IMG/VR virus record: IMGVR_UViG_3300045988_143938
From: a virus
Reading direction: 5' to 3' (one strand)
Length of the DNA: 64,000 bases
The translations under genes and the position numbers were made by a program. Numbering within the stretch: the first letter of the stretch is position 1; each line of letters opens with the position of its first letter. The notes below the pieces were generated by a model. That model saw only the letters and a program-made list of their open reading frames with translations. It was not told where the DNA came from and ran no database searches. Positions 1 through 64,000 of the stretch are shown piece by piece.

Positions 1-1
1 C

Positions 2-295
2 GCTGGTAATTATGGTGCTGCGACCGCTGGTGATAGTGGTGCTGCGACCGCTGGTGATAGTGGTGCTGCGACATCAAGAGGTAGTTCATCAACTGGAAAT
101 AACGGTTTAGCGGTGGCGCGAGGAACAAATGTAAAGGTCAGAGGAGGTATGGGATCTATCTTGGTTATAGCAGAGGAGCAAGAAAGCTCGTACAATGTTT
201 CCGGTTGGAAAGCCGTTGTGGTTGACGGCAAGAATATCAAGGCTGATACTTGGTATAGATTAGTAGACGGCGAATTTGTTGAGGTGGAATATTAA
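2..295 (+). CDS. 8-residue-repeat protein, C-terminal fragment (5' end lies outside the window)
   Basis: The frame is open from the window edge to TAA at 293-295. Three 24-nt units encode AGNYGAAT/AGDSGAAT/AGDSGAAT, followed by a globular tail ...DGKNIKADTWYRLVDGEFVEVEY. The ORF track shows only the Met-started part 113..295. Confidence 0.6.
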   Translation, partial: AGNYGAATAGDSGAATAGDSGAATSRGSSSTGNNGLAVARGTNVKVRGGMGSILVIAEEQESSYNVSGWKAVVVDGKNIKADTWYRLVDGEFVEVEY

Positions 296-312
296 GCTTA
301 CAATAATATATT

Positions 313-492
313 ATGATTAAAAAACTATTACAGAAGTATCAAACGTACAGGGATAAAAAGTTCCTTGCACGCTTGGAGAGAGTGCTAAACAATAACGTGG
401 TGGGCGCAAACTTATTTATAGAAAAAAATGTGTTTTCACTCAGGGGATTTCACATGTATTTTCCTGAAAGGCTGTTTATTAGATCTCTTTGA
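313..492 (+). CDS. hypothetical small protein (59 aa)
   Basis: ATG lies 18 nt after the previous stop on the same strand. The ORF is below the 60-aa track cutoff and its 3' end overlaps a 54-aa minus-strand ORF (450..614), so only one of the two may be real. Confidence 0.25.
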   Translation: MIKKLLQKYQTYRDKKFLARLERVLNNNVVGANLFIEKNVFSLRGFHMYFPERLFIRSL

Positions 493-626
493 AAAATAAA
501 GTTCCCTGCATCTTGTTTTCCTCTGCATGGAATGTTAAGCTGTTTGCAGATTGAGATAGTTAGACCAATTACTTCTTCAGGGCAGTAGATTGATGTTTTT
601 ATAAACTCTTTCATAAGTTATAATTT

Positions 627-701
627 TTAGAATTTGACGAAACAAAAGTAACAACAAAAAGGAGCATATCCAACAGTTATAATGACAAGTTAGAATTTGA
701 C
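627..701. promoter_or_regulatory. two direct copies of TTAGAATTTGAC (627-638, 690-701) in a control region
   Basis: Exact 12-mers lie 63 bp apart in the 140-bp gap upstream of the rightward gene string that starts at 758. A 12-bp imperfect inverted repeat, AGGAGCATATCC 660-671 / GGATGTGCTCCT 718-729, brackets the second copy. Confidence 0.45.
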
Positions 702-757
702 ACTCAACCTTTCATTAGGATGTGCTCCTTTCAAAATTTGGGTAAAACAAGATAGAT

Positions 758-955
758 ATGAATAAGAAAGAAGTAATTAAAATGGCAGAGAAATATTCAG
801 GTAGAACTATTTCTCAAGTAGATTATATGGCAGGTTTCCAAGCTGCTTGCAATATTGTAAGAGAGAAACTTGAAACTTCCTATAACGAAGATTTTTGCGA
901 TGCGATGGAAGAACTTGCGCAGGTTGCATATATGGATTTATCAGATGATTATTAA
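758..955 (+). CDS. hypothetical protein (65 aa)
   Basis: First ORF of a tightly packed same-strand gene string. No motif recognised. Confidence 0.5.
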   Translation: MNKKEVIKMAEKYSGRTISQVDYMAGFQAACNIVREKLETSYNEDFCDAMEELAQVAYMDLSDDY

Positions 956-972
956 CGTATAACAATACGGAC

Positions 973-1221
973 ATGAGCAAAAAGATAATTAGAAAACGAT
1001 GGATTAACATATTTGGAACTTACAGCTTTGAAGAAGTTGTTGAGATGGCTAAGAAAATGAATATAGAACTTTTGGCAGCATTCAAGCCACCTCTTTGTGT
1101 TGATATACATTTTAAAGGTAAAGGATTAAAAAAAGATTTTGATGCTTTTGAAATGGATTTGAGAGAAAAAGGGCATAAGGTATTTAATAGATGTCCGAAA
1201 ACAGGATTTGAATTTGGATAA
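973..1221 (+). CDS. hypothetical protein (82 aa)
   Basis: Same-strand packed ORF. No motif recognised. Confidence 0.5.
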   Translation: MSKKIIRKRWINIFGTYSFEEVVEMAKKMNIELLAAFKPPLCVDIHFKGKGLKKDFDAFEMDLREKGHKVFNRCPKTGFEFG

Positions 1222-1245
1222 TAATTTATAAAGAAAGGAATATTT

Positions 1246-1449
1246 ATGAAAGCAAAAATAAAAATTGAAAAGGTGTCAAATGGATATATTATTTCAAATG
1301 AAGAAATAAATGTAAGGAGAATAGGTAAGGACGAAAAAGATGCAATGAGTCATTTATCAGAAGCGATAGAAGACCATCTTTTAAAAACGAAATCAAACAC
1401 CACGTTAGAGATTGATATAGACATTAGAGAGGCGAAGATCAATTCATGA
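1246..1449 (+). CDS. hypothetical protein (67 aa)
   Basis: Same-strand packed ORF preceded by AAGGAA. No motif recognised. Confidence 0.5.
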   Translation: MKAKIKIEKVSNGYIISNEEINVRRIGKDEKDAMSHLSEAIEDHLLKTKSNTTLEIDIDIREAKINS

Positions 1450-1468
1450 TAACTTATAAAATATAGAA

Positions 1469-1852
1469 ATGAAACAGACAGTAGAAGAAGCAGCATACGA
1501 TTATGCTGCCCAAAAAACGAAGTTCAGAAAAGACGTTCTGAAAGAAGTAGATGCTGATGATTACGTTTCCCGTCACTCTGATTGTATGGAAGATTTTCAG
1601 TGCGGTGTACAATGGCAGGCAAAGCAATCGCCTTGGATAAGTGTTAAGGAACGGTTGCCGGAAGAGTTAGAAAGTGTCTTAGTTTTGTCTAATTATGAGG
1701 GCAAATATCTTTACGAAGTAGCTTTTATAATGAATGGGAAATGGATATGCCATAACAATAAACCTGCCTATTGGACACCCATCCCCTCTTTCGATGAGAT
1801 ACTCGAAGCCAACAAGGATGTACTGGAACGGATTAAACAGAAAGGAGAATGA
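1469..1852 (+). CDS. DUF551-like phage protein
   Basis: The C-terminal half, WISVKERLPEELESVLVLSNYEG...WICHNNKPAYWTPIP, matches the W-x-x-V-x-x-x-LP...VLV pattern of phage DUF551 domains. Recognised by eye only. Confidence 0.55.
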   Translation: MKQTVEEAAYDYAAQKTKFRKDVLKEVDADDYVSRHSDCMEDFQCGVQWQAKQSPWISVKERLPEELESVLVLSNYEGKYLYEVAFIMNGKWICHNNKPAYWTPIPSFDEILEANKDVLERIKQKGE

Positions 1853-2091
1853 CTATGAATGATGAAGAAATACGGAATTTAATCAAGATTCAGTTGCGAC
1901 ATCTAAGTAAAGAACTGTTGATAGACGCTCTTACTGATATTTGTATGGCAAATCCTGCATTTAGAATGACAAACGTTTTGGGCAGTTTACAATGTTTCAA
2001 TATAAGAGACGTTATAGATGGGGTACAACGAATAAATATGAGTTTTGATCCATTAAAACGAATATCAGAGAAGGAGGTGAATCATGGATAG
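1849..2091 (+). CDS. hypothetical protein (80 aa)
   Basis: Overlaps the upstream stop by 4 nt (ATGA coupling). Confidence 0.5.
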   Translation: MTMNDEEIRNLIKIQLRHLSKELLIDALTDICMANPAFRMTNVLGSLQCFNIRDVIDGVQRINMSFDPLKRISEKEVNHG

Positions 2092-2290
2092 TGTACAGAC
2101 ACAAACCTTTTCCATTCAGGGAGATGGAGGTGGTGAAGCATATATTGATTTTTGTAATGGAAGCTTATGTGTTTCTGTTGTAGTAGAAGGCAAGCAGGCG
2201 GACTTTCATTTTGATGATATTACTTTGAATATGTTTGCTTATGCTTATAAATTGCATTGTGAAGAATGCAAAAAAAAGGAAGGAAAATAA
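2084..2290 (+). CDS. hypothetical protein (68 aa)
   Basis: Overlaps the upstream gene by 8 nt on the same strand. Confidence 0.5.
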   Translation: MDSVQTQTFSIQGDGGGEAYIDFCNGSLCVSVVVEGKQADFHFDDITLNMFAYAYKLHCEECKKKEGK

Positions 2291-2310
2291 ATAACGAAAG
2301 GAGAATAATT

Positions 2311-2523
2311 ATGGAAGTAAAGAACGCAATAATAATAGATGGGGTGCTGCATGAAGCAGAGAAAGTGTATAATGGGCATTCTGATTGCAGTGACTGCTCG
2401 TTGCGTTATGAATGCGATGAATTTGAGAGCCAATACGAAACGTTTCTGTGTATTGTAATGAAATGTTTTCGTTTCGTCAATCGTGGCAAAGTAACAGATA
2501 TTAAAATAGATAAGGAGGAATAA
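2311..2523 (+). CDS. hypothetical Cys-containing protein (70 aa)
   Basis: Internal ATG at 2311 follows AAAGGAGAATAATT. The ORF-track start at 2266 would overlap the previous gene. Confidence 0.5.
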   Translation: MEVKNAIIIDGVLHEAEKVYNGHSDCSDCSLRYECDEFESQYETFLCIVMKCFRFVNRGKVTDIKIDKEE

Positions 2524-2525
2524 CA

Positions 2526-2933
2526 ATGGGATTTACAACACCAGCGTTTATACGCAAAAATACACCGGAATTAAGAAAGAAGTTGGAAAAATTAGGATAC
2601 AACCATCCTACTGATGTAATTGAAGATGAAAGGTTTTGTATTGCTACATCACCAGTTAACTGCAATTATCATATTATTATTAAAGGGGCTTTTGATGCTA
2701 CAAATCCTTATCGCACATGGAATTGTGCTGGAAGAATTGATTGTGGAACCAATGAAGAGCTTTTCTTAGCTATTGCCGCACTAAGAGATGATACAGATAA
2801 GCTTCAATGGTTTATTTCACCTGAAGGAGTTTGGGTTTACAATAAAGACTGTGACAGTATATTAGAAGTATTTAAATTGCACAAGGCTACCGTAAACGAA
2901 TTGATTGGACATTTTAAAGAAGAGGAGGAATAG
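2526..2933 (+). CDS. hypothetical protein (135 aa)
   Basis: Packed ORF preceded by GGAGGAATAACA. Confidence 0.55.
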   Translation: MGFTTPAFIRKNTPELRKKLEKLGYNHPTDVIEDERFCIATSPVNCNYHIIIKGAFDATNPYRTWNCAGRIDCGTNEELFLAIAALRDDTDKLQWFISPEGVWVYNKDCDSILEVFKLHKATVNELIGHFKEEEE

Positions 2934-2935
2934 CC

Positions 2936-3310
2936 ATGACCGAAGAACTTGTAACATTGGAAACATCTAAACTGCTGAAAGAGAAAGGATTTAATATATA
3001 CTGTGAAAATATCATCAGAGAAGATAACGGCACAATTATGAAGACTGTATTTAGAACAAATAAAGACCTACCCAAATTGTGCTATTCCAGGCCTACGCAA
3101 GCATTGGCTGTTAGATGGTTAAGGGAAGTTAAAAACTTGCATATTGAAATATACCGAAGTGCAGTAGGGTACGGCTATGCTATAGTGAAAGCCGATAACG
3201 GCACATGGATGGAAGACGATGATTCCAAAGGACCTAACGATGGTGGGAATTGGGACGCATACGAGGAAGCACTGGAAGCCGGGATTTTTGAAGCATTAAA
3301 ACTTATATGA
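2936..3310 (+). CDS. hypothetical protein (124 aa)
   Basis: Packed ORF preceded by GAGGAGGAATAGCC. Confidence 0.55.
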   Translation: MTEELVTLETSKLLKEKGFNIYCENIIREDNGTIMKTVFRTNKDLPKLCYSRPTQALAVRWLREVKNLHIEIYRSAVGYGYAIVKADNGTWMEDDDSKGPNDGGNWDAYEEALEAGIFEALKLI

Positions 3311-3968
3311 TTATGAAGAAGATTTTATTCAATGATAAATACTGCTTAACCCAAGCCGTATTGGAAGGTCGGAAGACTACGACAAGGAGAATTGTGACAG
3401 ATAAGAAATTACACTATTGGAAATGTAGTTGTCCTGATATGGTAATAGTCAGAGTTCCTGAATCACAAAAACTAAAAACTGATGATGATAATACTTATTT
3501 TGGCATAAAGGACAAAATATCATCCGAATATTATTGTGATACTATTACCTCTCCGTACAAGGTTGGCGAAGTTGTTGCCATTGCGCAAAGCTATATGGCG
3601 ATTGTGGTAATATGCCTGATTACGAATTGGACGAAGATGGCTATCCTATAATGCCAAAGAGAAGCGGATTTTTTAATAAAATGTTTGTCCGCGCTGACCT
3701 CATGCCCCATCACATCCGTATTACCAACATCAAGATAGAACGGTTGCAAAACATTTCCGATGAAGATTGCTTTAAGGAAGGAATTTATAAAGGACAATGC
3801 GGAAGTGCAGATACACATTTTATGGATGTTTATTATTACAAAGGAGACATTCAACCTTATTGCACTCCTCGTGAAGCCTTTGCCGTCCTTATAGATAAAA
3901 TATCCGGCAAAGGAACATGGAGTTCCAACCCTTATGTTTTCGTTTACGAATTTGAATTAGTTGATTAA
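3307..3968 (+). pseudogene. ASCH-domain-like gene split into two frames (3307..3651 and 3612..3968)
   Basis: The N-terminal piece, KILFNDKYCLTQAVLEGRKTTTRRI, and the C-terminal piece, HHIRITNIKIERLQNISDEDCFKEGI, look like the two ends of one ASCH-type fold. The second frame is open from 3540, so the frames overlap at 3540-3651. No X_XXY_YYZ slippery heptamer is seen in the overlap. Confidence 0.5.
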
Positions 3969-3970
3969 CC

Positions 3971-4162
3971 ATGAATAGAAACGAATACCGGGAACGCTGT
4001 AAACATTACAGCCATTACAGCGGGCAGTGTTACAAAAAATCGTCCATATCAGGCATAGCAAACAATGTGCATGTGAATATGAAATGTGACGGTAAATGTC
4101 CTCGCATGAGGAATTACGACAAGAGAAACGGAATATTAATTGATAAAGAAAAGCAATCATGA
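3971..4162 (+). CDS. hypothetical Cys-rich protein (63 aa)
   Basis: Packed ORF. Confidence 0.45.
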   Translation: MNRNEYRERCKHYSHYSGQCYKKSSISGIANNVHVNMKCDGKCPRMRNYDKRNGILIDKEKQS

Positions 4163-4377
4163 AAAAATACTATTACTATACTTATCGATCCAAATTAGGT
4201 GGAATATGCTGCGATGTATGCTCGATTGAAGATGGTGATTTTGATTTAAATCGCATGATGCGTGATTTGTATAAAGATTACGGGTGCGTGTGTATAATAA
4301 CTTTTTGGAAAGAAATATCCAAAGAAGAACACGAAGGGTTAATGGAGTTCTGTGATAAAGTTAATAAGGAGGGATAG
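4159..4377 (+). CDS. hypothetical protein (72 aa)
   Basis: 4-nt overlap with the upstream gene. Confidence 0.5.
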   Translation: MKKYYYYTYRSKLGGICCDVCSIEDGDFDLNRMMRDLYKDYGCVCIITFWKEISKEEHEGLMEFCDKVNKEG

Positions 4378-4379
4378 TT

Positions 4380-4829
4380 ATGAAGCGTGAAATAAAATTC
4401 AGAGGGCAAGTATTAAACTCCGTAAAGGATAAAAAAGACAATGTTGTTACAGAGTGGAAATCTTGGGTATATGGGGATTTACTTCATCGCCCTAATGGTG
4501 TTTTGCACATCCTTACTTTAAACGAAGAAAAAGGATGTTATGAGAACAATATAATAGATCCAAAAACGGTAGGACAGTTTACCGGGATGCCTGACAAGGG
4601 CGGTAAAGAAATCTATGAAGGCGACATTGTTCTGTGGAGAAGAGATGGTAAGCTGTATCTTGTTAAGTTCTACGCAGGAATGTTCTATGCTTCCGTTGAA
4701 GAGCTTAATAAAGGAGTTTACGGAGGATTCCCGCTTCATGTTTTAACTGTAGACGAAGAAGATGGGTATAAGTGCGAGGTTTGCGGTAATATTTATGATA
4801 ATTCGGAGTTGTTGAAAGGAGGTAAGTAA
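4380..4829 (+). CDS. YopX-family phage protein
   Basis: MKREIKFRGQ...WVYGDLLH...IIDPKTVGQFTGMPDKGGKEIYEGDIV is the characteristic YopX (PF09643) pattern. Confidence 0.8.
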   Translation: MKREIKFRGQVLNSVKDKKDNVVTEWKSWVYGDLLHRPNGVLHILTLNEEKGCYENNIIDPKTVGQFTGMPDKGGKEIYEGDIVLWRRDGKLYLVKFYAGMFYASVEELNKGVYGGFPLHVLTVDEEDGYKCEVCGNIYDNSELLKGGK

Positions 4830-5194
4830 TGAAGCATATATTTTTTTTATTTGTAGGAATTTTGGCTTTATACGAAATCATGAAAGCCTTAAACTGTAAG
4901 AGGGTTTATTCTCGTACATACGAATATATACATTCTCCCAAAGAAGATAAGAATACATATTTTAAAAAGCACCCCATGCTTCTTTTAATGAGCGTTTTGG
5001 ATCTTTTTGAGTGGATGACATTAATGGCAGGACTAATGACAAGTCAATGGGTTTTATTTTTGGCGGTGATGGCTTTGTCTTTATCAAGATTCTACCGCCT
5101 CGGTAGTTGGGCCGTATGTATAGACTGTATTATTACTGTGGCTATTTACTTGTTTGCTATTATTAATACTTATCATTTACATATAGAATTATGA
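4829..5194 (+). CDS. hypothetical membrane protein (121 aa, about 4 TM)
   Basis: Hydrophobic segments run throughout the protein. The start overlaps the yopX-like stop. Confidence 0.55.
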   Translation: MKHIFFLFVGILALYEIMKALNCKRVYSRTYEYIHSPKEDKNTYFKKHPMLLLMSVLDLFEWMTLMAGLMTSQWVLFLAVMALSLSRFYRLGSWAVCIDCIITVAIYLFAIINTYHLHIEL

Positions 5195-5370
5195 GTAAAT
5201 TAAGAAGATATAAAAAGGTAGATACGAGTCTGTCTCATTTGTGCACTTTTGCACCAGTTAAAGATCCAGCAGTGGTAATAGGGTCTTATTACTGCAAAAA
5301 CATTTGTCCTCATTGCCGAGGGACGTTGAATATATTAGGAGTTAGATATGTAAGATGTGATAAACCATGA
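5191..5370 (+). CDS. hypothetical small Cys-containing protein (59 aa)
   Basis: ATGA overlap with the upstream stop. Contains YYCKNICPHCRG...RCD. Below the track cutoff; translated by hand. Confidence 0.4.
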   Translation: MSKLRRYKKVDTSLSHLCTFAPVKDPAVVIGSYYCKNICPHCRGTLNILGVRYVRCDKP

Positions 5371-5372
5371 GT

Positions 5373-5397
5373 AAAAAAAGGGATGCCTGTACATCCC
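5373..5397 (-). terminator. intrinsic terminator (minus-strand sense)
   Basis: GGGATG 5380-85 pairs with CATCCC 5392-97 around a 6-nt loop. On the minus strand the hairpin is followed by T7 (plus-strand A7 at 5373-79). Confidence 0.5.
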
Positions 5398-5409
5398 CTT
5401 AAAACAGCA

Positions 5410-5544
5410 TTACGCCACTTTCTTACTATCTACCAAGAAAGAAAAGTATTTGGAATGTTTTGGATATATCCGCTTACCGTTCCTTATGATATACCGACAG
5501 AAAATACGAGTTTTGCCGTTTTCATTTTGCGTTCTAACAGTCAT
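5410..5544 (-). CDS. small basic protein (44 aa), stand-alone antisense-oriented gene
   Basis: MTVRTQNENGKTRIFCRYIIRNGKRIYPKHSKYFSFLVDSKKVA is preceded by GGAAAGGAGGTGTATTAT. Candidate -7 box (reverse complement TAacTTTG) at 5629-5636; terminator at 5373-5397. Confidence 0.4.
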   Translation of the reverse strand: MTVRTQNENGKTRIFCRYIIRNGKRIYPKHSKYFSFLVDSKKVA

Positions 5545-5628
5545 ATAATACACCTCCTTTCCGTTTTGCCTACTAACCTGTATTAGCAGACTTCAAGCTG
5601 CACCCTGTCAAGTGCAACTAAAAAAGCC

Positions 5629-5636
5629 CAAAGTTA
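5629..5636 (-). promoter_or_regulatory. Bacteroides-type -7 box (TAacTTTG on the minus strand)
   Basis: Matches the TAnnTTTG consensus, about 85 nt upstream of the 5544 start. Confidence 0.35.
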
Positions 5637-5911
5637 CAGGACATTGGGCTTAAATGTCTTTTCTCAATGAGAACGGACAAGAAAGGTGACGAATGACAGT
5701 TCGTCGGATTGGAGGTATTATACTCCTGTTAAAACGCGGTACAAATATAGGTTTTAGCCTACAAGTAAGGAACTTTATTAACGATTTTAATAGTCAAATT
5801 AACACATGAGTAAACTCTACAAAGCAACCATTTTCGGCAAACCGTTCATGCTTGGATGGTTCAGTCATGCGGACAAATGGTATCATAAAATTGGAATAAT
5901 ATATTGAGACA

Positions 5912-6310
5912 ATGAGAGCAACCGAAAAGAAACTAAGAGACAGACACGCCCGTCTGCCTGAACAATACAAGAAGGTAGACACGACAGTCAACGGGGATGC
6001 GGAAAACCTAATAGAGGAGCGCAAACAGTTTGAAAAGAACTTGGTTCCTCTGCGCCTTAGCAATACTACCGTTATATACGTAACAAAAGATAAGCAAAAC
6101 GAAGCGTATGCAGCAGTGGCGCGTAAACGAATGGGAATAGCCGAACCGAGGAAAGTATTCGTTGATCCTCTCTCACAGGAGAACATTACAAAGATGTACA
6201 AGGAGGACGGCATATCTCCCCGTAGAATAGCCGAAATATTGAATGTAAGCGTCAGGACGGTGTATCTAAGATTAGCCAAATACGGGCTTACAAAAGTGAA
6301 ATGCAGATAA
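5912..6310 (+). CDS. HTH DNA-binding protein (132 aa)
   Basis: The C-terminal ISPRRIAEILNVSVRTVYLRLAKYGL is a classic helix-turn-helix. The overlapping minus ORF 5794..6279 has an implausible composition. Confidence 0.65.
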   Translation: MRATEKKLRDRHARLPEQYKKVDTTVNGDAENLIEERKQFEKNLVPLRLSNTTVIYVTKDKQNEAYAAVARKRMGIAEPRKVFVDPLSQENITKMYKEDGISPRRIAEILNVSVRTVYLRLAKYGLTKVKCR

Positions 6311-6325
6311 TTAAAACTTGTAATT

Positions 6326-6835
6326 ATGAAAGATATTAAAAGAAAATACAGTTTCTCTGATATAGAGTTTAAGCCTTACTTTACAGAGGAAGAGGTAAAT
6401 TTTATCAAAAAGATGAAATTGATGAAAGATGTTGATAAGTACATGCAGGGAGTGGTTGAGTTTGAGAATGGTTATGGCGTCAGTGTACTTTTAGGACAGC
6501 TGTTTTATTCAGACGGAAAAGACACATACGAGGTGGCCGTTACCTATGACGGCCATATAATCAACCGAGATAACGAGCAGTGGGTAGAATGCTTTTTGGA
6601 CCGCTATGAAGTTGAGAAGCTGATGAACAATGTTGCCGGGCTTAACCCTATTGTCGTTGATTCGTTCGACAAAGGCGATTACTTGGTGTATAATTTTGAT
6701 AAATATCATACATATATAGTCAGTCCGGGAAGAGAAAACATTAGATTGTTTGGTTCTTTTTACGAAAGAAGAAAAGCCACCTATGAAGAAAGAGAGAAGA
6801 TATTCGAGAGATTGAGAAAATCATTAATTGTTTAA
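6326..6835 (+). CDS. hypothetical protein (169 aa)
   Basis: Clean ORF 15 nt after the previous stop. Confidence 0.6.
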   Translation: MKDIKRKYSFSDIEFKPYFTEEEVNFIKKMKLMKDVDKYMQGVVEFENGYGVSVLLGQLFYSDGKDTYEVAVTYDGHIINRDNEQWVECFLDRYEVEKLMNNVAGLNPIVVDSFDKGDYLVYNFDKYHTYIVSPGRENIRLFGSFYERRKATYEEREKIFERLRKSLIV

Positions 6836-6844
6836 ACAAAAGCT

Positions 6845-7006
6845 ATGGAAGATAATACATTAGACCAAAATCTTTATACCACCGCAATGAAAGAAGCGCT
6901 AAAGGTGGAGTTCTTGGAAAGCAACGAAGAGATTAAACTATATGCCGCCTCGCTGTATAATGCGATGATATGGGGTAGAAATCATACGGTTAAAGTAAAA
7001 TATTAA
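6845..7006 (+). CDS. hypothetical small protein (53 aa)
   Basis: ATG lies 9 nt after the previous stop. Hand-translated as MEDNTLDQNLYTTAMKEALKVEFLESNEEIKLYAASLYNAMIWGRNHTVKVKY. Confidence 0.35.
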   Translation: MEDNTLDQNLYTTAMKEALKVEFLESNEEIKLYAASLYNAMIWGRNHTVKVKY

Positions 7007-7037
7007 GTTTTTTATTTGGCGTTATAGAAAAAGGGCG

Positions 7038-7045
7038 TATATTTG
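7038..7045 (+). promoter_or_regulatory. Bacteroides-type -7 box TAtaTTTG
   Basis: Exact TAnnTTTG match in an intergenic gap. Confidence 0.45.
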
Positions 7046-7078
7046 CAGCGTTCAACTTTTATCCAAAGGCAAGCGGAA

Positions 7079-7102
7079 GCCTGCCATATGCAGGCGTTTT
7101 TT
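7079..7102 (+). terminator. intrinsic terminator in the antirepressor leader
   Basis: GCCTGC 7079-84 pairs with GCAGGC 7090-95 around a 5-nt loop, followed by G + T6. Confidence 0.6.
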
Positions 7103-7281
7103 ATGCTTGCGAGTTTGACGCTACAATATAGTGGCTGCCACCCCCATAGGTATAGTTAATGCTATATCTGCCTTTGGATAGGTTGAACAATGGGACAGGG
7201 CAGCCTTTTTCTTTGCCCTTCCGAAAAGCCGGATATGGGCAGGCTACCAGCCCTATAATGCCAATAAAGTTCAATAAATCT

Positions 7282-8082
7282 ATGGCAGAAATTAACAATT
7301 TGGGAGAACTGCTCCCTATCAGTGAAAACAACGGGAAAAAAGCCGTTAACGCACGTTACTTACATTCTTTTCTTGAAAGTAAACAAGAATTTGCTAATTG
7401 GATAAAAGGGCGTATTAATAAATACGACTTTGTAGAAGGAAAAGATTTTGAAACGCTCTATTTTGACTATCAAGGTAACTTATTGAATATCAGACATGAT
7501 AATTTTATCAAGTCTGAAAATCAGCAAGTTAGCAAAATAGAATATGCACTATCTATCGGCATGGCAAAAGAGCTTTCAATGCTCGAGAATAATGAACGAG
7601 GCAAACAAGCCCGAAAATATTTTATAGCATGCGAGGAAAACAAGCGTGAACTTTCCCGTAAGGAACTTCTTTTAATGGCTCTTCAAGCGGAAGAAGACAA
7701 GGAACGTTTAGCTTTGGAGAATGAAAAACAGCAGAAACAGATAGAAAGACTTAAACCTAAAGCTGATTTTGCTGAAAAAGCTTTTGCTATGGAAGGTAAG
7801 GTAGACATAGGCCAAGCCGCCAAAATTCTTAATCTTGGATATGGTAGAAACACCCTTTTCAAGAAGCTAAGGGAAGTTGGCGTATTCTTTGCAAATCGTA
7901 ATGAACCTAAGCAGAAATACATTGATGCAGGCTACTTTGAAATGACAGAAAAGCCTATATCAAGAAAAAATCATCCTGGATTTATTGTAATGGTTGTGAC
8001 ATGTACTCAAAAGGGATTAGCATACATCAATCACCTGTTTGGCGGCAATCCCTCAGACGGGAAATTAGCAAGAATAAGATAA
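7282..8082 (+). CDS. phage antirepressor (AntA-like N-terminus plus KilAC-type C-terminus)
   Basis: N-terminus: KKAVNARYLHSFLESKQEFANWIKGRINKYDFVEGKDFE (AntA pattern). C-terminus: KPKADFAEKAFAMEGKVDIGQAAKILNLGYGRNTLFKKLREVGVFF...KQKYIDAGYFEM (KilAC pattern). The start is taken at the MAEINNLG Met; the ORF-track start is 7159. Confidence 0.8.
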   Translation: MAEINNLGELLPISENNGKKAVNARYLHSFLESKQEFANWIKGRINKYDFVEGKDFETLYFDYQGNLLNIRHDNFIKSENQQVSKIEYALSIGMAKELSMLENNERGKQARKYFIACEENKRELSRKELLLMALQAEEDKERLALENEKQQKQIERLKPKADFAEKAFAMEGKVDIGQAAKILNLGYGRNTLFKKLREVGVFFANRNEPKQKYIDAGYFEMTEKPISRKNHPGFIVMVVTCTQKGLAYINHLFGGNPSDGKLARIR

Positions 8083-8146
8083 ACTAATATTATTTTGGGT
8101 AGGCGTAATCAGTCTGCCCGCTTAAAACCTAAAACAAATATTCATC

Positions 8147-8380
8147 ATGGAAAGAAATACAATACCTGCTAAAAAGCAATATGACGTCAGCGCAATGGGC
8201 GAATTTTTTAGAGACATTATAGCTCCTGAAGAACTTAGAAAAGAACTTGTAGAACTGGCGTTTGATTATGCGCAATACGTAGATGAAGGAAGCACATATT
8301 TGTTCAAAAACAATATGAGTACCATATACATACTGTATAGGGCACTGGAGGATGTGAAAGAATTAGAGACACAGGGTTAA
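8147..8380 (+). CDS. hypothetical protein (77 aa)
   Basis: Clean ORF and the last plus-strand gene before the convergent block. Confidence 0.5.
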   Translation: MERNTIPAKKQYDVSAMGEFFRDIIAPEELRKELVELAFDYAQYVDEGSTYLFKNNMSTIYILYRALEDVKELETQG

Positions 8381-8472
8381 CAGCATAGCCAGTTTTACCG
8401 CAACAATAAGCGGTATAGCATTGCAAATAACATCCTCGGCTATCTTTAGAGCACGTTCCATTGCATCATAGC

Positions 8473-8517
8473 AAGCAGTCGGCAGAACATCCAGTGCGGT
8501 AAGTCTTCCGACTGCTT
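8473..8517. terminator. 10-bp inverted repeat between convergent genes
   Basis: AAGCAGTCGG 8473-82 pairs with CCGACTGCTT 8508-17 around a 25-nt loop. There is no clear U tract, so it is called only as a stem-loop or possible bidirectional terminator. Confidence 0.4.
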
Positions 8518-8536
8518 AATCAATATGTCTAATTGT

Positions 8537-9016
8537 TCATTCATAGCTATATTTTAGGCACATGTAAGACCATATTTTATTATCTCCCGGCATCCAGTCT
8601 TCATCGTCAAACCAAAAGGCATATGCCGCTTCGATAATATCCTCTCCGTCCAAAACCTTGCACAGATCGGCCCAAAAAGCATTAAAGGCTACGTATTTAT
8701 CCCAGCGTGTACATCCTGACGGGAAATTCTTGTTCTTGGTGGCTTCCTCTATCTGATCTACCGTCCAATATCCACCCTTGTGTTCGTTGCCTTCCTTGTC
8801 GGTGTACTCCATATCGGCAACATCGTGCATGGCAAACTCCTCGTTGTAATGGCATCCGCTCATGGCACCGTACAGCTTCCTTAACGCCAGCCAATACTTT
8901 TTAGGCTCTTTCTCTTTCATCGGCTCCAGCACATCCGAAAGGATGCGGGTGCTCTCTATCATTACAGCTTCACCCTTGCCTTTGCCGTACTTTTCTATCA
9001 ATTCATAAATAGTCAT
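8537..9016 (-). CDS. hypothetical protein (159 aa)
   Basis: Long clean ORF. The internal alternative-frame ORFs 8697..8894 and 8707..8904 are judged spurious. Confidence 0.65.
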   Translation of the reverse strand: MTIYELIEKYGKGKGEAVMIESTRILSDVLEPMKEKEPKKYWLALRKLYGAMSGCHYNEEFAMHDVADMEYTDKEGNEHKGGYWTVDQIEEATKNKNFPSGCTRWDKYVAFNAFWADLCKVLDGEDIIEAAYAFWFDDEDWMPGDNKIWSYMCLKYSYE

Positions 9017-9052
9017 AATCTTTTCCCTTTCTTTTAATTAGTAGTATGTTTC

Positions 9053-9322
9053 TTATCTGAATATCCTGCTTGCACCTCTTAGCAACACCTCAAAAATAGC
9101 GTCTCCGGTAAGGTTTGCTCCCACCTCCCGCCAAAAATTGGGCTTGCTTTGCTTTCTGATTATTTGAAGCAGCAAGTCCTGCTGGCGAAGGTGATGTTCG
9201 TTGTTCTTTTCAATGTCTTTTTGTAATAATAAAAGAGCCTTGACACCGTCATCCTTGCAGTTACCTATACACTCGTTGAGGTATTTGTCCATGCAATACT
9301 TCATAATCTTCTTGTTGCCCAT
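9053..9322 (-). CDS. hypothetical protein (89 aa)
   Basis: Same-strand cluster member. Confidence 0.5.
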   Translation of the reverse strand: MGNKKIMKYCMDKYLNECIGNCKDDGVKALLLLQKDIEKNNEHHLRQQDLLLQIIRKQSKPNFWREVGANLTGDAIFEVLLRGASRIFR

Positions 9323-9382
9323 ATTGTTATTTCTTTCCGCATGACGGGCATTTAACCGTCTTTACGGGCTTTGGTTTTACAA

Positions 9383-9694
9383 TCACAAATCTTCCCATAA
9401 CCGATCGTATTTTTTGTTTATATAAGCCAAAAGCAAATCAATCCATAGTGCGGCCAAAGCGCACAGAAAAGAAACAAGGATGCAACGAATAACCGGACCT
9501 CCGCATGCAATGCTGTAAGCCAGCGTGAGCCAAAAGCTGATACACTTGCTGCATTTCAGCTTCTCCGATAAGTGTCCTATCTTCTCCGGGTTTACCGGAA
9601 CAAGTCTTTTCAAAATGCCTGCTATGGCATTGAAAAGTCCCAAATAGATGAACAGGCATACGGAAACGGTTATTATCATTGCATCCCCAATCAT
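9383..9694 (-). CDS. hypothetical membrane protein (103 aa, about 3 TM, CxxC)
   Basis: Hydrophobic helices plus KLKCSKCISFW. Preferred over the overlapping 9438..9698 frame. Confidence 0.55.
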   Translation of the reverse strand: MIGDAMIITVSVCLFIYLGLFNAIAGILKRLVPVNPEKIGHLSEKLKCSKCISFWLTLAYSIACGGPVIRCILVSFLCALAALWIDLLLAYINKKYDRLWEDL

Positions 9695-9697
9695 ACA

Positions 9698-10246
9698 CTA
9701 CTTGTTTTTGGATGATTTGGTTTCGTTTGCTAAGCTTTCATCTTCACCAAGCAATGCAGCTACGGCAGGCGCAGGAGCAGGGCTTGTGACAGTCAGGCCG
9801 AACTCTATTTCCACCGCATTTGTTTTCGTGCAGCAGTCTTGTACGTTGGTAGGACTTACCAGCACATTAGGCGTAACGGTAAGCGTTGCCGATGTGGGTA
9901 CTGTGGTTGAATAGAACGGTACGGTAATTGAAGTGAACACTGTATCCGTCTGCGGGCATACGTCACAATTGTTGCATCCGCATACGTATGGCAGATAACT
10001 TACCGAACCTACCAATTGGATAGACAGCGAATAAAGGTTTCCGCCTAAAGAATCAATAGACTTTAAAACGGCCCTCATGGTCCCGCTCAAAGGATATTGG
10101 GCGGTGATACAGATGTTCCGGTTACGACACAGATAATGAATCAGGTCAATGTAATACATTATTGGGGATGGTGTCGTAGTCCCTGTGGCTACGGGGACAA
10201 GCTCCAATACGGAGGTTTGTCCCGATTTGTTTTTACAACAGCTCAT
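9698..10246 (-). CDS. hypothetical Cys-rich beta-rich protein (182 aa)
   Basis: Contains MSCCKNK..., YVCGCNNCDVCPQ and VQDCCTK, with a Thr/Val/Ser-rich body and an Ala/Pro tail. Confidence 0.6.
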   Translation of the reverse strand: MSCCKNKSGQTSVLELVPVATGTTTPSPIMYYIDLIHYLCRNRNICITAQYPLSGTMRAVLKSIDSLGGNLYSLSIQLVGSVSYLPYVCGCNNCDVCPQTDTVFTSITVPFYSTTVPTSATLTVTPNVLVSPTNVQDCCTKTNAVEIEFGLTVTSPAPAPAVAALLGEDESLANETKSSKNK

Positions 10247-10269
10247 AATGAATCGTTTTTTTATTAATA

Positions 10270-10476
10270 TTATTCAGCAACGGGTTCCTCTGCTGATTGA
10301 GGGTATTTCTTTGGAGCCGGAACCCGGCTCTTCATCTCTTTTACAGAATCAGGCGTTCCTACACCCAGCAGCACATCGAGTTTTGCTTCAATGTTTATCA
10401 GCCGTTGTTCCGTAGCTATCAGGAACTTATTGTTTGATACTGCTATCTCGTAAATGGCTTGTATGTATTCGTTCAT
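10270..10476 (-). CDS. hypothetical protein (68 aa)
   Basis: Same-strand cluster member. Confidence 0.5.
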   Translation of the reverse strand: MNEYIQAIYEIAVSNNKFLIATEQRLINIEAKLDVLLGVGTPDSVKEMKSRVPAPKKYPQSAEEPVAE

Positions 10477-10485
10477 ATTGTTTTG

Positions 10486-10686
10486 TTATTTAAAATATTT
10501 GATGATTTGATTTTTTACAAACAGGTTGTCTTTCCATTTAGGAACGCACTCTGTCAGCTTTTGTGCTGTTACCGCTCTTCCCTCGGCAGCATGTTCGTTT
10601 ACAAAATCCTGCAATGCCTTTGAGGCTGCATCCGCTTCTTCCTGCGTATCGGCATATACTTTAAAATTTATTTCAAATCCTTTCAT
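10486..10686 (-). CDS. hypothetical protein (66 aa)
   Basis: Same-strand cluster member. Confidence 0.5.
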   Translation of the reverse strand: MKGFEINFKVYADTQEEADAASKALQDFVNEHAAEGRAVTAQKLTECVPKWKDNLFVKNQIIKYFK

Positions 10687-10702
10687 AGTGCATTTGTTTT
10701 AA

Positions 10703-11119
10703 TTACAACGGAGGCAGAGGCGGTGATACTGGAGCGGCACCCGAAGGCGGCATTCCACCTCCTTTTTTCAGGCTTTTCAAGAACTCTATGCCTTGCATGA
10801 TATCGTTCTGATTTTCTTTCACCCAGCCGAATATCGTTCCGGCGGTATCCCTCACCTGTTGCATGGTTGTGGGAGGAACAACATCAAACGTAGGCAGTTC
10901 TTCCATGTCCTTAGCGAGAAAATCATACAGCTTCTCCGCTTCCTCTACGTTTCCTTTGGCTATCATCAGAGTTTGCATTTTCAGTGCAACCTTACTGGTA
11001 GGCTTTATCATTTTCAGCATTTCCATATTGTATTTTTTCTTTCTCCAAAACATAAGTAGCAATGTTTTTTTGTAAAAAGGGAAAGGCTTAGTGTGCCCTT
11101 CCCCGATACCGAAATGCAA
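10703..11119 (-). CDS. hypothetical protein with Pro-rich C-terminus (138 aa; alternative start 11026)
   Basis: The ORF abuts the upstream stop. The MEMLKMIKP... Met at 11026 is an equally plausible start. Confidence 0.5.
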   Translation of the reverse strand: MHFGIGEGHTKPFPFYKKTLLLMFWRKKKYNMEMLKMIKPTSKVALKMQTLMIAKGNVEEAEKLYDFLAKDMEELPTFDVVPPTTMQQVRDTAGTIFGWVKENQNDIMQGIEFLKSLKKGGGMPPSGAAPVSPPLPPL

Positions 11120-11596
11120 TTATCCGTTGCAAGGACATCCGCAAGGCTGCGGTGCGCTGTACAATGCTACGGGCTGCGGACACATCTGTGAGCGACCAGT
11201 CAAACGGTCAGCCACGATCTGTGCTTCTGCCTGTGCGTATGCGCTTGCTCCTGCTCCCGCCAAAGCGTTAGCCGTAGCGCCTGTCTGAACATTTACGTAG
11301 TCAATCATGCGAGGTTGCTGATTTACACGTTCTGCGCGTTCTGCAATAGCCAGTTGAGCCAGTCGGTCAATGTCTCTTTGATTAGCCTTGCTTCCCTGTG
11401 CGGCATAAACGCCACCGAAAATCCAAGCGCCGATACCAGTTAACAAGGCCGCACTACCGATAGTAATAGCTGCAATTGATGTTCCGCTGGGTCTCTTCGC
11501 TGTTTTTTCAGCCACCATGAAGTGTTCGTAGGAACTCATGTCGGTTCCATCGGACATGGCTTTCATTGCCATTAAATCTTCTGCTGTCATAGTCAT
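11120..11596 (-). CDS. hypothetical single-pass membrane protein with Cys-rich tail (158 aa)
   Basis: TM segment IAAITIGSAALLTGIGAWIFGGVY and C-terminus CPQPVALYSAPQPCGCPCNG. Confidence 0.6.
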   Translation of the reverse strand: MTMTAEDLMAMKAMSDGTDMSSYEHFMVAEKTAKRPSGTSIAAITIGSAALLTGIGAWIFGGVYAAQGSKANQRDIDRLAQLAIAERAERVNQQPRMIDYVNVQTGATANALAGAGASAYAQAEAQIVADRLTGRSQMCPQPVALYSAPQPCGCPCNG

Positions 11597-11654
11597 AAAA
11601 TATTTATTGTTTCAAGGCAGCCCGATGTAGGCTGCATGACAAAGGACGACAGAA

Positions 11655-11966
11655 TCAATGTGCTATTATAGAAGAAACGAGCGGGTTATGGGCAAGTTCG
11701 GAGCTAATTTCGTGCAGGCAGTTTTTTACGCTCCACTTGTTTATTTTTACATCGAAATGGTTTCGTATCCTGTTTACCGACTGACGGGGTATCTTAGTTT
11801 GACGGGATATTTCCTCGTCCGTTAAAAACTGCGATAGGAAGTACACCAAAAGATAGCGCGCGTCTACGCATTCTTCTTTTTTACTGTCTATCAGTTCCAA
11901 TTCTCCAACCCCTGTATGCCTGCATACCGTAGACATCATAATCTGATACAAATCTCCTGTTTTCAT
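11655..11966 (-). CDS. DnaA-C-terminal-like HTH protein (103 aa)
   Basis: SKKEECVDARYLLVYFLSQFLTDEEISRQTKIPRQSVNRIRNHF resembles the R-x-x-x-x-x-AR...Y...(HTH)...sV pattern of the DnaA domain IV fold. Recognised by eye only. Confidence 0.5.
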   Translation of the reverse strand: MKTGDLYQIMMSTVCRHTGVGELELIDSKKEECVDARYLLVYFLSQFLTDEEISRQTKIPRQSVNRIRNHFDVKINKWSVKNCLHEISSELAHNPLVSSIIAH

Positions 11967-12102
11967 ATTATTCTGCTTTAAAACATGTAATTATTAAAAA
12001 CAAAAATCACAACCCGGCGTTATTAAACTCGAAAGCCTCGTAACAACTCGGATTGTGATTGTTGTCTCTTGTGTTCGTTTCGCAGACAGAGGACAAGAGA
12101 TA

Positions 12103-12128
12103 GGGGCTTTCTTTCTACTCTAAGCCCC
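12103..12128 (-). terminator. stem-loop downstream of the spanin-like gene
   Basis: GGGGCTT 12103-09 pairs with AAGCCCC 12122-28. There is no U tract. Two further 8-bp stems (TCTCTTGT/ACAAGAGA and AATCACAA/TTGTGATT) lie in the same 190-bp gap. Confidence 0.35.
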
Positions 12129-12160
12129 GAAAGAGCGTCAGCTAAAGCCAACTTCTACAC

Positions 12161-12646
12161 TTATTTCTTTTTTATCCTTATGGCAAGCCAAATAACGGCC
12201 AATGCGACACATGCAATGTTTAGCATCATGCTCGCACCTCCGTAATTGATTTTAAACCGTTCCCACCATGATAGTTTCCTTTCCACAGGATAGGGCTTTG
12301 GCACTTCAATTCTTCTTATCTTTTCAATGAAGTAAGGTATCTTGACCGTCACCGTAGATTGGGGATAGATGCCTAATGAGTGGTTCAATATCCCCTTATT
12401 CCAAGACGCATAACTATAAGCATACGGGTTATGCAGGAATGACACAGTATCGCGGGTAGACACGCTGTCTTTATAAGGTATCAGCTTCTCCTGAAACGTT
12501 GTATCGTGGTAGACTATACTGTCAAGCACTTTGGTTTCAACAGGCACATAGACCGTCCTCGTTCGGCACGAAGCAAACACGAACACCAGCAGCATAGCCA
12601 GCAATCCAACAGACGCCCAAAACAATAGATTTCTTAGTTCTTTCAT
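12161..12646 (-). CDS. unimolecular spanin candidate (lipobox N-terminus plus C-terminal TM)
   Basis: N-terminus LLAMLLVFVFASC carries a lipobox-like F-A-S-C. C-terminal TM is MMLNIACVALAVIWLAIRIKKK. The Met at 12646 forms an ATGA overlap with the stop of the upstream LamG gene. Confidence 0.5.
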   Translation of the reverse strand: MKELRNLLFWASVGLLAMLLVFVFASCRTRTVYVPVETKVLDSIVYHDTTFQEKLIPYKDSVSTRDTVSFLHNPYAYSYASWNKGILNHSLGIYPQSTVTVKIPYFIEKIRRIEVPKPYPVERKLSWWERFKINYGGASMMLNIACVALAVIWLAIRIKKK

Positions 12647-14004
12647 AATTTTTCCCAGTTTTCTTTTAACCATGTTATTTCATCATCGGTAAGTGTACGA
12701 TTAAAGAGAAGAATATCGCCATGACAACCGACAAACTCTCCAGTAATCTGTCCTCCTATTGCTAATACTTCACCGTCAGATGAATCACCGAAAGAGATAG
12801 GATTTCCGTTATAAGATTGCTTTGTCTGATAAGTTATGCCACTTTTATTTCTTAAATCGTCAATTCCCGTTGCTTTTGAAAATGAAAAGGTTTCACTATT
12901 TAATGAAACATTGATTTTTTCAAAAGTAAATGCACAATTAGGCCAAATGTTCCCCTTATTAGCAAATACTCTATTCCCGTCATTCTCAAACCACGTCCTA
13001 TCAGCAATAATAGTATAATCACTCAAGATAGGAAGTCCATAAGCAACCCCATAAGAACTACCATTATAACATAACTGGTTGGGATAGTCGGGAATTTGGG
13101 TAACAGTAACTTTAGAGTCTTCTTTTAATGAGATAGAAATTTTTGATGCTACACCTGATGTCTCCGATTCCGACCCGGGGATTGTATATATTCCATCTTT
13201 AAATACATTAATTTCCTTTGACGTACCATTATCAATGTAGCCCAGCCTTAAATATTTGACTTTATCGCTGAAACCCTTAACTTGTACATTAATAGAGTTA
13301 GACTTGGTACCGTATAAGGTAATATTTTTAACACCAGCGGTAGTAAACACGACTTGCTCAGGAGAAACCTCATCTGAATTACTATTAGTCCATTCCGTAA
13401 AATCAGCATGATATAACCCTATCCCGCTATCCAGTTTCCCTTTAAACTTATAGAGAAACAAATCATGTCCATTGGCACTGAAATCTTTAGCTTTAGAGGT
13501 AGGAAGTTGGGTAATTTTGATATTGCATTCGCCGACAGCATTCGTCTTAAAACCAAAATAACGGGAATTATTCTTAAAGGTATATATGCCGTCTTTTTTA
13601 ATTTCCCCTTTTCTTCCTGTATTATCTGAAACAATCAGAAATAAATCATCAGATACTCCAGTGATATTAATAGTTAAATCAGAATAAGGTTCTTGTTTAT
13701 CTTCAATAATATTATAAAGTTCTTTACTTTCAGTAATAAGAATTGTATTTTGAGTAACAGTTACCGTACCCCTATTAGGAAACTTATCCCATGTAGTAAA
13801 GTCCTCTGCATAGCTTTCAATCACATCATATTCAGTCAGTCCTTGCTTGCGAGGAGAATACCAACAAACAATACTGTATTTGAGACCGGACGGCCATGCA
13901 AGCCTATTACCGGAACGATCAGCAGGCAGCCCGATAGCAGAAAGACCCAAAGAGGGCATCCTAAATTCAGGGATTCGGATAGGAGGAATATTGATTTGTT
14001 TCAT
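12643..14004 (-). CDS. LamG/concanavalin-like domain protein (453 aa), probable virion or fibre-associated
   Basis: The C-terminal GEFVGCHGDILLFNRTLTDDEITWLKENW is the typical end of a LamG-type jelly roll. Beta-rich body. Confidence 0.6.
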   Translation of the reverse strand: MKQINIPPIRIPEFRMPSLGLSAIGLPADRSGNRLAWPSGLKYSIVCWYSPRKQGLTEYDVIESYAEDFTTWDKFPNRGTVTVTQNTILITESKELYNIIEDKQEPYSDLTINITGVSDDLFLIVSDNTGRKGEIKKDGIYTFKNNSRYFGFKTNAVGECNIKITQLPTSKAKDFSANGHDLFLYKFKGKLDSGIGLYHADFTEWTNSNSDEVSPEQVVFTTAGVKNITLYGTKSNSINVQVKGFSDKVKYLRLGYIDNGTSKEINVFKDGIYTIPGSESETSGVASKISISLKEDSKVTVTQIPDYPNQLCYNGSSYGVAYGLPILSDYTIIADRTWFENDGNRVFANKGNIWPNCAFTFEKINVSLNSETFSFSKATGIDDLRNKSGITYQTKQSYNGNPISFGDSSDGEVLAIGGQITGEFVGCHGDILLFNRTLTDDEITWLKENWEKL

Positions 14005-14006
14005 TG

Positions 14007-14288
14007 TTACCCCTCCTTAACAACCTTAGCCTCCAACACTTCCGTAAACGATTCAACCGACACATTAACCCCTGCCGGGACATCTACATTGAAAATCAAG
14101 TTGGCACTACCGTTGTACGGGCCATAGCCGCCTACGTAGATTGCATCCATGCCGTCAATGTTGGCATAGATATTTAGCGAACCTGCTTCTTGTCTCTTCA
14201 CCTGTATGGTAACAGGCCCTTCGGATACGAAAGATGCTACGTACTTGTTTTCCTCGTTTTTACTGAATGATAAATCTGTTGCTGCCAT
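14007..14288 (-). CDS. hypothetical protein (93 aa)
   Basis: Packed between the endolysin and LamG genes. Confidence 0.5.
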   Translation of the reverse strand: MAATDLSFSKNEENKYVASFVSEGPVTIQVKRQEAGSLNIYANIDGMDAIYVGGYGPYNGSANLIFNVDVPAGVNVSVESFTEVLEAKVVKEG

Positions 14289-14326
14289 AATGCTTTTATT
14301 TAATTGTTAATAATTATCCTTTATAA

Positions 14327-14911
14327 TTACGATTCAAATCCCAAATATTTCATAATACCCCACACATGAAGCGAGACAATAGCCCTTTTACCTTCCTCGG
14401 ACAACAAGAACTCCACATCCTCCCTATTATCCTGGAACAGATTCTCAGTAAGAACAGCCGGACAATTCGTGTGCCTCAGTATGTAAAACTGTGATTCTTT
14501 GTCAGGATCACCATCTGCCATATCTTTGCGCATTTTCATTCCCGGCAAACAGTGTTCAGCACCCTCGTACAGACAAGTAGCCAATTTATCAGCCTTTGTT
14601 TTGCCAACACTGGTCCATGCTTCCCAACCGCGGGCAGACATCCAATCACTTCCATTACCGGCAGCATTGCAGTGAATAGAAACAAGTATAGCCTGTGTAG
14701 GCTTGTATTCATTCGCTCTCCGGCAACGTTCGGATAACGGCACATCTATTTCTTCTTTTACAATTCGTTCCGCATCAATTCCGTTCTTTCTAAGCTCCAT
14801 CATCAGACGTTCAGCTATCTCACGAGTATAAGCATACTCCCTCAACCGGCCGTCCGGAGAACGCTTGCCAGGAGTGTTACTGCCATGCCCGTTGTCAATC
14901 AAGACTTTCAT
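14327..14911 (-). CDS. N-acetylmuramoyl-L-alanine amidase (Amidase_3) endolysin
   Basis: MKVLIDNGHGSNTPGKRSP...ILVSIHCNAAGNG...LTENLFQDN shows the hallmark Amidase_3 motifs. 4-nt overlap with the holin gene. Confidence 0.9.
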   Translation of the reverse strand: MKVLIDNGHGSNTPGKRSPDGRLREYAYTREIAERLMMELRKNGIDAERIVKEEIDVPLSERCRRANEYKPTQAILVSIHCNAAGNGSDWMSARGWEAWTSVGKTKADKLATCLYEGAEHCLPGMKMRKDMADGDPDKESQFYILRHTNCPAVLTENLFQDNREDVEFLLSEEGKRAIVSLHVWGIMKYLGFES

Positions 14912-15375
14912 TTCTTTTCCTCCTTATCTTTCGTTATTATCTCACTAACATCTTCTTTATCAACATTAAAAACCTTTTTGCAGAATACGCCCAAAGCCTT
15001 TAATACATTAAAATCATACCCTTTAGGCTTTAATATGTTGCTTATAATAGAGCAAAACTCTATGAAGCACACAAAGAGACAGGAATATATATCAATGTTC
15101 CACTTGTCTCCGGAAGCAATGTTTATCATCACAACCATGCAGACAAAGGCAAAGTAAGTTACCATTTTACCCATAGTACGGCGTATGGCTCCGGAGAAAC
15201 GTACTTCCTCATTCATTAATAAACTCTTCCTAACTCCAAATGCCAAATCGCAGATAATAACTGAAAATGATACTATCAGCCAAGGTATCATGTGCTCCAA
15301 TGACTGCATAATAAAGCTGCTTGCTATCACCGCGAATCCACCCGGTATGCTTTGGGTAACAATGTTTTCTTTCAT
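14908..15375 (-). CDS. phage holin (holin_4-like, multi-TM)
   Basis: Three to four TM segments, ICDLAFGVRKSLLMNEEVRFSGAIRRTMGKMVTYF, and a charged C-terminal tail. Lies directly upstream of the amidase. Confidence 0.75.
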   Translation of the reverse strand: MKENIVTQSIPGGFAVIASSFIMQSLEHMIPWLIVSFSVIICDLAFGVRKSLLMNEEVRFSGAIRRTMGKMVTYFAFVCMVVMINIASGDKWNIDIYSCLFVCFIEFCSIISNILKPKGYDFNVLKALGVFCKKVFNVDKEDVSEIITKDKEEKK

Positions 15376-15483
15376 TTTATCGTTATGTTTAAATTTCTTC
15401 TTATCTTTGTATCATTCATAGTATCAGAACTAATTACTACTGCATCCCCGTTTGGCTCGTGAGAGTGGAACGGGGAGTTGTTG

Positions 15484-16188
15484 TTATTTGGAAGTCCAAC
15501 CTACTGAACCATGATAATAATTTAATGCGCCGTTCCATATAGCCTTTCCGCTTCGGTTGAAGTTCATTTCAACCGTAGTGTTTATATTACCTGTCTTTAT
15601 ATTGTATAGTATATCCTGAAAATAGAACCAAACATATTTAGAGCCATTAGCAGGAACGGATATACTTGTAACTCCACCCGATACACTTCCCGGCTCCTTT
15701 TCAAACATATATGTTGGATACTTATCTATATCTCCGTCATAGAATTGATATGCCCTGAAATCATTCCTCTTAAATGTTGCTGAGAAATTAGACGTATTTG
15801 TCAACTTAACTCTGATGAGAAGCTCACCCGTAGTATTACTCATCACCATGTTTCCTGAGAACTCGTCAGTACATTCGTTCGCTCTGTAATATTCATGACC
15901 GAATGAAGGACTGAAAGCAATATCATTACCCGGATTGTCAATACCGCCACCGCCTTCTTCTGCATTGGAAGAAACGTTTAGATACATTATTGCCGGATTA
16001 AAGTCACCCTGTTTAGGCAACGGTATGAAATAAAACTTCCCGCTATTGTAATAGTACATACATAGATATATGCGATATCTGTAAGCGGGCTGCATCTGAT
16101 CTAATCCGTCTATTCTAAAGGTTATGTAATCACTCTGCAAGTTTCCGTAAGAATCAAGTATTGTATCCGAACTTTCTGAATATTCCAA
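15484..16188 (-). CDS. hypothetical beta-rich protein (234 aa), tail-fibre region
   Basis: Clean ORF 10 nt downstream of the RBP paralog. Confidence 0.6.
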   Translation of the reverse strand: MEYSESSDTILDSYGNLQSDYITFRIDGLDQMQPAYRYRIYLCMYYYNSGKFYFIPLPKQGDFNPAIMYLNVSSNAEEGGGGIDNPGNDIAFSPSFGHEYYRANECTDEFSGNMVMSNTTGELLIRVKLTNTSNFSATFKRNDFRAYQFYDGDIDKYPTYMFEKEPGSVSGGVTSISVPANGSKYVWFYFQDILYNIKTGNINTTVEMNFNRSGKAIWNGALNYYHGSVGWTSK

Positions 16189-16198
16189 TATGTTATCA

Positions 16199-16741
16199 TT
16201 ATAATCGCACAGAACCCCCCTCGAAATAGCATTCTCTTAAATCAATTTTGCCTTCAATAAGGTCATAGGCTTGCAAGTTATAAGTGCTATCATCCGGGTC
16301 TAAATCAAAGTTGATATCTAAGAATGATTGCGATGTGTTGTTTATTTCCCAACCACTGGCAGGATATACTGCCTGTATCGGAGGAACGGCATCTGTGTAA
16401 TAATTCTTAAAATCAGAAAGTCTAAAAGGCTCATTCTCACCCCCTACGGGAAGCCTATATTTCCAGTCTCCATGCGCTGCTTGGATAATATATTCTTGCT
16501 CAAAGCTGGAGAAAGCGTACGTATCAATGGTTATGCCATGCCCGACACTTCTTCTGTCTGCGTCGGAAATGTCAAATAATGCTGGATATGCTACGGGTTT
16601 ATATCTTGAGAACTTATTCAAGTTTGCATCCGCGGTAAAGTAACTTGGCGCATAATTGATATTAACACTGCCTCCTGCATCACGCAGAACCGCACCTACT
16701 TCGGAGCTTAAATCGACATCGGTATTAGGTACAATAGCCAT
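16199..16741 (-). CDS. receptor-binding/fibre protein paralog (short)
   Basis: The start is set at MAIVPNTDVDLSSEVGAVLRDAGGSVNINYAPSYFTADANLNKFSRYKP, which parallels the N-terminus of 18473..19606. The ORF-track start 16864 adds 41 unmatched residues. Confidence 0.65.
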   Translation of the reverse strand: MAIVPNTDVDLSSEVGAVLRDAGGSVNINYAPSYFTADANLNKFSRYKPVAYPALFDISDADRRSVGHGITIDTYAFSSFEQEYIIQAAHGDWKYRLPVGGENEPFRLSDFKNYYTDAVPPIQAVYPASGWEINNTSQSFLDINFDLDPDDSTYNLQAYDLIEGKIDLRECYFEGGSVRL

Positions 16742-16888
16742 ATCATACCTCCTTCCGTATAATGGTGATACCACCAGTAACAGCAATAGACATATCACTG
16801 CCACCGTCAATCTCGTAGTCTCCATGTACGACCCTGTCCGCTTCATATAGGCTTTCATCTGCATAACAATTCCAATTAGTGGATATTA

Positions 16889-16897
16889 CCCCCCCCC
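16889..16897. repeat. C9/G9 homopolymer tract
   Basis: Nine consecutive C residues in the gap upstream of the 16741/16864 start. Confidence 0.9.
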
Positions 16898-16977
16898 AGC
16901 AAACTATTGATAATCAATAGATTACCAACTACCAACAAATCAACCTTTACCTTTTTCATGACACAACCCCTTTCTGA

Positions 16978-17442
16978 CTACTGAACCATTACTTCTTGGA
17001 TTGTGATTATATCATCTACCTTGAAGTCATTGCTGGAGATGAATTTACCGAAAGCATCTTCTGATAGTTTTTCATATTCCAATTCATGCTTCCTTTCCCT
17101 TTCTTCTTTCAGGCACTCTTCCACATTCTTGTTAAATTCGTAGAAGAACATGTTGACTTCCTTGCGTTCATCTTCTGTCAAAGTGGTTTTACCACCTTCC
17201 TCATTCCATTGCAGAGCTTTCTTCTGCATCTCCTCGAAGTTTTCCCCTTTTAACTTTTCCTGCACGTCTTTTTTTAAATCTTCAAAGTCGGCCGCAATAG
17301 GTTTGAACTTTCTTACCGCCTTAATCACAATGAACTTATCCTTATCTTCCATTTTGGTAAGTTTGCTATCATTAAGGAGCTTATATACTGACTTGACGGT
17401 GTCTGTTGTAATTTCATTTTTTGATTTTTTATTTTCGCTCAT
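16978..17442 (-). CDS. hypothetical acidic coiled-coil protein (154 aa)
   Basis: Clean ORF, rich in Lys and Glu. Confidence 0.6.
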   Translation of the reverse strand: MSENKKSKNEITTDTVKSVYKLLNDSKLTKMEDKDKFIVIKAVRKFKPIAADFEDLKKDVQEKLKGENFEEMQKKALQWNEEGGKTTLTEDERKEVNMFFYEFNKNVEECLKEERERKHELEYEKLSEDAFGKFISSNDFKVDDIITIQEVMVQ

Positions 17443-17469
17443 TTTATTATTCTTTTAATGTTTGTACAA

Positions 17470-17802
17470 TTACAATGAAACAGGCTGTGCAGTAGCTATC
17501 TTGGCTTTCGTGTCGGCAATAAAGGTATTGACGGCCGCAGTAATCTCGCATTGTTCCTGCTTGTCTCCCACGTTATGGTTGATGCTCAGGTTCTCGTTGC
17601 CGTAGCTGTTGAAAGTAGCCACCTGTGAGCCGTCTTTCTTCACTGTGCCTGAATTGATGTTACCTACAATGCCGTTGTTTATCTCGGCATCCGCTTCAAT
17701 GTCATAGACCTTAGATTCGTCTACGGAGTTATTTACTCTTACTGTTGCTCTCACTAACTTTTCATAAGCCACTTTTTCAGCAGCGGTTGTTGATGTACTC
17801 AT
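17470..17802 (-). CDS. hypothetical protein (110 aa)
   Basis: Clean ORF. Confidence 0.55.
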   Translation of the reverse strand: MSTSTTAAEKVAYEKLVRATVRVNNSVDESKVYDIEADAEINNGIVGNINSGTVKKDGSQVATFNSYGNENLSINHNVGDKQEQCEITAAVNTFIADTKAKIATAQPVSL

Positions 17803-17824
17803 AACTTTTGTTTTTATTGGTTTA

Positions 17825-18070
17825 TTATTCTACTATTTCAATCTCTTCAATCTGAAAGAAGTACGTGTAATATCCTTTGAACTCACAGTACCAGTATGCG
17901 CGCCTTTCCTGCATGGCACTATCGTAGTCAGTTCCTTTCTTGAAAGCTTCAATCATTCTTTCAAGAGCTTTGTCTGCGTCCTCTGATTTCAAGTAATATT
18001 CTCTGTCGTACAGTTCGTCAACACCGATGTCAGGTGCGTGGTATTTGCTTAAAACTAAGTATGCTTTCAT
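17825..18070 (-). CDS. hypothetical protein (81 aa)
   Basis: Clean ORF 1 nt from the upstream stop. Confidence 0.5.
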   Translation of the reverse strand: MKAYLVLSKYHAPDIGVDELYDREYYLKSEDADKALERMIEAFKKGTDYDSAMQERRAYWYCEFKGYYTYFFQIEEIEIVE

Positions 18071-18071
18071 G

Positions 18072-18461
18072 CTATTCGATTATTATCATATTGTCATTTG
18101 CATCTACTTGCATCGATGCGATTTTCATTTGGGAAAGGCCGATTATTCCCAGTATCTCTATCCCGGTCTCACGCTCTATGCTGTTTCTCACGCCTGATAT
18201 GTCGGTAATGAGGAACTGCGGAATATCTTTCCCGCCAAACCGCACAAGCGTATTGCAGTAATACACATCTTCCATTTCACCGCCAGCGCCAACAAGAGAG
18301 CCGGGGTATTTGCGTCCTCTCACGATGTCGAACTTCTTTACCTTGTCCTCGGCAATAAGCCCAACACTCGCACCTGTATCGATAAGGAAGAAGCCTTTCT
18401 TTCCGTTTACCTCGGCTTCAATGATAAGCCGCTTGTCTGATAATGATTTGAACTGTTTCAT
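18072..18461 (-). CDS. retropepsin-like (clan AA) aspartic protease
   Basis: GFFLIDTGASVGLI carries the D-T-G-A active-site motif. A later ILGIIGLSQM matches the typical ILG-x-D-x-L region. The 129-aa size fits single-lobe retropepsins. Confidence 0.7.
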   Translation of the reverse strand: MKQFKSLSDKRLIIEAEVNGKKGFFLIDTGASVGLIAEDKVKKFDIVRGRKYPGSLVGAGGEMEDVYYCNTLVRFGGKDIPQFLITDISGVRNSIERETGIEILGIIGLSQMKIASMQVDANDNMIIIE

Positions 18462-18472
18462 GGTCTATTACA

Positions 18473-19606
18473 TTAATAATTCTGTATATCTACTGTTTGA
18501 GATAGCGTTTGTCCATTGATTACGACAGTTACATTCACTTTCTTTGCTCCGTCAAAATTGGATATTTGAGAACCAAGATATGACTTACCGAAACTAAGGT
18601 AGGTATCGGCGTCAATGTACTCGTTGTAAGTAAATGTGTTTATAACAGATTCATACTGAGTATATATAGTAACCTTGATATCGGCCGATAATCTACTGTT
18701 GGTATTATTGTATATCTTGCAGTTTACAGATATTACCTTTGTTCCGGTGCTAATCTTAGTAGCGCTTAATTCTTTTAATTCTACTGGTGGCGCGTAATTC
18801 TTCAATGTAACCTCACCGTATGTGAATGTTAACGGCGTGAAGAAACCGGACGTAGGAGCCGCACTTGAACCTACATCCTTAACGCTCGAAACAAAGAGGA
18901 ATGATTTATATTTTCCAGCAGCATGGAGAACCCTATCAAATACGAATATAGCATTACCCGGATAATTGCCTATTGTTGGGTCATCAGCGACAGAAGCGTT
19001 ACCAGTAGCCATATAAAACTCTGTACTACCAATCTTTAGCAGTCCGAGACATAAATAGCTATTTCTCCAATCACCAACTACACTACCTCCCGAATTAATA
19101 TAATAGAGATCGGCTAATGTAAGGTTGTATTGCTGAGACGGTTGTACGTTAACAGGAACCGTTATTGAAAAGGCGGTTGTGCTGTCAGCCATCATTACAG
19201 AGTCATTATAAGGTAAGTATGGCTGTACAGCTTCGGTGTAATATCCCCTGAAATCTTCAAGTCTTAGGGGTTCCGAAGTGCCACCGACTGGAGGTATATA
19301 GGCAAAATAAGGAGTATCACAATTTCCAGCAAGAGGCGAGCCGTTACGAACATAATCAGCCATGTAGTTGACATTGTCCCAATACGGCACATTAGATAAT
19401 CCCCAGTTTCTTGAACTGCGCTCATTATCGGTTACGTTAAAGTTTTTCGGGTATTTGAACGGCTTATACTTCGCCCATTCTCTAATATTTGCATCCGCCG
19501 TAAAAAAGCTTGGCGCATAATTGATATTAACATTACCCCCTGCATCTCTCAGCACCGCACTGATGTTGTTTGACAGGTTAATATTGGTATCGGGTATTAT
19601 TGCCAT
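18473..19606 (-). CDS. receptor-binding/fibre protein (377 aa)
   Basis: Immediately downstream of the 1465-aa fibre. The N-terminal 130 aa or so are shared with 16199..16741, and the C-terminus is beta-rich and divergent. Confidence 0.65.
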   Translation of the reverse strand: MAIIPDTNINLSNNISAVLRDAGGNVNINYAPSFFTADANIREWAKYKPFKYPKNFNVTDNERSSRNWGLSNVPYWDNVNYMADYVRNGSPLAGNCDTPYFAYIPPVGGTSEPLRLEDFRGYYTEAVQPYLPYNDSVMMADSTTAFSITVPVNVQPSQQYNLTLADLYYINSGGSVVGDWRNSYLCLGLLKIGSTEFYMATGNASVADDPTIGNYPGNAIFVFDRVLHAAGKYKSFLFVSSVKDVGSSAAPTSGFFTPLTFTYGEVTLKNYAPPVELKELSATKISTGTKVISVNCKIYNNTNSRLSADIKVTIYTQYESVINTFTYNEYIDADTYLSFGKSYLGSQISNFDGAKKVNVTVVINGQTLSQTVDIQNY

Positions 19607-22600
19607 TATGCTGCCCTCCTTTCCAGTTCGATAATACGGTTCATCATTTCTTTATTGCTATCTTTCAGCTCCTTGTTCTCTCTTTCAAGAAACTCTATTC
19701 TCGTTTCGTGGTTATTGAAATCCTCTATCAAAAATCTTTGGAAATGCTTTGCCATAGACAGTACGCATGTAGTTGCAAGCACATCATAACTCATTGTGAA
19801 GAAGCCCTCATTGTCTGTGTCTGTCACCTGTGGAAGAAATGCGTTCCAATACTGGGCGCTCGTTCCTGCTCTGACCTTGTATTTTTCATCTGTCTTGAAA
19901 GTGTAATCGAAAAGGTCAGCGTTTGCCATTACGTCAAGAGGTACGATGATGCTGTTCAGGACGTTCTTCTTTCTTAAGTCGGAGTACATGGTTATTCCGC
20001 CATAGGTGAGAAGATTACCCGGGCAAATAGTATTGCCACTTCCATCCAGCAGAGTTAAAGTTCTTGTAATTGACGCAAACTTACCTGTGTATTGCCTTAC
20101 ATAGATAGGCTCTGTGCCGTCATCCGCTGTTGCAATCTCTACCCAGCCTTGATTTGACGGGCCACCGCACCTAATACGGAATAAATCATTATCTGCCATT
20201 TGCTGGTATAGCAAGTTACGCTCGCTGCCGCCTGAAAGAATTTCGAAGTAGATAGTTCCAGCTACTCCAACATCTCCGTTTACATAAAGCTTGTTACCTG
20301 ATGTCGATAAACTGCCTATGCCGACGTTGCCGCCACCAAAGCACATTGTTATACCTCTTGATGTATTATATTGGAGGTGTAATTCGCTGCCATAATTATT
20401 TATCTCACTATTTCTTTCGCTATCATTTCCGTTGTTATCTGTCTCAATGCAGATAGCGTTAAATTTAGCTCCTCCTGTTACATTGTTTGTACCGTCAAAA
20501 GGCTTGCTGAATATTGTGCGAGGAGTTTGCAGCTTAGTGGCGGACGCTACATTGTCTCCAAGTGTAGCGAGAGTCCCACTTGAGGTAGGTAGGTGTAATG
20601 TATTTTGATAATCTCCTTGCGACATTATTCTGCAAGAAAAGTCACTACTCACACCTTGCTCTTCATGGAAATCTATATACTTTCCTATTTCCAATACGCC
20701 GTCTCCTCCGATGTAACATATTGAATTCCATTGTCCTTGATTTAAATGTTTGCCGTCCAACAAATCCGCATCCAGCCCTGAACCTGAACCATCGTTGCCG
20801 GCATGCCAAACTTTATAATTATTAGACCCTAAAAGAATATTTACGTCTCCGCTTACCCAGTCTTGATTAATATCGGTTTTAGCTATTCTTAGGTTACCGT
20901 CTCCGTCTGTGAAGTTAATTCCAATTCTATTGGAATCTGCGTTATTAAAACTGATAGCAGACTTGGTTCTTGGAATAGATATAAGGTCAATGCCGGAATC
21001 TGCGTTAAATAACAGTTTTCCCGTCATCGTATCCCCTGCCTTGTTGACGTAGCGATTATCTGTATAATGAAGATAGTTAACTTCATCAAGAAGCATTCGC
21101 CAGCTTTTCTTATCATCACCCCATCCTGATCTAAATTGTATGCCATTAGGTCCATCATTAGGATCTGACGAAGAGTGAGTAGAATATAATTGGAATCTTG
21201 AAGATCCAGCTATAAAAGATGTTACTTGTCCATAACCATGTCTTTTAATAGTAACTCCGTCTGGAAAAGCATTCAAATAAGTAAATGTTCCAAGTTTTTG
21301 CCACATGAAATCATCACCATCGTCAGTTGTGTAACCAAAATATCGGAAAAATCTTCCATCAGCATCAGACTGTGTATACGCATCCGTAATCCCATATCCC
21401 CCCAGCGTAGTAGGATGAGAGGACAACTCACTGAACGAATAACTCGGCTTGTTCGGCTGCTTGGCCCAAGAATACACGTCACTTGCTGGCAATGTGGTTG
21501 GGTAATTAGGTAATGTAATAAGCTTTGTGGTTTCATCAGGAGAATAGGTTGTTCCGTTAAGGATAATCCCGTCTACCGAACCACCGCCAACACCGCCTAT
21601 TACGCTTAATACACCACCCTCTTTGGATAATGTAGTATTGTCAATCGGAAGCGCATCAAGAATGGTAGATGCCGTATGACTGCCTTGTGCAAACATGGTA
21701 AGACTACCTGTCAAAATCAAATCACCGTCTAACTCAACCACTCCGTCAGAATGCTTCTTCACAAGTATATCACCGATATTCAAGCCATTTATAAACGACT
21801 TGATACCTGTAATGTCCTGTGCACCTGATTTGGTTACGTAATCGGCTAATAGCCCGGATATGTCGTTTTTGGTGTAGGCGTCTGTGATGCCATAGCCTGC
21901 AATAGTAGTAGGCTTGTTCTGTATCTCACTGAAATCATAGGCCGGTTTGGTGGCACCTATCCATGAGGGTTTGTCCGAAACATTCTCCCAATTGGTAGGG
22001 AACACTGACGGTTTACCGCCAATTTCATCCCATGAGTAAGAGGGCTTTGTACTACCTATCCAGCTGGGTTTTCCTGATATGTTGCCCCATTCAAGCGAAG
22101 TCGGATAATTAGGCAAGGTGATTATTCCGTCCTCATTAGGAGTGTAGGTATTACCATTAACCACTATACCGTTAGCAGTACCCTTTCCACCTGTTGCGAC
22201 AAGCTTTCCGTCAACCCATTGGATTGTCACACCGTCTATTGGGAGACCTTCGTAGATTGAAGGGACTTGAACGTCTGCGCCTGAGTACATGGTTACTCCG
22301 TAGGCGGTAATCAACGGTTTGGTTAAGAACAAGTATTCCTTTCCGTTGTCGTCAACCCTCTCTTCAAGGTTTCTGTCCCAAACTACTTTGTCGAGCTTCT
22401 TTCTATATTGTTTGCTTAGTTCGCTTTGTGATGAAAACTTATTATTTACAGATGTTTCAATCTCACTAATCTGTCCTTGTATTCTTTCAAGGGTGCTTGC
22501 GCTTGGCTCATTATTAAGAGTTACTTCAAATGTCGGTATCAACCCTTCTCCCTCTTTTATAGAGAGAGACTGTATTATCACGTTCTCATGGTCTATCCCC

Positions 22601-24003
22601 ATTTCGGGATCATTCACAGTAAGCCGCTTACCTTCCATTATTTCATTATAGAAGTTAGCGTTTCTTGCCATGAAAATTTCGTCGACGCCTATATTGTAAG
22701 AGTAGTTTGTGATGCTGTATTTGGCAAGATACTCTTTAGCCCTTTCCAATAACCTGTTTTCGGCAGCACGAATATATTCTTGTGGCATAAGTATGTTCAG
22801 AAGAACAAACTTGTCCCCGGCTTTCATGTTCCAGTCCTTGTTAGGAACTGTGAAATTATCTGTATCCGCTTCTTCGAGGGTGTTTCTTCCGAGCGTAAGG
22901 GTGTAGCTGCCATCCGAAGCCTTGACTATTTTGGCAATAGCGAAGGCATACCCTTGCAATGCACCGCTCTTCATGGAAAGCTGCGCTTCTGGCATATAGC
23001 TTTCGTTTAAGTCAAATCCCAAGTCATAAAGCTGTACCGTAAAAGTGGGTTGCGTTTCACTTGTTATTGCGTCAACACTCTTTATCTCGTCAATAGCCTG
23101 TCCAGCAGAGTTCTTCATCCCCGTAATAGAGGGATAAATATCGTCATAGGTTATCACGCCTTCGCGAATCCCGTATTTGGCGATAGCCTCGTTTGACGCC
23201 AGCACAAAGTCGGTAACTCCGTCAGTCTTAAAACTTGGCAGCATAAGACGAAGAGGAGATAAGGCGTAGTTGGCGGGGAGAATACTGTCAGTCCATTCAG
23301 GCTTTTTCGGATAACTGTAATCAAGGTTTCTTGTGCCACCATAGGCTCGTAACTTAGTTACAATCCCTGTGTCCGCATCAGATATTCGTTCAATCTCATA
23401 TAACCCCTTACCTTTGCCGTATTCAAAAACATTATTCACTACCGGTTCCGCACCGCCAATGGTAACGCTTCTTCCTTTTACGAAATAATTCAGCTTGTAT
23501 TCTGTGTTTACAAGAGAAAGAGCGCTCCAGCAGTTTTGGTTACTCATGGAGATGTTCTTTTCCTCGCTGTCTACGCCATCTGCAAGGGTTATGCTCCATA
23601 CACCTTTCCCGTACATGGCGTCCAAGCATGCCTGTATTCTTTCTGCAAGATATTTGACCGTTCCTGTAAACTCAACAACCAAAGGAGTAGGGTAGACTAT
23701 TCCGTTGTCGCTGGGAACAATATTACGCATCATGCACCTTTCAAGTTCGTATTTCAGAGAAACGAAATTAAGGTCATAACTGTATTGATGCTTTGATATT
23801 TTCTTTACCGTAGGAAGAAGCTCCAGTTCAAACCGTTCTCCTCTATAATCTATGTAATCAAATACGTCAAAGTTTATTTTGGCATCAGATATAAAAGTTG
23901 ATGTGCACGCGCGTTCCGCCATGAAAACCCCGGTGTACTCCAGCTTATCCAGTACACATCTGACTGTTTGTCCGTCCTTGCTATATACCGTAAACCGTCC
24001 CAT
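19606..24003 (-). CDS. tail-associated/tail fibre protein (1465 aa) with C-terminal S74-like intramolecular chaperone
   Basis: Lies downstream of the Dit-like gene. Carries fibre repeats KPSYSWDEIGGKPS / KPAYDFSEIQNKPTTIAGYGITDAYT / KPSYSFSELSSHPTTLGGYGITDAYT. The C-terminal MYSDLRKKNV (S-D-x-R-x-K) plus a coiled-coil end is typical of peptidase S74 chaperone domains (about 19609-19983). Confidence 0.8.
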   Translation of the reverse strand: MGRFTVYSKDGQTVRCVLDKLEYTGVFMAERACTSTFISDAKINFDVFDYIDYRGERFELELLPTVKKISKHQYSYDLNFVSLKYELERCMMRNIVPSDNGIVYPTPLVVEFTGTVKYLAERIQACLDAMYGKGVWSITLADGVDSEEKNISMSNQNCWSALSLVNTEYKLNYFVKGRSVTIGGAEPVVNNVFEYGKGKGLYEIERISDADTGIVTKLRAYGGTRNLDYSYPKKPEWTDSILPANYALSPLRLMLPSFKTDGVTDFVLASNEAIAKYGIREGVITYDDIYPSITGMKNSAGQAIDEIKSVDAITSETQPTFTVQLYDLGFDLNESYMPEAQLSMKSGALQGYAFAIAKIVKASDGSYTLTLGRNTLEEADTDNFTVPNKDWNMKAGDKFVLLNILMPQEYIRAAENRLLERAKEYLAKYSITNYSYNIGVDEIFMARNANFYNEIMEGKRLTVNDPEMGIDHENVIIQSLSIKEGEGLIPTFEVTLNNEPSASTLERIQGQISEIETSVNNKFSSQSELSKQYRKKLDKVVWDRNLEERVDDNGKEYLFLTKPLITAYGVTMYSGADVQVPSIYEGLPIDGVTIQWVDGKLVATGGKGTANGIVVNGNTYTPNEDGIITLPNYPTSLEWGNISGKPSWIGSTKPSYSWDEIGGKPSVFPTNWENVSDKPSWIGATKPAYDFSEIQNKPTTIAGYGITDAYTKNDISGLLADYVTKSGAQDITGIKSFINGLNIGDILVKKHSDGVVELDGDLILTGSLTMFAQGSHTASTILDALPIDNTTLSKEGGVLSVIGGVGGGSVDGIILNGTTYSPDETTKLITLPNYPTTLPASDVYSWAKQPNKPSYSFSELSSHPTTLGGYGITDAYTQSDADGRFFRYFGYTTDDGDDFMWQKLGTFTYLNAFPDGVTIKRHGYGQVTSFIAGSSRFQLYSTHSSSDPNDGPNGIQFRSGWGDDKKSWRMLLDEVNYLHYTDNRYVNKAGDTMTGKLLFNADSGIDLISIPRTKSAISFNNADSNRIGINFTDGDGNLRIAKTDINQDWVSGDVNILLGSNNYKVWHAGNDGSGSGLDADLLDGKHLNQGQWNSICYIGGDGVLEIGKYIDFHEEQGVSSDFSCRIMSQGDYQNTLHLPTSSGTLATLGDNVASATKLQTPRTIFSKPFDGTNNVTGGAKFNAICIETDNNGNDSERNSEINNYGSELHLQYNTSRGITMCFGGGNVGIGSLSTSGNKLYVNGDVGVAGTIYFEILSGGSERNLLYQQMADNDLFRIRCGGPSNQGWVEIATADDGTEPIYVRQYTGKFASITRTLTLLDGSGNTICPGNLLTYGGITMYSDLRKKNVLNSIIVPLDVMANADLFDYTFKTDEKYKVRAGTSAQYWNAFLPQVTDTDNEGFFTMSYDVLATTCVLSMAKHFQRFLIEDFNNHETRIEFLERENKELKDSNKEMMNRIIELERRAA

Positions 24004-24473
24004 TAGATCGAAAGTGTTATTTGGGTTTGAGGGTCAGTAACCCGGAATGTAACACTGAACGTCAACACATCTCCCTCGTCAGTCTTGCGAACGAAAAGAT
24101 CCGGTTCTACGGATTTGTAGTAGACACCCTGCCTGCCTATCTTGGTGTAGGTGTCGTAAACCTTAAGCTCTGCACCGGAATTGTCTTTGCCGGAAAGGTA
24201 ATCCAAAAAGCCAATCACCTTTTCATTGGCTGTATCCATTTCTCCCTTGTATGCAAATTCCACGTCAAGTTCATAGGCTTGCATGTAAAGTCTATCAGGG
24301 ATAAATGTATCCTCTCCGTCCTCGTCTTTCCAGTCTCTCTTCGGCAATTCTTTAGTTTCTCCGTAAACAGCAAACGGAAAGTCCTTGCACACAACTCCCC
24401 ATTGGGACTTTGTATCAATAACAGGACTTCCCGGCTTACTCTTTTGAAAATAGATACTGTAAAGCTTTGCCAT
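24003..24473 (-). CDS. distal-tail (Dit)-like protein (156 aa)
   Basis: Positional call: directly upstream of the large fibre gene, overlapping it. The family was not verified. Confidence 0.45.
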   Translation of the reverse strand: MAKLYSIYFQKSKPGSPVIDTKSQWGVVCKDFPFAVYGETKELPKRDWKDEDGEDTFIPDRLYMQAYELDVEFAYKGEMDTANEKVIGFLDYLSGKDNSGAELKVYDTYTKIGRQGVYYKSVEPDLFVRKTDEGDVLTFSVTFRVTDPQTQITLSI

Positions 24474-24494
24474 GTGTTATCTTGAGTTTGTGTT

Positions 24495-24545
24495 GTAAAA
24501 AAACAAAAAGAGCCAACTAACGGGAATACCGTTAATCAGCTCTTT
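24495..24545 (-). terminator. leader terminator A (conserved with 40142..40185)
   Basis: On the minus strand, CAAGCCAAAGAGC...GGCTCTTTTTGTTTTTTT. The outer stem is 24507-13/24539-45 and the inner stem is TAACGG/CCGTTA. It lies between the -7 box at 24565-72 and the ATG at 24473. Confidence 0.6.
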
Positions 24546-24564
24546 GGCTTGTTCAATGTTGATG

Positions 24565-24572
24565 CAAATATA
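24565..24572 (-). promoter_or_regulatory. -7 box TATATTTG (minus strand)
   Basis: Exact TAnnTTTG match, flanked by the palindrome TAGAATATATTCTA at 24573-86. Confidence 0.5.
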
Positions 24573-24619
24573 TAGAATATATTCTAAATAATCAATACAA
24601 AAACATAGAAAATAGATGA
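24573..24619. promoter_or_regulatory. motif locus 1: palindrome TAGAATATATTCTA plus TAGAAAATAGATGA
   Basis: 24573-86 is a perfect 14-bp palindrome. 24606-19 is one copy of the recurring 14-mer. Confidence 0.6.
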
Positions 24620-24673
24620 TTTTTATTGCTTCTGCTTATGATTAATAGCCAATACTATCCGGCCATATAAATT

Positions 24674-24847
24674 TCATTTGCCCGGAGTAACTATTTTCAT
24701 GTATGGATTTATCATGCGTTTCCCTTTCAGCGTCTTTTCAAGCTCATCTATTCTTTCGTGTGCCATCTGTAAATCTTCGGACAGGCGCAATAATTGTCTC
24801 GCAAGGGAAACATTCTCTTTCTGCAATTCGTATATTTTTTCTTCCAT
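24674..24847 (-). CDS. small coiled-coil protein (57 aa)
   Basis: Hand-translated as MEEKIYELQKENVSLARQLLRLSEDLQMAHERIDELEKTLKGKRMINPYMKIVTPGK. Preferred over the plus-strand ORF 24678..24872. Confidence 0.45.
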   Translation of the reverse strand: MEEKIYELQKENVSLARQLLRLSEDLQMAHERIDELEKTLKGKRMINPYMKIVTPGK

Positions 24848-24936
24848 GATGAAATATTTGTTTAGATATTAATAATAGGGGTATAGTTATAGCTATCGGG
24901 CATTTGAACCGACTGCTAATTTATTAAATAGTACGA

Positions 24937-25254
24937 TTAGTATTTCCTCATGCAGCTTACGAATAAGGCTATAATAGATATAATAATACCTATGACGGAA
25001 AGTATTAAATTCCAATTAACAGGATTATGCAAGTTTGGATTAACGGCAAGGTAATGCTTTCCCTCTTCGGTGAGTTTGACGCTCCACACTTGACCGCCAA
25101 CCAAATAAGAAGCCTTTACTAACCCTTTTCTTTCAATGGAGCGAACGGATGCGGCAAATACATGCTTCGGATATGTAACAGGACATTCTCCGCCAAATTC
25201 CGAAACGATCCTAAATGCTTGCTTTTCCTCCTTTGTAAGTCTTATTCGCTCCAT
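24937..25254 (-). CDS. hypothetical protein with C-terminal TM anchor (105 aa)
   Basis: The N-terminal part may be winged-helix-like. The C-terminal WNLILSVIGIIISIIALFVSCM is hydrophobic. Confidence 0.55.
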   Translation of the reverse strand: MERIRLTKEEKQAFRIVSEFGGECPVTYPKHVFAASVRSIERKGLVKASYLVGGQVWSVKLTEEGKHYLAVNPNLHNPVNWNLILSVIGIIISIIALFVSCMRKY

Positions 25255-25314
25255 AACCTACTCGTTTTCTGCAAATTTACTAAATACTACGCAAATATGT
25301 GTTGTTGTGCTATA

Positions 25315-26136
25315 CTATTTTATAGGCGAAATCTTTCTGTCAGAAGGTTTCCCACCGAACAACTGATTGATATAAGCAAGTCCTTTGGGCTTACAAAGTA
25401 CCTTTTGATATAATATGTCGGGGTGGCTGTCTCTGTGTATAGGCGGTAACAGCGTCATTTCAAAATACCCGGCGTCAATGTACTTTTGTTTCGGTTCGTT
25501 CCTGTCTTTAAAGAATACGCCCACTTCCTTTAGCTTTTTAAAAAGGGTGTTTCTCCCGAAACCGAGGTTGAGAATCTTTGCGGCTTGGCCTATGTCTACT
25601 TTGCCCTCTGCTTTGAAAGCGGCTTCGGCAAAGTCGGCTTTGGGTTTTAGTTTGGCGTTCTTCTCTTCAAGCTGCTTCTTTTCTTGTTCTAATCTCGCCT
25701 TTTCCTCACGCTCATTTTTTAACTGTGTGGCAAGGCTGATAACAAGATCGGGGTTGTTTATCATCTGCTCCAAAGTTGGCTGCGTGGCGGTCATGCCGTA
25801 TTGGAGAAGCTCTTTGATGCGGTCATTGCACCATAAATAAAAGTCAGGAGAAAGCCATTGAGCGAAGATTAATGCCAAATCCTCATGTAACCATGTACCT
25901 TGATTGTTACCTCCTTGATTTACAGTAACTAAACCCGTTGCGGGAATTCCCGTTTTGGCTGATAATGAGCTAATTAACTCATTTGTCTGTTTTGTTGACA
26001 AAAAGTCATTACAGCGTTTTCCAAACGGTTTGGCCATTTCGGTGGCGTTCACCATTACACTATCGCCTTTCTGAAAGGTAATAGGACTTCCATTGTATTG
26101 GAAGATTTGATTTTCATTCAAGTGTCGCATAAACAA
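25315..26136 (-). CDS. antirepressor-type protein (KilA-N plus KilAC)
   Basis: N-terminus: ITFQKGDSVMVNATEMAKPFGKR...GTWLHEDLALIFAQWLSPDFYLWCNDRIKEL (KilA-N pattern). C-terminus: KPKADFAEAAFKAEGKVDIGQAAKILNLGFGRNTLFKKLKEVGVFF (KilAC pattern). Confidence 0.8.
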   Translation of the reverse strand: MFMRHLNENQIFQYNGSPITFQKGDSVMVNATEMAKPFGKRCNDFLSTKQTNELISSLSAKTGIPATGLVTVNQGGNNQGTWLHEDLALIFAQWLSPDFYLWCNDRIKELLQYGMTATQPTLEQMINNPDLVISLATQLKNEREEKARLEQEKKQLEEKNAKLKPKADFAEAAFKAEGKVDIGQAAKILNLGFGRNTLFKKLKEVGVFFKDRNEPKQKYIDAGYFEMTLLPPIHRDSHPDILYQKVLCKPKGLAYINQLFGGKPSDRKISPIK

Positions 26137-26166
26137 TGAAAATTAAAAGTTAATAATATAAGAAGA

Positions 26167-26242
26167 AAGCAGAGGCTTTCTCCAAGTTGCGACACTTCCA
26201 TATTGGCTTTGGGGCGAAATATGTACGGAGAAACCTCTGCTT
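26167..26242. other. long inverted repeat in the antirepressor leader
   Basis: AAGCAGAGGCTTTCTCC 26167-83 pairs with GGAGAAACCTCTGCTT 26227-42 (16 of 17 positions paired). A second pair, GCGACACT (about 26189-96) / AGTGTCGC (about 26305-12), lies nearby. Confidence 0.5.
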
Positions 26243-26376
26243 ATATTTTGGGCAGTAGTTCAATATAGGGCATAAAAAATCCCCAATCCAAATATGTATA
26301 TAAAAGTGTCGCACTGCAAAGATAGATATAATCTTTGAAATAGCAATGGTAGCCAAATATATTTTCAATAATTAGC

Positions 26377-26384
26377 TACCTTTG
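26377..26384 (+). promoter_or_regulatory. -7 box TAccTTTG
   Basis: TAnnTTTG match 27 nt upstream of the ATG at 26411. Confidence 0.4.
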
Positions 26385-26410
26385 CTGCGACAATTAAAAT
26401 TTATCTATAT

Positions 26411-26710
26411 ATGAAAGATGTATTTGATAGTTTCTCTATTGGAGATTTTGTATTCCAATCAGAGAATATGACCTATTCAGAATTTCTTGCTTTTTGCAAA
26501 TCTGTGTTAGACGAAATTGAAAAACTCAACTTATCAGATAACGGATTCTACAAAGAGAAGAAGAACTCTATTGTAAAACTTTACAGATTTGCAAAATCAG
26601 CAGAAGCGTACGTTCGCACAAACGGAGCTACCGCAGGCGGTAATTCAGAGACTGATCTTGTTTATTTGAAAGCAATCCTCGACGGGATAAAAAAACGTCA
26701 CAATCTCTAA
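26411..26710 (+). CDS. hypothetical protein (99 aa)
   Basis: Clean ORF with its own -7 box. The 3' end overlaps the convergent gene by 83 nt. Confidence 0.55.
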   Translation: MKDVFDSFSIGDFVFQSENMTYSEFLAFCKSVLDEIEKLNLSDNGFYKEKKNSIVKLYRFAKSAEAYVRTNGATAGGNSETDLVYLKAILDGIKKRHNL

Positions 26711-26924
26711 TGGGTTGCACAAAATCCTTTAGGCTGGCGTTCATCTTCTTAATGGCTGCCAGTCTTTTGTCTATTTCTTCTTCTTGCTCTAATCCGTTAT
26801 CTGCTCTCCACAGCTCTAAATCCGCAACTTCTGCTATAAGCATTTCAAGCTGAACAATAAACTCGTTACAATTCCTGTGTAATTGCAATTCCTTTCGTTC
26901 TCTTTTACTTATCTCATCTTTCAT
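26628..26924 (-). CDS. hypothetical coiled-coil protein (98 aa)
   Basis: The ATG at 26924 lies about 30 nt downstream of the minus-strand -7 box at 26956-63. Confidence 0.5.
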   Translation of the reverse strand: MKDEISKRERKELQLHRNCNEFIVQLEMLIAEVADLELWRADNGLEQEEEIDKRLAAIKKMNASLKDFVQPIRDCDVFLSRRGLLSNKQDQSLNYRLR

Positions 26925-26936
26925 AATTATTTCATG

Positions 26937-26977
26937 TATTTTCTATATTTTTGTGCAAATATATAGAAAATAGGTGA
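26937..26977. promoter_or_regulatory. motif locus 2: TATTTTCTATAT / ATATAGAAAATA inverted pair bracketing a -7 box, extended to TAGAAAATAGGTGA
   Basis: 26937-48 and 26961-72 form a perfect 12-bp inverted repeat. The 14-mer is at 26964-77. CAAATATA at 26956-63 is the minus-strand -7 box. Confidence 0.65.
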
Positions 26978-27082
26978 TTTTCTCAAGCGATGCGGATAAT
27001 AAAAGGGTGGATGTGTTTTATAACATACAATAGTTGTTACAATAAATCATAAATAAAATAATATTTATCAATATAAAGTTGT

Positions 27083-27090
27083 TAACTTTG
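27083..27090 (+). promoter_or_regulatory. -7 box TAacTTTG
   Basis: TAnnTTTG match 32 nt upstream of the lipoprotein ATG. Confidence 0.45.
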
Positions 27091-27121
27091 CCGCACATTA
27101 ATTAACAAAAACAAATGCTTT

Positions 27122-27505
27122 ATGAGAAAGATTTTATTTTTACTGGCAATGTTGCCAATGTTAATGTTTAGTGCATGTTCGGATGATGACGACGAAGTTA
27201 AGATTACCTCTGAGCAAGTTACAGGAAAATGGAATGTTACTTGGGTGCAAGAGGGAAGCGCAAGTTCTGATATATCCAAAGGGAATATATATATGGAACT
27301 AAGAAGCGATGGGTCTTACAAGACTGTAATATTCGGAGATTACTACATTGGAAAATGGAAACTTGAAGGGAGTACCGTTGTTGGAACTACAATAGACCCT
27401 ATTACCGAACGTTATACATTTACGTCATTTGACGGTAAGAATGCGGAAATAGACTACTCTAATAGCGAAGGTGATAAAATGAAGTTCAGAGCTACAAAAG
27501 AGTAA
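27122..27505 (+). CDS. lipocalin-like lipoprotein (moron)
   Basis: Signal peptide with lipobox MLMFSAC, an acidic linker SDDDDE, and GKWNVTW...GKWKLEG motifs typical of Bacteroides lipocalin-like domains. Confidence 0.75.
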   Translation: MRKILFLLAMLPMLMFSACSDDDDEVKITSEQVTGKWNVTWVQEGSASSDISKGNIYMELRSDGSYKTVIFGDYYIGKWKLEGSTVVGTTIDPITERYTFTSFDGKNAEIDYSNSEGDKMKFRATKE

Positions 27506-27545
27506 TACACAACTTTAAGGCTTAATATATTAGTACATCATCAGG

Positions 27546-27577
27546 TCAAGCGGAGGAAACTCCGCTTGATTTGTTTG
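27546..27577 (+). terminator. intrinsic terminator
   Basis: TCAAGCGGAG, a GAAA loop, CTCCGCTTGA, then TTTGTTTG. Confidence 0.75.
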
Positions 27578-27708
27578 TGAGAGAAAGTTATTCTGTATTA
27601 ATAAGTAATCTATTAAAAACTAAACATTTAGATTGGTGCCACTTCGTTGTATGCTATTAAACATGTATAAAAAAATAAGTGATTTATTGCAATATAAACT
27701 TTAGTCGC

Positions 27709-27809
27709 TATATTTGCATCATAATTACGCTCATGGCTACGCATACCCGAAAGCAGCTTCTTGCCGCTTATCCTTAAATAATGGGTATGCCGACCCCTGG
27801 GCATTTTTT
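27709..27809 (+). ncRNA. candidate about 90-nt small RNA (promoter-to-terminator unit)
   Basis: -7 box TAtaTTTG at 27709-16. 8-bp stem GCATACCC 27741-48 / GGGTATGC 27783-90. Terminal ATGCC/GGCAT hairpin plus T6 at 27804-09. Only 10-14-codon ORFs lie inside. Confidence 0.35.
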
Positions 27810-27942
27810 ATAAATAACCATAATGAAAAAAGACAACAACTTCTCACCTGTAAGGGTTGCCGTATTGGTAGATAGCGGTTTTTATAATTTTGATTAGGTA
27901 TTTCCAATCGAAATTTTCTCTGCTTTTCTTGCCTTACATATT

Positions 27943-28022
27943 TTCGTTCTATCTTTCTAAAATTACTATTGTTAAAAAACTGATTTATTGGTTATTTATT
28001 TGCTTGTTCGTTCTATCTTTCT
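27943..28022. repeat. direct repeat TTCGTTCTATCTTTCT x2 (27943-58, 28007-22)
   Basis: Exact 16-mers 64 bp apart. The second abuts the -7 box TAtaTTTG at 28023-30. Confidence 0.7.
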
Positions 28023-28049
28023 TATATTTGCATATCAAATAGCGCTATA

Positions 28050-28298
28050 ATGAGTAATTGGAGCGAAAAACAAGAAGCGAAGAAAGAGGGCAAGGAAAAG
28101 GATAAGGTAAGGCGTGAAAAACTTGCAGGATTCTTTTTTAATTTGGCGCAAGTTTCTTTCACTGTATTATCTTTGGGATTGGCAATAACCCTTGTGAAAG
28201 AAGAACTTTATGATAACATTTTATTAATTGTTCTTGTTTCTATGGGAATTATACTTACGGTATTATTTGCAAAAATAGGTAATAACATTTTAAGATAA
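28050..28298 (+). CDS. hypothetical 2-TM membrane protein (82 aa)
   Basis: Lys/Glu-rich N-terminus followed by two hydrophobic helices. -7 box 20 nt upstream. Confidence 0.55.
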   Translation: MSNWSEKQEAKKEGKEKDKVRREKLAGFFFNLAQVSFTVLSLGLAITLVKEELYDNILLIVLVSMGIILTVLFAKIGNNILR

Positions 28299-28303
28299 AT
28301 ATT

Positions 28304-28405
28304 ATGGTTGCATTATATGGGTTTGGGCTTATAACAGTAATAACTGTTGCCTTTTGGATTTATACAGAAACTCCCTCCGGTAAAAAGTGGATAAAAGGGC
28401 TGTGA
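28304..28405 (+). CDS. mini TM protein 1 (33 aa)
   Basis: MVALYGFGLITVITVAFWIYTETPSGKKWIKGL. First of three tandem paralogs ending in GKKW[IL]. Confidence 0.45.
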   Translation: MVALYGFGLITVITVAFWIYTETPSGKKWIKGL

Positions 28406-28409
28406 TAAT

Positions 28410-28514
28410 ATGGATGGATTGACAATATTATTTATATTTACGAGTATAATAGGGGGAGGTTTTGCACTTTGGCTTAAAACCAAGTCAGGCAAGAAGTGGT
28501 TAAGAGAACTGTAA
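28410..28514 (+). CDS. mini TM protein 2 (34 aa)
   Basis: MDGLTILFIFTSIIGGGFALWLKTKSGKKWLREL. Confidence 0.45.
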   Translation: MDGLTILFIFTSIIGGGFALWLKTKSGKKWLREL

Positions 28515-28516
28515 TT

Positions 28517-28621
28517 ATGGAAGGTTTGTTAATCGTTTTGGGAGGTTCTGGAGCTTTAGCCTTTTTATTTGCTCTTTGGCTGAATACTCGAAAAGGCAAG
28601 AAGTGGCTTGCAAGCTTATAA
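28517..28621 (+). CDS. mini TM protein 3 (34 aa)
   Basis: MEGLLIVLGGSGALAFLFALWLNTRKGKKWLASL. Confidence 0.45.
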   Translation: MEGLLIVLGGSGALAFLFALWLNTRKGKKWLASL

Positions 28622-28648
28622 ATTGACTATTATTTAGATAAAACAATA

Positions 28649-28676
28649 AAGCCAGACACTACATCTGGCTTTTTCT
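28649..28676. terminator. bidirectional terminator at the right edge of the island
   Basis: AAGCCAGA 28649-56 pairs with TCTGGCTT 28664-71 around a 7-nt loop. T-rich runs follow on both strands. Confidence 0.6.
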
Positions 28677-29165
28677 TTGCAATACATCTCCCTCGGTTTC
28701 TACTACACAGTCCTCTCCATGAATATATACATATACAGAGGCTATTCCTCTTTGAATTACGTTTACCTTTGCCCGGTCATACACATTAATGAATATCTTG
28801 CAATACTGAGAACAGTCAATAGTCACTTCGCTATCATGACGGACATACAAATCACATATAGAGAAACCGTCAAATAGGAGAGTACCTTTACAGCTTCCGT
28901 TCAGTACGGATGTGTGGCTCATATTTCGCTTTTGTATATCTTCGTCAACAAATATGTTGTTTCTGTGAAGAATATCCTTATCGAAGTTTTCCTTTATGAA
29001 ATTATTGGTAGGATACCCTTTGTCTATACAGAAATCAATCCCATGCAAATACTTGTCAATTAACGCTTGTTGATCGGGAGAACCCCATTGTTCCGTCCAT
29101 TCCGTACATAATCCCAGTGATACTGCTTGGTTGAGTAATGTTCTGCTTAAAGCCTTGTCGTTCAT
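28659..29165 (-). CDS. hypothetical protein (168 aa) related in architecture to the 56481..57497 repeat protein
   Basis: The N-terminal A-x4-C...LIDKYL...ENFDKDIL parallels ANAC...LLKAI...ENFTEEEL of the repeat protein. The C-terminus has a degenerate alternating V/I pattern. Directly downstream of the tape measure gene. Confidence 0.6.
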   Translation of the reverse strand: MNDKALSRTLLNQAVSLGLCTEWTEQWGSPDQQALIDKYLHGIDFCIDKGYPTNNFIKENFDKDILHRNNIFVDEDIQKRNMSHTSVLNGSCKGTLLFDGFSICDLYVRHDSEVTIDCSQYCKIFINVYDRAKVNVIQRGIASVYVYIHGEDCVVETEGDVLQRKSQM

Positions 29166-29169
29166 AATT

Positions 29170-32100
29170 TTATATATTAATCTTTCGTTTCCCTTTGTCT
29201 ATAACCATACCCACTAATCCCATAAACTCCTTTAACACAGCCAAGTTGGCTTCTGTGTTTTGAGCACTTCTTAGCGTATTGTTAGCTATCGCTCTTAATT
29301 GCGTTAGTTGCTGTTCTGCGAGAATATTGTACTTTGGGAAAATTTCATTTCCTAATTTTTCAAGAAGAGCACGTTTTACACTTACATCCTGTCGGATGCT
29401 ATTCAGGTATGAACCTAAAAGGTTTGCCGTATCTTCTGTTACACCTTGTATTCCTTTTGTTAATCCGGAAGTGGAAGATTCCCCGGTAGCCGTAAGCGCT
29501 CCTCCGGTAGCTTTATCAAAGGTTTCAAGGAAAGATTGTGAGGCATCTATCATGGCTTTCCCCTCATTGTCGAAAAAGTCTTTTATAGCCCCTGCTGCAA
29601 CAGCGCCATTATCTTGAATATCCGTAAACTCCTTAAACAGGCCTTTTTCTCCGAAAAGTTTATCCTGTAACTTTTCAAACATGGGCTGTATTACCAAGTT
29701 CTTTAATATGTTGTTGGCAACACTTCGCATGATGTTGTTCACTACGTTGTCAAAAGCCTGCGCTGCATCTTCTCCGTTGGCAAAGGCTTCCGTTAACGCA
29801 TCACTTATCTGACTTGCCCAATCCTGAAAATCTATTCCGTACAAATCTTTGGTAAGGTCTTCCACGAAATAGGCGATTTGCTCGTTCAGTTCCGCAAGCT
29901 GGTTCTTATAGTCTTGTATCTTTCCTGCATCAGATTTCTTTTTCCCTTCTTCGTTTCTTAATTGGCCCTCTATCTCTGCACGTTGAGAAACAAGTCCCAC
30001 GTATTGGGCCTGATATTGTTTAAGGACGCTGTTATCAAGTTCCTTTCCTACGCCAACCTTTTCCAATGCTTCCAGCGCTTCCTTGTCTACACCTATTTTA
30101 AAGTTTAATCCCATAAAACGCTGCATCCCGGCAGGAAGGCTCTCCATTGATTTTATCCGTTTTTTTAATTCTTCCACATAGTCCAAACCCTCGTCTTTTA
30201 ATACTCGGAATTGCATTTTATAGCTTTCGGTAAGCGAACTCCCGGCGCGTTTAACTTGTTCTTCCAACTGTTCATATAGCAATATGGCACGCTCTATACT
30301 TTCGTCTCCACCAAGCGATCTGTCTATGGATTTTCCTAATTGATCGTAGGCGGACTTTAATTCCTCAACTCTTTGTTTGCTACGCTGGATACTTCTTTCA
30401 AGTCTTTTGTCATGTAGTTGCGCAATGCTTCCGATAAAACCGGTTATCCCACCGACTATACCGGCGGCTCCTTGCATTATAGCCATAGGATTTCCACTGG
30501 TAATTCCGGCAAAAAGGGTTCCTCCGCTTTGAGCAATGTTTAATAGTCCTCCTCCAACACTTTGAATTGTACTTAACGCGTCGGCCATACTGTCATTTCC
30601 CAAAGTATCGAACATAGAACTTAGATTACCTAATGTTCCAATGAGTAGATCAGACATTTCTATGATCTCCCCAAGTCCTATGCGTACCTTGTCAGATGAG
30701 CCAGTTTGCTTGTCTTGTGCATCAGTAACATTTTTTTCGGCATCCGCTAAAGTCTTTAGTTTAGGTACTAATTTATCAACAACCTTAGTCCGATAAGATA
30801 AACCACTATCCGTTCTTTTTGTTTCAGTATGGCTCGTGTCTGAAACGCCAGTAATCACCTTGCCCCCGTTTTGGATAAACGCAAGTTCTTGTTGAGCTTT
30901 TTTCAACTCTTTGGTAGCTTCTACGTACTCCTTTATTCCATTTGATAACGTCTTAAAAGGATTTCTGCTCTCGCTCTCATCGCGCAGCTTCTTTAATACA
31001 TTGATAAGCTCTTTGAACTCGTTGACTTTTAGGCTTTGCCCGGTAGTGTTTTTAAAATCCTCTAAATTTTTAATTAACCTATCAAGCGTTGCGGAAGACA
31101 ATCGGTCAAGATCATCGAAGGTTTTTGCCCAATCTTCTGAACTTTTGAATTGCTCAAATTTGATTGATGCGACATCTTCGCCCGCTTTCTCTTTCCTTTG
31201 TGTTATAAGTCTATCGGTAGCTTCTTCTCCAAACTTCTTTCTTCGACTTTCAATATCCGCTAAATCTTTTTGAAGATTGCGTTCAATGTCTTCTATCTTT
31301 TGGGAATAGTCCTTATAATCTTCTATCATGCCTAAAAGATTATCAAGGCTTTCCGACCGCATTTTCTTGCCCTCCTCGCTTATTGCTTGATACAGCTTTA
31401 AAACGGCTCCTTCTCCGAATTGCTTCTTTACATCATCCTCTTTCATGGCAAGGACATCAGTAATGGAAAACTTGCTTCCTGTCTTTTTTAGGGCATCTCC
31501 AAGCTGATTGCGGAAATCTTCAACAATGCTTTCAAATGATATGTTTTCACCGAAAGCAATGTTCATGGAAAGCGCTTTGTTTCCGGTCGCTTCAAATAGC
31601 TTTTTATACAAGTCCCATTTCTCTCCGGCTTGAGAGACATATTTCTCTATTTCCTTTAAGGCGTTATCGGCTTCTTTTTTTGCGTTTTCAATCTGCTCTT
31701 TGTCTATCTTAACGCCAAGAGAAACATATAAATCTTTTTGCTTCTCCTTGCTTTGATCCAGCTGGTTTTGGATATACTTGTACGCCTTACTCGGATCGCT
31801 CAAGTCTAAATTTACCCCCTTGCTATCAAATACTGGTGCAAATTCGGGTATATTCTTTACTCTTTGGGCGGCCGATTCTTCCCCCTCTATTTTCCTCCAT
31901 TTCTCGTAGCTGGATATAGCTTTTTCTATGAGGTCGGCACGATTCTTCCATTGCTCGGCAATAGGGTCTTTGGCTGTATCTGTTGACTTTTCTCTTCCGC
32001 CTAACGTTTCGTATATTTTCCTTGTCGTATCAAGTTCTTTGTTATAGGACGCTAATTGTTTTTCTGAAAATTTATTATCCGGATTAAGGCTGTCTATTTT

Positions 32101-34131
32101 CTTTTTTAAATCACTTATATTAGTAGACAACCTGCTCATGTATTCTTCATACGATTCACTCTCTTTAGGCTTTATGACATTCAAATCTCCAGCGAGCAAG
32201 TTTGCTTCCTTTTCCCAATCAGTCAATGGTTTACTTATATCTATTTGGCTCATCGAATGATAAGACTGTCTGGCTGTATCTATAATGTTAGCCAAGTCTA
32301 AACTTTGCTTTTCAAGTTCCAACAGTCTGTTTCTTGCTTTAGTAATATCCTCCGGTTTATATTTGGCAAAGGATAGTTCTCTTCCTGTCTCGTCAAACCT
32401 TCTATATCCACCCTCTCTGATAATCCCGGCAAGCCTTTCTCTTTCAACATCTACGCTCTGCTTTTGTATTTGCGCATTTGCCATGGTGCCGATAAATTGT
32501 TTTTTGTACAATTCCTTTTGCTCTTGAGAAAGTTTTCGCATCTTCTCAACAGAAAGGGATATTGCTACTCCGTATTTGTCTGTTTGGGCTACTGCATCCT
32601 TGAAGGTGTTAGATAAGTTCTTGGTTATACGTCCTAATTCCCTGCTTTCTTCTGCGCTTTTGTTGGCTTTTTGGCTAAGGGTTTCGTATCGGTCTATAAG
32701 TCCGTCAACGGCCTTGTTCCCCTTCATCTTATCGTTCGTATCGGAAATAGTCTTATTTAAATCTGTAATAACTTCTGTTGTAGTTTTGACTTCCTCTCGA
32801 AACATAACCAATGCTCCTACTACGGTTCCGATAAGAGTTATAATCCAAATTATTGGATTCTTTTTCATTGCAGCGTTTAACGCATTTTGCACAACCAGTA
32901 ATCCCTTAGTTGCGACATTTGTCAACATAACAGCAGTTCTATACGAACCATATACAAACGCCAACATGCCAAGTATATCGGCAACGGTTTCCCAATGTTT
33001 CATCAGCTTGGTAAGTATTTCCAAACTATCAGAAAGGACGCCGCTATTACCCTCTGCAATGTCTGCCATCATTACATCCCAAGCATCTTGCAAGTTGCTC
33101 CATTTACCCGCAAGACTTTCTGCGAGAGCTTCCTGCATGTTGTAGAATTTCCCGCCTTCATTGGTTAACTCCCAAAGAACATCTTTCACCATGCCAAAGC
33201 TGACTTCTTTTCGGCTGATCTTATCGAATACGTCTCCAGCACTGACAACTTTATTTTCAAGAACGGTAAACCGTTTCGCCAGCTCATCAACTAACGGAAT
33301 GCCTGCTTCTGTGAACTGTCTAAGCTCTTGCCCGCGAAGAAACGCGGCACTACGAACTTGTCCGTATGCCAATATGATACGTCCCATATCAACACCGACA
33401 CCCGCGGAAATATCAGCAAGCCGCTTAGTCGTATCGTAAAGCTCTTCGTAGGGGATACTATATGCAGAAAGCTGTTTTGCGTATGACGCTAATTCCTTAA
33501 ACTGGAACGGGGAAGCCACCGCTAACTCCTTGATGCGGTTGAATATCGTTTCAGCTTTCATGCTATCCCCGATAATAGAGGTCAGTGCGATGCGTTGTTT
33601 TTGGAACTCCCCACCAATGGTATATAATCCCCTAACAAAACGCTCTACTGTATATATGGAATACACGTTGGCGATTTGATTTCTTAACTCTCCGGCTATT
33701 CGAGACTGGGAAGACATGGTTGTATTTGCCCGCTTCATAGCGGAATTATGCGTATCTGCGGCTTTTGCTGCTTGTAAACGGACGTTTCTAAGCTGCTCAA
33801 GGGCTTTTTGAGAGTTGGCGTAAGCGTCGGCACGCATTATTTGAGAAACACCCCTCATGGCTCTTAATTCGCTTGTATTCACACCTTGCCCTTTAAAGGT
33901 TTCTGTAAGCTTCTTGATACTCTCACTATCCACCTCAAGCTTCACCTTGTACGTCTTGTTTTTCAGCAAGGAATCTACTTTATCCTCAATCTCTTTTACA
34001 TCAACCTTCAATCCTACTTTCGCGCTGACGGTTGCGTGCATGTTGACGAGCTTTTTTTTGATAGCTTCGTATTCTTGTGGTGTATAGTCTTTCAGGTGAA
34101 TCCCAAAATTCAAATTTCCGAGGTCTGCCAT
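29170..34131 (-). CDS. tail tape measure protein (1653 aa)
   Basis: Size, position after the chaperone pair, long coiled-coil stretches, and Gly-rich hydrophobic segments (for example GIVGGITGFIGSIAQL). Confidence 0.9.
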   Translation of the reverse strand: MADLGNLNFGIHLKDYTPQEYEAIKKKLVNMHATVSAKVGLKVDVKEIEDKVDSLLKNKTYKVKLEVDSESIKKLTETFKGQGVNTSELRAMRGVSQIMRADAYANSQKALEQLRNVRLQAAKAADTHNSAMKRANTTMSSQSRIAGELRNQIANVYSIYTVERFVRGLYTIGGEFQKQRIALTSIIGDSMKAETIFNRIKELAVASPFQFKELASYAKQLSAYSIPYEELYDTTKRLADISAGVGVDMGRIILAYGQVRSAAFLRGQELRQFTEAGIPLVDELAKRFTVLENKVVSAGDVFDKISRKEVSFGMVKDVLWELTNEGGKFYNMQEALAESLAGKWSNLQDAWDVMMADIAEGNSGVLSDSLEILTKLMKHWETVADILGMLAFVYGSYRTAVMLTNVATKGLLVVQNALNAAMKKNPIIWIITLIGTVVGALVMFREEVKTTTEVITDLNKTISDTNDKMKGNKAVDGLIDRYETLSQKANKSAEESRELGRITKNLSNTFKDAVAQTDKYGVAISLSVEKMRKLSQEQKELYKKQFIGTMANAQIQKQSVDVERERLAGIIREGGYRRFDETGRELSFAKYKPEDITKARNRLLELEKQSLDLANIIDTARQSYHSMSQIDISKPLTDWEKEANLLAGDLNVIKPKESESYEEYMSRLSTNISDLKKKIDSLNPDNKFSEKQLASYNKELDTTRKIYETLGGREKSTDTAKDPIAEQWKNRADLIEKAISSYEKWRKIEGEESAAQRVKNIPEFAPVFDSKGVNLDLSDPSKAYKYIQNQLDQSKEKQKDLYVSLGVKIDKEQIENAKKEADNALKEIEKYVSQAGEKWDLYKKLFEATGNKALSMNIAFGENISFESIVEDFRNQLGDALKKTGSKFSITDVLAMKEDDVKKQFGEGAVLKLYQAISEEGKKMRSESLDNLLGMIEDYKDYSQKIEDIERNLQKDLADIESRRKKFGEEATDRLITQRKEKAGEDVASIKFEQFKSSEDWAKTFDDLDRLSSATLDRLIKNLEDFKNTTGQSLKVNEFKELINVLKKLRDESESRNPFKTLSNGIKEYVEATKELKKAQQELAFIQNGGKVITGVSDTSHTETKRTDSGLSYRTKVVDKLVPKLKTLADAEKNVTDAQDKQTGSSDKVRIGLGEIIEMSDLLIGTLGNLSSMFDTLGNDSMADALSTIQSVGGGLLNIAQSGGTLFAGITSGNPMAIMQGAAGIVGGITGFIGSIAQLHDKRLERSIQRSKQRVEELKSAYDQLGKSIDRSLGGDESIERAILLYEQLEEQVKRAGSSLTESYKMQFRVLKDEGLDYVEELKKRIKSMESLPAGMQRFMGLNFKIGVDKEALEALEKVGVGKELDNSVLKQYQAQYVGLVSQRAEIEGQLRNEEGKKKSDAGKIQDYKNQLAELNEQIAYFVEDLTKDLYGIDFQDWASQISDALTEAFANGEDAAQAFDNVVNNIMRSVANNILKNLVIQPMFEKLQDKLFGEKGLFKEFTDIQDNGAVAAGAIKDFFDNEGKAMIDASQSFLETFDKATGGALTATGESSTSGLTKGIQGVTEDTANLLGSYLNSIRQDVSVKRALLEKLGNEIFPKYNILAEQQLTQLRAIANNTLRSAQNTEANLAVLKEFMGLVGMVIDKGKRKINI

Positions 34132-34139
34132 GTCGATTG

Positions 34140-34951
34140 TTATTTTGTGTCCTTTTTAATAGCGTTAACGCCGTTTACTATAAAATCATTAAGAGATATC
34201 CTTTGTCCTTTAGCTTCCTGCTCTTTCCTTTTTGCCTCCCATTTTTTTGTCAGCTCTTTCATCTCTTTGGAAGTGTGCATTCCCTTGTCTACCTTATCGT
34301 CATTATTGTACACCACAATAGGAGCATCGCATATAAGAAGCTCATACAGAGCATTGGTAAGCACCCAGTCCATGTACCAGTTAGGGATATTCACCATTCC
34401 CCAAAAGAGAACGAGAGGGCGGGTTAATTCGGGATGTTTTTCTCCGTTTGCAAAGGCTGCTCCTGCCGAAGTTCTTGAAGGATACGATCTGCTTCCTTTC
34501 TCGTCATCGTCATCACTGTGTCCTTCATTCCTGTCAAGAACATGGTAATGTTCAAGTATTGAAGTCTCTGAAATTCCACTTTTTTTTTACCAAGAGCGAC
34601 GACACTTGTCAGTTCTTGGTCTGTATATTTCTTCCACAGCATGCGCCAATGTATCCAATGGAAAAGCCTTATTTTCCACCAGTTATTCAGGATTATAAGA
34701 GACGCACATCGGGCTGTCACCTCATCGTCTTGTTTACATGATATAAAGGTGTGTGTCAGCTTTCTTATCGTTCCCCGGTGAAGCCACTTTATTCCAATCT
34801 CCTTTTCGCGAAGAGATACATAGTCTGTGCTGTTTTCAAGCACTTCATCAAGTCTTTCCTGTTCTACCGAAGTAGGTTGAGTTATCGTTTTGTCGTTCAT
34901 AATGTTTTGAGGTGTAAAAAGAAAAGGCGGCGGCATAAAGCTCACCGCCAT
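34140..34951 (-). CDS. GT-like chaperone fusion via -1 frameshift at the A9 tract
   Basis: The -1 frame is closed by TAA at 34587-89 (inside the A run) and then stays open from 34586 to the stop at 34140. It is exactly the -1 frame of the G ORF. Confidence 0.5.
34424..34951 (-). CDS. tail assembly chaperone (G-like)
   Basis: Lies between the tail tube and tape measure genes. Contains the A9 tract at 34580-88. Alternative start at 34900 (MNDKTI). Confidence 0.6.
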   Translation of the reverse strand: MAVSFMPPPFLFTPQNIMNDKTITQPTSVEQERLDEVLENSTDYVSLREKEIGIKWLHRGTIRKLTHTFISCKQDDEVTARCASLIILNNWWKIRLFHWIHWRMLWKKYTDQELTSVVALGKKKVEFQRLQYLNITMFLTGMKDTVMTMTRKEADRILQELRQEQPLQTEKNIPN

Positions 34952-34956
34952 TAATA

Positions 34957-35780
34957 TTAGGTACCAGTACCAGCCTGTGTAACTTCTACTGCTGCTGCTT
35001 TGCTTGCGGTAGAAATGTTCACAATGGCAGTTCTTGCAGATGCTCCATTATTTGCATCAACCTTGACCGTTACCACTTTGCCGCTTACGGAAGTCTTGCA
35101 CCATGTTTCTGTTGATGAAGCAGATACTGGGCTTTCTTCTGTTGTAGCTGTAATGGTCTTCCCTGTATTATCAGCGCTGCTGACGAAAGACAGGGAAGTA
35201 GGAGCTACGGTCAGGAGGCTTTTTTTGTTAAGAACGCGATATTGTCGTCAGAAGCAGCAGTGGACGCTGCACCGTCTTCAATTTCAATCGTTCCACTAAG
35301 CGCAAATGCAAACGGAGTGGTGGATGCGTTCTCGAACAACGGGCGTGCGTAGATAGCCATTTTCTTAACCAATATACATTTCTCTCCGTCTTCGCTCAAC
35401 AACGCAAAACCTGCATTAATCTTCTTACTGTTCAGAGTTACGGAGATTCCGGAATACTCTTGTCCGTTTACGGAAGCAGTTGCTACCTTGTTGGCTTCTC
35501 CGAGGAAGAAACTAACCAAATCCTCGCTTATACTCGGTACGGTAGCCGCAAATGTAATGTCACCTGCCGTACTTGTTACAGCCCAGTCCGCTTGAAGCCC
35601 ATGTACCTTTGTACGGTTCAACGTGGGTTCTGCTTGGGACAGGTTCAGGGAATCCACAGTAACGGGCAAGTCAAAGTCCGGCTCCACTGTTGCAAAGTCG
35701 GCAATACCACCCTTTACCAGCATGATAGAAGAAAGACCGCTAAACACTTCTTTCAACTCTTGTTTTGATTTCATTGCCAT
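34957..35780 (-). CDS. tail tube-BACON/Ig-like fusion via -1 frameshift at A_AAA_AAA_G
   Basis: The 0 frame ends ...ACA AAA AAA GCC TCC TGA (A7 at 35220-26). The -1 frame continues for 87 codons, SLLTVAPTSLSFVSSADNTGKTITATTEESPVSASSTETWCKTSVSGKVVTVKVDANNGASARTAIVNISTASKAAAVEVTQAGTGT, to TAA at 34957-59. Confidence 0.6.
35211..35780 (-). CDS. major tail (tube) protein (189 aa)
   Basis: Positional call: last gene before the chaperones and tape measure. Typical size. Confidence 0.7.
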   Translation of the reverse strand: MAMKSKQELKEVFSGLSSIMLVKGGIADFATVEPDFDLPVTVDSLNLSQAEPTLNRTKVHGLQADWAVTSTAGDITFAATVPSISEDLVSFFLGEANKVATASVNGQEYSGISVTLNSKKINAGFALLSEDGEKCILVKKMAIYARPLFENASTTPFAFALSGTIEIEDGAASTAASDDNIAFLTKKAS

Positions 35781-35810
35781 AATAAAAAGTTTTAATCGTT
35801 TATTTTATGT

Positions 35811-36215
35811 TTATTTTATCACAAGGTCAGCCCTTATCAATGTAGCGCTGAACCCTAATCCGTCATTACCTTTCAGTGTCAGCTTTGGGTTAGAGACGGT
35901 GATGACACTGTCACTAATCGGGAACAAGGAAAGGACTTTCCCAACAAGGGCGTCCATTACATTTAAATCTTCAACGCCGCTTTTCTTTAATCTCACGTAG
36001 ACCTCTACGGTGCAGTATGTTTGTACGTTTCCGAAACCGCATCCGTAAGTCGAGGAAGTCAATTGTCCCGGTAGTGATACTACTATGAAATTATCCATTT
36101 GCTTAGGAACGGCAGCGGGTCGGTCATTGGTAAACACGTTATCACTAACCGCAGCTGCTGCATTAAACAATGATTTAAGCGCGTCTTTGTATTTAAAATC
36201 CTGCTCGTATCCCAT
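35811..36215 (-). CDS. head-tail completion/tail terminator-like protein (134 aa)
   Basis: Positional call only. Confidence 0.5.
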   Translation of the reverse strand: MGYEQDFKYKDALKSLFNAAAAVSDNVFTNDRPAAVPKQMDNFIVVSLPGQLTSSTYGCGFGNVQTYCTVEVYVRLKKSGVEDLNVMDALVGKVLSLFPISDSVITVSNPKLTLKGNDGLGFSATLIRADLVIK

Positions 36216-36218
36216 AAC

Positions 36219-36758
36219 TTACATCGGTTTAAATGTCATCTTAGCTATGCTCTCTGCGTAATCGTATGTGTCGGAAAGCACATTCAGTCCTTTCTTGGAT
36301 TCCAAATAGTTGGAATATTCAGTACCTGTGCACATTACCAACCCTATTACATCACGAGGAGACCTATAATTCTTGAGGAAATTTACAGATGTGGTTAATC
36401 CGTATTCTCCGTTAGTATCAATCAGATTGTACTTTTTTATAGGTATAAGCCTTCCGTTTTCATAGCTTCTTACCATTATCACTCCAAGTCCGTCTCCTCT
36501 GCTCAATTTAGGGCGGGTAGCGTTCTTTAATCCTTGTGTGACAACAGCGGTTATTATTCGGGAAAGCCCGCCTCTATAATAAATTCCGACAGCCAATGAA
36601 GTCAACGTATTTCCGGTTACATTATGATATTGCGCTGATACTACTCCGTCATGCAGGAGCTTAATGGCGATCTCCGTTATCCTATCCAACATATAGTTGT
36701 CAATAACAGAATTAATCTTCTTCTTCGCGTCCTCCAAGACTTTAGCATTATCTTCCAT
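36219..36758 (-). CDS. head-tail connector region protein (179 aa)
   Basis: Positional call only. Confidence 0.5.
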   Translation of the reverse strand: MEDNAKVLEDAKKKINSVIDNYMLDRITEIAIKLLHDGVVSAQYHNVTGNTLTSLAVGIYYRGGLSRIITAVVTQGLKNATRPKLSRGDGLGVIMVRSYENGRLIPIKKYNLIDTNGEYGLTTSVNFLKNYRSPRDVIGLVMCTGTEYSNYLESKKGLNVLSDTYDYAESIAKMTFKPM

Positions 36759-36761
36759 ACC

Positions 36762-37094
36762 TTAATTTTTAGCCAGATTGAAATATAACGTTGTTCCCAT
36801 TTCCGTAGGATAGCAATCAGTTACAACACACGCTTCAAAGGTTCCGCCGTAGTCGGTAACGTCAACAAGGTCTCCCGCGATAATACCCTTCACAAGTCCG
36901 GGAATATCTATGGCGTAATCGCTTTTTATAACGTTGCTTTTCGTAAATGTTCTCAAAGAGGAGCTTCCATACTTGTTGCATTCTCCCTCATACAGAACTG
37001 TTTCCGATCCGTCTTCAAACGAGGTTTCCCCCGAAATACGATACACCTTGCATGTATGCGGAAAACGTGGATTGTTTACTTTCATAGAGGCCAC
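36762..37094 (-). CDS. head-tail connector region protein (110 aa)
   Basis: Positional call only. Confidence 0.5.
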   Translation of the reverse strand: MASMKVNNPRFPHTCKVYRISGETSFEDGSETVLYEGECNKYGSSSLRTFTKSNVIKSDYAIDIPGLVKGIIAGDLVDVTDYGGTFEACVVTDCYPTEMGTTLYFNLAKN

Positions 37095-37483
37095 CTTTTG
37101 TTCATGTTCATACCCAAGTTGACAATCTTAATAGACGATTTCTTAACATTCTCTCCATACAAAGCATATATGTCATTAGCCATTTGCCGTAAATTGCGCT
37201 TGTCATAAGCGGAACTCTCTGTACCGCCTTCTTTATGTTTCCAAACGCCATTGGCATCCTCTACACTTCCCGTTACACTCGGAGTGCTCGCGCACCACAT
37301 ATAAAGATCTGCCCGGCATAAGTCCTTGAGACGCTTTTCGATTGTAGTTACATCAGAACCGGAGGTGATGCTTCTGTCAATCAATATCGTATTGATTGCG
37401 TTGTCTGTAACCTCGAAGCCGACACAGCCACGAAGATATTCTTCAATGGTTGTGCCGGTAGTTGTATTTAGAGAATCTTTCAT
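37082..37483 (-). CDS. head-tail connector region protein (133 aa)
   Basis: Positional call: directly after the capsid gene. Confidence 0.5.
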   Translation of the reverse strand: MKDSLNTTTGTTIEEYLRGCVGFEVTDNAINTILIDRSITSGSDVTTIEKRLKDLCRADLYMWCASTPSVTGSVEDANGVWKHKEGGTESSAYDKRNLRQMANDIYALYGENVKKSSIKIVNLGMNMNKRWPL

Positions 37484-37485
37484 GG

Positions 37486-38697
37486 TTATTTACCCTTTAT
37501 GTTCAAGTAGTAGAACCAACGAACCTTGTTAGGAACAACCAATCCGGTAACTTCCGATTTGATAGTCTGCGTCATGGTTTCGTCGTTGAATACTTGGCGA
37601 ATCAGAGTGCGGCCGCCGTCATACAATGCTGTACGTGCACCCGGAGTTTCCATGAAGATAGGACGTCCGCATTGCACGTCTCCCAAATCTTCGTTCGGGA
37701 CATACGCCATAACTCCTTCCTCGAAGTTCTGCAAGGTCTTGTAGTTGATTTTCTGCGTATCCTTGTCGTAGCTTTCTACTACGGAGATAGAATCAATTAC
37801 TCTGATTTTGGCACCGATACGAGCTTCGATAAACGCCTTGATTGCTTCGTCAGGAACAAGATTTGCAAAAGCAAGCTGCATGTCTTTGTCGGAAATGTCC
37901 GGACGGTTGGCGACTGTGTACATCTGACGGAAATACGGCAGATTGATGATGTCGTCCCATGTGGTCTTGCTTACTTCCCAGTGCCCCTGTGGTGCAAAGT
38001 CTTTCTGTCGGCTGTCTCGGTTGACGTCACGCATTACCTTGATAGGATCAATTGTAGTACCTACGGCTGCTTTTTGTGTGACAACTCCGGTTGCATCAAC
38101 CTTATTGTACCAATGAGAATCTTTAATGTTCTTCTTGGGAACGCCAAAGTCTATTGACAAAGAGATGCCAAGAGGATTATTAGCCGCATCAATAATCAGG
38201 TTTCCTTTTTTGGATACGACTTGGTTTCTCTGATAAAGGAACGTGTTATAGTTACCTCCAAGCAAGCTGTCTACTCCATTAAACAGAAGTTCCATGATTG
38301 TAGCCTCTATTTCCGGTGTAGAACTGCCGATAGCATCCATCAGCATCATCTTTTCACGCAAGATTTTACGGCTTAACGTAATCTCGTGCTTGAAAGTAGG
38401 CAGTCCGCCCATTTGCAATGAAAGGCCGTCAGTTGACTTGGTAGCACCGTCACTGTCAATATCTACGTAGGTAGCCAGCGTGTACGGGCGAATTGTTGCC
38501 TCAATCTGTTCGTAAGTAGGATTCAGAGGAATGTTAGGATTTAACGGGAAACCCATTTGGGCAAAAGTCTGTTCTGCGTTATACTTATCCGCAAACATGT
38601 CGTTAATCCATGCCTCCAACGGTTTGTTGCCGGTATATCCCATAGCAGCAAGCCCTCTTCCTACAATATCGTAAAATTCTTTGTTTCTTGTGTACAT
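37486..38697 (-). CDS. major capsid protein (403 aa)
   Basis: Size and position after the scaffold and decoration-like genes. The family was not verified. The overlapping plus-strand ORFs are judged spurious. Confidence 0.65.
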   Translation of the reverse strand: MYTRNKEFYDIVGRGLAAMGYTGNKPLEAWINDMFADKYNAEQTFAQMGFPLNPNIPLNPTYEQIEATIRPYTLATYVDIDSDGATKSTDGLSLQMGGLPTFKHEITLSRKILREKMMLMDAIGSSTPEIEATIMELLFNGVDSLLGGNYNTFLYQRNQVVSKKGNLIIDAANNPLGISLSIDFGVPKKNIKDSHWYNKVDATGVVTQKAAVGTTIDPIKVMRDVNRDSRQKDFAPQGHWEVSKTTWDDIINLPYFRQMYTVANRPDISDKDMQLAFANLVPDEAIKAFIEARIGAKIRVIDSISVVESYDKDTQKINYKTLQNFEEGVMAYVPNEDLGDVQCGRPIFMETPGARTALYDGGRTLIRQVFNDETMTQTIKSEVTGLVVPNKVRWFYYLNIKGK

Positions 38698-38711
38698 ATT
38701 ATCCCCCTTTC

Positions 38712-39431
38712 TTATTCATTGGATTCGCGCACAAACTCAATCATAGGTAATTGTGCTTCTACTGATTTAGGAATACCGCCACCCGCTACGCGGTCCGCGT
38801 ATATTCTGCCTGCTCTTACTACGGCACATGTTGCAGAAATGCAACCTTCGGGGATGCAGACATCCTCAAATACAAGGCCGTTTACGTCACTTAAGTTTCC
38901 GCTTGAAGTTGCACCTTGCTTGGTAAGTTCCATTGTCCCTGTTACTCCGGTGCTTCCGGGGATAAACATGTAGGCCGGAACCATTGCAGCTGTCTTTTGC
39001 GTGAATGTCAGCACTGCGCCACTTCTTTTCACATCCCACTCTGTGAAAGTGGCCTTGCCGCCTTCAATCTTTGTAGCGACCAGTTCGGGGGTTGTTTCCG
39101 AAGCGCTTGTTACTGCGATTGAGTAGCTTTTGCTCCCCAATACAAAGGATAAATCTCCGTTGGCGGTAGCCTTGTTGGTGATAGTCAGCGTTACTACCGC
39201 TTTTACACCTGTCACTCCCTCCGCAGTAATCACCTCTACCTGTTTGCCGGGGCCGTTGAACTTAACCATTGTGCCAGCATGTATAATATCGCCAGGGTTT
39301 AATCCCATTCCGGCAACATCAATCATACCGCCTCCTTGATACAGTTCTCGAACTCTCGACCATACAGGAAAATTACCGCCAAATTCCGACCGGAATTGAC
39401 CGATAGTGTTGAATGTTCCTAATTGTCTCAT
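38712..39431 (-). CDS. head decoration-like protein with inserted beta domain (239 aa)
   Basis: PGDIIHAGTMVKFNG... and ...NGLVFEDVCIPEGCISATCAVVRAGRIYADRV resemble the gpD-type decoration fold pattern. The middle roughly 90 aa look like an extra beta domain. Recognised by eye only. Confidence 0.45.
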   Translation of the reverse strand: MRQLGTFNTIGQFRSEFGGNFPVWSRVRELYQGGGMIDVAGMGLNPGDIIHAGTMVKFNGPGKQVEVITAEGVTGVKAVVTLTITNKATANGDLSFVLGSKSYSIAVTSASETTPELVATKIEGGKATFTEWDVKRSGAVLTFTQKTAAMVPAYMFIPGSTGVTGTMELTKQGATSSGNLSDVNGLVFEDVCIPEGCISATCAVVRAGRIYADRVAGGGIPKSVEAQLPMIEFVRESNE

Positions 39432-39455
39432 CTTTTTTGTCTGTTTTAAAATGTG

Positions 39456-40118
39456 TTATTTGGTTTTCGGGAGCTTGCCTCTTGATTTCATTAACTCCTT
39501 AAAGGCTTCTCTTCGGCTTTTTGCCTGCTCTTCTCCGGTTTCCGCAAACTGATTGATACTTGGGGATGCTCCGTCTCCGAAAATCGCCTTGTATCTTTTC
39601 TCGTAGTTGCGTTTAGCACAGTTTACAATGTCCTCCACTTTCATTCCGTCTGTAATTTCCACATCGGAAATGGCAATGCCGAGGATCTCATCGTTGCAGA
39701 TGTTTTTACCACCATTCTCGATTTGAGATTTCAACTGGCTTTTGGATTCGGCCTTTAACTCGTTGATTGACGCGGCTCTTTTCTCCGCTTCTTTTTCCCC
39801 CTTTAGCTGCAAAAGCTCTTCTTCCATTTTTTTCAATTTGGCGGCAAGCGTTCCCTCGTTTGGTTCGTCTTTTGCATCGTCCGGGATTGGTTGAGGTTTG
39901 TAGTTTTTCTTGAAATCCTCAACTTGTGTTGCTACATCATGATTGTACTGTCCCTGTAACCCTTGCAGAAATCCGGTAGCCTTGTTGAAGTAAGTATCGT
40001 CAGGTTCACTTCCTTCCTCTAACGGGTTAAGGTCTATGTACTTCATTAATGTCTGTGACGAAAGGCTGGTTTGTCCAAGTCTTGTCGTTAATTCGGATAA
40101 GATTTGTTCTTTCTCCAT
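39456..40118 (-). CDS. capsid scaffolding protein (220 aa)
   Basis: Acidic and coiled-coil rich, immediately upstream of the decoration and capsid genes. Confidence 0.6.
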   Translation of the reverse strand: MEKEQILSELTTRLGQTSLSSQTLMKYIDLNPLEEGSEPDDTYFNKATGFLQGLQGQYNHDVATQVEDFKKNYKPQPIPDDAKDEPNEGTLAAKLKKMEEELLQLKGEKEAEKRAASINELKAESKSQLKSQIENGGKNICNDEILGIAISDVEITDGMKVEDIVNCAKRNYEKRYKAIFGDGASPSINQFAETGEEQAKSRREAFKELMKSRGKLPKTK

Positions 40119-40141
40119 CGTGTTTTATTTAGTTGTGTTAT

Positions 40142-40185
40142 AAAAAAAAGAGCCTATCAACGCTTTGTGCGTCAATAAGCTCTTT
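40142..40185 (-). terminator. leader terminator B (conserved with 24495..24545)
   Basis: On the minus strand, CAAGCCAAAGAGCTTATTGACG...CGTTGATAGGCTCTTTTTTTT. The outer stem is 40147-53/40179-85 and T8 corresponds to plus-strand A8 at 40142-49. Confidence 0.65.
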
Positions 40186-40208
40186 GGCTTGCATATCTAA
40201 TATTACTA

Positions 40209-40388
40209 TTATTCCTTCGTCAGTCTAACTCTCATAAATTTACGGCATCTCCTGCATATAATCCTAATGGAAGAACTTCCGCAAACTTCCTCAACGTCCA
40301 TTATTTTCTGTTTACACACCGGACATATTGCAAAGTTTCCTTTTCTATCAGGTAACTCTTCATCGAGTTGGACGTCAATTTTTATCAT
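40209..40388 (-). CDS. Com-like zinc-ribbon protein (59 aa), first ORF of the leftward late unit
   Basis: Hand-translated as MIKIDVQLDEELPDRKGNFAICPVCKQKIMDVEEVCGSSSIRIICRRCRKFMRVRLTKE. CPVC...CRRC has zinc-ribbon spacing like the Mu Com family. Below the track cutoff. Confidence 0.5.
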   Translation of the reverse strand: MIKIDVQLDEELPDRKGNFAICPVCKQKIMDVEEVCGSSSIRIICRRCRKFMRVRLTKE

Positions 40389-40407
40389 ATCACATGATTT
40401 AATAATG

Positions 40408-40415
40408 CAAATATA
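40408..40415 (-). promoter_or_regulatory. -7 box TATATTTG (minus strand)
   Basis: Exact match abutting the 14-mer at 40416-29. Confidence 0.5.
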
Positions 40416-40482
40416 TCACCTATTTTCTATAAAAACAACATTATAGACATATTTTTATGGGTAAAATTTAGAAAATAGATGA
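40416..40482. promoter_or_regulatory. motif locus 3: TCACCTATTTTCTA (40416-29) and GGGTAAAATTTAGAAAATAGATGA (40459-82), inverted pair in the divergent late promoter region
   Basis: Each copy lies next to a -7 box, at 40408-15 (minus) and 40490-97 (plus). Confidence 0.65.
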
Positions 40483-40489
40483 AAAATCG

Positions 40490-40497
40490 TATATTTG
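40490..40497 (+). promoter_or_regulatory. -7 box TATATTTG
   Basis: Exact match 7 nt after the 14-mer and 78 nt before the terL ATG. Confidence 0.5.
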
Positions 40498-40527
40498 CAC
40501 TATATATTACTCATAGAGCTGTGAATC

Positions 40528-40574
40528 AAGCCGGAGTATGCAAAATCATATTGCATGCGACGGCTTATTTTTTT
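40528..40574 (+). terminator. leader terminator C immediately before the terL start codon
   Basis: AAGCCG 40528-33 pairs with CGGCTT 40561-66, with an inner ATGCA/TGCAT stem, then A + T7 (40568-74). The ATG is at 40575. Confidence 0.55.
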
Positions 40575-43265
40575 ATGGAATACGACGGAATTGTACATAC
40601 AAAAAATGGAGAGGGCGTATTTACTTATGCGCACATGGAAAAGCTGCGTGAATATGGAAATCCGCTTAATATAATCGCCCAAAAAGGATGTCAAGAAAAG
40701 TTCCTTGCGTCTCCGGCAGATATTACTATATTTGGAGGAAACCGTGGTGGCGGAAAGGCGCTGATATTCAATGAATTAGTGTGTACTCCGTTCGGATTTA
40801 GAAAAATCCAAGACATTAAAGCCGGCGACATAATCACTGGCCTTGACGGAGGAATGCAAAGGGTTGTTTACAACTCCTATCAGGGATTTAAAGAGTGTGT
40901 AAGACTTAAATTCGTTGACGGCTCTTATGCTGACTGCTGCATAGATCACTTATGGAATATCAAGCAATCTAACCATTGTTCAAAGAAAAGGGCTTTATAT
41001 AACCTCCCCTTAGAGGATGAATGGCGGGTGTGGACTACTCAAATGATTATAGACCACATGGAAAAGCAGAAGGGGAAGAAGCAGCCGCGCCATTTATCTG
41101 TTCCGTTGTGCAAGCCAGTTCGATTCACCAAAGGGAAATACTTCAAGCCTAAATTCAGTCCGTATCTGATTGGTGCGCTCATCGGGGACGGATGTATTGC
41201 CGATAGTGTAATCAGTAAAAACTGCTGTTATTTATTTAATCCTGACGAGGAAGTCATTGGCGAGTTCAAGAAATCAGTAGGGTATTCTTCTTGCGAGTTT
41301 GAGAAAGGCTGCTACCGCATGCGCATCAACGACAAAGAGCTTATCGCAGAGATTCAGAAATTGAATATAACAGGGCGTGCGGCAGATAAACACGTTCCTG
41401 ACATGTATTTATATGGGTCGCTGGAGGAAAGATGGGCGCTTGTTCAGGGCTTAATGGATACCGACGGAACTATTGATGAAAGAGGGCACCTGTCTTATAC
41501 TACAATAAGCAAACAGCTTGCGGAAGATGTAAAATTCCTTATCAACAGTTTGGGAGGATTGGCGACGATTGGCAGAGGCACCGCGGGGTATAGAAATAGC
41601 AATGGAAAATTTATCCAATGTAATGACGCATACACTCTTTATATAAGAATCCCGGATGCCGAAAGGATGTTTCGCGTAAAAAGGAAAAAGGAAAGATGCA
41701 AACCTTATAATGGCGGAATAAGCATCAATGCGAGAAGAATTATAGGCTACGATATGATAGGGAAGAAGGAGTGTTGCTGTATTGCAGTAACCAATCCGGA
41801 TAGTTTGTTTCTGACAAGGGATTTTATTGTCACCCATAATTCTTGGGCCTTGCTAATGGAGGTCTTGAAAGATATAAATAACCCGAATTTTGCTTCTGTA
41901 ATCCTGAGAAACGAAAAAGAGGACTTGAGTAATATAGTAAACAAGTCTTATGAACTTTTCTCTCAATACGGAAAGTACAACCGCTCTATCTCGGACATGA
42001 CTTGGAACTTCTATAACGGAGGTTTTTTAAAGTTTTCCTATTATGCGGATTCTTACGAAGACTTCGTAAAGCGTTTTCAGGGAAAAGAGTTTGCCTTTAT
42101 CGGTATAGACGAAATCACTCACTCTGATTACCTGAAGTTCAAATACCTTATTACCAACAACCGTAATGCCTACGGTATAAGAAACCGTTTTTATGGCACA
42201 TGTAACCCTGACCCGGATAGCTGGGTACGTAAATTCATAGACTGGTGGATTGATGAAAACGGTAACCCTATTCCGGAGCGAGACGGGGTAATACGCTATT
42301 GCTTCATGGATGGCGACCGACCGGAAGATATTTACTGGGGGGATTCCGTAGACGAAGTTTATAACCAATGCAGGCATATCATAGATCCGTTGCTTACGCC
42401 GGGTCTTATCAGTAAGGGTTACGACAAGTCGGCATTCGTGAAGACAGTCACATTCATAAAGGGAAAGCTTGAAGAGAACGTTGCTCTTATATCTTCCGAC
42501 CCTAATTATTTAGCCAACCTGGCCCAGCAGGACGAAGAATCTCGCGCAAGGGACTTGGAAGGGAACTGGAACTTTAAAGCTGCCGGGGATGATATTATCA
42601 AGATGGAACACATGGAGCGCTTCTTTAAAAATACCGCCCAATACGGAGACGAGAAGCGTAGGGTATCATGCGATATTGCATACGAGGGAGGAGACAACCT
42701 TGTCTTGTGGCTGTGGATCGGGAACCATATCGAAGATGTATATGTGAGTAGGGATAATTCCAAGCGGACGGAAGAGTGTGTTGCCCATAAACTTAGAGAG
42801 TGGGGCGTGCTGGAAAAGGATTTTGTTTTTGACTTAAACGGCCCCGGCCAGGATTTTAAAGGGAAATTCCCCGATGCGGTCAGGTTTAATAATATGGCTG
42901 CTCCAATACCCGCGACAAAAGCGGATGAGAAATCAATCAAGTATGTGTACTCCTCTTTAAAATCACAGTGTGCGGATATTCTTGTAAAAAAGATAAAGAA
43001 CGAGGAGATATCCATAAATCCCGATTTGTTATCGCGCAAATTCTCCGGTAACGGATATTCCGGAGTAACCCTTTATAATATTCTTATGAAAGAGAGAAAG
43101 GCTATTCGGGACGCGGAAACAGACAAAGGGTTTGCCTTGATTAAAAAGGAAACTATGAAAAAATACGTCGGGCACTCTCCTGACTTTATAGAAGCGATGA
43201 TTTACAGACAAATTTTTGATATAAAAAAACATAACACAAAACCAAAAGGATTATGGAGATTATAA
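40575..43265 (+). CDS. terL: terminase large subunit, intein-containing precursor
   Basis: Walker A GGNRGGGK|...|S is interrupted. Walker B is FAFIGIDEITH. GTCNPD is present, followed by a nuclease-half-sized C-terminus. The start is set at MEYDG because the track start 40479 overlaps the promoter motif. Confidence 0.9.
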   Translation: MEYDGIVHTKNGEGVFTYAHMEKLREYGNPLNIIAQKGCQEKFLASPADITIFGGNRGGGKALIFNELVCTPFGFRKIQDIKAGDIITGLDGGMQRVVYNSYQGFKECVRLKFVDGSYADCCIDHLWNIKQSNHCSKKRALYNLPLEDEWRVWTTQMIIDHMEKQKGKKQPRHLSVPLCKPVRFTKGKYFKPKFSPYLIGALIGDGCIADSVISKNCCYLFNPDEEVIGEFKKSVGYSSCEFEKGCYRMRINDKELIAEIQKLNITGRAADKHVPDMYLYGSLEERWALVQGLMDTDGTIDERGHLSYTTISKQLAEDVKFLINSLGGLATIGRGTAGYRNSNGKFIQCNDAYTLYIRIPDAERMFRVKRKKERCKPYNGGISINARRIIGYDMIGKKECCCIAVTNPDSLFLTRDFIVTHNSWALLMEVLKDINNPNFASVILRNEKEDLSNIVNKSYELFSQYGKYNRSISDMTWNFYNGGFLKFSYYADSYEDFVKRFQGKEFAFIGIDEITHSDYLKFKYLITNNRNAYGIRNRFYGTCNPDPDSWVRKFIDWWIDENGNPIPERDGVIRYCFMDGDRPEDIYWGDSVDEVYNQCRHIIDPLLTPGLISKGYDKSAFVKTVTFIKGKLEENVALISSDPNYLANLAQQDEESRARDLEGNWNFKAAGDDIIKMEHMERFFKNTAQYGDEKRRVSCDIAYEGGDNLVLWLWIGNHIEDVYVSRDNSKRTEECVAHKLREWGVLEKDFVFDLNGPGQDFKGKFPDAVRFNNMAAPIPATKADEKSIKYVYSSLKSQCADILVKKIKNEEISINPDLLSRKFSGNGYSGVTLYNILMKERKAIRDAETDKGFALIKKETMKKYVGHSPDFIEAMIYRQIFDIKKHNTKPKGLWRL
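40758..41840 (+). mobile_element. intein (361 aa) with LAGLIDADG homing-endonuclease domain, class-3-like
   Basis: Block A: ALIFNELVCTPFGFRKIQDI. Block B: GSYADCCIDHLW. LAGLIDADG motifs: LIGALIGDGCI and LVQGLMDTDGTI. Block F: ECCCIAV. Block G: FIVTHN, followed by Ser +1. Confidence 0.8.
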
Positions 43266-44788
43266 ACACACGCCAGATTATGGTACGTCGTCCGTTCCGG
43301 AGGATATTGCCAAATGGCTATAAAGCCGCTGCTGGGGTTATTTCAGGAAACACCCTCATCAATGAACCGTCTGATAATCCTACGTATCAGATAATAACTC
43401 AAATGGACTTCATGCGTGAGTTTGAGCCTTCGGGACATGCGATTAATGACCCGCTGGTATATCCTGACAGGTTAAGGCAGGACCCGGAGACGAAGCAATG
43501 GTTCAGGGAGTATGTTATCAGATGCGCTTTTGCTTTTCAAAGAATAATAACGGTCAAGCATCTTGTCCACCTTTGCGGGAATGATATTCAGTTTGAAATG
43601 GAAGGCGATACCGAGAATGAGAAAGTGAAAGATACCTTCTTTAAATTTAGAACGGGATGGGCCGTAAAAGACATGGAAATCGCATGGTACGAGGCCGCTA
43701 AGTCTGTAAAGATAACCGGAGATACGGCATTTGTGGGATACCTTAGAAAAGGAAAATTCTATTGGAAAGTCCTTTCTTTTGAAAAAGGTGATGTATTGTA
43801 TCCTCATTTTGATAATGTTACAGGAGAGCTATCCTTGTTTGCCCGTTCTTATTCCAATTACGACAGCAGCGGGAATATTGTGACCGACTGGCTGGAGGTG
43901 TGGGATGAAAAGTATCTCCGTCGCTTTAAAAAAGGAGGAAAGGGATACAGCAAAATCAAACAAGTAATAAAAAACTTATTTGGATTGGACGGTTATGAAC
44001 TCGTCTCTCAGCAAGAGCATGGGTTTACGTTTATTCCTGTGGCTTACCATAGATGCGATGCCGGAGCTTGTTGGTCTCCCTCGCAAGACAGTATAGAGCA
44101 ATACGAACTCGCTTTCTCCCAGCTATCTCAAAACAATACAGCCTATGCGTTCCCGATTATGTATTTCAAGGGAGAAAATATAAATATAGATGGAGGTGTT
44201 GACGGAACTGTAAAATGTATCACAATGGGGCCGGACGATGAAGCCGGATACCTTAATAAACAGGATGTATCTACGGCTTTCGAAAAGCAGCTCGATACTC
44301 TTTACAAGCTGATATATGAACAGTCGTTTGCTGTAATTCCTCCGGAGGTAAGAAGCGGCGATCTTCCGGGTGTGGCTATAAAGCTGCTTTATTCACCGGC
44401 GTTTGAGAATGCGATGAAGGATGCGCAAGAATATAACCGCCTCGTGGACGACATGGTGAAGATTTTCACCTATGGATACGGAGTGGAAACGGAAAATCTT
44501 ATAGACCTGCAAAACTTGAGTGTATATGCTTGGATAAAACCCTATATCCATTTGAATGAATCGGAGCTTGTGCAGAATCTTGCCACTTGTGTGCAAAACG
44601 GATTTTTATCACGTCAAACCGCAAATGAGCAGATTCAAATGTATAGCAATCCCCGCGACTGGGACAGGATAATGAGAGAGAAAAAGGAAGAGCAGCAGGC
44701 TGATATCCTTTATCAACTCAAAACCACGCAACCTACTCCCGAAGAAGAGGAACCCGAACACAACCCGGCTGGAGATGATAAGCAATGA
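43253..44788 (+). CDS. portal protein (511 aa)
   Basis: Size, position directly after terL (13-nt overlap), and an acidic C-terminus. Confidence 0.75.
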   Translation: MEIINTRQIMVRRPFRRILPNGYKAAAGVISGNTLINEPSDNPTYQIITQMDFMREFEPSGHAINDPLVYPDRLRQDPETKQWFREYVIRCAFAFQRIITVKHLVHLCGNDIQFEMEGDTENEKVKDTFFKFRTGWAVKDMEIAWYEAAKSVKITGDTAFVGYLRKGKFYWKVLSFEKGDVLYPHFDNVTGELSLFARSYSNYDSSGNIVTDWLEVWDEKYLRRFKKGGKGYSKIKQVIKNLFGLDGYELVSQQEHGFTFIPVAYHRCDAGACWSPSQDSIEQYELAFSQLSQNNTAYAFPIMYFKGENINIDGGVDGTVKCITMGPDDEAGYLNKQDVSTAFEKQLDTLYKLIYEQSFAVIPPEVRSGDLPGVAIKLLYSPAFENAMKDAQEYNRLVDDMVKIFTYGYGVETENLIDLQNLSVYAWIKPYIHLNESELVQNLATCVQNGFLSRQTANEQIQMYSNPRDWDRIMREKKEEQQADILYQLKTTQPTPEEEEPEHNPAGDDKQ

Positions 44789-45567
44789 AACAGCCCACGC
44801 AACAACAGATACAGGAAGCCAAAGATTTTATAAGGCAGCGGCTAAAGGCTGAATTATCCATGCAGAAGCATTTGGATAATCTTCTCTTGCAAGCCGCAAA
44901 CGAGATTGTGGATATATCTTTGAAGTATAAGATAAAACCGTCCATGTTCCGCTTTTCCGCAAATGAAAAACTCGAAAGGGAGGTAGGTGTTGTTATCGGA
45001 AAGTTGCGAGAGATGATTTACGACTATACCGAAACACTTTCCGTTTATGACAGGAAAGAAGAAAGGGAGGCTATCATTGCTTTTATAAATAGGGAAGATC
45101 ATGGAAAGACGCTTTCGGAGCGTATTGATATTTATTGCAACCGCTTTAAGTATGAGATAGAGGCTGCTGTCGCCGCCGGGCTTATTGCCGGGATAAGCCG
45201 AAACAAAATAAAGGACAGCATAAGGGAGAACCTTAAATCTCCGTATGATAGCTCCTATTTCAAAAAGGCCGTAGAATCCGGGGTATCCGCAGCAACCCGC
45301 ATTAATACAAATGGAATAAGTTATGGAGTAGGGAAGTCCAACTCTTCCTATAACTCACTGAATACCCTTACCCGGTATGCTATCGGGTCCGCATGGATGT
45401 GGTTTAATGGAGTTCATAAACAAAAAGAAGGAGCTATCGGTTTTTATTCATATAGAGGGAGCGGCTACCCATGCTCTTATTGTGATAGTATGGTCGGGTA
45501 TCATCCTATATCCGACTATCAGAGCCAGTGGCATATAAGGTGCTGTTGTTATTTTGTATTTGTATAA
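44785..45567 (+). CDS. head morphogenesis (SPP1 gp7 / Mu F-like) protein (260 aa)
   Basis: Positional call, with a 4-nt overlap with the portal gene. Cys/His-rich C-terminus. The family was not verified. Confidence 0.5.
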   Translation: MKQPTQQQIQEAKDFIRQRLKAELSMQKHLDNLLLQAANEIVDISLKYKIKPSMFRFSANEKLEREVGVVIGKLREMIYDYTETLSVYDRKEEREAIIAFINREDHGKTLSERIDIYCNRFKYEIEAAVAAGLIAGISRNKIKDSIRENLKSPYDSSYFKKAVESGVSAATRINTNGISYGVGKSNSSYNSLNTLTRYAIGSAWMWFNGVHKQKEGAIGFYSYRGSGYPCSYCDSMVGYHPISDYQSQWHIRCCCYFVFV

Positions 45568-45584
45568 TTAAAAGTTACAATAAT

Positions 45585-46142
45585 ATGTTGAGAGGTAAAG
45601 AGGAAAAAATCACATTCAGCAAAGGACTTGGGACCGAATGTAGGAAACTGGGAATCAGCGCAAAAGAAAAGGCTTTTGCAGACCTTTTAGCGCTGGGATG
45701 GAAAGATAAAGACGCTTATCTCATCTCCGGCCTTTATAACCCTGTGTATAATTTAGAGATGAATAAGAAGAATATGAATGCCCTCCTTTCCCAGGATAAG
45801 GACTTCATGGATTATCTTACCTTTATAAACAAGCGTGTAAATCGTAGACAGAAAGAGAGCGAGAAAGAGGAAGAGTTTTTGGTTGAAGGTGTTAGTGATG
45901 AAGATATTGCTTCTGAGCTTTCAAAGGAAAACCAGCTTCGTAAGCTTATCGCCGCCCGTAAAAAGTACGATGGCAAAGAGGGCTGCAAGGAATGGATAGA
46001 CCTCACCAAAATGATTGCAGACATCACGCAGATTAAGAAAGACGAGATAAAAGAAGAAGATACTACCACTCATTTTTATCTTCCAATTTCATGCAATAAT
46101 TGCTCCTTGTACCTTGCCGCTAAAAAGAAAGCCGGGAAATGA
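45585..46142 (+). CDS. hypothetical protein (possible small terminase; weak)
   Basis: ISAKEKAFADLLALGWKDKDAYLISG loosely resembles the HTH of small terminases. The start is at the ATG at 45585. Confidence 0.45.
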   Translation: MLRGKEEKITFSKGLGTECRKLGISAKEKAFADLLALGWKDKDAYLISGLYNPVYNLEMNKKNMNALLSQDKDFMDYLTFINKRVNRRQKESEKEEEFLVEGVSDEDIASELSKENQLRKLIAARKKYDGKEGCKEWIDLTKMIADITQIKKDEIKEEDTTTHFYLPISCNNCSLYLAAKKKAGK

Positions 46143-46178
46143 CACCCGGCTACTTCTTCCTTATACATAGGTTTGTGT

Positions 46179-46568
46179 TCAGTTTTTGTCTTTATCAGAC
46201 GCTTCCTCCATCTCCTTTTTCATCTCATACATCTGCCTTTCCTCCTCAATAATCTTGGCGTCCTCCTCGTCAGAAATCGGCTTGGCGTCCGCGCGGTCAA
46301 GGGCATCCCAGACTGCCTTTAGCACATCCACCTGCAACTTCGCGTCAATACAATTCCCTACATACTGGGTATTACGCAGCATTAGCATAGGCAGATTATC
46401 AACCCTGTCTTCTATCGGAACGCTATCCAATAGTACAAACATTATGCTTCCCGCGCTGTACTCAATGGAGAAATCACCGCATACCGTTGATGCCTTGATA
46501 AAAGGAATGCCGTCTTTCTTATACTTGAGAATAGTTATATTCCCGACTTGTGTCTTTCCGAAATCCAT
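46179..46568 (-). CDS. hypothetical protein with acidic tail (129 aa)
   Basis: Clean ORF downstream of the primase-helicase gene. Confidence 0.55.
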   Translation of the reverse strand: MDFGKTQVGNITILKYKKDGIPFIKASTVCGDFSIEYSAGSIMFVLLDSVPIEDRVDNLPMLMLRNTQYVGNCIDAKLQVDVLKAVWDALDRADAKPISDEEDAKIIEEERQMYEMKKEMEEASDKDKN

Positions 46569-46600
46569 AATCTTTTTGTGTTATATTTATTATTGCAAAT

Positions 46601-48208
46601 CTATTCTTCAACAAAATCATCACTCAGGAAATCATCATCCGAATATTCCCAGCCCTCAAACAGGTTCGTTTTCGCTTCTTCGGCAATGTTGGGTACATGT
46701 CTCATAAAATTGTTCGCGATGTCCTCGTTCCCACACCACAGATTATAAGAGTTGTTGTATCCCTTTTCCCTCACGTATCCGAGAGAAAGCATGTCGATAC
46801 CCAGCTTTCTTTGCGACATAGGGACGATCCCGTTCTTCTTGCAGAATCGTTCATAGTTCTTGTATATCTCCGATGATGTGAAATTGATAACGCCGCTTCC
46901 TTCAAATTCTTCGGGCTGGCACTCCTTGTATTTGAGGTATTCCGATATACTTCCGTCCACAAGCTTTCCGTCCCGTCCTATGACCGTAGAGCGTATCCTC
47001 TCCAGCTTCATATCTATCTTTCCTCCGAGATTCTCCGGCATCCTCCAGTTGTTTTTCTTTAGCTCGCAAAGACCTTTGACTATCCAAGCCATTATGCCGG
47101 CATGTTCCGATTTGAGCCTTTCCGCGAGCATGGTATCCCTTTTCTCTACGGGGATAGTCTTGTCGAAATTAAGTACGAGCGCCCGTCTCTGCATACTCTC
47201 ATCATCCGGGTCCTCCCGGTTAAGAAAGTCCTTTGGCTGCCAACGGTAGTTAGAGTTACACAGCATGATAGGCGGTCTTTGCATCATCGTTATATTGCCG
47301 CCTATTCCCCGGCAGGCAATAGGTTCCCCGCTGGAGATAGCCTTTATGATGCTCATATCCTTAAAATCCCCTCGGTTACTCTCCGTACAGTACATAAGCC
47401 TCTTCCCGGACATGGAATACGCAGCACGAAGCTGTTCATCACCTCTGCTGGCAAACTGGCTCATCTTGATATTAAGTATCTCGTCCTCTCCGAACATATC
47501 CTTAAGCACCCGGTAGATAACACTCTTCCCGTTTGCTCCCGTACCTTGCAATATCAGGAAATACTCAAAGCTTATATTACGTCTGTTGACAAGACAGGCT
47601 CCAAGAAACATCTGTAATATTCTCCGCTTGTGCTTCTCAGGAAGAACACCGTCCATATCATCCGTAGGCATCCAGTTCTCTCCGAGGAAACTTCTCCATA
47701 TAGGACAGTTGAATATCTCCTTGCGGTCATACTTGAACGGATACATCTTCACACAATCAAAGCGGGGAGAGTGGGGATAGGTCTTTAACCGGTTCATGTC
47801 AACGACACAGTTAGTGAAGCACATAATACTAAGGTCGGGACGAAGCTCATGGTCCCGGATAACATTGATTATACGGTTCATATAGGCATACATGGCCTTA
47901 TTGGTACGGTCACGAGCTGCAACACCCATCTTCTCAAGCCACCTGTCTACGGCATCATACAGGACATTGTAATCCATGAACTCATATATCTTACCCGTAA
48001 AAACATACAAGGAGCTATAATGAGAGGTGTTATCCCTCGTCAAAACACCATAACCCTCCCTGAATAACTCCTCAAGGCGTCTGCCGTATCTGTCTGTGCG
48101 CTCAGGATTGCTTGTAACCAAAGATATATCCCTGAACGTAGCCGCATATTCATCGCAATGTTCGGATAATAATCCAAGTACGTAATCCTTTAAATCCTTC
48201 CTATCCAT
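46601..48208 (-). CDS. P4/D5-family primase-helicase (SF3 NTPase)
   Basis: Walker A LILQGTGANGKSV, LMYCTES (Walker B-like), and size and context next to origin-like DNA. Confidence 0.8.
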   Translation of the reverse strand: MDRKDLKDYVLGLLSEHCDEYAATFRDISLVTSNPERTDRYGRRLEELFREGYGVLTRDNTSHYSSLYVFTGKIYEFMDYNVLYDAVDRWLEKMGVAARDRTNKAMYAYMNRIINVIRDHELRPDLSIMCFTNCVVDMNRLKTYPHSPRFDCVKMYPFKYDRKEIFNCPIWRSFLGENWMPTDDMDGVLPEKHKRRILQMFLGACLVNRRNISFEYFLILQGTGANGKSVIYRVLKDMFGEDEILNIKMSQFASRGDEQLRAAYSMSGKRLMYCTESNRGDFKDMSIIKAISSGEPIACRGIGGNITMMQRPPIMLCNSNYRWQPKDFLNREDPDDESMQRRALVLNFDKTIPVEKRDTMLAERLKSEHAGIMAWIVKGLCELKKNNWRMPENLGGKIDMKLERIRSTVIGRDGKLVDGSISEYLKYKECQPEEFEGSGVINFTSSEIYKNYERFCKKNGIVPMSQRKLGIDMLSLGYVREKGYNNSYNLWCGNEDIANNFMRHVPNIAEEAKTNLFEGWEYSDDDFLSDDFVEE

Positions 48209-48348
48209 ATTTATTATATAACGTTTTTATAAGCATACCATAAAGAACATAACGGAACTGGGATTAGGTCTCATTCTTAAAAATAACATCTTCTCTTCTC
48301 TCTTTTGAGGGTTAAAAATATATATATATGTTCTTTATCATCATTATG

Positions 48349-48356
48349 CAAATATA
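48349..48356 (-). promoter_or_regulatory. -7 box TATATTTG (minus strand) for the primase-helicase gene
   Basis: Exact TAnnTTTG match about 140 nt upstream of the ATG at 48208. Confidence 0.45.
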
Positions 48357-48381
48357 CAACTACTTGATAATAAAACAAGTA

Positions 48382-48422
48382 ATTTTCTAAAAAAATAGGG
48401 GTAAAATTTAGAAAATAGGTGA
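48382..48422. promoter_or_regulatory. motif locus 4: ATTTTCTA (48382-89) and GGGTAAAATTTAGAAAATAGGTGA (48399-422)
   Basis: The 24-mer matches 40459-82 at 23 of 24 positions. Confidence 0.65.
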
Positions 48423-49127
48423 TTTTTTAGAGAATAACGGGAGTTATTGAAAAAATACGGCTTTTTTGGAGGGTAAAACATCCTTACAAATGCGGGAAAT
48501 TGGACAAAAAATGGGGGAAAATAAAAATTTTTAGGGGTGGTGATTACATCCGATATTCTTACATATAATAGGGGTGGGGTGGGGTGCTTTCTACGTGGTT
48601 GTGTATGGTGTATTATTGATTATAAATGTGTTATAGTTTATATTATTGCTATAATATAAAGTTGTAATATCATTACAAAAGAGGATAATTTTCCGAATAT
48701 CACGAAAGCTCCAAAATAAACGTAATTCATTGATTGTCAACCAAATACCCCAATCTCCTTAACCTGCAACTACAACATAACCGTATAATCACCTATTAAC
48801 CAGTCAATTACCCATACATAATTAATCCTATTATACCCCTGTATTCCTATTATAAATAATATCTATAAATTAATTATCTGCAATAGATAAAATCTATTAT
48901 GAGGCTATGCTTGTTGATCCAGTTATTATATACTTATACGTTCGTATGCTATAATGTTCCTATATACCCTATTATTTAGTATTATATATTTACATTGGTA
49001 TGCATGTGTTGTTACGCTTATATATCATTGTAAATCAATGTATTATGATTATATATTTTATGCTGTAAAACATGCTTATTTTATTGAAATATTTTGCTAT
49101 TTTCTTTGCTGTTTCAAATATAATTCG

Positions 49128-49135
49128 TATATTTG
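49128..49135 (+). promoter_or_regulatory. -7 box TATATTTG
   Basis: Exact match at the start of the rightward gene string. Confidence 0.45.
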
Positions 49136-49374
49136 TAATGTAAGAAAGAGGTAAACATAAGGCCTTTAATCTTACAAGCGTTGTTTATATGATGAGATAT
49201 AAAAGAACCTGCTAACACAGGGAATGCTAACAGGTTCAAAGAAGGGAATAACTTAGATAAGTACCCAACAGGAAAGGCAAAGGTACTTATCTTGGTTTAA
49301 ACTTCCAAATTATCCGCTTATAAAATTTAGACGCTGTAATAAAGTTGAATTATAAACATTTAAATATTACAGTT

Positions 49375-49770
49375 ATGAAGACATTAGAAAGTATCTTTTC
49401 AGAGATTAAAGAAGCTGGTGTAATCACTAAACAGCAATTACAGTTATTAAAGAACCGTTCTAACAGAGAACAGAAAGACGTTATCAACTACGATTGGATT
49501 GAAAGTATCGGAGACGGTTACGGTATTCCCTTGACAGAGGAGCAAGGCGAACAGGGCTTGAAGTGGTTAAAGAAGTTCATCAAGAAGAACGGAGAAAGTA
49601 ACGTTTTTGGATATAGAGAGCTTGAAATAATTGGTAGTGCTTCTCCTTGTGATTTTGTTTTTAAAGGTTTTTATGATGCCGGTAACGGTTGGTTTAGAAA
49701 CTTCCTGCCTATCTACCAGCTTAACGGAATGGAATATATTCCCATGAAAGAACCTTATATCATAGGATAA
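49375..49770 (+). CDS. hypothetical protein (131 aa)
   Basis: ATG at 49375. The track start 49345 is a TTG. Confidence 0.6.
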   Translation: MKTLESIFSEIKEAGVITKQQLQLLKNRSNREQKDVINYDWIESIGDGYGIPLTEEQGEQGLKWLKKFIKKNGESNVFGYRELEIIGSASPCDFVFKGFYDAGNGWFRNFLPIYQLNGMEYIPMKEPYIIG

Positions 49771-49771
49771 T

Positions 49772-49873
49772 ATGTTCTGCGTTATGTTGCTATTGTTCGG
49801 TGCTGTGTTGTTCATCAGCGGCACCGATATTACAGAGATAAGAAAATACAAGGATCAATCAGATAAATTTTAA
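49772..49873 (+). CDS. mini TM protein (33 aa)
   Basis: MFCVMLLLFGAVLFISGTDITEIRKYKDQSDKF fills the gap between flanking genes. Confidence 0.3.
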   Translation: MFCVMLLLFGAVLFISGTDITEIRKYKDQSDKF

Positions 49874-49877
49874 GGTT

Positions 49878-50117
49878 ATGAAAAAGTTAATATATACACT
49901 GTTACTTATTTTGACAAGCGCCGTTTGTTTCTCCAATGGGAATAATATACATACTATCTACTCGTTTGCCAAGACACAAAGCGATACTATTTTCATGGTA
50001 AGCGTGAAGGGTGATAAGGTGACTAAGATTAACGGGTATAAAAACCCGGATCACCTCTCTAAATTAAATAAAGCTTTAGACGAAAATAGTAATAAGGTTT
50101 TGAGGCTTTCAAAGTAA
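49878..50117 (+). CDS. secreted small protein (79 aa)
   Basis: N-terminal signal-like sequence MKKLIYTLLLILTSAVCFS. Confidence 0.55.
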   Translation: MKKLIYTLLLILTSAVCFSNGNNIHTIYSFAKTQSDTIFMVSVKGDKVTKINGYKNPDHLSKLNKALDENSNKVLRLSK

Positions 50118-50140
50118 TAACAAATAAAATATATACAATT

Positions 50141-50344
50141 ATGAGAACAAAAACACAGCTTTCAGATTTTAACTTCCAGTTTTCCGGATACGGGCATTAT
50201 AGAGTATCTTATACAAGTCCGGCAACCGGCAAGCAATGGAGTACGGTAATCAGTGACATGACATTGATAGACGCTACCAAGAATGCGGACGAGCCGAAAC
50301 GGAAAGATTTGGAAGCGTTGAAACGGTTATGTAAGAATAATTAA
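50141..50344 (+). CDS. hypothetical protein (67 aa)
   Basis: Packed ORF. Confidence 0.5.
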   Translation: MRTKTQLSDFNFQFSGYGHYRVSYTSPATGKQWSTVISDMTLIDATKNADEPKRKDLEALKRLCKNN

Positions 50345-50357
50345 AAGATATACGATT

Positions 50358-50654
50358 ATGGCAAAGACATTAAAGCAGTTAAGCGATCAGCAAGAGAGAT
50401 TTAATAAGCTGTGGAAATATGCAAGTAATAGCACAAAACGGCTTGCAAAAAGGGTTTGGATAGTGAGATATCAAGAAGTTCATAAAACTTGTGATTGCGG
50501 GCAATATTCGAATAATATGCCCGGCGGCTTCCTCCCTGATTACGCAGTACATTACGCTGCTAAGATTAACGGAGGGAAAGCAACGGAATATTACGACGGC
50601 TTTAAGCTTGATAAAATTGCATCCGACATATTTAATAGGGTGGCAATGTTTTAA
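50358..50654 (+). CDS. hypothetical protein (98 aa)
   Basis: Packed ORF. Confidence 0.55.
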   Translation: MAKTLKQLSDQQERFNKLWKYASNSTKRLAKRVWIVRYQEVHKTCDCGQYSNNMPGGFLPDYAVHYAAKINGGKATEYYDGFKLDKIASDIFNRVAMF

Positions 50655-50682
50655 TTGATTTTCAACTTTAAAACAAAAGGAT

Positions 50683-50877
50683 ATGAAAAAAAACTATTTC
50701 ATACAGATAAACGAGGAAGTGCGCAGTATAATGCTTCAACCATGCAGCGCTTTTGAGGCTATAAGATTGTTGAATTTTTACAGGGATGGGATAAGCTTAC
50801 TAAAAGATACACAACAAGTTACAAGCATTGAACTGTATAAGATTGGCGAATCATTGCCAAAACGAACTTTAATATAA
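50683..50877 (+). CDS. hypothetical protein (64 aa)
   Basis: Packed ORF. Confidence 0.5.
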   Translation: MKKNYFIQINEEVRSIMLQPCSAFEAIRLLNFYRDGISLLKDTQQVTSIELYKIGESLPKRTLI

Positions 50878-50890
50878 GGAGGAATAAACT

Positions 50891-51031
50891 ATGTATTTAG
50901 GCTTTATACTTTGGGCGATAATTTTAGTTGTGATCGTGTGGAATACTAACCCGGCACTAGTTATTATATCCGTAGTGATAGGGGTTGTGTTTGCGATTGC
51001 AAAAACAACAGATAATAAACCAAAAGAATGA
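50891..51031 (+). CDS. mini 2-TM protein (46 aa)
   Basis: MYLGFILWAIILVVIVWNTNPALVIISVVIGVVFAIAKTTDNKPKE. GGAGGAATAAACT lies upstream. Confidence 0.4.
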   Translation: MYLGFILWAIILVVIVWNTNPALVIISVVIGVVFAIAKTTDNKPKE

Positions 51032-51032
51032 C

Positions 51033-51875
51033 ATGGAAACATTGAAGGACGTTTTTTTGAAAAAATACCCGCAATACGGAAAGGTGCTGCGGGTATATGA
51101 AGAGGTTAACGAAACGGAGTGCACCTTCGAGAGTATTACAAAACCAAGGTTGTACAACTTCGTTCAGGCTCTTAATGACAGGCTGGCAACAAACAGTGCT
51201 AAAACCTATTGCGCTATGTTTAAATCGGTTCTTAACCTGTACAGCGATATGTATTCTTTCCCGAAAGGCTTTGAAGCTATATTAACCCTGAAGAAGGACG
51301 CAACGCAAAGTACATGGTTAACGGATGAAGAAATTAAAAAACTACTCTCATACGATCCGGCTAATGATACAGAACGGACAGTGAAAAACTGTTTTCTTCT
51401 CGGTTGTCTGACAGGTGCAAGACATTCGGACTACGTATGTTTTACAGAGGACAATATAATAGACGGACGACTGGTCTATATTTCCCAAAAAACAAAAACG
51501 AAAGCGGAGATTCCAGCGGCTCCGGCTGTGTTACGGATATTAGAGGAAAACAAAAAGTACAACCTTAGCCAGCGGAAACTGTCTGATGTGACATTTAATG
51601 ATACGATAAGAAGTATATGCCGGAAGTGTGGAATAAACCAACGAATAAAACTGTATCAGGCGGGCGAATATGCAACAGGGGAAAAGTGGGAGTTTATTTC
51701 CTCGCATTCAGCGCGGAAGTCTTGCGCAACCAACTTATATTTAAGGGGAGCGGATCTGTATTCTATCAGCCGGATGTTAGGACACTCCAGTGTAACCATG
51801 ACGGAAACGTATATTTGTTGCGGGCTGCGTGAATTGTCAGATAAGATAATAGGATATTTCAACGGGTTTAAATAA
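51033..51875 (+). CDS. tyrosine recombinase (short, 280 aa)
   Basis: The catalytic set is visible: GARHSD (Arg), SHSARKSCAT (His-x-x-Arg) and LGHSSVTMTETY (His...Tyr). Confidence 0.8.
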   Translation: METLKDVFLKKYPQYGKVLRVYEEVNETECTFESITKPRLYNFVQALNDRLATNSAKTYCAMFKSVLNLYSDMYSFPKGFEAILTLKKDATQSTWLTDEEIKKLLSYDPANDTERTVKNCFLLGCLTGARHSDYVCFTEDNIIDGRLVYISQKTKTKAEIPAAPAVLRILEENKKYNLSQRKLSDVTFNDTIRSICRKCGINQRIKLYQAGEYATGEKWEFISSHSARKSCATNLYLRGADLYSISRMLGHSSVTMTETYICCGLRELSDKIIGYFNGFK

Positions 51876-51955
51876 TATGCTTTAAAACATACTGTATAAG
51901 ATGAATTAAAGAGAGATAAACGGTATTTTTGCAAACAATTTTAAAAAAAAAGGTT

Positions 51956-52156
51956 ATGAAAACTTACGATGTACACTTCAACGACGCTAACGACTCTAAT
52001 AGCAAAGGTTTTAATGAATCATTTGAGTATTGCAAAAATTATATAGAAACCTATAACGGCACCAATGAATCATATTTCGAGGACTACAAGGGAGGAATCG
52101 TATCGATCGTGTGTAATGAAACCGGAGAAGAGGTTTATTCGGAGGATATAAGATAG
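51956..52156 (+). CDS. hypothetical acidic protein (66 aa)
   Basis: ATG at 51956. Confidence 0.5.
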   Translation: MKTYDVHFNDANDSNSKGFNESFEYCKNYIETYNGTNESYFEDYKGGIVSIVCNETGEEVYSEDIR

Positions 52157-52157
52157 A

Positions 52158-52400
52158 ATGGAGCAAGAAAGTAGATACGCATACGACGAGGAAAGCGTAA
52201 AACATATTGTGCACTGGGCTTTAACGGCCCAGCTGCCTACTCAAATAGAGTTGAGCGAATCGGAGAGTATATTTGATGTTAAGAAGTACATACAGGCGAA
52301 CATAAACGACATAAACCAACATTTTCCGGACCCATTTTACAATCCGGCAATTGATAGACTGTACAGGTTGAAGGAATTTATGGATAACTCGCAATCCTGA
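52158..52400 (+). CDS. hypothetical protein (80 aa)
   Basis: Starts 2 nt after the upstream stop. Confidence 0.5.
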   Translation: MEQESRYAYDEESVKHIVHWALTAQLPTQIELSESESIFDVKKYIQANINDINQHFPDPFYNPAIDRLYRLKEFMDNSQS

Positions 52401-52417
52401 AACGAACATATACACAC

Positions 52418-52465
52418 AGCCCGGCGAACGATTTTGCATCTTTATAAGACCTCTTCCGCCGGGCT
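52418..52465. terminator. 9-bp inverted repeat between convergent genes
   Basis: AGCCCGGCG 52418-26 pairs with CGCCGGGCT 52457-65. Confidence 0.5.
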
Positions 52466-52471
52466 ATTGAA

Positions 52472-53605
52472 TTACAATTTACTGTCCATCTTTTCAAATT
52501 CTTCTTGTACGGACTTGTTTAGCACTTTGGCGTAGATCTGTGTAGTTTTTATATCCGTATGTCCCATCATTTTTGCAAGGTTTTCAATCGAAACTCCCAT
52601 ATTCAATGCCATAACCGCAAAACTATGCCGGGCCATGTGCGAATGTAGGTTTTGTTTTATCCTCGCGAGCTCCTGAACGACTTTCAGTCTTAAATTATAC
52701 TGATAGTTGCTTATTACGGGCAGTTTGAAATCGTATTTTTGCAGAATTTCCATTGCGGGCTTAAGAAGCATCAGGAAATACTCTTCTTCCGTTTTTACTC
52801 TTACGTCTCTTATAAAGAATTTGTTCCCTTTCTTGATTACACCGCTAAAATCAAAGTTGAACAAATCTGCATAAGACAAACCCGTAAAACATTGGAATAC
52901 GAACAAGTCTCTAACCCGTTCAATGCTCTCGGATGCCGTTTTTAAGCCTTGTATTTGCTTTATCTGTTCTAAGGTGAGGTATTTTATACCTTCGCTCTTT
53001 CCGCGCTCAAATTTGAGCTTATTATACGGGTTGTCTTTCAGCAAATCATATTTGATGGCTTCGTTTATATATCTTTTCAGGCGCTTATGATAACCATGTA
53101 TTGTCGTCTGCTTGTTGTACTTCCCATGAAGGAAATTGTCATAGTGCATTATGTTAGCCGTAGTAACGTCCGTAAAGTAAACGATCCGACCGAACTCTTT
53201 CAGGGATGTTATTAAGGAGGCATGCGTATTTAACGTTCCTTGCCTGAGGTCGGTTCTTTCGCCCACTCTCCGTTTTATAAAATCTATAAAGCTTTCTTTT
53301 GTTTGGGAATACTTTAAAAAGTGTTCCAGCTTATCAAAACTGAAAGGTTCTTTGTTTTTTACCAACCCGTTTATGAACTCGTTGATGTTCCGCATTTGCG
53401 TATCAAGCCTTTCGTTGAGGTCTAAAGATTGAACGGTATTCTTAACCTTTGTTTTTTCGCTCCATTGGTCGGAATACAACCGAACGCCTGTACTTAACCA
53501 TTTTCTTTTCCGTTCAAACAAAATTTCTATTTGAACGGTTCCTTTCGTTGTCTTGCTTGCCGTATGTTTACGGTCAAAAACAAACCTTAATACTGGATAC
53601 TTCAT
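52472..53605 (-). CDS. int: site-specific integrase (Bacteroides-type tyrosine recombinase, 377 aa)
   Basis: The N-terminal MKYPVLRFVFDRKHTASKTTKGTVQIEILF arm-binding style is typical of Bacteroidetes integrases. C-terminus: HMARHSFAVMALNMGVSIENLAKMMGHTDIKTTQIYAKV. Confidence 0.9.
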   Translation of the reverse strand: MKYPVLRFVFDRKHTASKTTKGTVQIEILFERKRKWLSTGVRLYSDQWSEKTKVKNTVQSLDLNERLDTQMRNINEFINGLVKNKEPFSFDKLEHFLKYSQTKESFIDFIKRRVGERTDLRQGTLNTHASLITSLKEFGRIVYFTDVTTANIMHYDNFLHGKYNKQTTIHGYHKRLKRYINEAIKYDLLKDNPYNKLKFERGKSEGIKYLTLEQIKQIQGLKTASESIERVRDLFVFQCFTGLSYADLFNFDFSGVIKKGNKFFIRDVRVKTEEEYFLMLLKPAMEILQKYDFKLPVISNYQYNLRLKVVQELARIKQNLHSHMARHSFAVMALNMGVSIENLAKMMGHTDIKTTQIYAKVLNKSVQEEFEKMDSKL

Positions 53606-53619
53606 AATTTAAAAGATTT

Positions 53620-53697
53620 GGTATCACACAAGGGTATCACATTTGTATCACATTTCGTGAAATAGAATGAAATAGAATGAACTAAAATGAAACAACA
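53620..53697. repeat. clustered direct repeats next to int: (G)GTATCACA x3, then four 10-bp TGAA-phased units
   Basis: GTATCACA occurs at 53621, 53634 and 53645. The units TGAAATAGAA, TGAAATAGAA, TGAACTAAAA and TGAAACAACA span 53658-97. Confidence 0.8.
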
Positions 53698-53722
53698 TTA
53701 GCGGTGTGTTTGTTCTCCTAAA

Positions 53723-53932
53723 TCATTGATTATTACGTAAAACGCTGATAATAAACAAAAAGGGACTACGTTTTTGTAATCCCTTGCTGTGATCCGCAAG
53801 AAATGTGCAAACTTTAGTATCTTTAAATAATTTATACGACAAAGGGTCTATTTCATTTTTGTCAATATAATCTCCATTTATCATTCTTTTTAAGAGAATT
53901 TCCGTATTACTGTATTTTTCATAGTTTTCCAT
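53723..53932 (-). CDS. hypothetical protein (69 aa)
   Basis: The start is set at MENYEKY. The longer track ORF extends into AT-rich promoter-like DNA. Confidence 0.35.
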   Translation of the reverse strand: MENYEKYSNTEILLKRMINGDYIDKNEIDPLSYKLFKDTKVCTFLADHSKGLQKRSPFLFIISVLRNNQ

Positions 53933-54116
53933 ACTCTTAAAATTCAAATAGTTACATAAAATATGTTTTATAACATATAGAATAGTGTGCAAATAATACA
54001 AAATATATACTATCTTTGCATTGTTGTTAGAACGATAGAACGACAGCAACAATACATAAAAAACAGAAGCAGCTATAAAAACCGCTTATTAGTATTTGTT
54101 GATGGCAAAAATAACA

Positions 54117-54157
54117 ATTTTCTAAATAAAATCAAATAAAACATAGAAAATAGGTGA
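54117..54157. promoter_or_regulatory. motif locus 5: ATTTTCTA (54117-24) and TAGAAAATAGGTGA (54144-57)
   Basis: Inverted pair 10 nt upstream of the ATG at 54168. Confidence 0.6.
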
Positions 54158-54167
54158 AATAAATAGT

Positions 54168-54374
54168 ATGAAAGTAACGAGAGAAGAAATTTTAAAGATT
54201 AAGCCGGGAAGTTCACTTACAGTGTATATGCCCGATTATAGAGCTTGTGATTCAGTAAGAGCCACCGCGTATAGAACCGCATTAGCAGACCCGAGACCGG
54301 ACGTAGAGAGATATAGGGTATCTATTGATACTAAAAAATGGAAAGTAACAATTACAGCAATAAAAAGATCATGA
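54168..54374 (+). CDS. hypothetical protein (68 aa)
   Basis: Clean ORF with an ATGA overlap with the excisionase-like gene. Confidence 0.55.
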   Translation: MKVTREEILKIKPGSSLTVYMPDYRACDSVRATAYRTALADPRPDVERYRVSIDTKKWKVTITAIKRS

Positions 54375-54619
54375 ACCGCACAGAAGCAAGAATAGTAGCA
54401 GAAGAACTGTATAAGCTTATGCGCAAAGACGTGAAAAGGCTTGTGGAGGAGACAATAATTGAATGTTCCGATGAATGGATTGGAGTAGGAGAGGCTGCAA
54501 ATATTCTTGGATGCTCTGTTGGTACCTTGTATAACAATATAGACAGTATCCCACATACTAAAAACGGGAGATTGCTCCGATTTAGAAAAGCGTCATTGAT
54601 TAAATATTTAGAAAGATGA
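54371..54619 (+). CDS. xis: excisionase-family HTH protein
   Basis: WIGVGEAANILGCSVGTLYNNIDSIPHTKNGRLLRFRKASLIKYL is the HTH_17/excisionase pattern. Located near int. Confidence 0.7.
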   Translation: MNRTEARIVAEELYKLMRKDVKRLVEETIIECSDEWIGVGEAANILGCSVGTLYNNIDSIPHTKNGRLLRFRKASLIKYLER

Positions 54620-54852
54620 GAAGCTTCAATTTGAATAAAATCACAAGTCTTGGACTGCGAATAGCATTGATTATGGTTGTTATGGCAGGATGTGTATATG
54701 GTGGCCGCGTAGAGTATAATGATGATGTATTATCCGGTATAAGCTCTGAAAAATACGACTTTATCAGCAGCAGGATAAGCGATAATTCAAGATCGGCAGT
54801 CGTAAATGAATACATGAAAAACAAACGGTACTACGACAGTATTGAATTTTAA
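54616..54852 (+). CDS. small lipoprotein candidate (78 aa)
   Basis: LRIALIMVVMAGC is a lipobox-like signal. Confidence 0.5.
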   Translation: MRSFNLNKITSLGLRIALIMVVMAGCVYGGRVEYNDDVLSGISSEKYDFISSRISDNSRSAVVNEYMKNKRYYDSIEF

Positions 54853-54878
54853 AAACCGCGTTGTGTGAATAACGCTCC

Positions 54879-54991
54879 TTCCTCTTAGCTCAACGGTTAG
54901 AGCATCGCTAAGGTTATTTGTTCGTAAGGGTTTAGCGTTTCCGGTCTGTTCCGGTTAGCGATTGTTGCACGTTCGATTCGTGCAGAGGAAG
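54879..54991 (+). ncRNA. tRNA-like element with expanded anticodon arm
   Basis: Acceptor stem: TTCCTCT 54879-85 / AGAGGAA 54984-90. D arm: GCTC-AACGGTTA-GAGC. T arm: GCACG-TTCGATT-CGTGC. 5-nt variable loop. In place of a 17-nt anticodon stem-loop there is an 8-bp helix, ATCGCTAA 54904-11 / TTAGCGAT 54955-62, enclosing 43 nt. Confidence 0.5.
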
Positions 54992-54999
54992 CAAGATAC

Positions 55000-55372
55000 A
55001 CCGTTCTTTGACGTATTGAATGTGAAACAAAGTTTGAATATCTGATATTCGGATTTGTTTCAATATAACTAAGGATTACGTATAGCGGAAACGCCGAAAC
55101 TACGTATAGGCTTGGTTATCGTGATTGTTTCTCGCACCGAAATGTCCTACGGTAGAGAAGTATGCGGTTTGGGCGCCCGTATCGCGAGAAACAACAGGTC
55201 ATAAAGACAATATAAGCGTCCGATACAGTCTTAAATCGGTATAAAGTATGCGGTGGTAATGAAAGGCGGCCGTACACGCTTATTATATATATTCTCGTGG
55301 CTCACCATAAGGCGAGTGGTAAGGCTTAACATCGGAACGCTCACGAGAACAATTACTAATCACTAATTTAAA
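55000..55372 (+). ncRNA. ORF-free, hairpin-dense region (candidate structured RNA)
   Basis: No ORF of 60 aa or more in any frame. Nested stems read by eye, with approximate positions: TGAAACAAA/TTTGTTTCA with inner GAATATC/GATATTC (about 55021-63); TTGTTTCTCGC/GCGAGAAACAA (11 bp, about 55125-95); AAGCGT/ACGCTT; TTCTCGTG/CACGAGAA (about 55292-350). Confidence 0.4.
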
Positions 55373-55384
55373 ATCAAAATTATT

Positions 55385-55777
55385 ATGAAGAATTATTTTA
55401 TAGCAGCTATTATCGGGGTTGTTGTGTTAGTGGGAATTTTTGCAGTTATTCCTTATTATAATGTATGGCAACAAGAAATGTCCGGTAAGGCGGAATTTGC
55501 AAAAGCAGAGCAGAACCGCAAGATAAAAATTGAAGAAGCGAAAGCTAATCTTGAGGCTGAAAAATTAAACGCTCAAGCAGAAATAGAGCGAGCCAAAGGA
55601 GCCGCGGAAGCAATAAAGATAGAGAACGGAAGCATTACTCCTGCTTATATTCAATATCTATGGGTAAGGCAGCAAAGTAACTTAAATGATAAAACTGTCA
55701 TCTATATTCCGACAGAAACTAATCTTCCAATTTTAGAAGCATCCAGACAATATGGAAAATCGACAAGTAGTATTTGA
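55385..55777 (+). CDS. N-terminally anchored coiled-coil membrane protein, SPFH-C-like (130 aa)
   Basis: TM segment IAAIIGVVVLVGIFAVI, then AEFAKAEQNRKIKIEEAKANLEAEKLNAQAEIERAKGAAEAIKIENGSITPAYIQYLW, which resembles the C-terminal repeats of band-7/prohibitin proteins. Recognised by eye only. Confidence 0.55.
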   Translation: MKNYFIAAIIGVVVLVGIFAVIPYYNVWQQEMSGKAEFAKAEQNRKIKIEEAKANLEAEKLNAQAEIERAKGAAEAIKIENGSITPAYIQYLWVRQQSNLNDKTVIYIPTETNLPILEASRQYGKSTSSI

Positions 55778-56141
55778 CGGAAAGGACATTACTTTTTGTG
55801 CCGATAACGTTCCTGTTGTAAACGGAAATCCGCCGGAAGAGATAGTAATTAGTGGAGATTATACTATTGACGCGTTTTCTTTGGTTGAACTGGTTGCTGC
55901 TATTAATAAAAATGCATGCGGCATGGTAGTATCAACTCCTATTGTTTTTCATTGTGAGGCATATGGAACATCCTGTATTCGAATATTTTCAAGAGAAAAA
56001 CTACCGGAAGAGATTGAAGATGCGCTTAATGTACCGAAAAGGATGTTGAACGCTTTAGAAAAAGACGTACAACAATTAAAAGAAAAAATAGAAGCACATA
56101 ATAACCTTGTGTGGTATAAGCGCATAAGAAAGATAGTATAG
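55752..56141 (+). CDS. hypothetical protein (129 aa)
   Basis: Overlaps the upstream gene by 26 nt. Confidence 0.55.
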   Translation: MENRQVVFDGKDITFCADNVPVVNGNPPEEIVISGDYTIDAFSLVELVAAINKNACGMVVSTPIVFHCEAYGTSCIRIFSREKLPEEIEDALNVPKRMLNALEKDVQQLKEKIEAHNNLVWYKRIRKIV

Positions 56142-56185
56142 GATATCTTATCAGTAGATAATATATAACTAAATCAAAATCGAAC

Positions 56186-56407
56186 ATGAAATACTGCAAA
56201 AACCAATACGGAATACCAATAAAAAAGTGGTGCGTCACATGCCAGTTTTATGATAGCTGCAAACAAAAAGCTAATAATATGGGCTTGAAAGATAACTGTT
56301 GGGTTATGAAAGATGCTTATCAGAAAGCCGGGAAAGGTGACGGAAGATTACGTAAGCTGGTGATTGAAGATACTTTAGCAGGGAAAACTTTTAAATTCTC
56401 TGATTAA
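56186..56407 (+). CDS. hypothetical Cys-containing protein (73 aa)
   Basis: Clean ORF. Confidence 0.5.
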   Translation: MKYCKNQYGIPIKKWCVTCQFYDSCKQKANNMGLKDNCWVMKDAYQKAGKGDGRLRKLVIEDTLAGKTFKFSD

Positions 56408-56480
56408 ATATTTGTTTAGGTTGCCGGGCGGTCTGAGAAGATAGTCCGGTTTTTAGTTGGAAATCATCAATAACAATTAT

Positions 56481-57497
56481 ATGAAAACATTTGAAGAATT
56501 AAAAGAAGAACTATTGAACCGGGCAAAAAACGCAAATGCCTGCCAAAACGGTTACAAAATGGGACTTGATGCTAAAAATAAGGCTGATCTATTAAAAGCC
56601 ATCACCGCTAACTGGTTTTGGGTATTAATAGATGCAAGGATAGTTGATGCAATATATCTCGAAGAAAATTTTACTGAGGAAGAACTTTCGGAAGCTGGTA
56701 TCTATACACGAAAATGCCATGAGGTAAGAGCTGTGTCTTTTGCCTGCGGCAGTGCAACGGTGAAAGCCTGCGGCAGTGCAACGGTGAAAGCCTGCGACAG
56801 TGCAACGGTGAGAGCCTGCGGCAGTGCAACGGTGGAAGCCTGCGACAGTGCAACGGTGAGAGCCTGCGGCAGTGCAACGGTGGAAGCCTACGACAGTGCA
56901 ACGGTGAGAGCCTACGGCAGTGCAACGGTGGAAGCCTACGGCAGTGCAACGGTGAGAGCCTACGGCAGTGCAACGGTGGAAGCCTACGGCAGTGCAACGG
57001 TGGAAGCCTACGACAGTGCAACGGTGAGAGCCTACGGCAGTGCAACGGTGGAAGCCTACGGCAGTGCAACGGTGGAAGCCTACGGCAGTGCAACGGTGAA
57101 AGCCTGCGACAGTGCAACGGTGAGAGCCTGCGGCAGTGCAACGGTGGAAGCCTACGACAGTGCAACGGTGGAAGCCTACGGCAGTGCAACGGTGGAAGCC
57201 TACGGCAGTGCAACGGTGAAAGCCTGCGACAGTGCAACGGTGAGAGCCTACGGCAGTGCAACGGTGGAAGCCTACGACAGTGCAACGGTGAGAGCCTACG
57301 GCAGTGCAACGGTGAAAGCCTGCGACAGTGCAACGGTGAGAGCCTACGGCAGTGCAACGGTGAGAGCCTGCGACGAATCCTATGTAGAAGACTGTACGGG
57401 TAATATTAGACCGAGATATGATTACGCAATAGTCAAAGATTACCATAACCATAAGATATATATCAGAAAAGGAAAATTTGAGATAATAGAGGTTTGA
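56481..57497 (+). CDS. tandem octapeptide-repeat protein (338 aa)
   Basis: A roughly 90-aa N-terminal domain, 26 exact-length [GD]SATV[KRE]A[CY] units, one degenerate unit (DESYVEDC), and a roughly 40-aa tail. ATG at 56481 (the track start 56457 is a TTG). Confidence 0.75.
   Translation: MKTFEELKEELLNRAKNANACQNGYKMGLDAKNKADLLKAITANWFWVLIDARIVDAIYLEENFTEEELSEAGIYTRKCHEVRAVSFACGSATVKACGSATVKACDSATVRACGSATVEACDSATVRACGSATVEAYDSATVRAYGSATVEAYGSATVRAYGSATVEAYGSATVEAYDSATVRAYGSATVEAYGSATVEAYGSATVKACDSATVRACGSATVEAYDSATVEAYGSATVEAYGSATVKACDSATVRAYGSATVEAYDSATVRAYGSATVKACDSATVRAYGSATVRACDESYVEDCTGNIRPRYDYAIVKDYHNHKIYIRKGKFEIIEV
56748..57371 (+). repeat. 26 x 24-bp perfect-phase tandem repeat (coding)
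   Basis: The unit is GRCAGTGCAACGGTGRRAGCCTRC. All copies are identical except for four purine (A/G) positions. Confidence 0.95.
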
Positions 57498-57608
57498 CCT
57501 ATTTCAACCGCAATAAGGTAGTGCTATTACTGTACTAAAAGCCGCGAGATAAACGAAGTGCGCACCGTTTTGATTTAACCTTGTACAGGCGGTTCAAAAG
57601 AAGAAATA

Positions 57609-57845
57609 ATGGAAAATGAGCTTGAAGAATTATATAAGGAACTGAACAAAGTTAAGTCCTCCCCATTAGCGTATCTTCCTGAATACGGATATTCTTCAAA
57701 GGAGGAAATTATTCAGCTTATAGAGGAAGATATAGAGGAATTGCGCACAGAAATAGAACGCAGTCAATACGATTACACACCTGATGAGCTTGAAGAAGAA
57801 AGAATGAGCCTTTGTGTTAGTCAGGGGTTATCAAGATATTGTTAA
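57609..57845 (+). CDS. hypothetical acidic protein (78 aa)
   Basis: Clean ORF. Confidence 0.5.
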   Translation: MENELEELYKELNKVKSSPLAYLPEYGYSSKEEIIQLIEEDIEELRTEIERSQYDYTPDELEEERMSLCVSQGLSRYC

Positions 57846-57864
57846 ACTAATAAATATAGAAATA

Positions 57865-58719
57865 ATGGGTTTAGAAAATTATGAAGTGCTTCCAGTAGAA
57901 GCACAAGATGTTCAAATCGTACAGGTAGATGCAGTTGAACGCGCAAACGTAGATAGTCAAGTTGCAACAGCAAAACAATATCCAAGAAGTATCAAAAGGT
58001 GCGTTGACAATTCTATTGCTATGGCAACAATGGACGCAGAAACGGCTCAAAGTTGCGGGTATGCGTTGCCTCGCGGTGGAAAGCCTATTACCGGGCCGTC
58101 CGTTCACCTTGCAAAGATTATTGTTTCCAATTGGGGAAATATGAGAACAGAAGCTAAGGTAGTTCAAATCACCGACAAGCAAATAATCAGTAGAGGCACC
58201 TGCTGGGATTTGGAAGCTAACGTAGCCTCTGCCTTTGAGGTGAGAAGAAGCATTGTAGGTAAAAACGGAAATAGATTCAGCGATGATATGATTACCGTTA
58301 CCGGAAATGCAGCAAATAGCATTGCATACAGAAATGCGGTGTTTGCCGTTGTTCCTAAAGCGGTGGTTGAAAAGGTATATAAAGCCGCACAAAAATTTAT
58401 CACCGGCGATCTATCCGATGAAGAAAAAATAATAAAAAGAAGAAAAGGTGCAATAGACTTCTTGTTTGATGAATACGGTATTACAGAGGAGGAAACAATT
58501 AAGTTGTGCGGCAAACAAACAATCAATCAGATTAAAGCGAATGAAATAGCGCTGCTTCTTGGAATTGTTCAGTCTCTGAAAGACGGAGATACTACCGTTG
58601 ATGAACTTATGAAGCCAATCAGAGGAAGCAAGGAAGCAAAAAAAGAGGCTATGAGAAAGGCAATGGAACCGGTAGTTGATAAAACAACAGGTGAAATCTT
58701 TAACCAGCCAGCGCAATGA
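57865..58719 (+). CDS. putative single-strand annealing recombinase (SSAP)
   Basis: Immediately upstream of, and overlapping, a YqaJ-type exonuclease gene, which is the classic SSAP-exonuclease pairing. The family (RecT, Redbeta or other) was not resolved by eye. Confidence 0.5.
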   Translation: MGLENYEVLPVEAQDVQIVQVDAVERANVDSQVATAKQYPRSIKRCVDNSIAMATMDAETAQSCGYALPRGGKPITGPSVHLAKIIVSNWGNMRTEAKVVQITDKQIISRGTCWDLEANVASAFEVRRSIVGKNGNRFSDDMITVTGNAANSIAYRNAVFAVVPKAVVEKVYKAAQKFITGDLSDEEKIIKRRKGAIDFLFDEYGITEEETIKLCGKQTINQIKANEIALLLGIVQSLKDGDTTVDELMKPIRGSKEAKKEAMRKAMEPVVDKTTGEIFNQPAQ

Positions 58720-59384
58720 TAGAACAAAATTCAAGTGAATGGTTGAAGTCTCGAATTGGTTTTTTTACGGGAAGTCGCATTGGAGACCTTATGACAAGCG
58801 GGAAAAAAGGGGAACTGTTTGGAAAGACAGCCCTTTCCTATATATATGAAGTGTGCGCAGAGAGAAATCTACTCCCTAAGTATATTGAAGACGATTACTA
58901 CTTCGAGATATACCAGCAGCAAGTAAGCTTCAGTAATAAATATACTGATTGGGGACATGAGGTCGAGGACTTTGCAGCAGAACGTTACCAACTTGTCACA
59001 GGTTGCGAACTTGAAGAGTGTGAAAGCATACAGCATCCTACAATACCTTACTTTTCCGCTTCTCCTGACCGGATAGCAATTAAGGATGTCTTAAGAAGGG
59101 TGGTAGAGATAAAATGCCCAACTCCTAAAAAGTTCATGGAGTATATGAATGAGGTTAAGGATAACGATACGCTTAAATCAGTAAATCCTCTATACTTCTA
59201 CCAAACACAAGCGGAGATGTCCTGTACGGCTTTGGACAAAGCCGATTTTGTCGTTTTCTGCCCGTTCTTGAAACATAACATTCACATTGTAGAGATAACG
59301 AGGGATGAAGCTGTAATATCCGAATTCGAGAAGCGGATAACTGCTGCAAATGAAATTATTAATCAAATACTTAACAAAAAATGA
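58716..59384 (+). CDS. YqaJ-like viral recombinase exonuclease (PD-(D/E)XK)
   Basis: QNSSEWLKSRIGFFTGSRIGDLM, SASPDRI and VVEIKCP match the YqaJ/lambda-exonuclease motifs. Confidence 0.8.
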   Translation: MIEQNSSEWLKSRIGFFTGSRIGDLMTSGKKGELFGKTALSYIYEVCAERNLLPKYIEDDYYFEIYQQQVSFSNKYTDWGHEVEDFAAERYQLVTGCELEECESIQHPTIPYFSASPDRIAIKDVLRRVVEIKCPTPKKFMEYMNEVKDNDTLKSVNPLYFYQTQAEMSCTALDKADFVVFCPFLKHNIHIVEITRDEAVISEFEKRITAANEIINQILNKK

Positions 59385-59761
59385 ATTTAACCGGAAGCAT
59401 AGATTTGCTAAAGCTTGAAAAGACAGGCATAGCAACAATTAAAAACAAAAAGTGTGTTATTATTCCCATTGAGGAAAATGACTTGTATGTAAGCATGGAC
59501 GAAAATCTGAAAGCGAAGTCCGTATATCTTGGCCTTAATGTTAATGAACGAAGAGAACCGAGCCAGTTTGGGAAGACGCATTATTGCAAGCAGTCTTTAT
59601 CAAGGCAATACAGGGACGCGAACAAGACGGAGGCAGAGGCCAAATCAAAGGTTTATCTTGGAGACTTCAAGCCTTATGAGTTTGAGGGTTCAAGCAATGC
59701 GGCTGCTACGGTGGAAGCGCCTGTTGAGCAGGTTGGTGACGATTCAGATTTGCCGTTTTAG
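59381..59761 (+). CDS. putative ssDNA-binding protein with SSB-type acidic C-terminal tip
   Basis: Ends ...EQVGDDSDLPF (compare bacterial SSB ...DDDIPF). Lies in the recombination module. The body is not an obvious canonical OB-fold SSB. Confidence 0.45.
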   Translation: MNLTGSIDLLKLEKTGIATIKNKKCVIIPIEENDLYVSMDENLKAKSVYLGLNVNERREPSQFGKTHYCKQSLSRQYRDANKTEAEAKSKVYLGDFKPYEFEGSSNAAATVEAPVEQVGDDSDLPF

Positions 59762-59808
59762 TTTCTAAATATATGAAAACAAATAGCTATTTAAAAAGCG
59801 GTTAATAA

Positions 59809-59868
59809 ATAACAAATATGTTATAAAGCACTATTGAACTCCATTGCTTATTATAACAAATATGTTAT
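59809..59868. promoter_or_regulatory. two copies of the palindrome ATAACAAATATGTTAT (59809-24, 59853-68) upstream of hicA
   Basis: Exact 16-bp palindromes 44 bp apart. The second overlaps the -7 box TAtcTTTG at 59866-73. Confidence 0.65.
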
Positions 59869-59901
59869 CTTTGTGCCGTAAACAAATGGTCTTTGATTAT
59901 C

Positions 59902-60087
59902 ATGAAAGTATCAGAGTTCTTGAAAAAGGCTGCGAAGATAGGATGCCAGTTTGTTAGTCATGGGAAAGAACACGATGTTTGGTACAGTCCAAAAACTGGA
60001 AAGTATTTTCGTGTCGGCCGGCATGGCTCTCAAGAGATAAAAGGCGGAACCCTTAACAGCATGATGAAAGATGCGGGTCTTAAGTGA
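59902..60087 (+). CDS. hicA: HicA-family toxin (61 aa)
   Basis: FLKKAAKIGCQFVSHGKEHDVWYSPKTGKYFRVGRHGSQEIKGGTLNSMMKDAGL matches the HicA pattern (G-x-H...H...I-x-x-G-T-L...AGL). Confidence 0.8.
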   Translation: MKVSEFLKKAAKIGCQFVSHGKEHDVWYSPKTGKYFRVGRHGSQEIKGGTLNSMMKDAGLK

Positions 60088-60133
60088 CCCGCACATTTGT
60101 TTGCCCTAAACAAATATTCATTCTATTGCAATT

Positions 60134-60538
60134 ATGAAAGTAACAGCGGTAATTGAAATGTGGGACGACAAGACAATCAGTGTATATGTCCCCGAATTTG
60201 ACGGTTTCAGCTTGAGCGGTCAAGGAAAAAGTGTAGATGAAGCAAAATGTGCGCTACATGAATGTGTCGAAGATTATGTTACCATGTTTAAAGAACAAGG
60301 CAAAGACGTTCCTAAATCATTGGTTGATATAAACTTTGAATACAAGTATGATATAGCGTCTTTTTTTGAGAATTTCAAGTTTATAAGCGTATCTACCTTT
60401 GCCAAGTATGCGGGTATTAATCCATCGCTAATGCGGCAATATAAACAAAGAATAGCTTTTGCTTCTGAAAGTCAAAAGAATAAGATCGAAAGTGCTATAC
60501 ATAAAGCTGGTAAAGAACTGGCAGCCGTAAGGCTTTGA
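60134..60538 (+). CDS. hicB: HicB-family antitoxin (134 aa)
   Basis: The N-terminal VIEMWDDKTISVYVPEFDGFSLSGQGKSVDEAKCALHECVEDYV is HicB-like. A DNA-binding-type C-terminal extension follows. Confidence 0.75.
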   Translation: MKVTAVIEMWDDKTISVYVPEFDGFSLSGQGKSVDEAKCALHECVEDYVTMFKEQGKDVPKSLVDINFEYKYDIASFFENFKFISVSTFAKYAGINPSLMRQYKQRIAFASESQKNKIESAIHKAGKELAAVRL

Positions 60539-60576
60539 TATATCATTTGTTTACATCTCCTCTTTTGAGGAACTAA

Positions 60577-60607
60577 GGCGGTGGAATTAATTTTCACCGC
60601 TTTTTTA
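60577..60607 (+). terminator. intrinsic terminator after hicB
   Basis: GGCGGTG 60577-83 pairs with CACCGC 60595-600, followed by T6. Confidence 0.7.
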
Positions 60608-60640
60608 TTGATTTTCCTTTGGCATTTTGATTTGAGTTAG

Positions 60641-60648
60641 TATCTTTG
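60641..60648 (+). promoter_or_regulatory. -7 box TAtcTTTG
   Basis: Exact TAnnTTTG match about 190 nt upstream of the ATG at 60839. Confidence 0.45.
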
Positions 60649-60838
60649 CGGTGAACACGCCAAGTTCATGTATTAGACATAATTTGTAGTAGCTATTTTT
60701 TGTGGCTGCGCATTGCGTTTATATTGCAAAGATATAGAGGCTATCACTCACATGGGTTACTACGATTATGTAATAACTTGGACTTGGCGGTTCGTGAGGC
60801 GATAGCCTTTCTTATTTTAATAACTCAAATTTCATAAC

Positions 60839-61459
60839 ATGCCAAGTCCAATGAAATTGAGCAGCAATCGAAGTATAGTAAATTGTGGACTCACGTCTGC
60901 ACACGACACGTGCACCCTTTCATTATCTTCTTCAACCGAAGAAATCAAACGTTATTTTAAAGCCATTTTGGAACTTTCAAAACTGGATGTTCCCTACCCA
61001 GTAAACCTTGATAGTTGCTGGATGCTGTGCTATTCTGCAAAAGAAAAAGCAGTGCGAGCTTTAAAGGAAAATTTTATAGAAAGTGTTGATTATCAATTTT
61101 TAGCCCAAAATGGCGAAAACTCAAAATGCGGCAGACCATCAATAGAATACCACCTCTCCGTCTCATGCTTAGAATACTTCATCGCCCGCAAGGTTCGCCC
61201 TGTCTTCGATGTGTACCGCGAAGTCTTTCACAAGGTGAACGAGATTGCCCCGAATATTGCCAAGTCAAGCGCAGCCGACAAGCGGAAAATAGCCCGTCTC
61301 GAAGCGGAAATCGAAAGGCTCGAAGAACAACTCAAATGGGCAAGGTGGAGCGAACGCAGGGAAATAGAACTAAAATGCTCATGCTTCCACTACCTTGTCA
61401 AGACGAAGCAGTACGACAAGTGGGATGAATACAGACGGACCGGAATAATAAAACCATAA
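60839..61459 (+). CDS. AntA-domain antirepressor-like protein (206 aa)
   Basis: YPVNLDSCWMLCYSAKEKAVRALKENFIESVDYQFLAQNGENSKCGRPSIEYHLSVSCLEYFIARK matches the AntA/AntB pattern. A coiled-coil C-terminus follows. Confidence 0.65.
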   Translation: MPSPMKLSSNRSIVNCGLTSAHDTCTLSLSSSTEEIKRYFKAILELSKLDVPYPVNLDSCWMLCYSAKEKAVRALKENFIESVDYQFLAQNGENSKCGRPSIEYHLSVSCLEYFIARKVRPVFDVYREVFHKVNEIAPNIAKSSAADKRKIARLEAEIERLEEQLKWARWSERREIELKCSCFHYLVKTKQYDKWDEYRRTGIIKP

Positions 61460-61463
61460 CGCC

Positions 61464-61547
61464 ATGATTGAAATACTTATCGTGCTTGGTAGCCTATATG
61501 CGGGCTACCTCACTTTCCGCAAAAAGGGAGAGAAACTTTTCTATTGA
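61464..61547 (+). CDS. mini TM protein (27 aa)
   Basis: MIEILIVLGSLYAGYLTFRKKGEKLFY has the same design (TM plus basic K-K-G tail) as the 28304-28621 trio. Confidence 0.3.
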   Translation: MIEILIVLGSLYAGYLTFRKKGEKLFY

Positions 61548-61571
61548 GTAAAATCTAAGAAATTAAATATT

Positions 61572-62405
61572 ATGAACACTTCAATTATTAAATTCGATTA
61601 CAACGGAAATCAAATTCCTTTTGAAAAAGGAGATGATGTAATGGTAAACCTTACAGCTATGGCAAAAGCCTATCCTGATAAGAATTTATCCACAATTGTT
61701 AACTCGCAGGAAATCAGTGATTATTGCGCATCACTTTCCAAACTAAAAAATTTTAGTTTGGCTGATTTACTGATAGTTAAGAGAGGCGGAGATAATCCTG
61801 GTACTTGGGCTCACCGTCTTGTCGCTATTCGTGTTGCACAAAAACTAAATTCCGATTTAGCGGTGTGGGTGGATATGAGAGTAGATGAGCTTCTTAAATA
61901 CGGTATGACCGCCACGCAGCCAACTTTGGAGCAGATGATAAACAACCCCGATCTTGTTATCAGCCTTGCCACGCAGTTAAAGAGCGAACGCGAGGAGAAA
62001 CAAAGGATAGAGACGGAGAACTTGTATCTAAAAGAACAGAACGAAGCTCAACGCCCAGCTGTAATATTTACAGAAAGCGTAAAGGTAAGTAGTACGAACA
62101 TACTTATTGAAGACCTCGCAAAACTCATTACTCAGAACGGATATAAAATCGGAGAAATCAGATTGTACAATTGGTTTGTGGATAATGGGTATTTGGTACG
62201 GCACAAGAGATGGAGCAATTCAAGAAGGAAATACGAGAACTATTACACCCCAACACAGAGGGCTGCGGAAATGAAGCTGTTTTGGGTATCAGAAAGGGTT
62301 ATTTCAAATCCGGGTCAACCACAGTTTACAAGATTTACATGTTATGTAACCGGAGAGGGACAGGTATATTTCATTAATAAATTCAATAAATTAAAAGTTG
62401 CATAA
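61572..62405 (+). CDS. antirepressor-type protein (KilA-N plus ANT-like C-terminus)
   Basis: IPFEKGDDVMVNLTAMAKAY...GTWAHRLVAIRVAQKLNSDLAVWVDMRVDEL is the KilA-N pattern. The linker YGMTATQPTLEQMINNPDLVISLATQLK is identical to that of 25315..26136. Confidence 0.8.
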   Translation: MNTSIIKFDYNGNQIPFEKGDDVMVNLTAMAKAYPDKNLSTIVNSQEISDYCASLSKLKNFSLADLLIVKRGGDNPGTWAHRLVAIRVAQKLNSDLAVWVDMRVDELLKYGMTATQPTLEQMINNPDLVISLATQLKSEREEKQRIETENLYLKEQNEAQRPAVIFTESVKVSSTNILIEDLAKLITQNGYKIGEIRLYNWFVDNGYLVRHKRWSNSRRKYENYYTPTQRAAEMKLFWVSERVISNPGQPQFTRFTCYVTGEGQVYFINKFNKLKVA

Positions 62406-62406
62406 A

Positions 62407-62787
62407 ATGAAAACAGATGTAAGAACAGTGTACCATTGCGAACACTGCAATAAAATATCACTCAACAAAGGGGCTATGACATTACATGAGGATAAATGTA
62501 AGAGAAACCCCGTTAATAGGGCTTATTGCATAGGATGCAAGCATCTCATAGTAGAGGATATAGAATATAGCGATAAGATTAGTGAATGCGATTCTGATGA
62601 GTTTACTCCAGGTGTAAGGCCTCGCCGCAAATTTATATGCGATATGGACAACAAGGTAATGTATCATCCAAAAGTCAGAACGTTCAGTAAGGAGAAAAGA
62701 GATATGATACTTAGCATATCTCAAAAGCCTATGCCTAATCAGATTGAAGGTTGCAAGGACTTTGAGGAAAGGGACATTCCATTTTGA
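62407..62787 (+). CDS. Cys-rich zinc-finger-like protein (126 aa)
   Basis: YHCEHCNK...HEDKCKRN...YCIGCKH. ATG at 62407. Confidence 0.55.
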   Translation: MKTDVRTVYHCEHCNKISLNKGAMTLHEDKCKRNPVNRAYCIGCKHLIVEDIEYSDKISECDSDEFTPGVRPRRKFICDMDNKVMYHPKVRTFSKEKRDMILSISQKPMPNQIEGCKDFEERDIPF

Positions 62788-62820
62788 TTATGAAACTATT
62801 ATTATTAAAATACAAGTATT

Positions 62821-63231
62821 ATGCTGTACGAATTTAAGCTTAAAGTAAACAAGGTTAACGAGAAAGGCGATGAAAAAGAAGTCACCGAGCAATTCATCAC
62901 TGATGTAGATTTGTTCTGTCAGGCAGAACAGAAAGGCCTTGAAATGTACGCTTCTAACAATATGGAGTGTGACGTTTTCGCAATCAGCCGTAGCAAGATA
63001 CGTGAGATTGTCAATGAGAAGCAGGATGATGAGTTCTTTTACAAGATAACCCTTGTTGAAGTTTTTGTTGACGACAACGGGAAAGAAAAAGAGAATAAAT
63101 ATTACGTTCTCATAGCGGCAAAGAATATGGATGATGCCAACAAAAAGGCGGCGGAATACATGAAGCAGGGACTTCAAGATATGAAGCTGGACGCTATTGC
63201 CAAAACAAAGATTTTGGACTTAGTAAAATAA
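62821..63231 (+). CDS. hypothetical protein (136 aa)
   Basis: Clean ORF. The antisense ORF 62788..63177 is judged spurious. Confidence 0.6.
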   Translation: MLYEFKLKVNKVNEKGDEKEVTEQFITDVDLFCQAEQKGLEMYASNNMECDVFAISRSKIREIVNEKQDDEFFYKITLVEVFVDDNGKEKENKYYVLIAAKNMDDANKKAAEYMKQGLQDMKLDAIAKTKILDLVK

Positions 63232-63369
63232 ACCAAAAGCCCTCTACTGATGTAGAAGTTCTGTGAAAGGTTCAGGTTAAGATTTAATCAGCTAACAAAT
63301 TAACTATCCCGGTGTGGTTTGACCGCCTATCCGGGAACAAGGGCCTGTGAAGATTGGGCAGGTGAATAT

Positions 63370-63513
63370 GGAGAAGTGGTGTAATTGGTAGGCACGCCGT
63401 GGGTAGCGCGGTGAGTGTAATAGAAATAGGAAGTTGGTGCTTTTCCACCTTAGCAGTCATGCTATAGTAACAAGCCGAATAAACTCGTCCCGGTTCGAGC
63501 CCGGGCTTCTCCT
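63370..63513 (+). ncRNA. second tRNA-like element (acceptor/D/T arms, about 90-nt non-canonical middle)
   Basis: Acceptor stem: GGAGAAG 63370-76 / CTTCTCC 63506-12. D arm: GTGT-AATTGGTAG-GCAC. T arm: CCCGG-TTCGAGC-CCGGG. No canonical anticodon stem-loop follows the D arm. It lies at the 3' end of a 297-nt ORF-free gap. Confidence 0.45.
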
Positions 63514-63528
63514 CTAAATATATTTACC

Positions 63529-63693
63529 ATGAGACTTACATTAACTAAAACCGAAATTGCAATTGTTCAGAAACTTGTGATAGACCGAAAGCGTGACATT
63601 CATAATGCAGGAGGTGACAGCAAGCAGTATGAGATGCTAAGTAAGCTAAATAAAAAGATTGCAAGGCAGGCAAAGAAATTTTATAAAACATGA
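63529..63693 (+). CDS. hypothetical small protein (54 aa)
   Basis: Hand-translated as MRLTLTKTEIAIVQKLVIDRKRDIHNAGGDSKQYEMLSKLNKKIARQAKKFYKT. ATGA overlap with the next gene. Confidence 0.4.
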   Translation: MRLTLTKTEIAIVQKLVIDRKRDIHNAGGDSKQYEMLSKLNKKIARQAKKFYKT

Positions 63694-63875
63694 AACCCTA
63701 CGTAATTACCTCTATGGCTCTCATTACACACAGCGGAAAAAAGTTACCGCTTACAGTAATAGAGAGCCACATCCTAACAAAACCTTTGGAAACAATCAAG
63801 GATAAGCTGCTTGATGCTTTCTCTACGATGAAAGACAAGCCGGTGAATGTTGAATTGAAAATAAAATATGTATGA
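63690..63875 (+). CDS. hypothetical protein (61 aa)
   Basis: Coupled overlaps at both ends. Confidence 0.5.
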   Translation: MKPYVITSMALITHSGKKLPLTVIESHILTKPLETIKDKLLDAFSTMKDKPVNVELKIKYV

Positions 63876-64000
63876 AAAATGTAGAAAGTAAAATACAAAT
63901 AGCTTGTGTTAATTGGTTTCGTTACCAATATCCCAAATACAAAAAACTCCTATTTTCTGTTCCTAATGGTGGCGCAAGAAATTCAATCACTGGAGCAATC
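63872..64000 (+). CDS. VRR-NUC-type nuclease, N-terminal fragment (runs off the window)
   Basis: MKNVESKIQIACVNWFRYQYPKYKKLLFSVPNGGARNSITGAI matches the E-S-x-I-Q...PNGG-x-R start of VRR-NUC domains. Confidence 0.6.
   Translation, partial: MKNVESKIQIACVNWFRYQYPKYKKLLFSVPNGGARNSITGAI

Follow-up and report, generated by a model that had tools for sequence, protein, structure and literature searches.

Stable, non-decoding RNAs which are processed by RNase P through tRNA-like features are encoded by phages, namely the species 1 and 2 RNAs of T4 (rnaC and rnaD), the C4 antisense RNA of P1/P7 and the CI RNA of P4. C4 and CI are cut from early or immunity-region transcripts of temperate phages and have loops complementary to targets within their own operon, and in C4, CI and the T4 species the mimicry is of the acceptor/T-arm part only. 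A tRNA body used as a carrier is found in the engineered tRNA scaffold of Ponchon and Dardel, in which a synthetic tRNA body reportedly carries foreign RNA, and in the TMERs of murine gammaherpesvirus 68, which are eukaryotic tRNA-miRNA transcripts; we know of no natural bacterial or phage tRNA body carrying another RNA. For phage tRNA genes in general the usual account is codon supply and, lately, escape from tRNA-cleaving host nucleases (PMC10264068). Lak megaphages of Prevotella (Bacteroidales) are described as having tRNA genes interrupted by short 'enigmatic' introns, which do not belong to group I and are near-identical across samples (Devoto et al., 2019; PMC6784885). The part of that account dealing with tRNA-Tyr (GTA) gives an intron of 93 nt with a predicted start 3' of the anticodon, as tRNAscan eukaryote mode places introns (PMC6784885).

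The stretch of DNA analysed here (64,000 nt of IMG/VR virus record IMGVR_UViG_3300045988_143938, referred to as the window) belongs to a temperate phage of gut Bacteroidales. Within its variable early accessory region, and with phage genes on both sides, a tRNA-shaped RNA gene of 113 nt with an Arg/CCG-like body was found on the + strand at 54879-54991, with CCA not encoded. An earlier note on this DNA had described a tRNA-like cloverleaf in which the anticodon arm is oversized; the cloverleaf is complete, and every part described lies where it had been placed. The acceptor stem has 7 bp (TTCCTCT at 54879-85 with AGAGGAA at 54984-90) and is followed by a discriminator G at 54991. The D arm (GCTC-AACGGTTA-GAGC, 54888-54903) carries G18G19, the variable loop is of 5 nt (TTGTT, 54962-66) and the T arm (GCACG-TTCGATT-CGTGC, 54967-83) carries T54 T55 C56 and A58. 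At the anticodon position the 8-bp helix of the note is likewise present (ATCGCTAA at 54904-11 with TTAGCGAT at 54955-62), as part of an expanded anticodon arm of ~60 nt on a tRNA-Arg-type body. The bases universal to tRNAs are found as U8, A14, G18G19, G46, T54 T55 C56, A58 and C61, and the tertiary pair 15:48 is A15:U48 in the window. The minimum free energy structure given by RNAfold is the cloverleaf (-34.5 kcal/mol), a folding energy which against chance is mildly unusual on energy alone (z = -1.9). A leader hairpin (GCGTTGT-GTGA-ATAACGC) occupies 54858..54875 on the + strand, 3 nt 5' of the element, and is kept in a related lineage (V2, see below) as GCGTTGT-GTGA-ACAACGC. On the - strand the same hairpin has a terminator-like score.

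Although the acceptor, D and T arms, the universal bases and the tertiary pairs of a tRNA are all found, the element is not recognised by standard detectors or by the tRNA covariance model. The ARAGORN check suggested in the note gave a divided answer, in that default mode detected 0 tRNA genes whereas intron mode, which alone reports the element, called a tRNA-Arg(CCG), the same call being made for all three lineages of the element described below. The suggested cmscan against Rfam 15 returned no family: nothing in the whole window reached the gathering score, and at E <= 10 the region 54600-55600 gave four chance-level matches only, none of them relevant and none to tRNA (RF00005), with no match in 63150-63750. 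Two related loci searched at E <= 1 gave only unrelated RT-17 and RT-3 matches, both in one of the loci (L267, the other being L117). As to the ROOL, GOLLD, HEARO and raiA models, no match was obtained at the gathering score or at E <= 10 in 54600-55600, or at E <= 1 in the two related loci. The element and the region downstream are thus, as judged from predicted structure, a structured RNA which matches no catalogued family, as the note had allowed.

Both the intron mode of ARAGORN and the alignments place an insert of 38 nt at 54911..54948 (+), which follows the 5' strand of the anticodon stem and precedes loop nucleotide 32. The 5' exon (...GAGCATCGCTA) ends in GCATCGCTA at 54910, and the 3' exon begins at 54949 with TTCCGGTTAGCGA. 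Contrary to the statement in the note that no loop has U33 and a purine at 37, the heptamer TTCCGGT at 54949..54955 (+) is anticodon-loop-like, with U33, CCG and G37; it is invariant in 23/23 variants and immediately precedes the 3' strand of the stem. A continuous 5-bp anticodon stem with a 7-nt loop is absent, the insert splitting the 5' strand from the loop (by 38 nt, or by 34-43 nt in relatives). Through its CC or CCGG the heptamer could pair with either of two partners, the GG which opens the insert and an upstream TCCGG copy. The insert contains tandem TCCGGT copies and partial duplicates of neighbouring anticodon-arm sequence; TCCGGT is found in all lineages, but the second TTAGCG, to which an alternative pairing had been attributed, is confined to the window's lineage and missing from the other two. 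Conservation is somewhat lower in the insert, which carries indels, than in its flanks, and blocks within it (GGTTA, TTCG, GTTTAG and TCCGG) are invariant in the alignments. Folds internal to the insert, whether from RNAalifold or from single sequences, consist of competing pairings built from invariant bases, and therefore covariation is unable to choose among them.

The insert does not resemble the described kinds of tRNA intron. A group I catalytic core (P3-P8) takes at least about 200 nt, and at 34-43 nt and with no Rfam Intron_gpI match the insert is, as had been supposed, too short for one. An archaeal-type intron had also been thought unlikely, and in agreement with this no bulge-helix-bulge geometry (3-nt bulge, 4-bp helix, 3-nt bulge) could be drawn with conserved pairs when the junctions of all three lineages, the predicted folds and the alignment were inspected. 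A mobile intron was considered and rejected, as the insert motif is confined to this one tRNA and the remaining matches are chance matches in coding DNA. In silico removal of the insert from lineages V1 and V2 leaves a 6-bp anticodon stem, or else two connector nucleotides and a 6-nt variable loop; removal from V3 gives a fully canonical 5-bp stem and 7-nt loop. The insert-free sequence matches only annotated phage tRNA genes, at 75-80% identity. A crude scan of both strands of the window for an antisense target of the insert gave a best + strand duplex of -40.2, compared with -36.6 to -40.4 for shuffled queries; a base-pairing function of the cargo is thus without support, no target standing above the shuffles.

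Among gut phage contigs of IMG/VR, 118 copies of the element were found, representing 23 distinct sequences in three lineages (V1, V2 and V3) with inserts of 34-43 nt; V1 and V2 account for over 100 of them. Over the 23 distinct sequences 97.4% of the cloverleaf pair cells are paired, compared with 39-51% when the partners are slid. Changes on both sides are seen at pairs 2:71 and 31:39, and the tertiary pair 15:48 covaries by inspection, being A:U in V1 and G:C in V2 and V3. Setting aside two non-pairs fixed in lineage V3 (U10.U25 and position 33:83), other changes in the stems lead to G.U in all but one case; a stem-breaking SNP is confined to one variant (two loci). The cloverleaf is thus under selection at the RNA level, and the insert behaves as a fixed, constrained domain. 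Neither IMG/VR nor 241 million JGI metagenome records, searched with both exon types, yielded an allele lacking the insert or having one of <31 nt, and neither the window nor any locus of this phage lineage was found to contain an uninterrupted tRNA. The constant left-hand neighbour in all three lineages is an HTH_17 (Xis/AlpA-like) gene, in the window at 54410..54619 (+), the start being approximate as taken from 70-aa homologues. Among cultured phages (50,697 phage records) blastn gave no match for 54600-55800, and related prophages in Bacteroidales genomes had no such element beside the homologous gene.

A second tRNA-shaped element, of 145 nt, lies at 63370..63514 on the + strand; its D and T arms are both tRNA-Leu-like, and its central domain is of ~95 nt. 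In kind it matches the element at 54879..54991, though it stands outside the main finding. In the same phages tRNA-Leu-like bodies hold several unrelated central domains: one Leu-like chassis (TGCGACA...TGTCGCA) gives elements of 105-107, 108 and 189 nt, and other chassis give elements of 130 and 145 nt. ARAGORN in intron mode assigns inconsistent anticodons to these sister elements (His, Leu, Pyl, Phe, Cys, Ala and Asp). Taken together, the inconsistent anticodons and varied central domains fit a cargo-carrying body better than introns.

The DNA downstream of the element holds no + strand ORF of 40 aa or more, in line with the note, and folds more stably than shuffled sequence, with z = -2.9 on the + strand and z = -1.7 on the - strand. 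Instead of the nested long-range helices which had been described, 55023-55349 is an array of five modules in series, of 40-72 nt and with a closing stem apiece; the suggested membership in GOLLD or ROOL (or HEARO or raiA) accordingly fails both for want of matches and because this is not one large RNA. The modules have some covariation and are shuffled or recombined separately among relatives. The first (H0, 55023..55062, +) is a long hairpin (TGAAACAAA...TTTGTTTCA) with an inner GAATAT/ATATTC stem, and relatives have compensatory changes in the form of TGAAATAAG/CTTATTTCA and AAGTAT/ATATTT. H1 (55065..55119, +) has a 9-bp closing stem, in which all changes are to G.U or U.G, an inner TACGTA/TACGTA stem, in which one pair changes from U:A to G:C on both sides in 13/47 sequences, and a GCG-GAAA-CGC tip. 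M1 (55125..55194, +) is a three-way junction with hairpins ACCG/CGGT and ATGCGG/CCGTAT and an 11-bp closing stem showing both-sided change at two pairs; its loops may kiss through GUCC:GGGC. Its paralogue M2 (55212..55283, +) has an 8-bp closing stem, shares the core AAGTATGCGG with M1 and has GUCU:AGGC as a candidate kissing pair. M3 (55292..55349, +) consists of an 8-bp closing stem (TTCTCGTG/CACGAGAA) which covaries from T:A to C:G, an inner hairpin, and a conserved 3' segment (GTAAGGC..CATCGGAACGCT); in relatives the inner hairpin is replaced by unrelated sequence which still forms a hairpin. M3 is found at mosaic junctions, where its right-hand flanks are of at least 8 kinds, and in the window ends 35 nt before an ATG at 55385. 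A tie between the array and the downstream gene of 130 aa was considered and rejected, as most relatives of the gene are without the RNA cassette, in place of which stands either about 345 nt of promoter-like sequence or a gap of 25-80 nt.

The reading favoured here, at about even probability, is of an RNA which derives from a tRNA but does not decode, which RNase P and RNase Z would excise, and in which the tRNA body carries a functional expanded arm. Transcription would take place on the + strand within an early rightward operon, behind the HTH_17 (Xis/AlpA-like) gene. As its anatomy would have it, the transcript would be cut by host RNase P at 54879; the cleavage is to be expected from an intact acceptor/T-arm helix and an intact D/T elbow, the structural determinants of the enzyme (a 7-bp acceptor stacked on a 5-bp T stem, and the D/T elbow) being present. 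On the same anatomical grounds, the 3' end after G54991 would be finished by RNase Z, or by exonucleases and the CCA-adding enzyme. Such processing would release a stable RNA of ~113 nt and leave a new 5' end for the downstream array, in which H0, H1, M1, M2 and M3 would be separate, exchangeable structured RNA domains on the same transcript. The functional part is proposed to be the expanded arm with its blocks GGUUA, UUCG and GUUUAG and its tandem UCCGGU copies, the CCG 'anticodon' presumably being locked within a helix. Its role would, speculatively, most likely be that of a tRNA mimic or decoy, or of a stabilised carrier for a cargo domain which binds a tRNA-recognising host or phage factor. 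A non-decoding nature is supported by the codon usage of the window's genes, in which CGG is a minor codon (9% of Arg codons). Searches of ~50 window proteins against Pfam and PHROG, in which many ORFs had no match of any kind, found an integrase, a second tyrosine recombinase, HTH_17, YqaJ exonuclease, antirepressors, primase, terminase and portal, and no RNA ligase or splicing endonuclease domain. Counting against a carrier, the invariant TTCCGGT with its U33 and G37 and the canonical form of V3 once the insert is removed have the look of an intron-containing tRNA, and the indels and slightly lower conservation of the insert also count against it; G37 is the base expected beside a CCG anticodon (m1G37 in bacterial tRNAs reading CNN codons).

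It is rather unlikely, though less so than any other alternative, that the element is a genuine tRNA-Arg(CCG) with a novel short intron (34-43 nt) at the 31/32 boundary of the anticodon arm, neither of group I nor of the archaeal bulge-helix-bulge type, which would be removed by a host or phage endonuclease and a ligase such as RtcB. The anticodon would be masked until removal, possibly as a means of timing maturation or of shielding the precursor from anticodon nucleases. Besides the loop and V3, the uniform ARAGORN call in all three lineages, the tertiary covariation in the core and the exclusive similarity of the insert-free sequence to annotated phage tRNA genes all speak for an intron, and the short non-group-I 'enigmatic' introns described for Lak megaphages offer a precedent (PMC6784885). 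However, the junctions allow no bulge-helix-bulge motif, no splicing enzyme was recognised among the ~50 window proteins, and V1 and V2, the great majority of copies, would mature to a 6-bp anticodon stem. The invariant blocks inside the insert, the want of an intron-less allele in IMG/VR and the JGI metagenomes, the rarity of CGG in the phage and the sister elements with no consistent anticodon also argue against splicing, as does the replacement of A20 by U or C. In E. coli A20 is an identity base for ArgRS. Somewhat less likely again is the proposal that the insert represents a third kind of intron, in which case tRNA anticodon arms would be cut and rejoined by an undescribed protein pathway of Bacteroidales or their phages that would also mature the Lak tRNA introns. 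The favoured carrier reading is further to be weighed against a function in cis, according to which the array, alone or together with the tRNA-like element, would be the leader of an early operon, acting as a processive-antitermination or attenuation RNA with the upstream HTH_17/AlpA-like protein, as tandem ligand-binding aptamers (M1 and M2), or as 5' stabiliser or processing modules for downstream mRNAs. The position of the array between the HTH_17 gene and the next same-strand ORFs, with no promoter of its own recognised, would suit a leader, as would the near-invariant junction and loop sequences of the tandem paralogous three-way junctions and the location of M3, which always lies either at a cassette junction or a few tens of nt ahead of a start codon. 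Since the downstream genes vary among relatives, close relatives of the downstream gene are entirely without the array, no terminator-like expression platform was found after any module and no Rfam riboswitch or leader family matched, a leader is considered improbable.

The remaining alternatives deny a function to the RNA itself. Integrases of the Bacteroidales type often use tRNA genes as targets (NBU1 and NBU2), and one with an arm-binding domain is encoded 1.3 kb away (52472-53605); together with the tandem TCCGGT copies in the insert, this could suggest a site acting at the DNA level, either the attP of this nearby tyrosine integrase, built on a tRNA gene, or an operator of TCCGGT repeats. 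Selection on RNA is nevertheless indicated by the co-evolution in cis of the 5' and 3' halves (2:71, 31:39 and 15:48) and by single changes which give G.U only on the + strand. Of 185,579 representative bacterial and archaeal genomes none contains an exact match to a 24-nt pattern of the T arm and acceptor; the element has therefore not been copied from a host tRNA 3' end, and the genes on either side are those of a phage. A DNA site is accordingly held to be very improbable. Least probable of all, if by little, is a decaying tRNA pseudogene or a scar of insertion or imprecise excision without present function, a possibility which the note had raised and to which the rejection by standard tRNA detectors and the partial duplicates of adjoining anticodon-arm sequence in the insert might point. 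Decay is hard to reconcile with 118 copies kept in three diverged lineages, in which stem changes are compensatory or give only G.U and the tertiary core is intact, with the invariant blocks within the insert, or with a stem-breaking SNP limited to a single variant.

A widespread group of temperate gut Bacteroidales phages thus has tRNA-shaped genes only with oversized central domains, and these genes escape standard annotation. Should they prove to be carriers or decoys, we would know of no earlier natural example, in bacteria or phages, of a tRNA body serving other RNA domains as a scaffold for processing and stability, and the genes would be candidates for RNA-based counter-defence. If they are spliced, a tRNA splicing pathway not yet described in bacteria or phages would be implied, and the introns of the Lak megaphages would be explained. 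Either way, the interrupted tRNA, the M1/M2 three-way junction and the M3 junction element are structured RNA classes absent from Rfam.

In comparison with tRNA-Arg(CCG) (RF00005), the element shares the 7-bp acceptor, R15:Y48, the 5-nt variable loop and the UUCCGGU heptamer and differs in its insert of 34-43 nt, in being missed by default ARAGORN and the Rfam model, and in having no A20. Introns of the bulge-helix-bulge and group I types are similar in that they lie in the anticodon arm and that the anticodon can pair with nucleotides of the insert; here, however, the junction geometry of the former is absent and the insert is far below the length of a group I core. To our knowledge no splicing endonuclease is present in Bacteroidales hosts. 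The Lak megaphages, to go by their published description, are likewise phages of Bacteroidales whose tRNA genes have a short non-group-I insert at the anticodon loop, near-identical across samples. As far as that description extends, the insert of the present element differs in its position 5' of the loop, in its length (34-43 nt) and in having no sequence similarity to those of Lak, and Lak genomes carry many normal tRNAs whereas the window's lineage has none. GOLLD (RF01998) and ROOL (RF03087) are also phage- or prophage-associated, adjoin tRNA genes, and are non-coding and highly structured, but each is a single architecture of 580-800 nt, in contrast to the 330-370 nt of serial, independently exchanged modules found here. 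Unlike C4, CI and the T4 RNAs, the element is a full cloverleaf with a tertiary core, and the crude scan found no antisense target in the same window. There is a likeness in design to the tRNA scaffold and the TMERs, where a tRNA body gives folding, processing and stability to a foreign domain in or next to the anticodon arm, much as the Leu-like body in these phages bears several unrelated central domains.

The tRNA-like element at 54879-54991 (+) and the module array downstream of it were found to be real and conserved, and are absent from Rfam. Every helix that the earlier note had drawn in the element was located exactly where it had been placed, and the minimum-free-energy fold obtained with RNAfold is the cloverleaf. 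Default ARAGORN reported 0 tRNAs across the full window, and Rfam 15 gave no match at gathering score and no tRNA-related match even at E <= 10. With introns allowed, ARAGORN identified tRNA-Arg(CCG) at 54879-54992 with a 38-nt insert (54911-54948), as well as another interrupted tRNA-like element at 63370-63514. The insert lies between the 5' strand of the anticodon stem and a loop, TTCCGGT (54949-54955), which directly adjoins the stem's 3' strand and has both U33 and a purine at 37, a signature that had previously been thought missing from every loop.

Pattern and protein searches of IMG/VR gathered ~300 loci, in which the element was present as 118 copies (23 distinct sequences) falling into three lineages: V1, that of the window, with an insert of 38 nt; V2 (~90 copies), with 34 nt; and V3, with 42-43 nt. 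When the 23 variants are aligned, standard pairs fill 97.4% of the cloverleaf pair cells, compared with 39-51% in controls with displaced pairing partners. Both sides change at pairs 2:71 and 31:39, and, apart from the non-pairs U10.U25 and 33:83 fixed in V3, all other stem substitutions but one yield G.U or U.G. Inspection shows A:U at tertiary pair 15:48 in V1 and G:C in the other two lineages, and U8, A14, G18G19, G46, T54 T55 C56, A58 and C61 are retained throughout. A tRNA-Arg-type fold is thus under selection at the RNA level; because of the pair covariation, the G.U changes and the retained tertiary bases, the element is, on sequence comparison, an RNA selected to fold as an L-shaped tRNA.

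The insert (34-43 nt) is likewise fixed and partly invariant: the blocks GGTTA, TTCG, GTTTAG and TCCGG do not vary, nor does the heptamer TTCCGGT. The alternative pairing proposed for a second TTAGCG copy is present in V1, although it is confined to that lineage. The anticodon CC or CCGG has two possible partners, namely the GG opening the insert and the upstream TCCGG copy; as both options are built from invariant bases, covariation cannot pick between them. A crude scan for antisense targets of the insert gave none above shuffled controls.

No uninterrupted tRNAs were found in these phages, and sister tRNA-like bodies carry diverse central domains. The tRNA-Leu-like bodies have a D arm GGCGGAATGGTAGACGC, a T arm CCCGG-TTCGAGT-CCGGG and discriminator A. 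A single body of this type (TGCGACA...TGTCGCA, discriminator A; L102, L107, L270 and other related loci, e.g., L117 5168-5272) occurs in combination with at least three mutually unrelated central domains, in elements 105-107, 108 and 189 nt long, while L101 has a 130-nt element on another chassis; default ARAGORN detects none of the Leu-like chassis elements. The window's second element, 63370-63514 (+), is 145 nt long and uses yet another chassis, with acceptor GGAGAAG/CTTCTCC, a tRNA-Leu-like D arm, a T arm CCCGG-TTCGAGC-CCGGG and a central domain of ~95 nt; its 3' end lies 14 nt ahead of an ORF starting at 63529. In intron mode ARAGORN types it as Cys or Ala depending on the locus, and across the sister elements returns His, Leu, Pyl, Phe, Cys, Ala or Asp with small sequence differences. 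Such inconsistency shows that an "anticodon" can be read by chance in elements of this kind.

Downstream, the nested long-range helices described earlier are in fact five serial modules on the plus strand, each with its own closing stem: H0 (55023-55062), H1 (55065-55119), M1 (55125-55194), M2 (55212-55283) and M3 (55292-55349). Among 47 distinct sequences spanning H1 to M2, pairing is kept in 97.4% of pair cells, compared with 27-43% in slid controls, and both sides change in three pairs. All single changes there are G.U or U.G on the plus strand, corresponding to A.C mismatches on the opposite strand, so the RNA is read from the plus strand. In H0, array types differ by additional compensatory changes. 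A three-way junction built around the core AAGUAUG is common to M1, M2 and a third paralogue, which belongs to an alternative array. A candidate loop-loop pairing (GUCC:GGGC in two paralogues, GUCU:AGGC in the third) is only suggestive, with a single compensatory difference in its favor. The near-invariant module interiors point to a sequence-specific function.

These modules are exchangeable. At four related loci (L003, L085, L091 and L093) an unrelated array replaces the middle 290 nt with the tRNA-like element and M3 kept, and the position of M3 can be taken by M4 or M5. M3 has at least eight different right-hand flanks, and in relatives a different sequence, which also folds into a hairpin, stands in place of its inner hairpin. 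At ~60 related loci M3 is located at junctions of unrelated gene cassettes, its conserved part being ...GTAAGGC..CATCGGAACGCT with an 8-bp closing stem, a placement that recalls a cassette boundary or portable 5' UTR element. Between its 3' segment ATCGGAACG and the CGTTCGAT stretch of the tRNA T arm, complementarity is almost complete.

The window derives from a temperate phage of Bacteroidales type. It encodes a portal, a major head protein, a D5/primase-helicase, a YqaJ exonuclease, two tyrosine recombinases, one of which (52472-53605, minus strand) has Bacteroidales arm-binding and SAM-like domains, and three antirepressor paralogues with a KilA-N or AntA domain plus an ANT domain (7159-8082 (+), 25315-26130 (-) and 61572-62405 (+)). 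The T4-type large terminase subunit (40479-43265 (+)) contains a LAGLIDADG_3 domain (residues 320-373) ahead of its Terminase_6N match, which suggests an intein or homing-endonuclease insertion. In the region, the sequence is identical to that of a 71-kb human gut contig in IMG/VR. Prophages of Muribaculaceae, Bacteroides, Parabacteroides and Prevotella contain relatives of the 130-aa gene that follows the array; most relatives of this gene are without the cassette entirely. The element and array sit in the early region that is read rightward. Leftward genes here are the integrase and a 109-aa ORF, and a 68-aa ORF, an HTH_17 (Xis/AlpA-like) gene and a 78-aa lipoprotein-like ORF run rightward, followed by the non-coding stretch and further plus-strand genes. 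Only the HTH_17 gene is a constant neighbor among relatives. The 78-aa ORF (54616-54852 (+)), with a signal-peptide-like N-terminus and a lipobox-like MAGC, is present between that gene and the element in some relatives and absent in others; it may be a moron or superinfection-exclusion lipoprotein. A GNRA-capped hairpin (54858-54875) lies 3 nt upstream of the element and, read on the minus strand, has a T run after it and a terminator-like score. In related phages, L267 has an Rfam RT-17 RNA at 10769-10845 (+) (41.5 bits against a gathering score of 40.4), a motif associated with reverse transcriptases, and an ORF past the array in L236, ~800-900 nt after the start of that locus's own tRNA-like element, has a tandem GGCTCTGGCTATGGC-type repeat that would encode a low-complexity Gly/Ser/Tyr/Asp-rich stretch.

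There is about an even chance that the element is a non-decoding carrier or decoy. RNase P and RNase Z would excise it from an early transcript, and, speculatively, its role could be to mimic a tRNA, serve as a decoy or carry cargo. A genuine tRNA-Arg containing an intron is a possible but doubtful reading. All three lineages receive the same anticodon call, G37 adjoins the CCG anticodon, removal of the insert makes V3 fully canonical, and the in silico insert-less sequence matches annotated phage tRNAs only. However, removal leaves a 6-bp anticodon stem in V1 and V2 (>100 of the 118 copies), bulge-helix-bulge geometry cannot be drawn at the insert, and the insert, too short for a group I intron as the earlier note held, falls far below the length of one. 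Among ~50 window proteins no RNA ligase or splicing endonuclease was recognized, and no insert-less allele or insert <31 nt occurs in IMG/VR or 241 million JGI metagenome records. Moreover, no other tRNA was found with the insert motif, and CGG accounts for only 9% of Arg codons in the window's genes. The non-decoding reading is ranked above the intron mainly because exchangeable central domains on an unchanging tRNA body are better explained by a carrier than by a set of introns.

A pseudogene scar was not borne out, as cloverleaf pairs covary and the tertiary core is retained across the 23 variants, and a pseudogene is very improbable; so is a DNA site, given plus-strand single changes that preserve pairing as G.U or U.G. 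The element is unlikely to be an attP copied from the end of a host tRNA, since its two halves, 5' and 3', co-evolve in cis and its 24-nt T-arm and acceptor pattern had 0 exact matches in 185,579 representative genomes. That the array is a cis-regulatory leader is rather improbable; this reading covers the array only and is compatible with either reading of the tRNA-like element, the likelihoods being separate judgements that do not sum to one. Membership of GOLLD, ROOL, HEARO or raiA, raised earlier, found no Rfam match, and the architecture of the array differs from theirs. For the intron reading there is a precedent in the Lak megaphages of Prevotella, whose tRNAs contain short unexplained introns (PMC6784885).

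What the first reader, a model, noticed from the sequence alone, without database searches (positions are those of the whole stretch)
63232..63528. Second ORF-free block ending in a tRNA-like acceptor/D/T scaffold with a roughly 90-nt aberrant core
GGAGAAG (63370-76) pairs with CTTCTCC (63506-12). The D arm (GTGT-AATTGGTAG-GCAC) resembles class II (Leu-type) tRNAs, and the T arm CCCGG-TTCGAGC-CCGGG is canonical. Between them lie 92 nt with several small hairpins: CCGTG/CGCGG, GGAAG...TTTCC enclosing a UUGGUGC loop, and TAGCA-GTCA-TGCTA. There is no anticodon arm in the normal position. Another 138 nt of hairpin-containing, non-coding sequence precedes it. This is the second such element in the same phage (see 54879-54991), which argues against random decay. 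It points to a deliberate class of expanded tRNA-like RNAs, or to tRNAs with unusual insertions.
Basis: partly seen in the sequence, partly recalled or inferred. Interest (0 to 1): 0.65.

Follow-up and report, generated by a model that had tools for sequence, protein, structure and literature searches.

The report
Phage tRNA-Leu mimic with swapped core
This stretch encodes a phage RNA that keeps the upper half of a leucine tRNA but carries an unrelated structured module where the anticodon arm should be. It belongs to a large, apparently undescribed family of such tRNA look-alikes in temperate phages of gut Bacteroidales.

Summary
Window 63370-63512 (+) has a 7-bp acceptor stem, a Leu-type D arm and a canonical T arm around a 92-nt aberrant core. 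ARAGORN in intron mode calls it, and makes no call in 40 shuffled windows. Default ARAGORN and Rfam 15 find nothing here.

It is neither a decayed tRNA nor a recent insertion. The same 143-nt element occurs nearly unchanged in more than 36 phage contigs, with several different flanks.

More than 20 other phage elements share the same ends. The 5' 26 nt are identical to Bacteroidaceae tRNA-Leu(GAG). The T stem covaries, U48 and A73 are kept. Their 43-129-nt centres are unrelated to each other.

No allele has a normal anticodon arm. The anticodons that ARAGORN calls change between near-identical alleles, so an intron-bearing decoding tRNA is unlikely.

The preceding 138 nt form a conserved structured leader downstream of a DUF4494 gene, inside the phage recombination module.

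My best reading is a non-decoding tRNA-Leu mimic. It would be cut out by tRNA-processing enzymes, and its lower half is a swappable module. Whether it acts as a decoy or as a carrier for that module is unresolved.

I rate it a new variant of a known kind, with moderately high interest.

The parts
62821..63231 (+). Upstream gene, 136 aa, Pfam DUF4494. It is context, not an obligatory partner. The tRNA-like RNA lies in the variable slot between this gene and the VRR-NUC gene of the recombination module.
   Evidence: Pfam DUF4494 at 1e-21. The same gene lies upstream of the element in 36 loci with 10 centre types. The AlphaFold model has pLDDT 91 and a duplicated beta-beta-alpha-beta-beta fold, with only a weak Foldseek match to ribosomal protein eL20. 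In more distant relatives VRR_NUC follows DUF4494 directly, with no RNA between them.
63243..63256 (+). Leader hairpin H1 (UCUAC-UGAU-GUAGA)
   Evidence: Conserved in about 100 loci. The pair A-U changes to G-C in compensating fashion (CTCTAC..GTAGAG-type versus CTCTGC..GCAGAG-type).
63260..63276 (+). Leader hairpin H2 (UCUG-UGAAAGGUU-CAGG). The loop carries a UGAAA T-loop-like motif.
   Evidence: One pair changes on both sides, C-G to U-A, in the RNAalifold consensus.
63307..63336 (+). Leader hairpin H3 (UCCCGG-UGU-GGU-UUGACC-GCC-UAU-CCGGGA), followed by ACAAG at 63337-41. It is a 12-layer minihelix. Its 3' trailer RCAAG resembles the trailers of the tRNA-like genes.
   Evidence: The outer stem is invariant and the inner stem covaries (GGY/RCC; AGC/GCU in L035). 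The trailer GCAAG also follows element 1 and the L035 tRNA-likes.
63342..63362 (+). Remnant of the GNRA-capped leader hairpin (..CU-GUGA-AG..) that precedes the tRNA-like genes of this family. In the window it is also the junction between a type-B-like upstream flank and the type-A element, and it is partly degraded.
   Evidence: In other loci a long covarying stem is capped by GUGA or GCGA. The type A and type B alignments diverge exactly after CCTGTGAAG.
63370..63376 (+). Acceptor stem, 5' strand (GGAGAAG)
   Evidence: It pairs with 63506-12. Pair 7:66 covaries in the family (G-C, A-U, G.U).
63379..63395 (+). D arm of class II (Leu) type: GUGU-AAUUGGUAG-GCAC, with U8 at 63377, A14, A15 and G18G19
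   Evidence: It differs from the family and host consensus GCGG..ACGC by a compensatory change, C11-G24 to U11-A24.
63397..63411 (+). Hairpin CCGUG-GGUAG-CGCGG in the anticodon-arm position. Its 5-nt loop cannot present an anticodon.
   Evidence: The SNP 63400 T>C turns U.G into C-G.
63412..63487 (+). Type-A-specific core with hairpins GGUG-CUUUUC-CACC (63436-49) and UAGCA-GUCA-UGCUA (63451-64). It is unrelated to the cores of the other family members.
63488..63505 (+). U48 equivalent (63488) plus T arm CCCGG-UUCGAGC-CCGGG (63489-505)
   Evidence: The T stem is 100% paired in 25 scaffold variants, with compensatory changes at 4 of 5 pairs. A T precedes the T stem in 28 of 32 centre types.
63506..63513 (+). 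Acceptor stem, 3' strand (CUUCUCC), plus discriminator position 73. It is U in this window and A in most relatives.
   Evidence: Conservation of the element ends exactly here, and the downstream flanks differ.
63529..63693 (+). Downstream 54-aa ORF that starts 16 nt after the tRNA-like 3' end. No + strand terminator separates them, so the RNA must be excised from a polycistronic transcript.

Best explanation
Window 63370-63512 is a gene for a stable non-coding RNA that mimics the upper half of the host's tRNA-Leu: acceptor stem, class II D arm, U48 and T arm. The anticodon arm and variable arm are replaced by a 92-nt structured module, so the RNA cannot decode.

It is transcribed as part of the early recombination operon, behind a conserved structured leader (63232-63362).

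Inferred steps:
- It is released and stabilised by the host tRNA-maturation machinery. RNase P cuts at G63370, a 3' nuclease cuts after position 73, and CCA is added.
- Because bacterial LeuRS does not read the anticodon, relatives with A73 may be leucylated. This copy has U73 and is probably a poor substrate.

For function, I consider it most likely that the tRNA-shaped half engages a host factor that recognises tRNA bodies, acting as a competitor or decoy. A tRNA-directed defence or toxin enzyme is one candidate. The lower half would be kept non-decoding and diversified. I put this specific role at about 0.3. The alternative role, a carrier for a functional cargo domain, is listed as a rival.

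Shown here: a conserved tRNA-like architecture under RNA-level selection, a hypervariable core, no decoding features, and its genomic setting.
Inferred: transcription, processing, charging and the target.
For: 1. The architecture is significant. ARAGORN -i makes 2 calls in the window and 0 in 40 shuffles.
2. The family is large. More than 20 unrelated cores of 43-129 nt lie between identical ends in IMG/VR phages and in Bacteroides, Parabacteroides and Chryseobacterium prophages.
3. The first 26 nt are identical to genuine Bacteroidaceae tRNA-Leu(GAG).
4. Selection acts at the RNA level. The T stem is 100% paired with 4 of 5 pairs covarying, and 0 of 500 shuffles reach the observed score. Pairs 7:66, 11:24 and 3:70 also covary.
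5. The tertiary-core nucleotides are kept although the cores differ. U48 is present in 28 of 32 types and A73-C74 in 28 of 33.
6. There is no decoding function. No canonical anticodon arm appears in any allele. ARAGORN's anticodon calls flip between near-identical alleles, and only 3 of 25 are Leu, which is about the chance level. SNPs fit the local hairpins rather than ARAGORN's intron model.
7. Small members carry only a stunted anticodon arm, for example the 95-nt L053 and L074 with a 3-bp stem and an 8-nt loop. Others nest a second tRNA-like domain, namely type D and L035 6494-6609. Both patterns fit 'tRNA body without an anticodon'.
8. The element is embedded in an operon with no terminator of its own, so it needs processing. 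[quoted passage not shown]
9. Type A is nearly invariant across more than 36 copies that carry 3 upstream and 2 downstream flank types. The neighbouring DUF4494 protein diverges to 84-93%.
Against: - There are no expression, end-mapping or charging data.
- The Rfam tRNA model does not hit the window copy even at E<=10.
- The fold energy is not better than that of shuffles.
- This copy has U73 instead of A73, and its GNRA leader hairpin is degraded.
- The allelic type B lacks a D arm, so full tRNA-Leu mimicry is not obligatory.
- Cores show compensatory changes within types (D1/D2, L017/L095), and type A is invariant. This means the cores themselves are constrained, which fits a cargo role at least as well as a decoy role.
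- No candidate partner or target was identified.
Confidence: 0.5

Rival explanations
1. A tRNA-scaffolded cargo RNA. The tRNA-like ends are only a processing and stability handle for RNase P, RNase Z and CCA addition. The variable core is the functional part. It could be a protein-binding aptamer or a regulator acting on host RNA or protein, with different cassettes giving different specificities.
For: - Identical ends carry completely different structured cores at the same locus.
- Cores keep their structure through compensatory changes (D1/D2 TTTATTTACA/TGTAAATAA versus ..GCA/TGC..; L017 versus L095).
- The type A core is nearly invariant.
- Very long cores of about 200 nt sit on another scaffold (GGTGGTA..TACCACC).
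- Precedents, from my own knowledge: the RNase P-processed P1 c4 and P4 CI RNAs, the MHV68 tRNA-miRNA units, and engineered tRNA scaffolds.
Against: - Some members have almost no room for cargo. The 93-95-nt elements have a 14-nt arm.
- No antisense target beyond chance was found in the window.
- No excess of own-locus complementarity was found for the nine core types the script completed before it stopped with an error.
- A generic handle would not need the tRNA-Leu-specific D arm, U48 and A73 that are kept.
- No Rfam family matches any core.
Confidence: 0.28
2. A genuine tRNA gene (Leu or other) with an intron or an expanded anticodon or variable region. It would be spliced or used directly for decoding, for example for recoding or frameshifting.
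For: - ARAGORN -i calls it tRNA-Cys(GCA) with a 49-nt intron.
- The Rfam tRNA model scores several relatives above the gathering threshold, with the insert placed in the anticodon arm.
- Relatives lie in arrays with canonical tRNA-Phe genes.
- One member (L101) has a CUGAGAG loop-like segment flanked by CUAAA/UUUAG.
Against: - No insert-free allele and no canonical tRNA-Leu with the phage T arm occur in 1.69 Mb of related loci.
- The called anticodon and intron position change between alleles that differ by 2-8 nt: Cys to Ala, Cys to Gly, Gln to Ile.
- The SNP 63400 T>C breaks ARAGORN's anticodon stem and 63454 C>T would change its anticodon. Both are neutral in the local-hairpin model.
- The inserts are far too small for group I introns, and no ribozyme family was detected.
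- Bacteria lack the BHB splicing endonuclease (established knowledge).
- The window's ORFs read normally in code 11.
Confidence: 0.08
3. A DNA-level feature or evolutionary debris. It could be an att-type or recombination site derived from tRNA-Leu, or a decaying tRNA pseudogene that marks a recombination hotspot.
For: - The phage is temperate, with two tyrosine recombinases.
- Conservation breaks exactly at the 3' end of the acceptor stem and inside the leader hairpin, and the element is found with shuffled flanks.
- tRNA 3' ends are classical att sites (established knowledge).
Against: - Compensatory base changes in the T, D and acceptor stems and in the leader hairpins indicate selection on RNA pairing, not on a DNA sequence.
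- The T arm and 3' acceptor strand differ from the host tRNA-Leu (CCCGG..CTTCTCC versus GTGAG..CTTCTTC), so it is not an attP copy of that gene.
- The integrase genes are about 10 kb away.
- The element is more conserved than the neighbouring genes.
Confidence: 0.05
4. A cis-acting 'tRNA punctuation' element. Its only role would be to direct RNase P or RNase Z cleavage of the early polycistronic mRNA, uncoupling the DUF4494 message from the downstream 54-aa ORF message.
For: - The next ORF starts 16 nt after the 3' end, and there is no terminator.
- The leader and trailer motifs (GNRA hairpin, RCAAG) are conserved.
Against: - In other phages the same element is followed by 70-170 nt and an intrinsic terminator rather than by an ORF.
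- Punctuation does not explain the large, structured, type-specific cores or the arrays of several such genes.
Confidence: 0.07

Closest known systems
Bacterial and phage Y RNA-like YrlA (Rfam RF02553)
   Same: Both are non-coding RNAs with a tRNA-like module (T arm, D arm, acceptor-like stem) that does not decode. The M. smegmatis YrlA is cut by RNase P and receives CCA (PMC4201824). One array member in a related phage (L035 6494-6609) has the permuted T-arm/D-arm topology and a weak YrlA match (E=0.065).
   Different: The window gives no YrlA hit. There is no Ro60-binding helix, and no TROVE domain was found in the ten 296-1653-aa window ORFs scanned with Pfam. The window element is not permuted: its 5' and 3' ends form a true 7-bp acceptor stem. 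The scaffold is specifically tRNA-Leu-like, and the lower half is hypervariable.
tmRNA tRNA-like domain
   Same: Both have an acceptor stem and T arm that enclose a large non-tRNA domain. Type B alleles even lack a D stem, like tmRNA.
   Different: There is no G3.U70 (here A3-U70), no tag reading frame with pseudoknots, a size of 143 nt rather than about 360 nt, and no tmRNA hit in the window at E<=10; relatives L015, L035, L059 and L168 give only 11-14 bits against a gathering score of 47.
Phage T4 stable RNAs 'species 1 and 2' (rnaC, rnaD) in the tRNA cluster (from my own knowledge, not checked here)
   Same: They are phage-encoded stable RNAs of about 120-140 nt, co-transcribed with tRNAs, with tRNA-like ends matured by the tRNA-processing machinery. 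Their function is unknown.
   Different: There is no sequence relation. T4 is virulent and infects E. coli. No hypervariable cassette family or tRNA-Leu mimicry is known for them.
P1/P7 c4 and P4 CI immunity RNAs (Rfam C4 family; from my own knowledge)
   Same: They are RNase P-processed, cloverleaf-like small RNAs of temperate phages. Their variable loops set immunity specificity, and they are linked to anti-repressor control. The window has Ant-like genes.
   Different: The window gives no C4 hit. No complementary target sites were found in the window or in relatives. The variation here is replacement of the whole core, not loop changes.
Group I intron in tRNA-Leu(UAA) of cyanobacteria and plastids, and archaeal BHB introns
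   Same: In both cases a tRNA-Leu gene is interrupted in the anticodon region.
   Different: The inserts here are 10-100 nt rather than more than 200 nt, have no intron core and give no Rfam hit. The anticodon stem-loop halves are not retained, and no intron-less allele exists.

Membership tests
Canonical tRNA (Rfam RF00005 / ARAGORN default) | 7-bp acceptor stem, D arm and T arm with the conserved U8, A14, G18G19 and T54-Psi55-C56 positions | tested here: met
   Sequence, ARAGORN -i cloverleaf and family covariation.
Canonical tRNA (Rfam RF00005 / ARAGORN default) | 5-bp anticodon stem with a 7-nt loop in the standard position, and a total length of about 72-93 nt | tested here: not met
   The arm at this position has a 5-nt loop (63402-06). 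The element is 143 nt long.
Canonical tRNA (Rfam RF00005 / ARAGORN default) | Detected by the standard models at their thresholds | tested here: not met
   ARAGORN default finds 0 genes. Rfam at the gathering threshold and at E<=10 gives no hit for the window copy. Some relatives score 35-42 bits.
Intron-containing tRNA | A conserved mature tRNA, with the same anticodon and anticodon stem, can be reconstructed across alleles | tested here: not met
   The called anticodon and intron position differ between near-identical alleles. SNPs contradict ARAGORN's model.
Intron-containing tRNA | Intron-less homologues exist, or a recognisable self-splicing core or BHB motif is present | tested here: not met
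   There is none in 221 sequences (the window plus 220 fetched loci), 1.69 Mb, and no intron or ribozyme family in Rfam scans.
Intron-containing tRNA | A spliced, aminoacylated product in vivo | not testable with these tools
   This needs tRNA-seq or northern blots.
tmRNA | G3.U70 alanine identity, a tag ORF with a resume codon, pseudoknots, and a covariance-model match | tested here: not met
   The element has A3-U70. There is no tmRNA hit in the window.
YrlA / bacterial Y RNA | A Ro60-binding helix, a neighbouring rsr (TROVE) gene, and a covariance-model match | tested here: not met
   There is no YrlA hit in the window and no TROVE-domain protein among the window ORFs scanned.
C4 antisense RNA (P1 c4 / P4 CI) | A covariance-model match, and loops complementary to sites in the phage's own transcript | tested here: not met
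   Rfam gives no hit. No complementarity beyond chance was found.
tRNA-Leu identity set (E. coli rules: A73, A15:U48, G18G19 placement, U8:A14; from my own knowledge) | These nucleotides are present, so that LeuRS could charge the RNA without reading an anticodon | tested here: inconclusive
   The window has U8, A14, A15, G18G19 and U48 but U73. Most relatives have A73. The Bacteroides LeuRS rules and actual charging were not tested.

The most novel reading that the evidence does not exclude
Temperate Bacteroidales phages carry a diversifying arsenal of tRNA-Leu-shaped RNAs that cannot decode. These include forms that may be chargeable and forms with two tRNA-like heads. They would act as programmable decoys or inhibitors of host factors that recognise tRNA bodies, such as tRNA-targeting immune nucleases or toxins. 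Equivalently, they would be a natural 'tRNA scaffold' platform into which phages swap structured RNA effectors by recombination at the conserved tRNA halves.
Probability: 0.3. Interest if true: 0.85.

Novelty: new variant of a known kind. Interest (0 to 1): 0.66.

Why it matters
tRNA mimicry by non-coding RNAs is known from tmRNA, Y RNAs and viral 3' tRNA-like structures. A large family of this particular design has not been catalogued: it matches nothing in Rfam 15, and six full-text searches found no description of it.

The design has four features.
- It is phage-borne.
- It keeps an exact copy of the host tRNA-Leu upper half.
- It replaces the decoding half with dozens of unrelated structured modules.
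- It is sometimes arranged in arrays or as nested double tRNA shapes.

If these RNAs are matured, and perhaps charged, like tRNAs, they point to a new layer of phage-host conflict or regulation in the dominant gut phylum.

They would also be a natural counterpart of the tRNA scaffolds used to express recombinant RNAs.

On the practical side, default tRNA finders and Rfam miss them. Phage annotations therefore leave these blocks blank, or, with intron options switched on, mislabel them with arbitrary anticodons.

Tried and rejected
- **Default detectors.** ARAGORN default and Rfam, at the gathering threshold and at E<=10, gave nothing on the window element.
- **Thermodynamics.** Folding is not better than shuffles, so it was not used as evidence.
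- **Annotated relatives.** The phage collection holds only two unannotated fragments.
- **Antisense-target idea (P1 c4-like).** No complementary site of 12 nt or more beyond chance exists in the window. The nine core types completed showed no own-locus excess; the script then stopped with an error on a later type, so the remaining types were not tested.
- **DUF4494 as a dedicated RNA-binding partner.**
  - Its fold gives only weak eL20-like Foldseek matches (TM about 0.3).
  - Sequence search finds no solved homologue.
  - More distant DUF4494 genes are followed directly by VRR_NUC.
  - I therefore treat the linkage as synteny within the recombination module.
- **ARAGORN's intron model (Cys GCA).** Rejected on SNP evidence and on inconsistency between alleles.
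- **attP of host tRNA-Leu.** Rejected because the 3' half differs from the host gene.
- **Shared motifs between cores.** Only an 11-nt GGTTGTAATAC match between two types was found.
- **Literature.** Six searches on tRNA-like or tRNA-mimic RNAs in gut phages, on Bacteroides and on DUF4494 found no description. The csRNA catalogue paper has no supplement held as text.
- **Metagenome scan for divergent type A copies.** It returned only near-identical sequences, so covariation support for the type A core remains thin.
- **Two failed regex scripts** and one with an index error were corrected.
Full report
**1. The observation**

The block 63232-63528 lies between a 136-aa gene (62821-63231) and a 54-aa ORF (63529-63693), both on the + strand. 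It contains only a 58-aa ORF on the minus strand, which is probably spurious.

- Acceptor: GGAGAAG 63370-76 with CTTCTCC 63506-12.
- D arm: GTGT-AATTGGTAG-GCAC, 63379-95.
- T arm: CCCGG-TTCGAGC-CCGGG, 63489-505.
- There are 92 nt in between.

Default ARAGORN finds no tRNA in the whole window. Rfam 15 finds nothing at gathering thresholds, and nothing even at E<=10 on 63150-63620.

With the intron option, ARAGORN calls exactly two genes, at 54879-54992 and 63370-63514. It calls none in 40 dinucleotide-preserving shuffles of the 64-kb window. These two sites are also the only TTCGA-type T arms in the window.

Folding energy is not better than that of shuffles (z about -1). The case therefore rests on comparative evidence.

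**2. The element is conserved and belongs to a family**

A scan of IMG/VR with the upstream flank returned 13 contigs. They carry one of two completely different sequences between nearly identical flanks.
- Type A is the window type.
- Type B is about 190 nt and is also the form in GenBank MT836332.

Scans with the 3' half (T arm plus acceptor strand) and with the 5' half (acceptor strand plus D arm) returned about 100 further phage contigs. A scan of one genome per GTDB species returned two kinds of hit.
- Prophage copies in Bacteroides neonati, B. graminisolvens, Bacteroides sp., Parabacteroides spp. and a Chryseobacterium.
- The genuine tRNA-Leu(GAG) of many Bacteroidaceae, confirmed by ARAGORN.

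The phage elements share their first 26 nt, GGAGAAGTGGCGGAATTGGTAGACGC, exactly with that host tRNA. They end in a canonical T arm plus CTTCTCC. The sequence between differs entirely: at least 20 unrelated types of 43-129 nt. These types share nothing beyond an occasional 11-mer.

The host tRNA has a normal 33-nt anticodon arm plus variable arm at this position.

**3. Selection acts on the RNA**

I joined the two scaffold halves of 25 distinct variants and counted the pairs.
- The T stem is paired in 100% of cells.
- Four of its five pairs change on both sides (C-G, A-U, G-C, U-A).
- 0 of 500 column shuffles reach the observed covariation.
- Sliding the partner by one to three columns drops pairing to about 50%.

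Acceptor pair 7:66 occurs as G-C, A-U and G.U. The type A D stem differs from the consensus by a compensatory C11-G24 to U11-A24 change. The type B acceptor covaries A3-U70 to G3-C70 in a more distant lineage.

The nucleotide just before the T stem, the U48 partner of A15, is T in 28 of 32 core types, although the cores are unrelated. Positions 73-74 are A-C in 28 of 33. The tertiary core of a class II tRNA is therefore being preserved.

The window copy has U73. The homologous flank in a related lineage reads A CTAAATAT where the window reads T CTAAATAT, so this is a point change.

**4. It is not a decoding tRNA with an intron**

- ARAGORN's solution for the window is Cys GCA, a 49-nt intron at an unusual position and an unpaired 27-nt variable loop. 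This conflicts with the local hairpins.
- Among more than 36 type A copies there are only three or four haplotypes and six SNPs.
- 63400 T>C improves CCGUG/CGCGG (U.G to C-G) but would break ARAGORN's anticodon stem.
- 63454 C>T is neutral in UAGCA/UGCUA (C-G to U.G) but would change ARAGORN's anticodon.
- Run on one representative of each core type, ARAGORN -i gives arbitrary results. The window is Cys while its 2-SNP variant is Ala. The two type D variants are Cys and Gly. The two 95-nt variants are Gln and Ile. Only 3 of 25 calls are Leu, about what chance gives.
- In 1.69 Mb of fetched loci, every canonical tRNA-Leu call is in a host locus or in a 291-kb jumbo-phage contig. None has the phage scaffold.
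- The inserts are too short for group I introns, and no ribozyme or intron family is detected.
- The window's genes read normally in code 11.

**5. Architecture of relatives**

The Rfam tRNA model does score several relatives above its gathering score, and it places the insert in the anticodon arm.

In L035 a 1.2-kb stretch holds five aberrant tRNA-like genes.
- One has a 16-nt 'anticodon loop'.
- One has a roughly 48-nt insert on an extended anticodon stem.
- One is type D. Its 10-bp stem, which covaries between D1 and D2, carries a nested mini-tRNA with its own D and T arms.
- One has an anticodon stem capped by a permuted T-arm/D-arm unit (YrlA-like topology, Rfam E=0.065).
- One is a 117-nt Leu-type element.

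Some members are small. L053 and L074 are 95 nt, with a 3-bp stem that covaries (CAG/CUG to CGG/CCG) and a conserved 8-nt loop.

Other scaffolds occupy the same genomic slot: GGTGGTA..TACCACC (245-270 nt, with two different cores), GGGGCGT..ACGCCCC (73 nt) and GGGGGTG..CATCTCC.

The common denominator is a tRNA body, or at least an acceptor/T minihelix, without a usable anticodon loop.

**6. The 138 nt upstream**

Downstream of the DUF4494 gene, about 100 loci share a leader with three hairpins. In the window these are H1 63243-56, H2 63260-76 and H3 63307-36. Each shows a pair that changes on both sides. In L035 the inner stem of H3 is replaced in compensating fashion.

Between the leader and the tRNA-like gene most loci have a long covarying hairpin capped by a GNRA tetraloop (GUGA, or GCGA in some). 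A similar UGUGAA hairpin precedes the 54879 element.

In the window this hairpin is the recombination junction between a type-B-like upstream flank and the type A element, and it is partly degraded.

Type A occurs with three different upstream and two different downstream flanks, in all combinations. The neighbouring DUF4494 protein varies from 84 to 99% identity. The element therefore behaves as a conserved, recombining cassette.

**7. Genomic setting**

The window is a temperate, siphovirus-like Bacteroidales phage. It encodes a tape measure protein, a major capsid protein, an SPP1-type portal, a large terminase, a D5-like primase, two tyrosine recombinases, Ant-type anti-repressors and a RecE-like exonuclease.

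The element lies in the early recombination module (exonuclease, DUF4494, VRR-NUC) with no + strand terminator nearby.

DUF4494 is a confidently modelled duplicated beta-beta-alpha-beta-beta fold (pLDDT 91). Its only structural matches are weak ones to ribosomal protein eL20.

In more distant phages DUF4494 is followed directly by VRR_NUC. In another the gap again holds a tRNA-like gene. The RNA therefore occupies a variable slot and is not tied to DUF4494.

**8. How it probably works**

Shown: a conserved tRNA-Leu-like upper half under RNA-level selection, a non-decoding and type-specific lower half, and embedding in an operon.

Inferred:
- RNase P cuts at G63370. [quoted passage not shown]
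- The 3' end is trimmed after position 73 and CCA is added. Bacteroidales tRNA genes here do not encode CCA.
- tRNA-type modification follows, giving a stable RNA.

In E. coli, LeuRS recognises A73 and the tertiary core rather than the anticodon (my own knowledge). A73 alleles may therefore be leucylated. The window's U73 copy probably is not.

For function I favour a mimic that engages a host factor recognising tRNA bodies while staying translationally inert (about 0.3). The small members and the nested double-tRNA members fit that picture.

A carrier role for a functional core (about 0.28) is nearly as likely. The cores keep their structure and type A is invariant.

Antisense control of nearby phage genes was tested and not supported.

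**9. Comparison with known families, and novelty**

The closest analogues are YrlA-type Y RNAs, the tmRNA tRNA-like domain, the T4 species 1 and 2 RNAs, and the RNase P-processed P1 c4 and P4 CI RNAs. The defining features of each were tested where possible and are not met.

No Rfam family covers the elements, and six literature searches found no description.

I classify it as a new variant of a known kind (tRNA-mimicking ncRNA). The notable new property is an exact host tRNA-Leu upper half combined with a hypervariable, cassette-like lower half across many temperate Bacteroidales phages.

Noticed in passing
window 54853-55384 (element at 54879-54992): The other tRNA-like element uses a different scaffold: acceptor UUCCUCU/AGAGGAA, D arm GCUC-AACGGUUA-GAGC, T arm GCACG-UUCGAUU-CGUGC. 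About 47 nt lie between the two strands of an intact anticodon stem (UCGCU/AGCGA). It is preceded by a GCGUU-GUGUGAAU-AACGC hairpin and followed by GCAAG. It is conserved in 16 further IMG/VR contigs, with the flank breaking right after GCAAGATA. The remaining roughly 390 nt of this ORF-free block, about 1.3 kb from the integrase gene, were not analysed.
   Followed up: partly
L035 5600-6800 (also L015, L016, L049, L052, L057, L067, L076): These are arrays of up to five aberrant tRNA-like genes next to a canonical tRNA-Phe. One is an 82-83-nt 'tRNA-Gln(UUG)' call whose anticodon loop actually has 16 nt. Another has a nested, permuted T-arm/D-arm unit with a weak YrlA-like match.
   Followed up: partly
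window 40479-43265 (+): The large terminase ORF is 928 aa and contains a LAGLIDADG_3 homing-endonuclease domain (residues about 320-373) upstream of the Terminase_6N domain. This suggests an intein or an inserted endonuclease.
   Followed up: no
L080, L103, L109, L115 (Bacteroidaceae genomes, next to tRNA-Leu(GAG)): The adjacent host tRNA-Gly(GCC) gene is interrupted right after the anticodon region by foreign sequence in several genomes (..CCTTGCCGAAAAAAATAAGG.. / ..CCTTGCCCGTTGATAAAAAGG..). This looks like integration of a mobile element into tRNA-Gly.
   Followed up: no
window 62821-63231 and homologues P0001-P0066: DUF4494 is a conserved member of Bacteroidales phage recombination modules (RecT or YqaJ/PDDEXK exonuclease, DUF4494, VRR_NUC). 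Its model is a tandem beta-beta-alpha-beta-beta duplication with no solved homologue and only faint eL20-like similarity. Its function is unknown.
   Followed up: partly
window 50985-51875 (+) and 52472-53605 (-): Two tyrosine-recombinase genes lie within 2.6 kb of each other, in opposite orientations.
   Followed up: no
L209 1300-1420: A distant DUF4494 context again has a tRNA-like gene in the downstream gap: acceptor UCCUCUU/AAGAGGA, T arm GUCGG-UUCGACU-CCGAC, and an 8-nt loop on a 4-bp 'anticodon' stem. It follows a long hairpin. After it comes a sequence with a sub-threshold match to the Bacteroidetes FopS sRNA family (33 bits against a gathering score of 56).
   Followed up: no
L101 (Bacteroides sp. 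prophage), element starting GGAGAAGTGGCGGAATTGGTAGACGCTCTAAACTGAGAGGG: One family member keeps a segment that looks like a tRNA-Leu(GAG) anticodon loop (CUGAGAG) between CUAAA and UUUAG, with a 23-nt insertion on its 3' side. It could be an evolutionary intermediate between a real tRNA-Leu and the non-decoding forms, or a coincidence.
   Followed up: no
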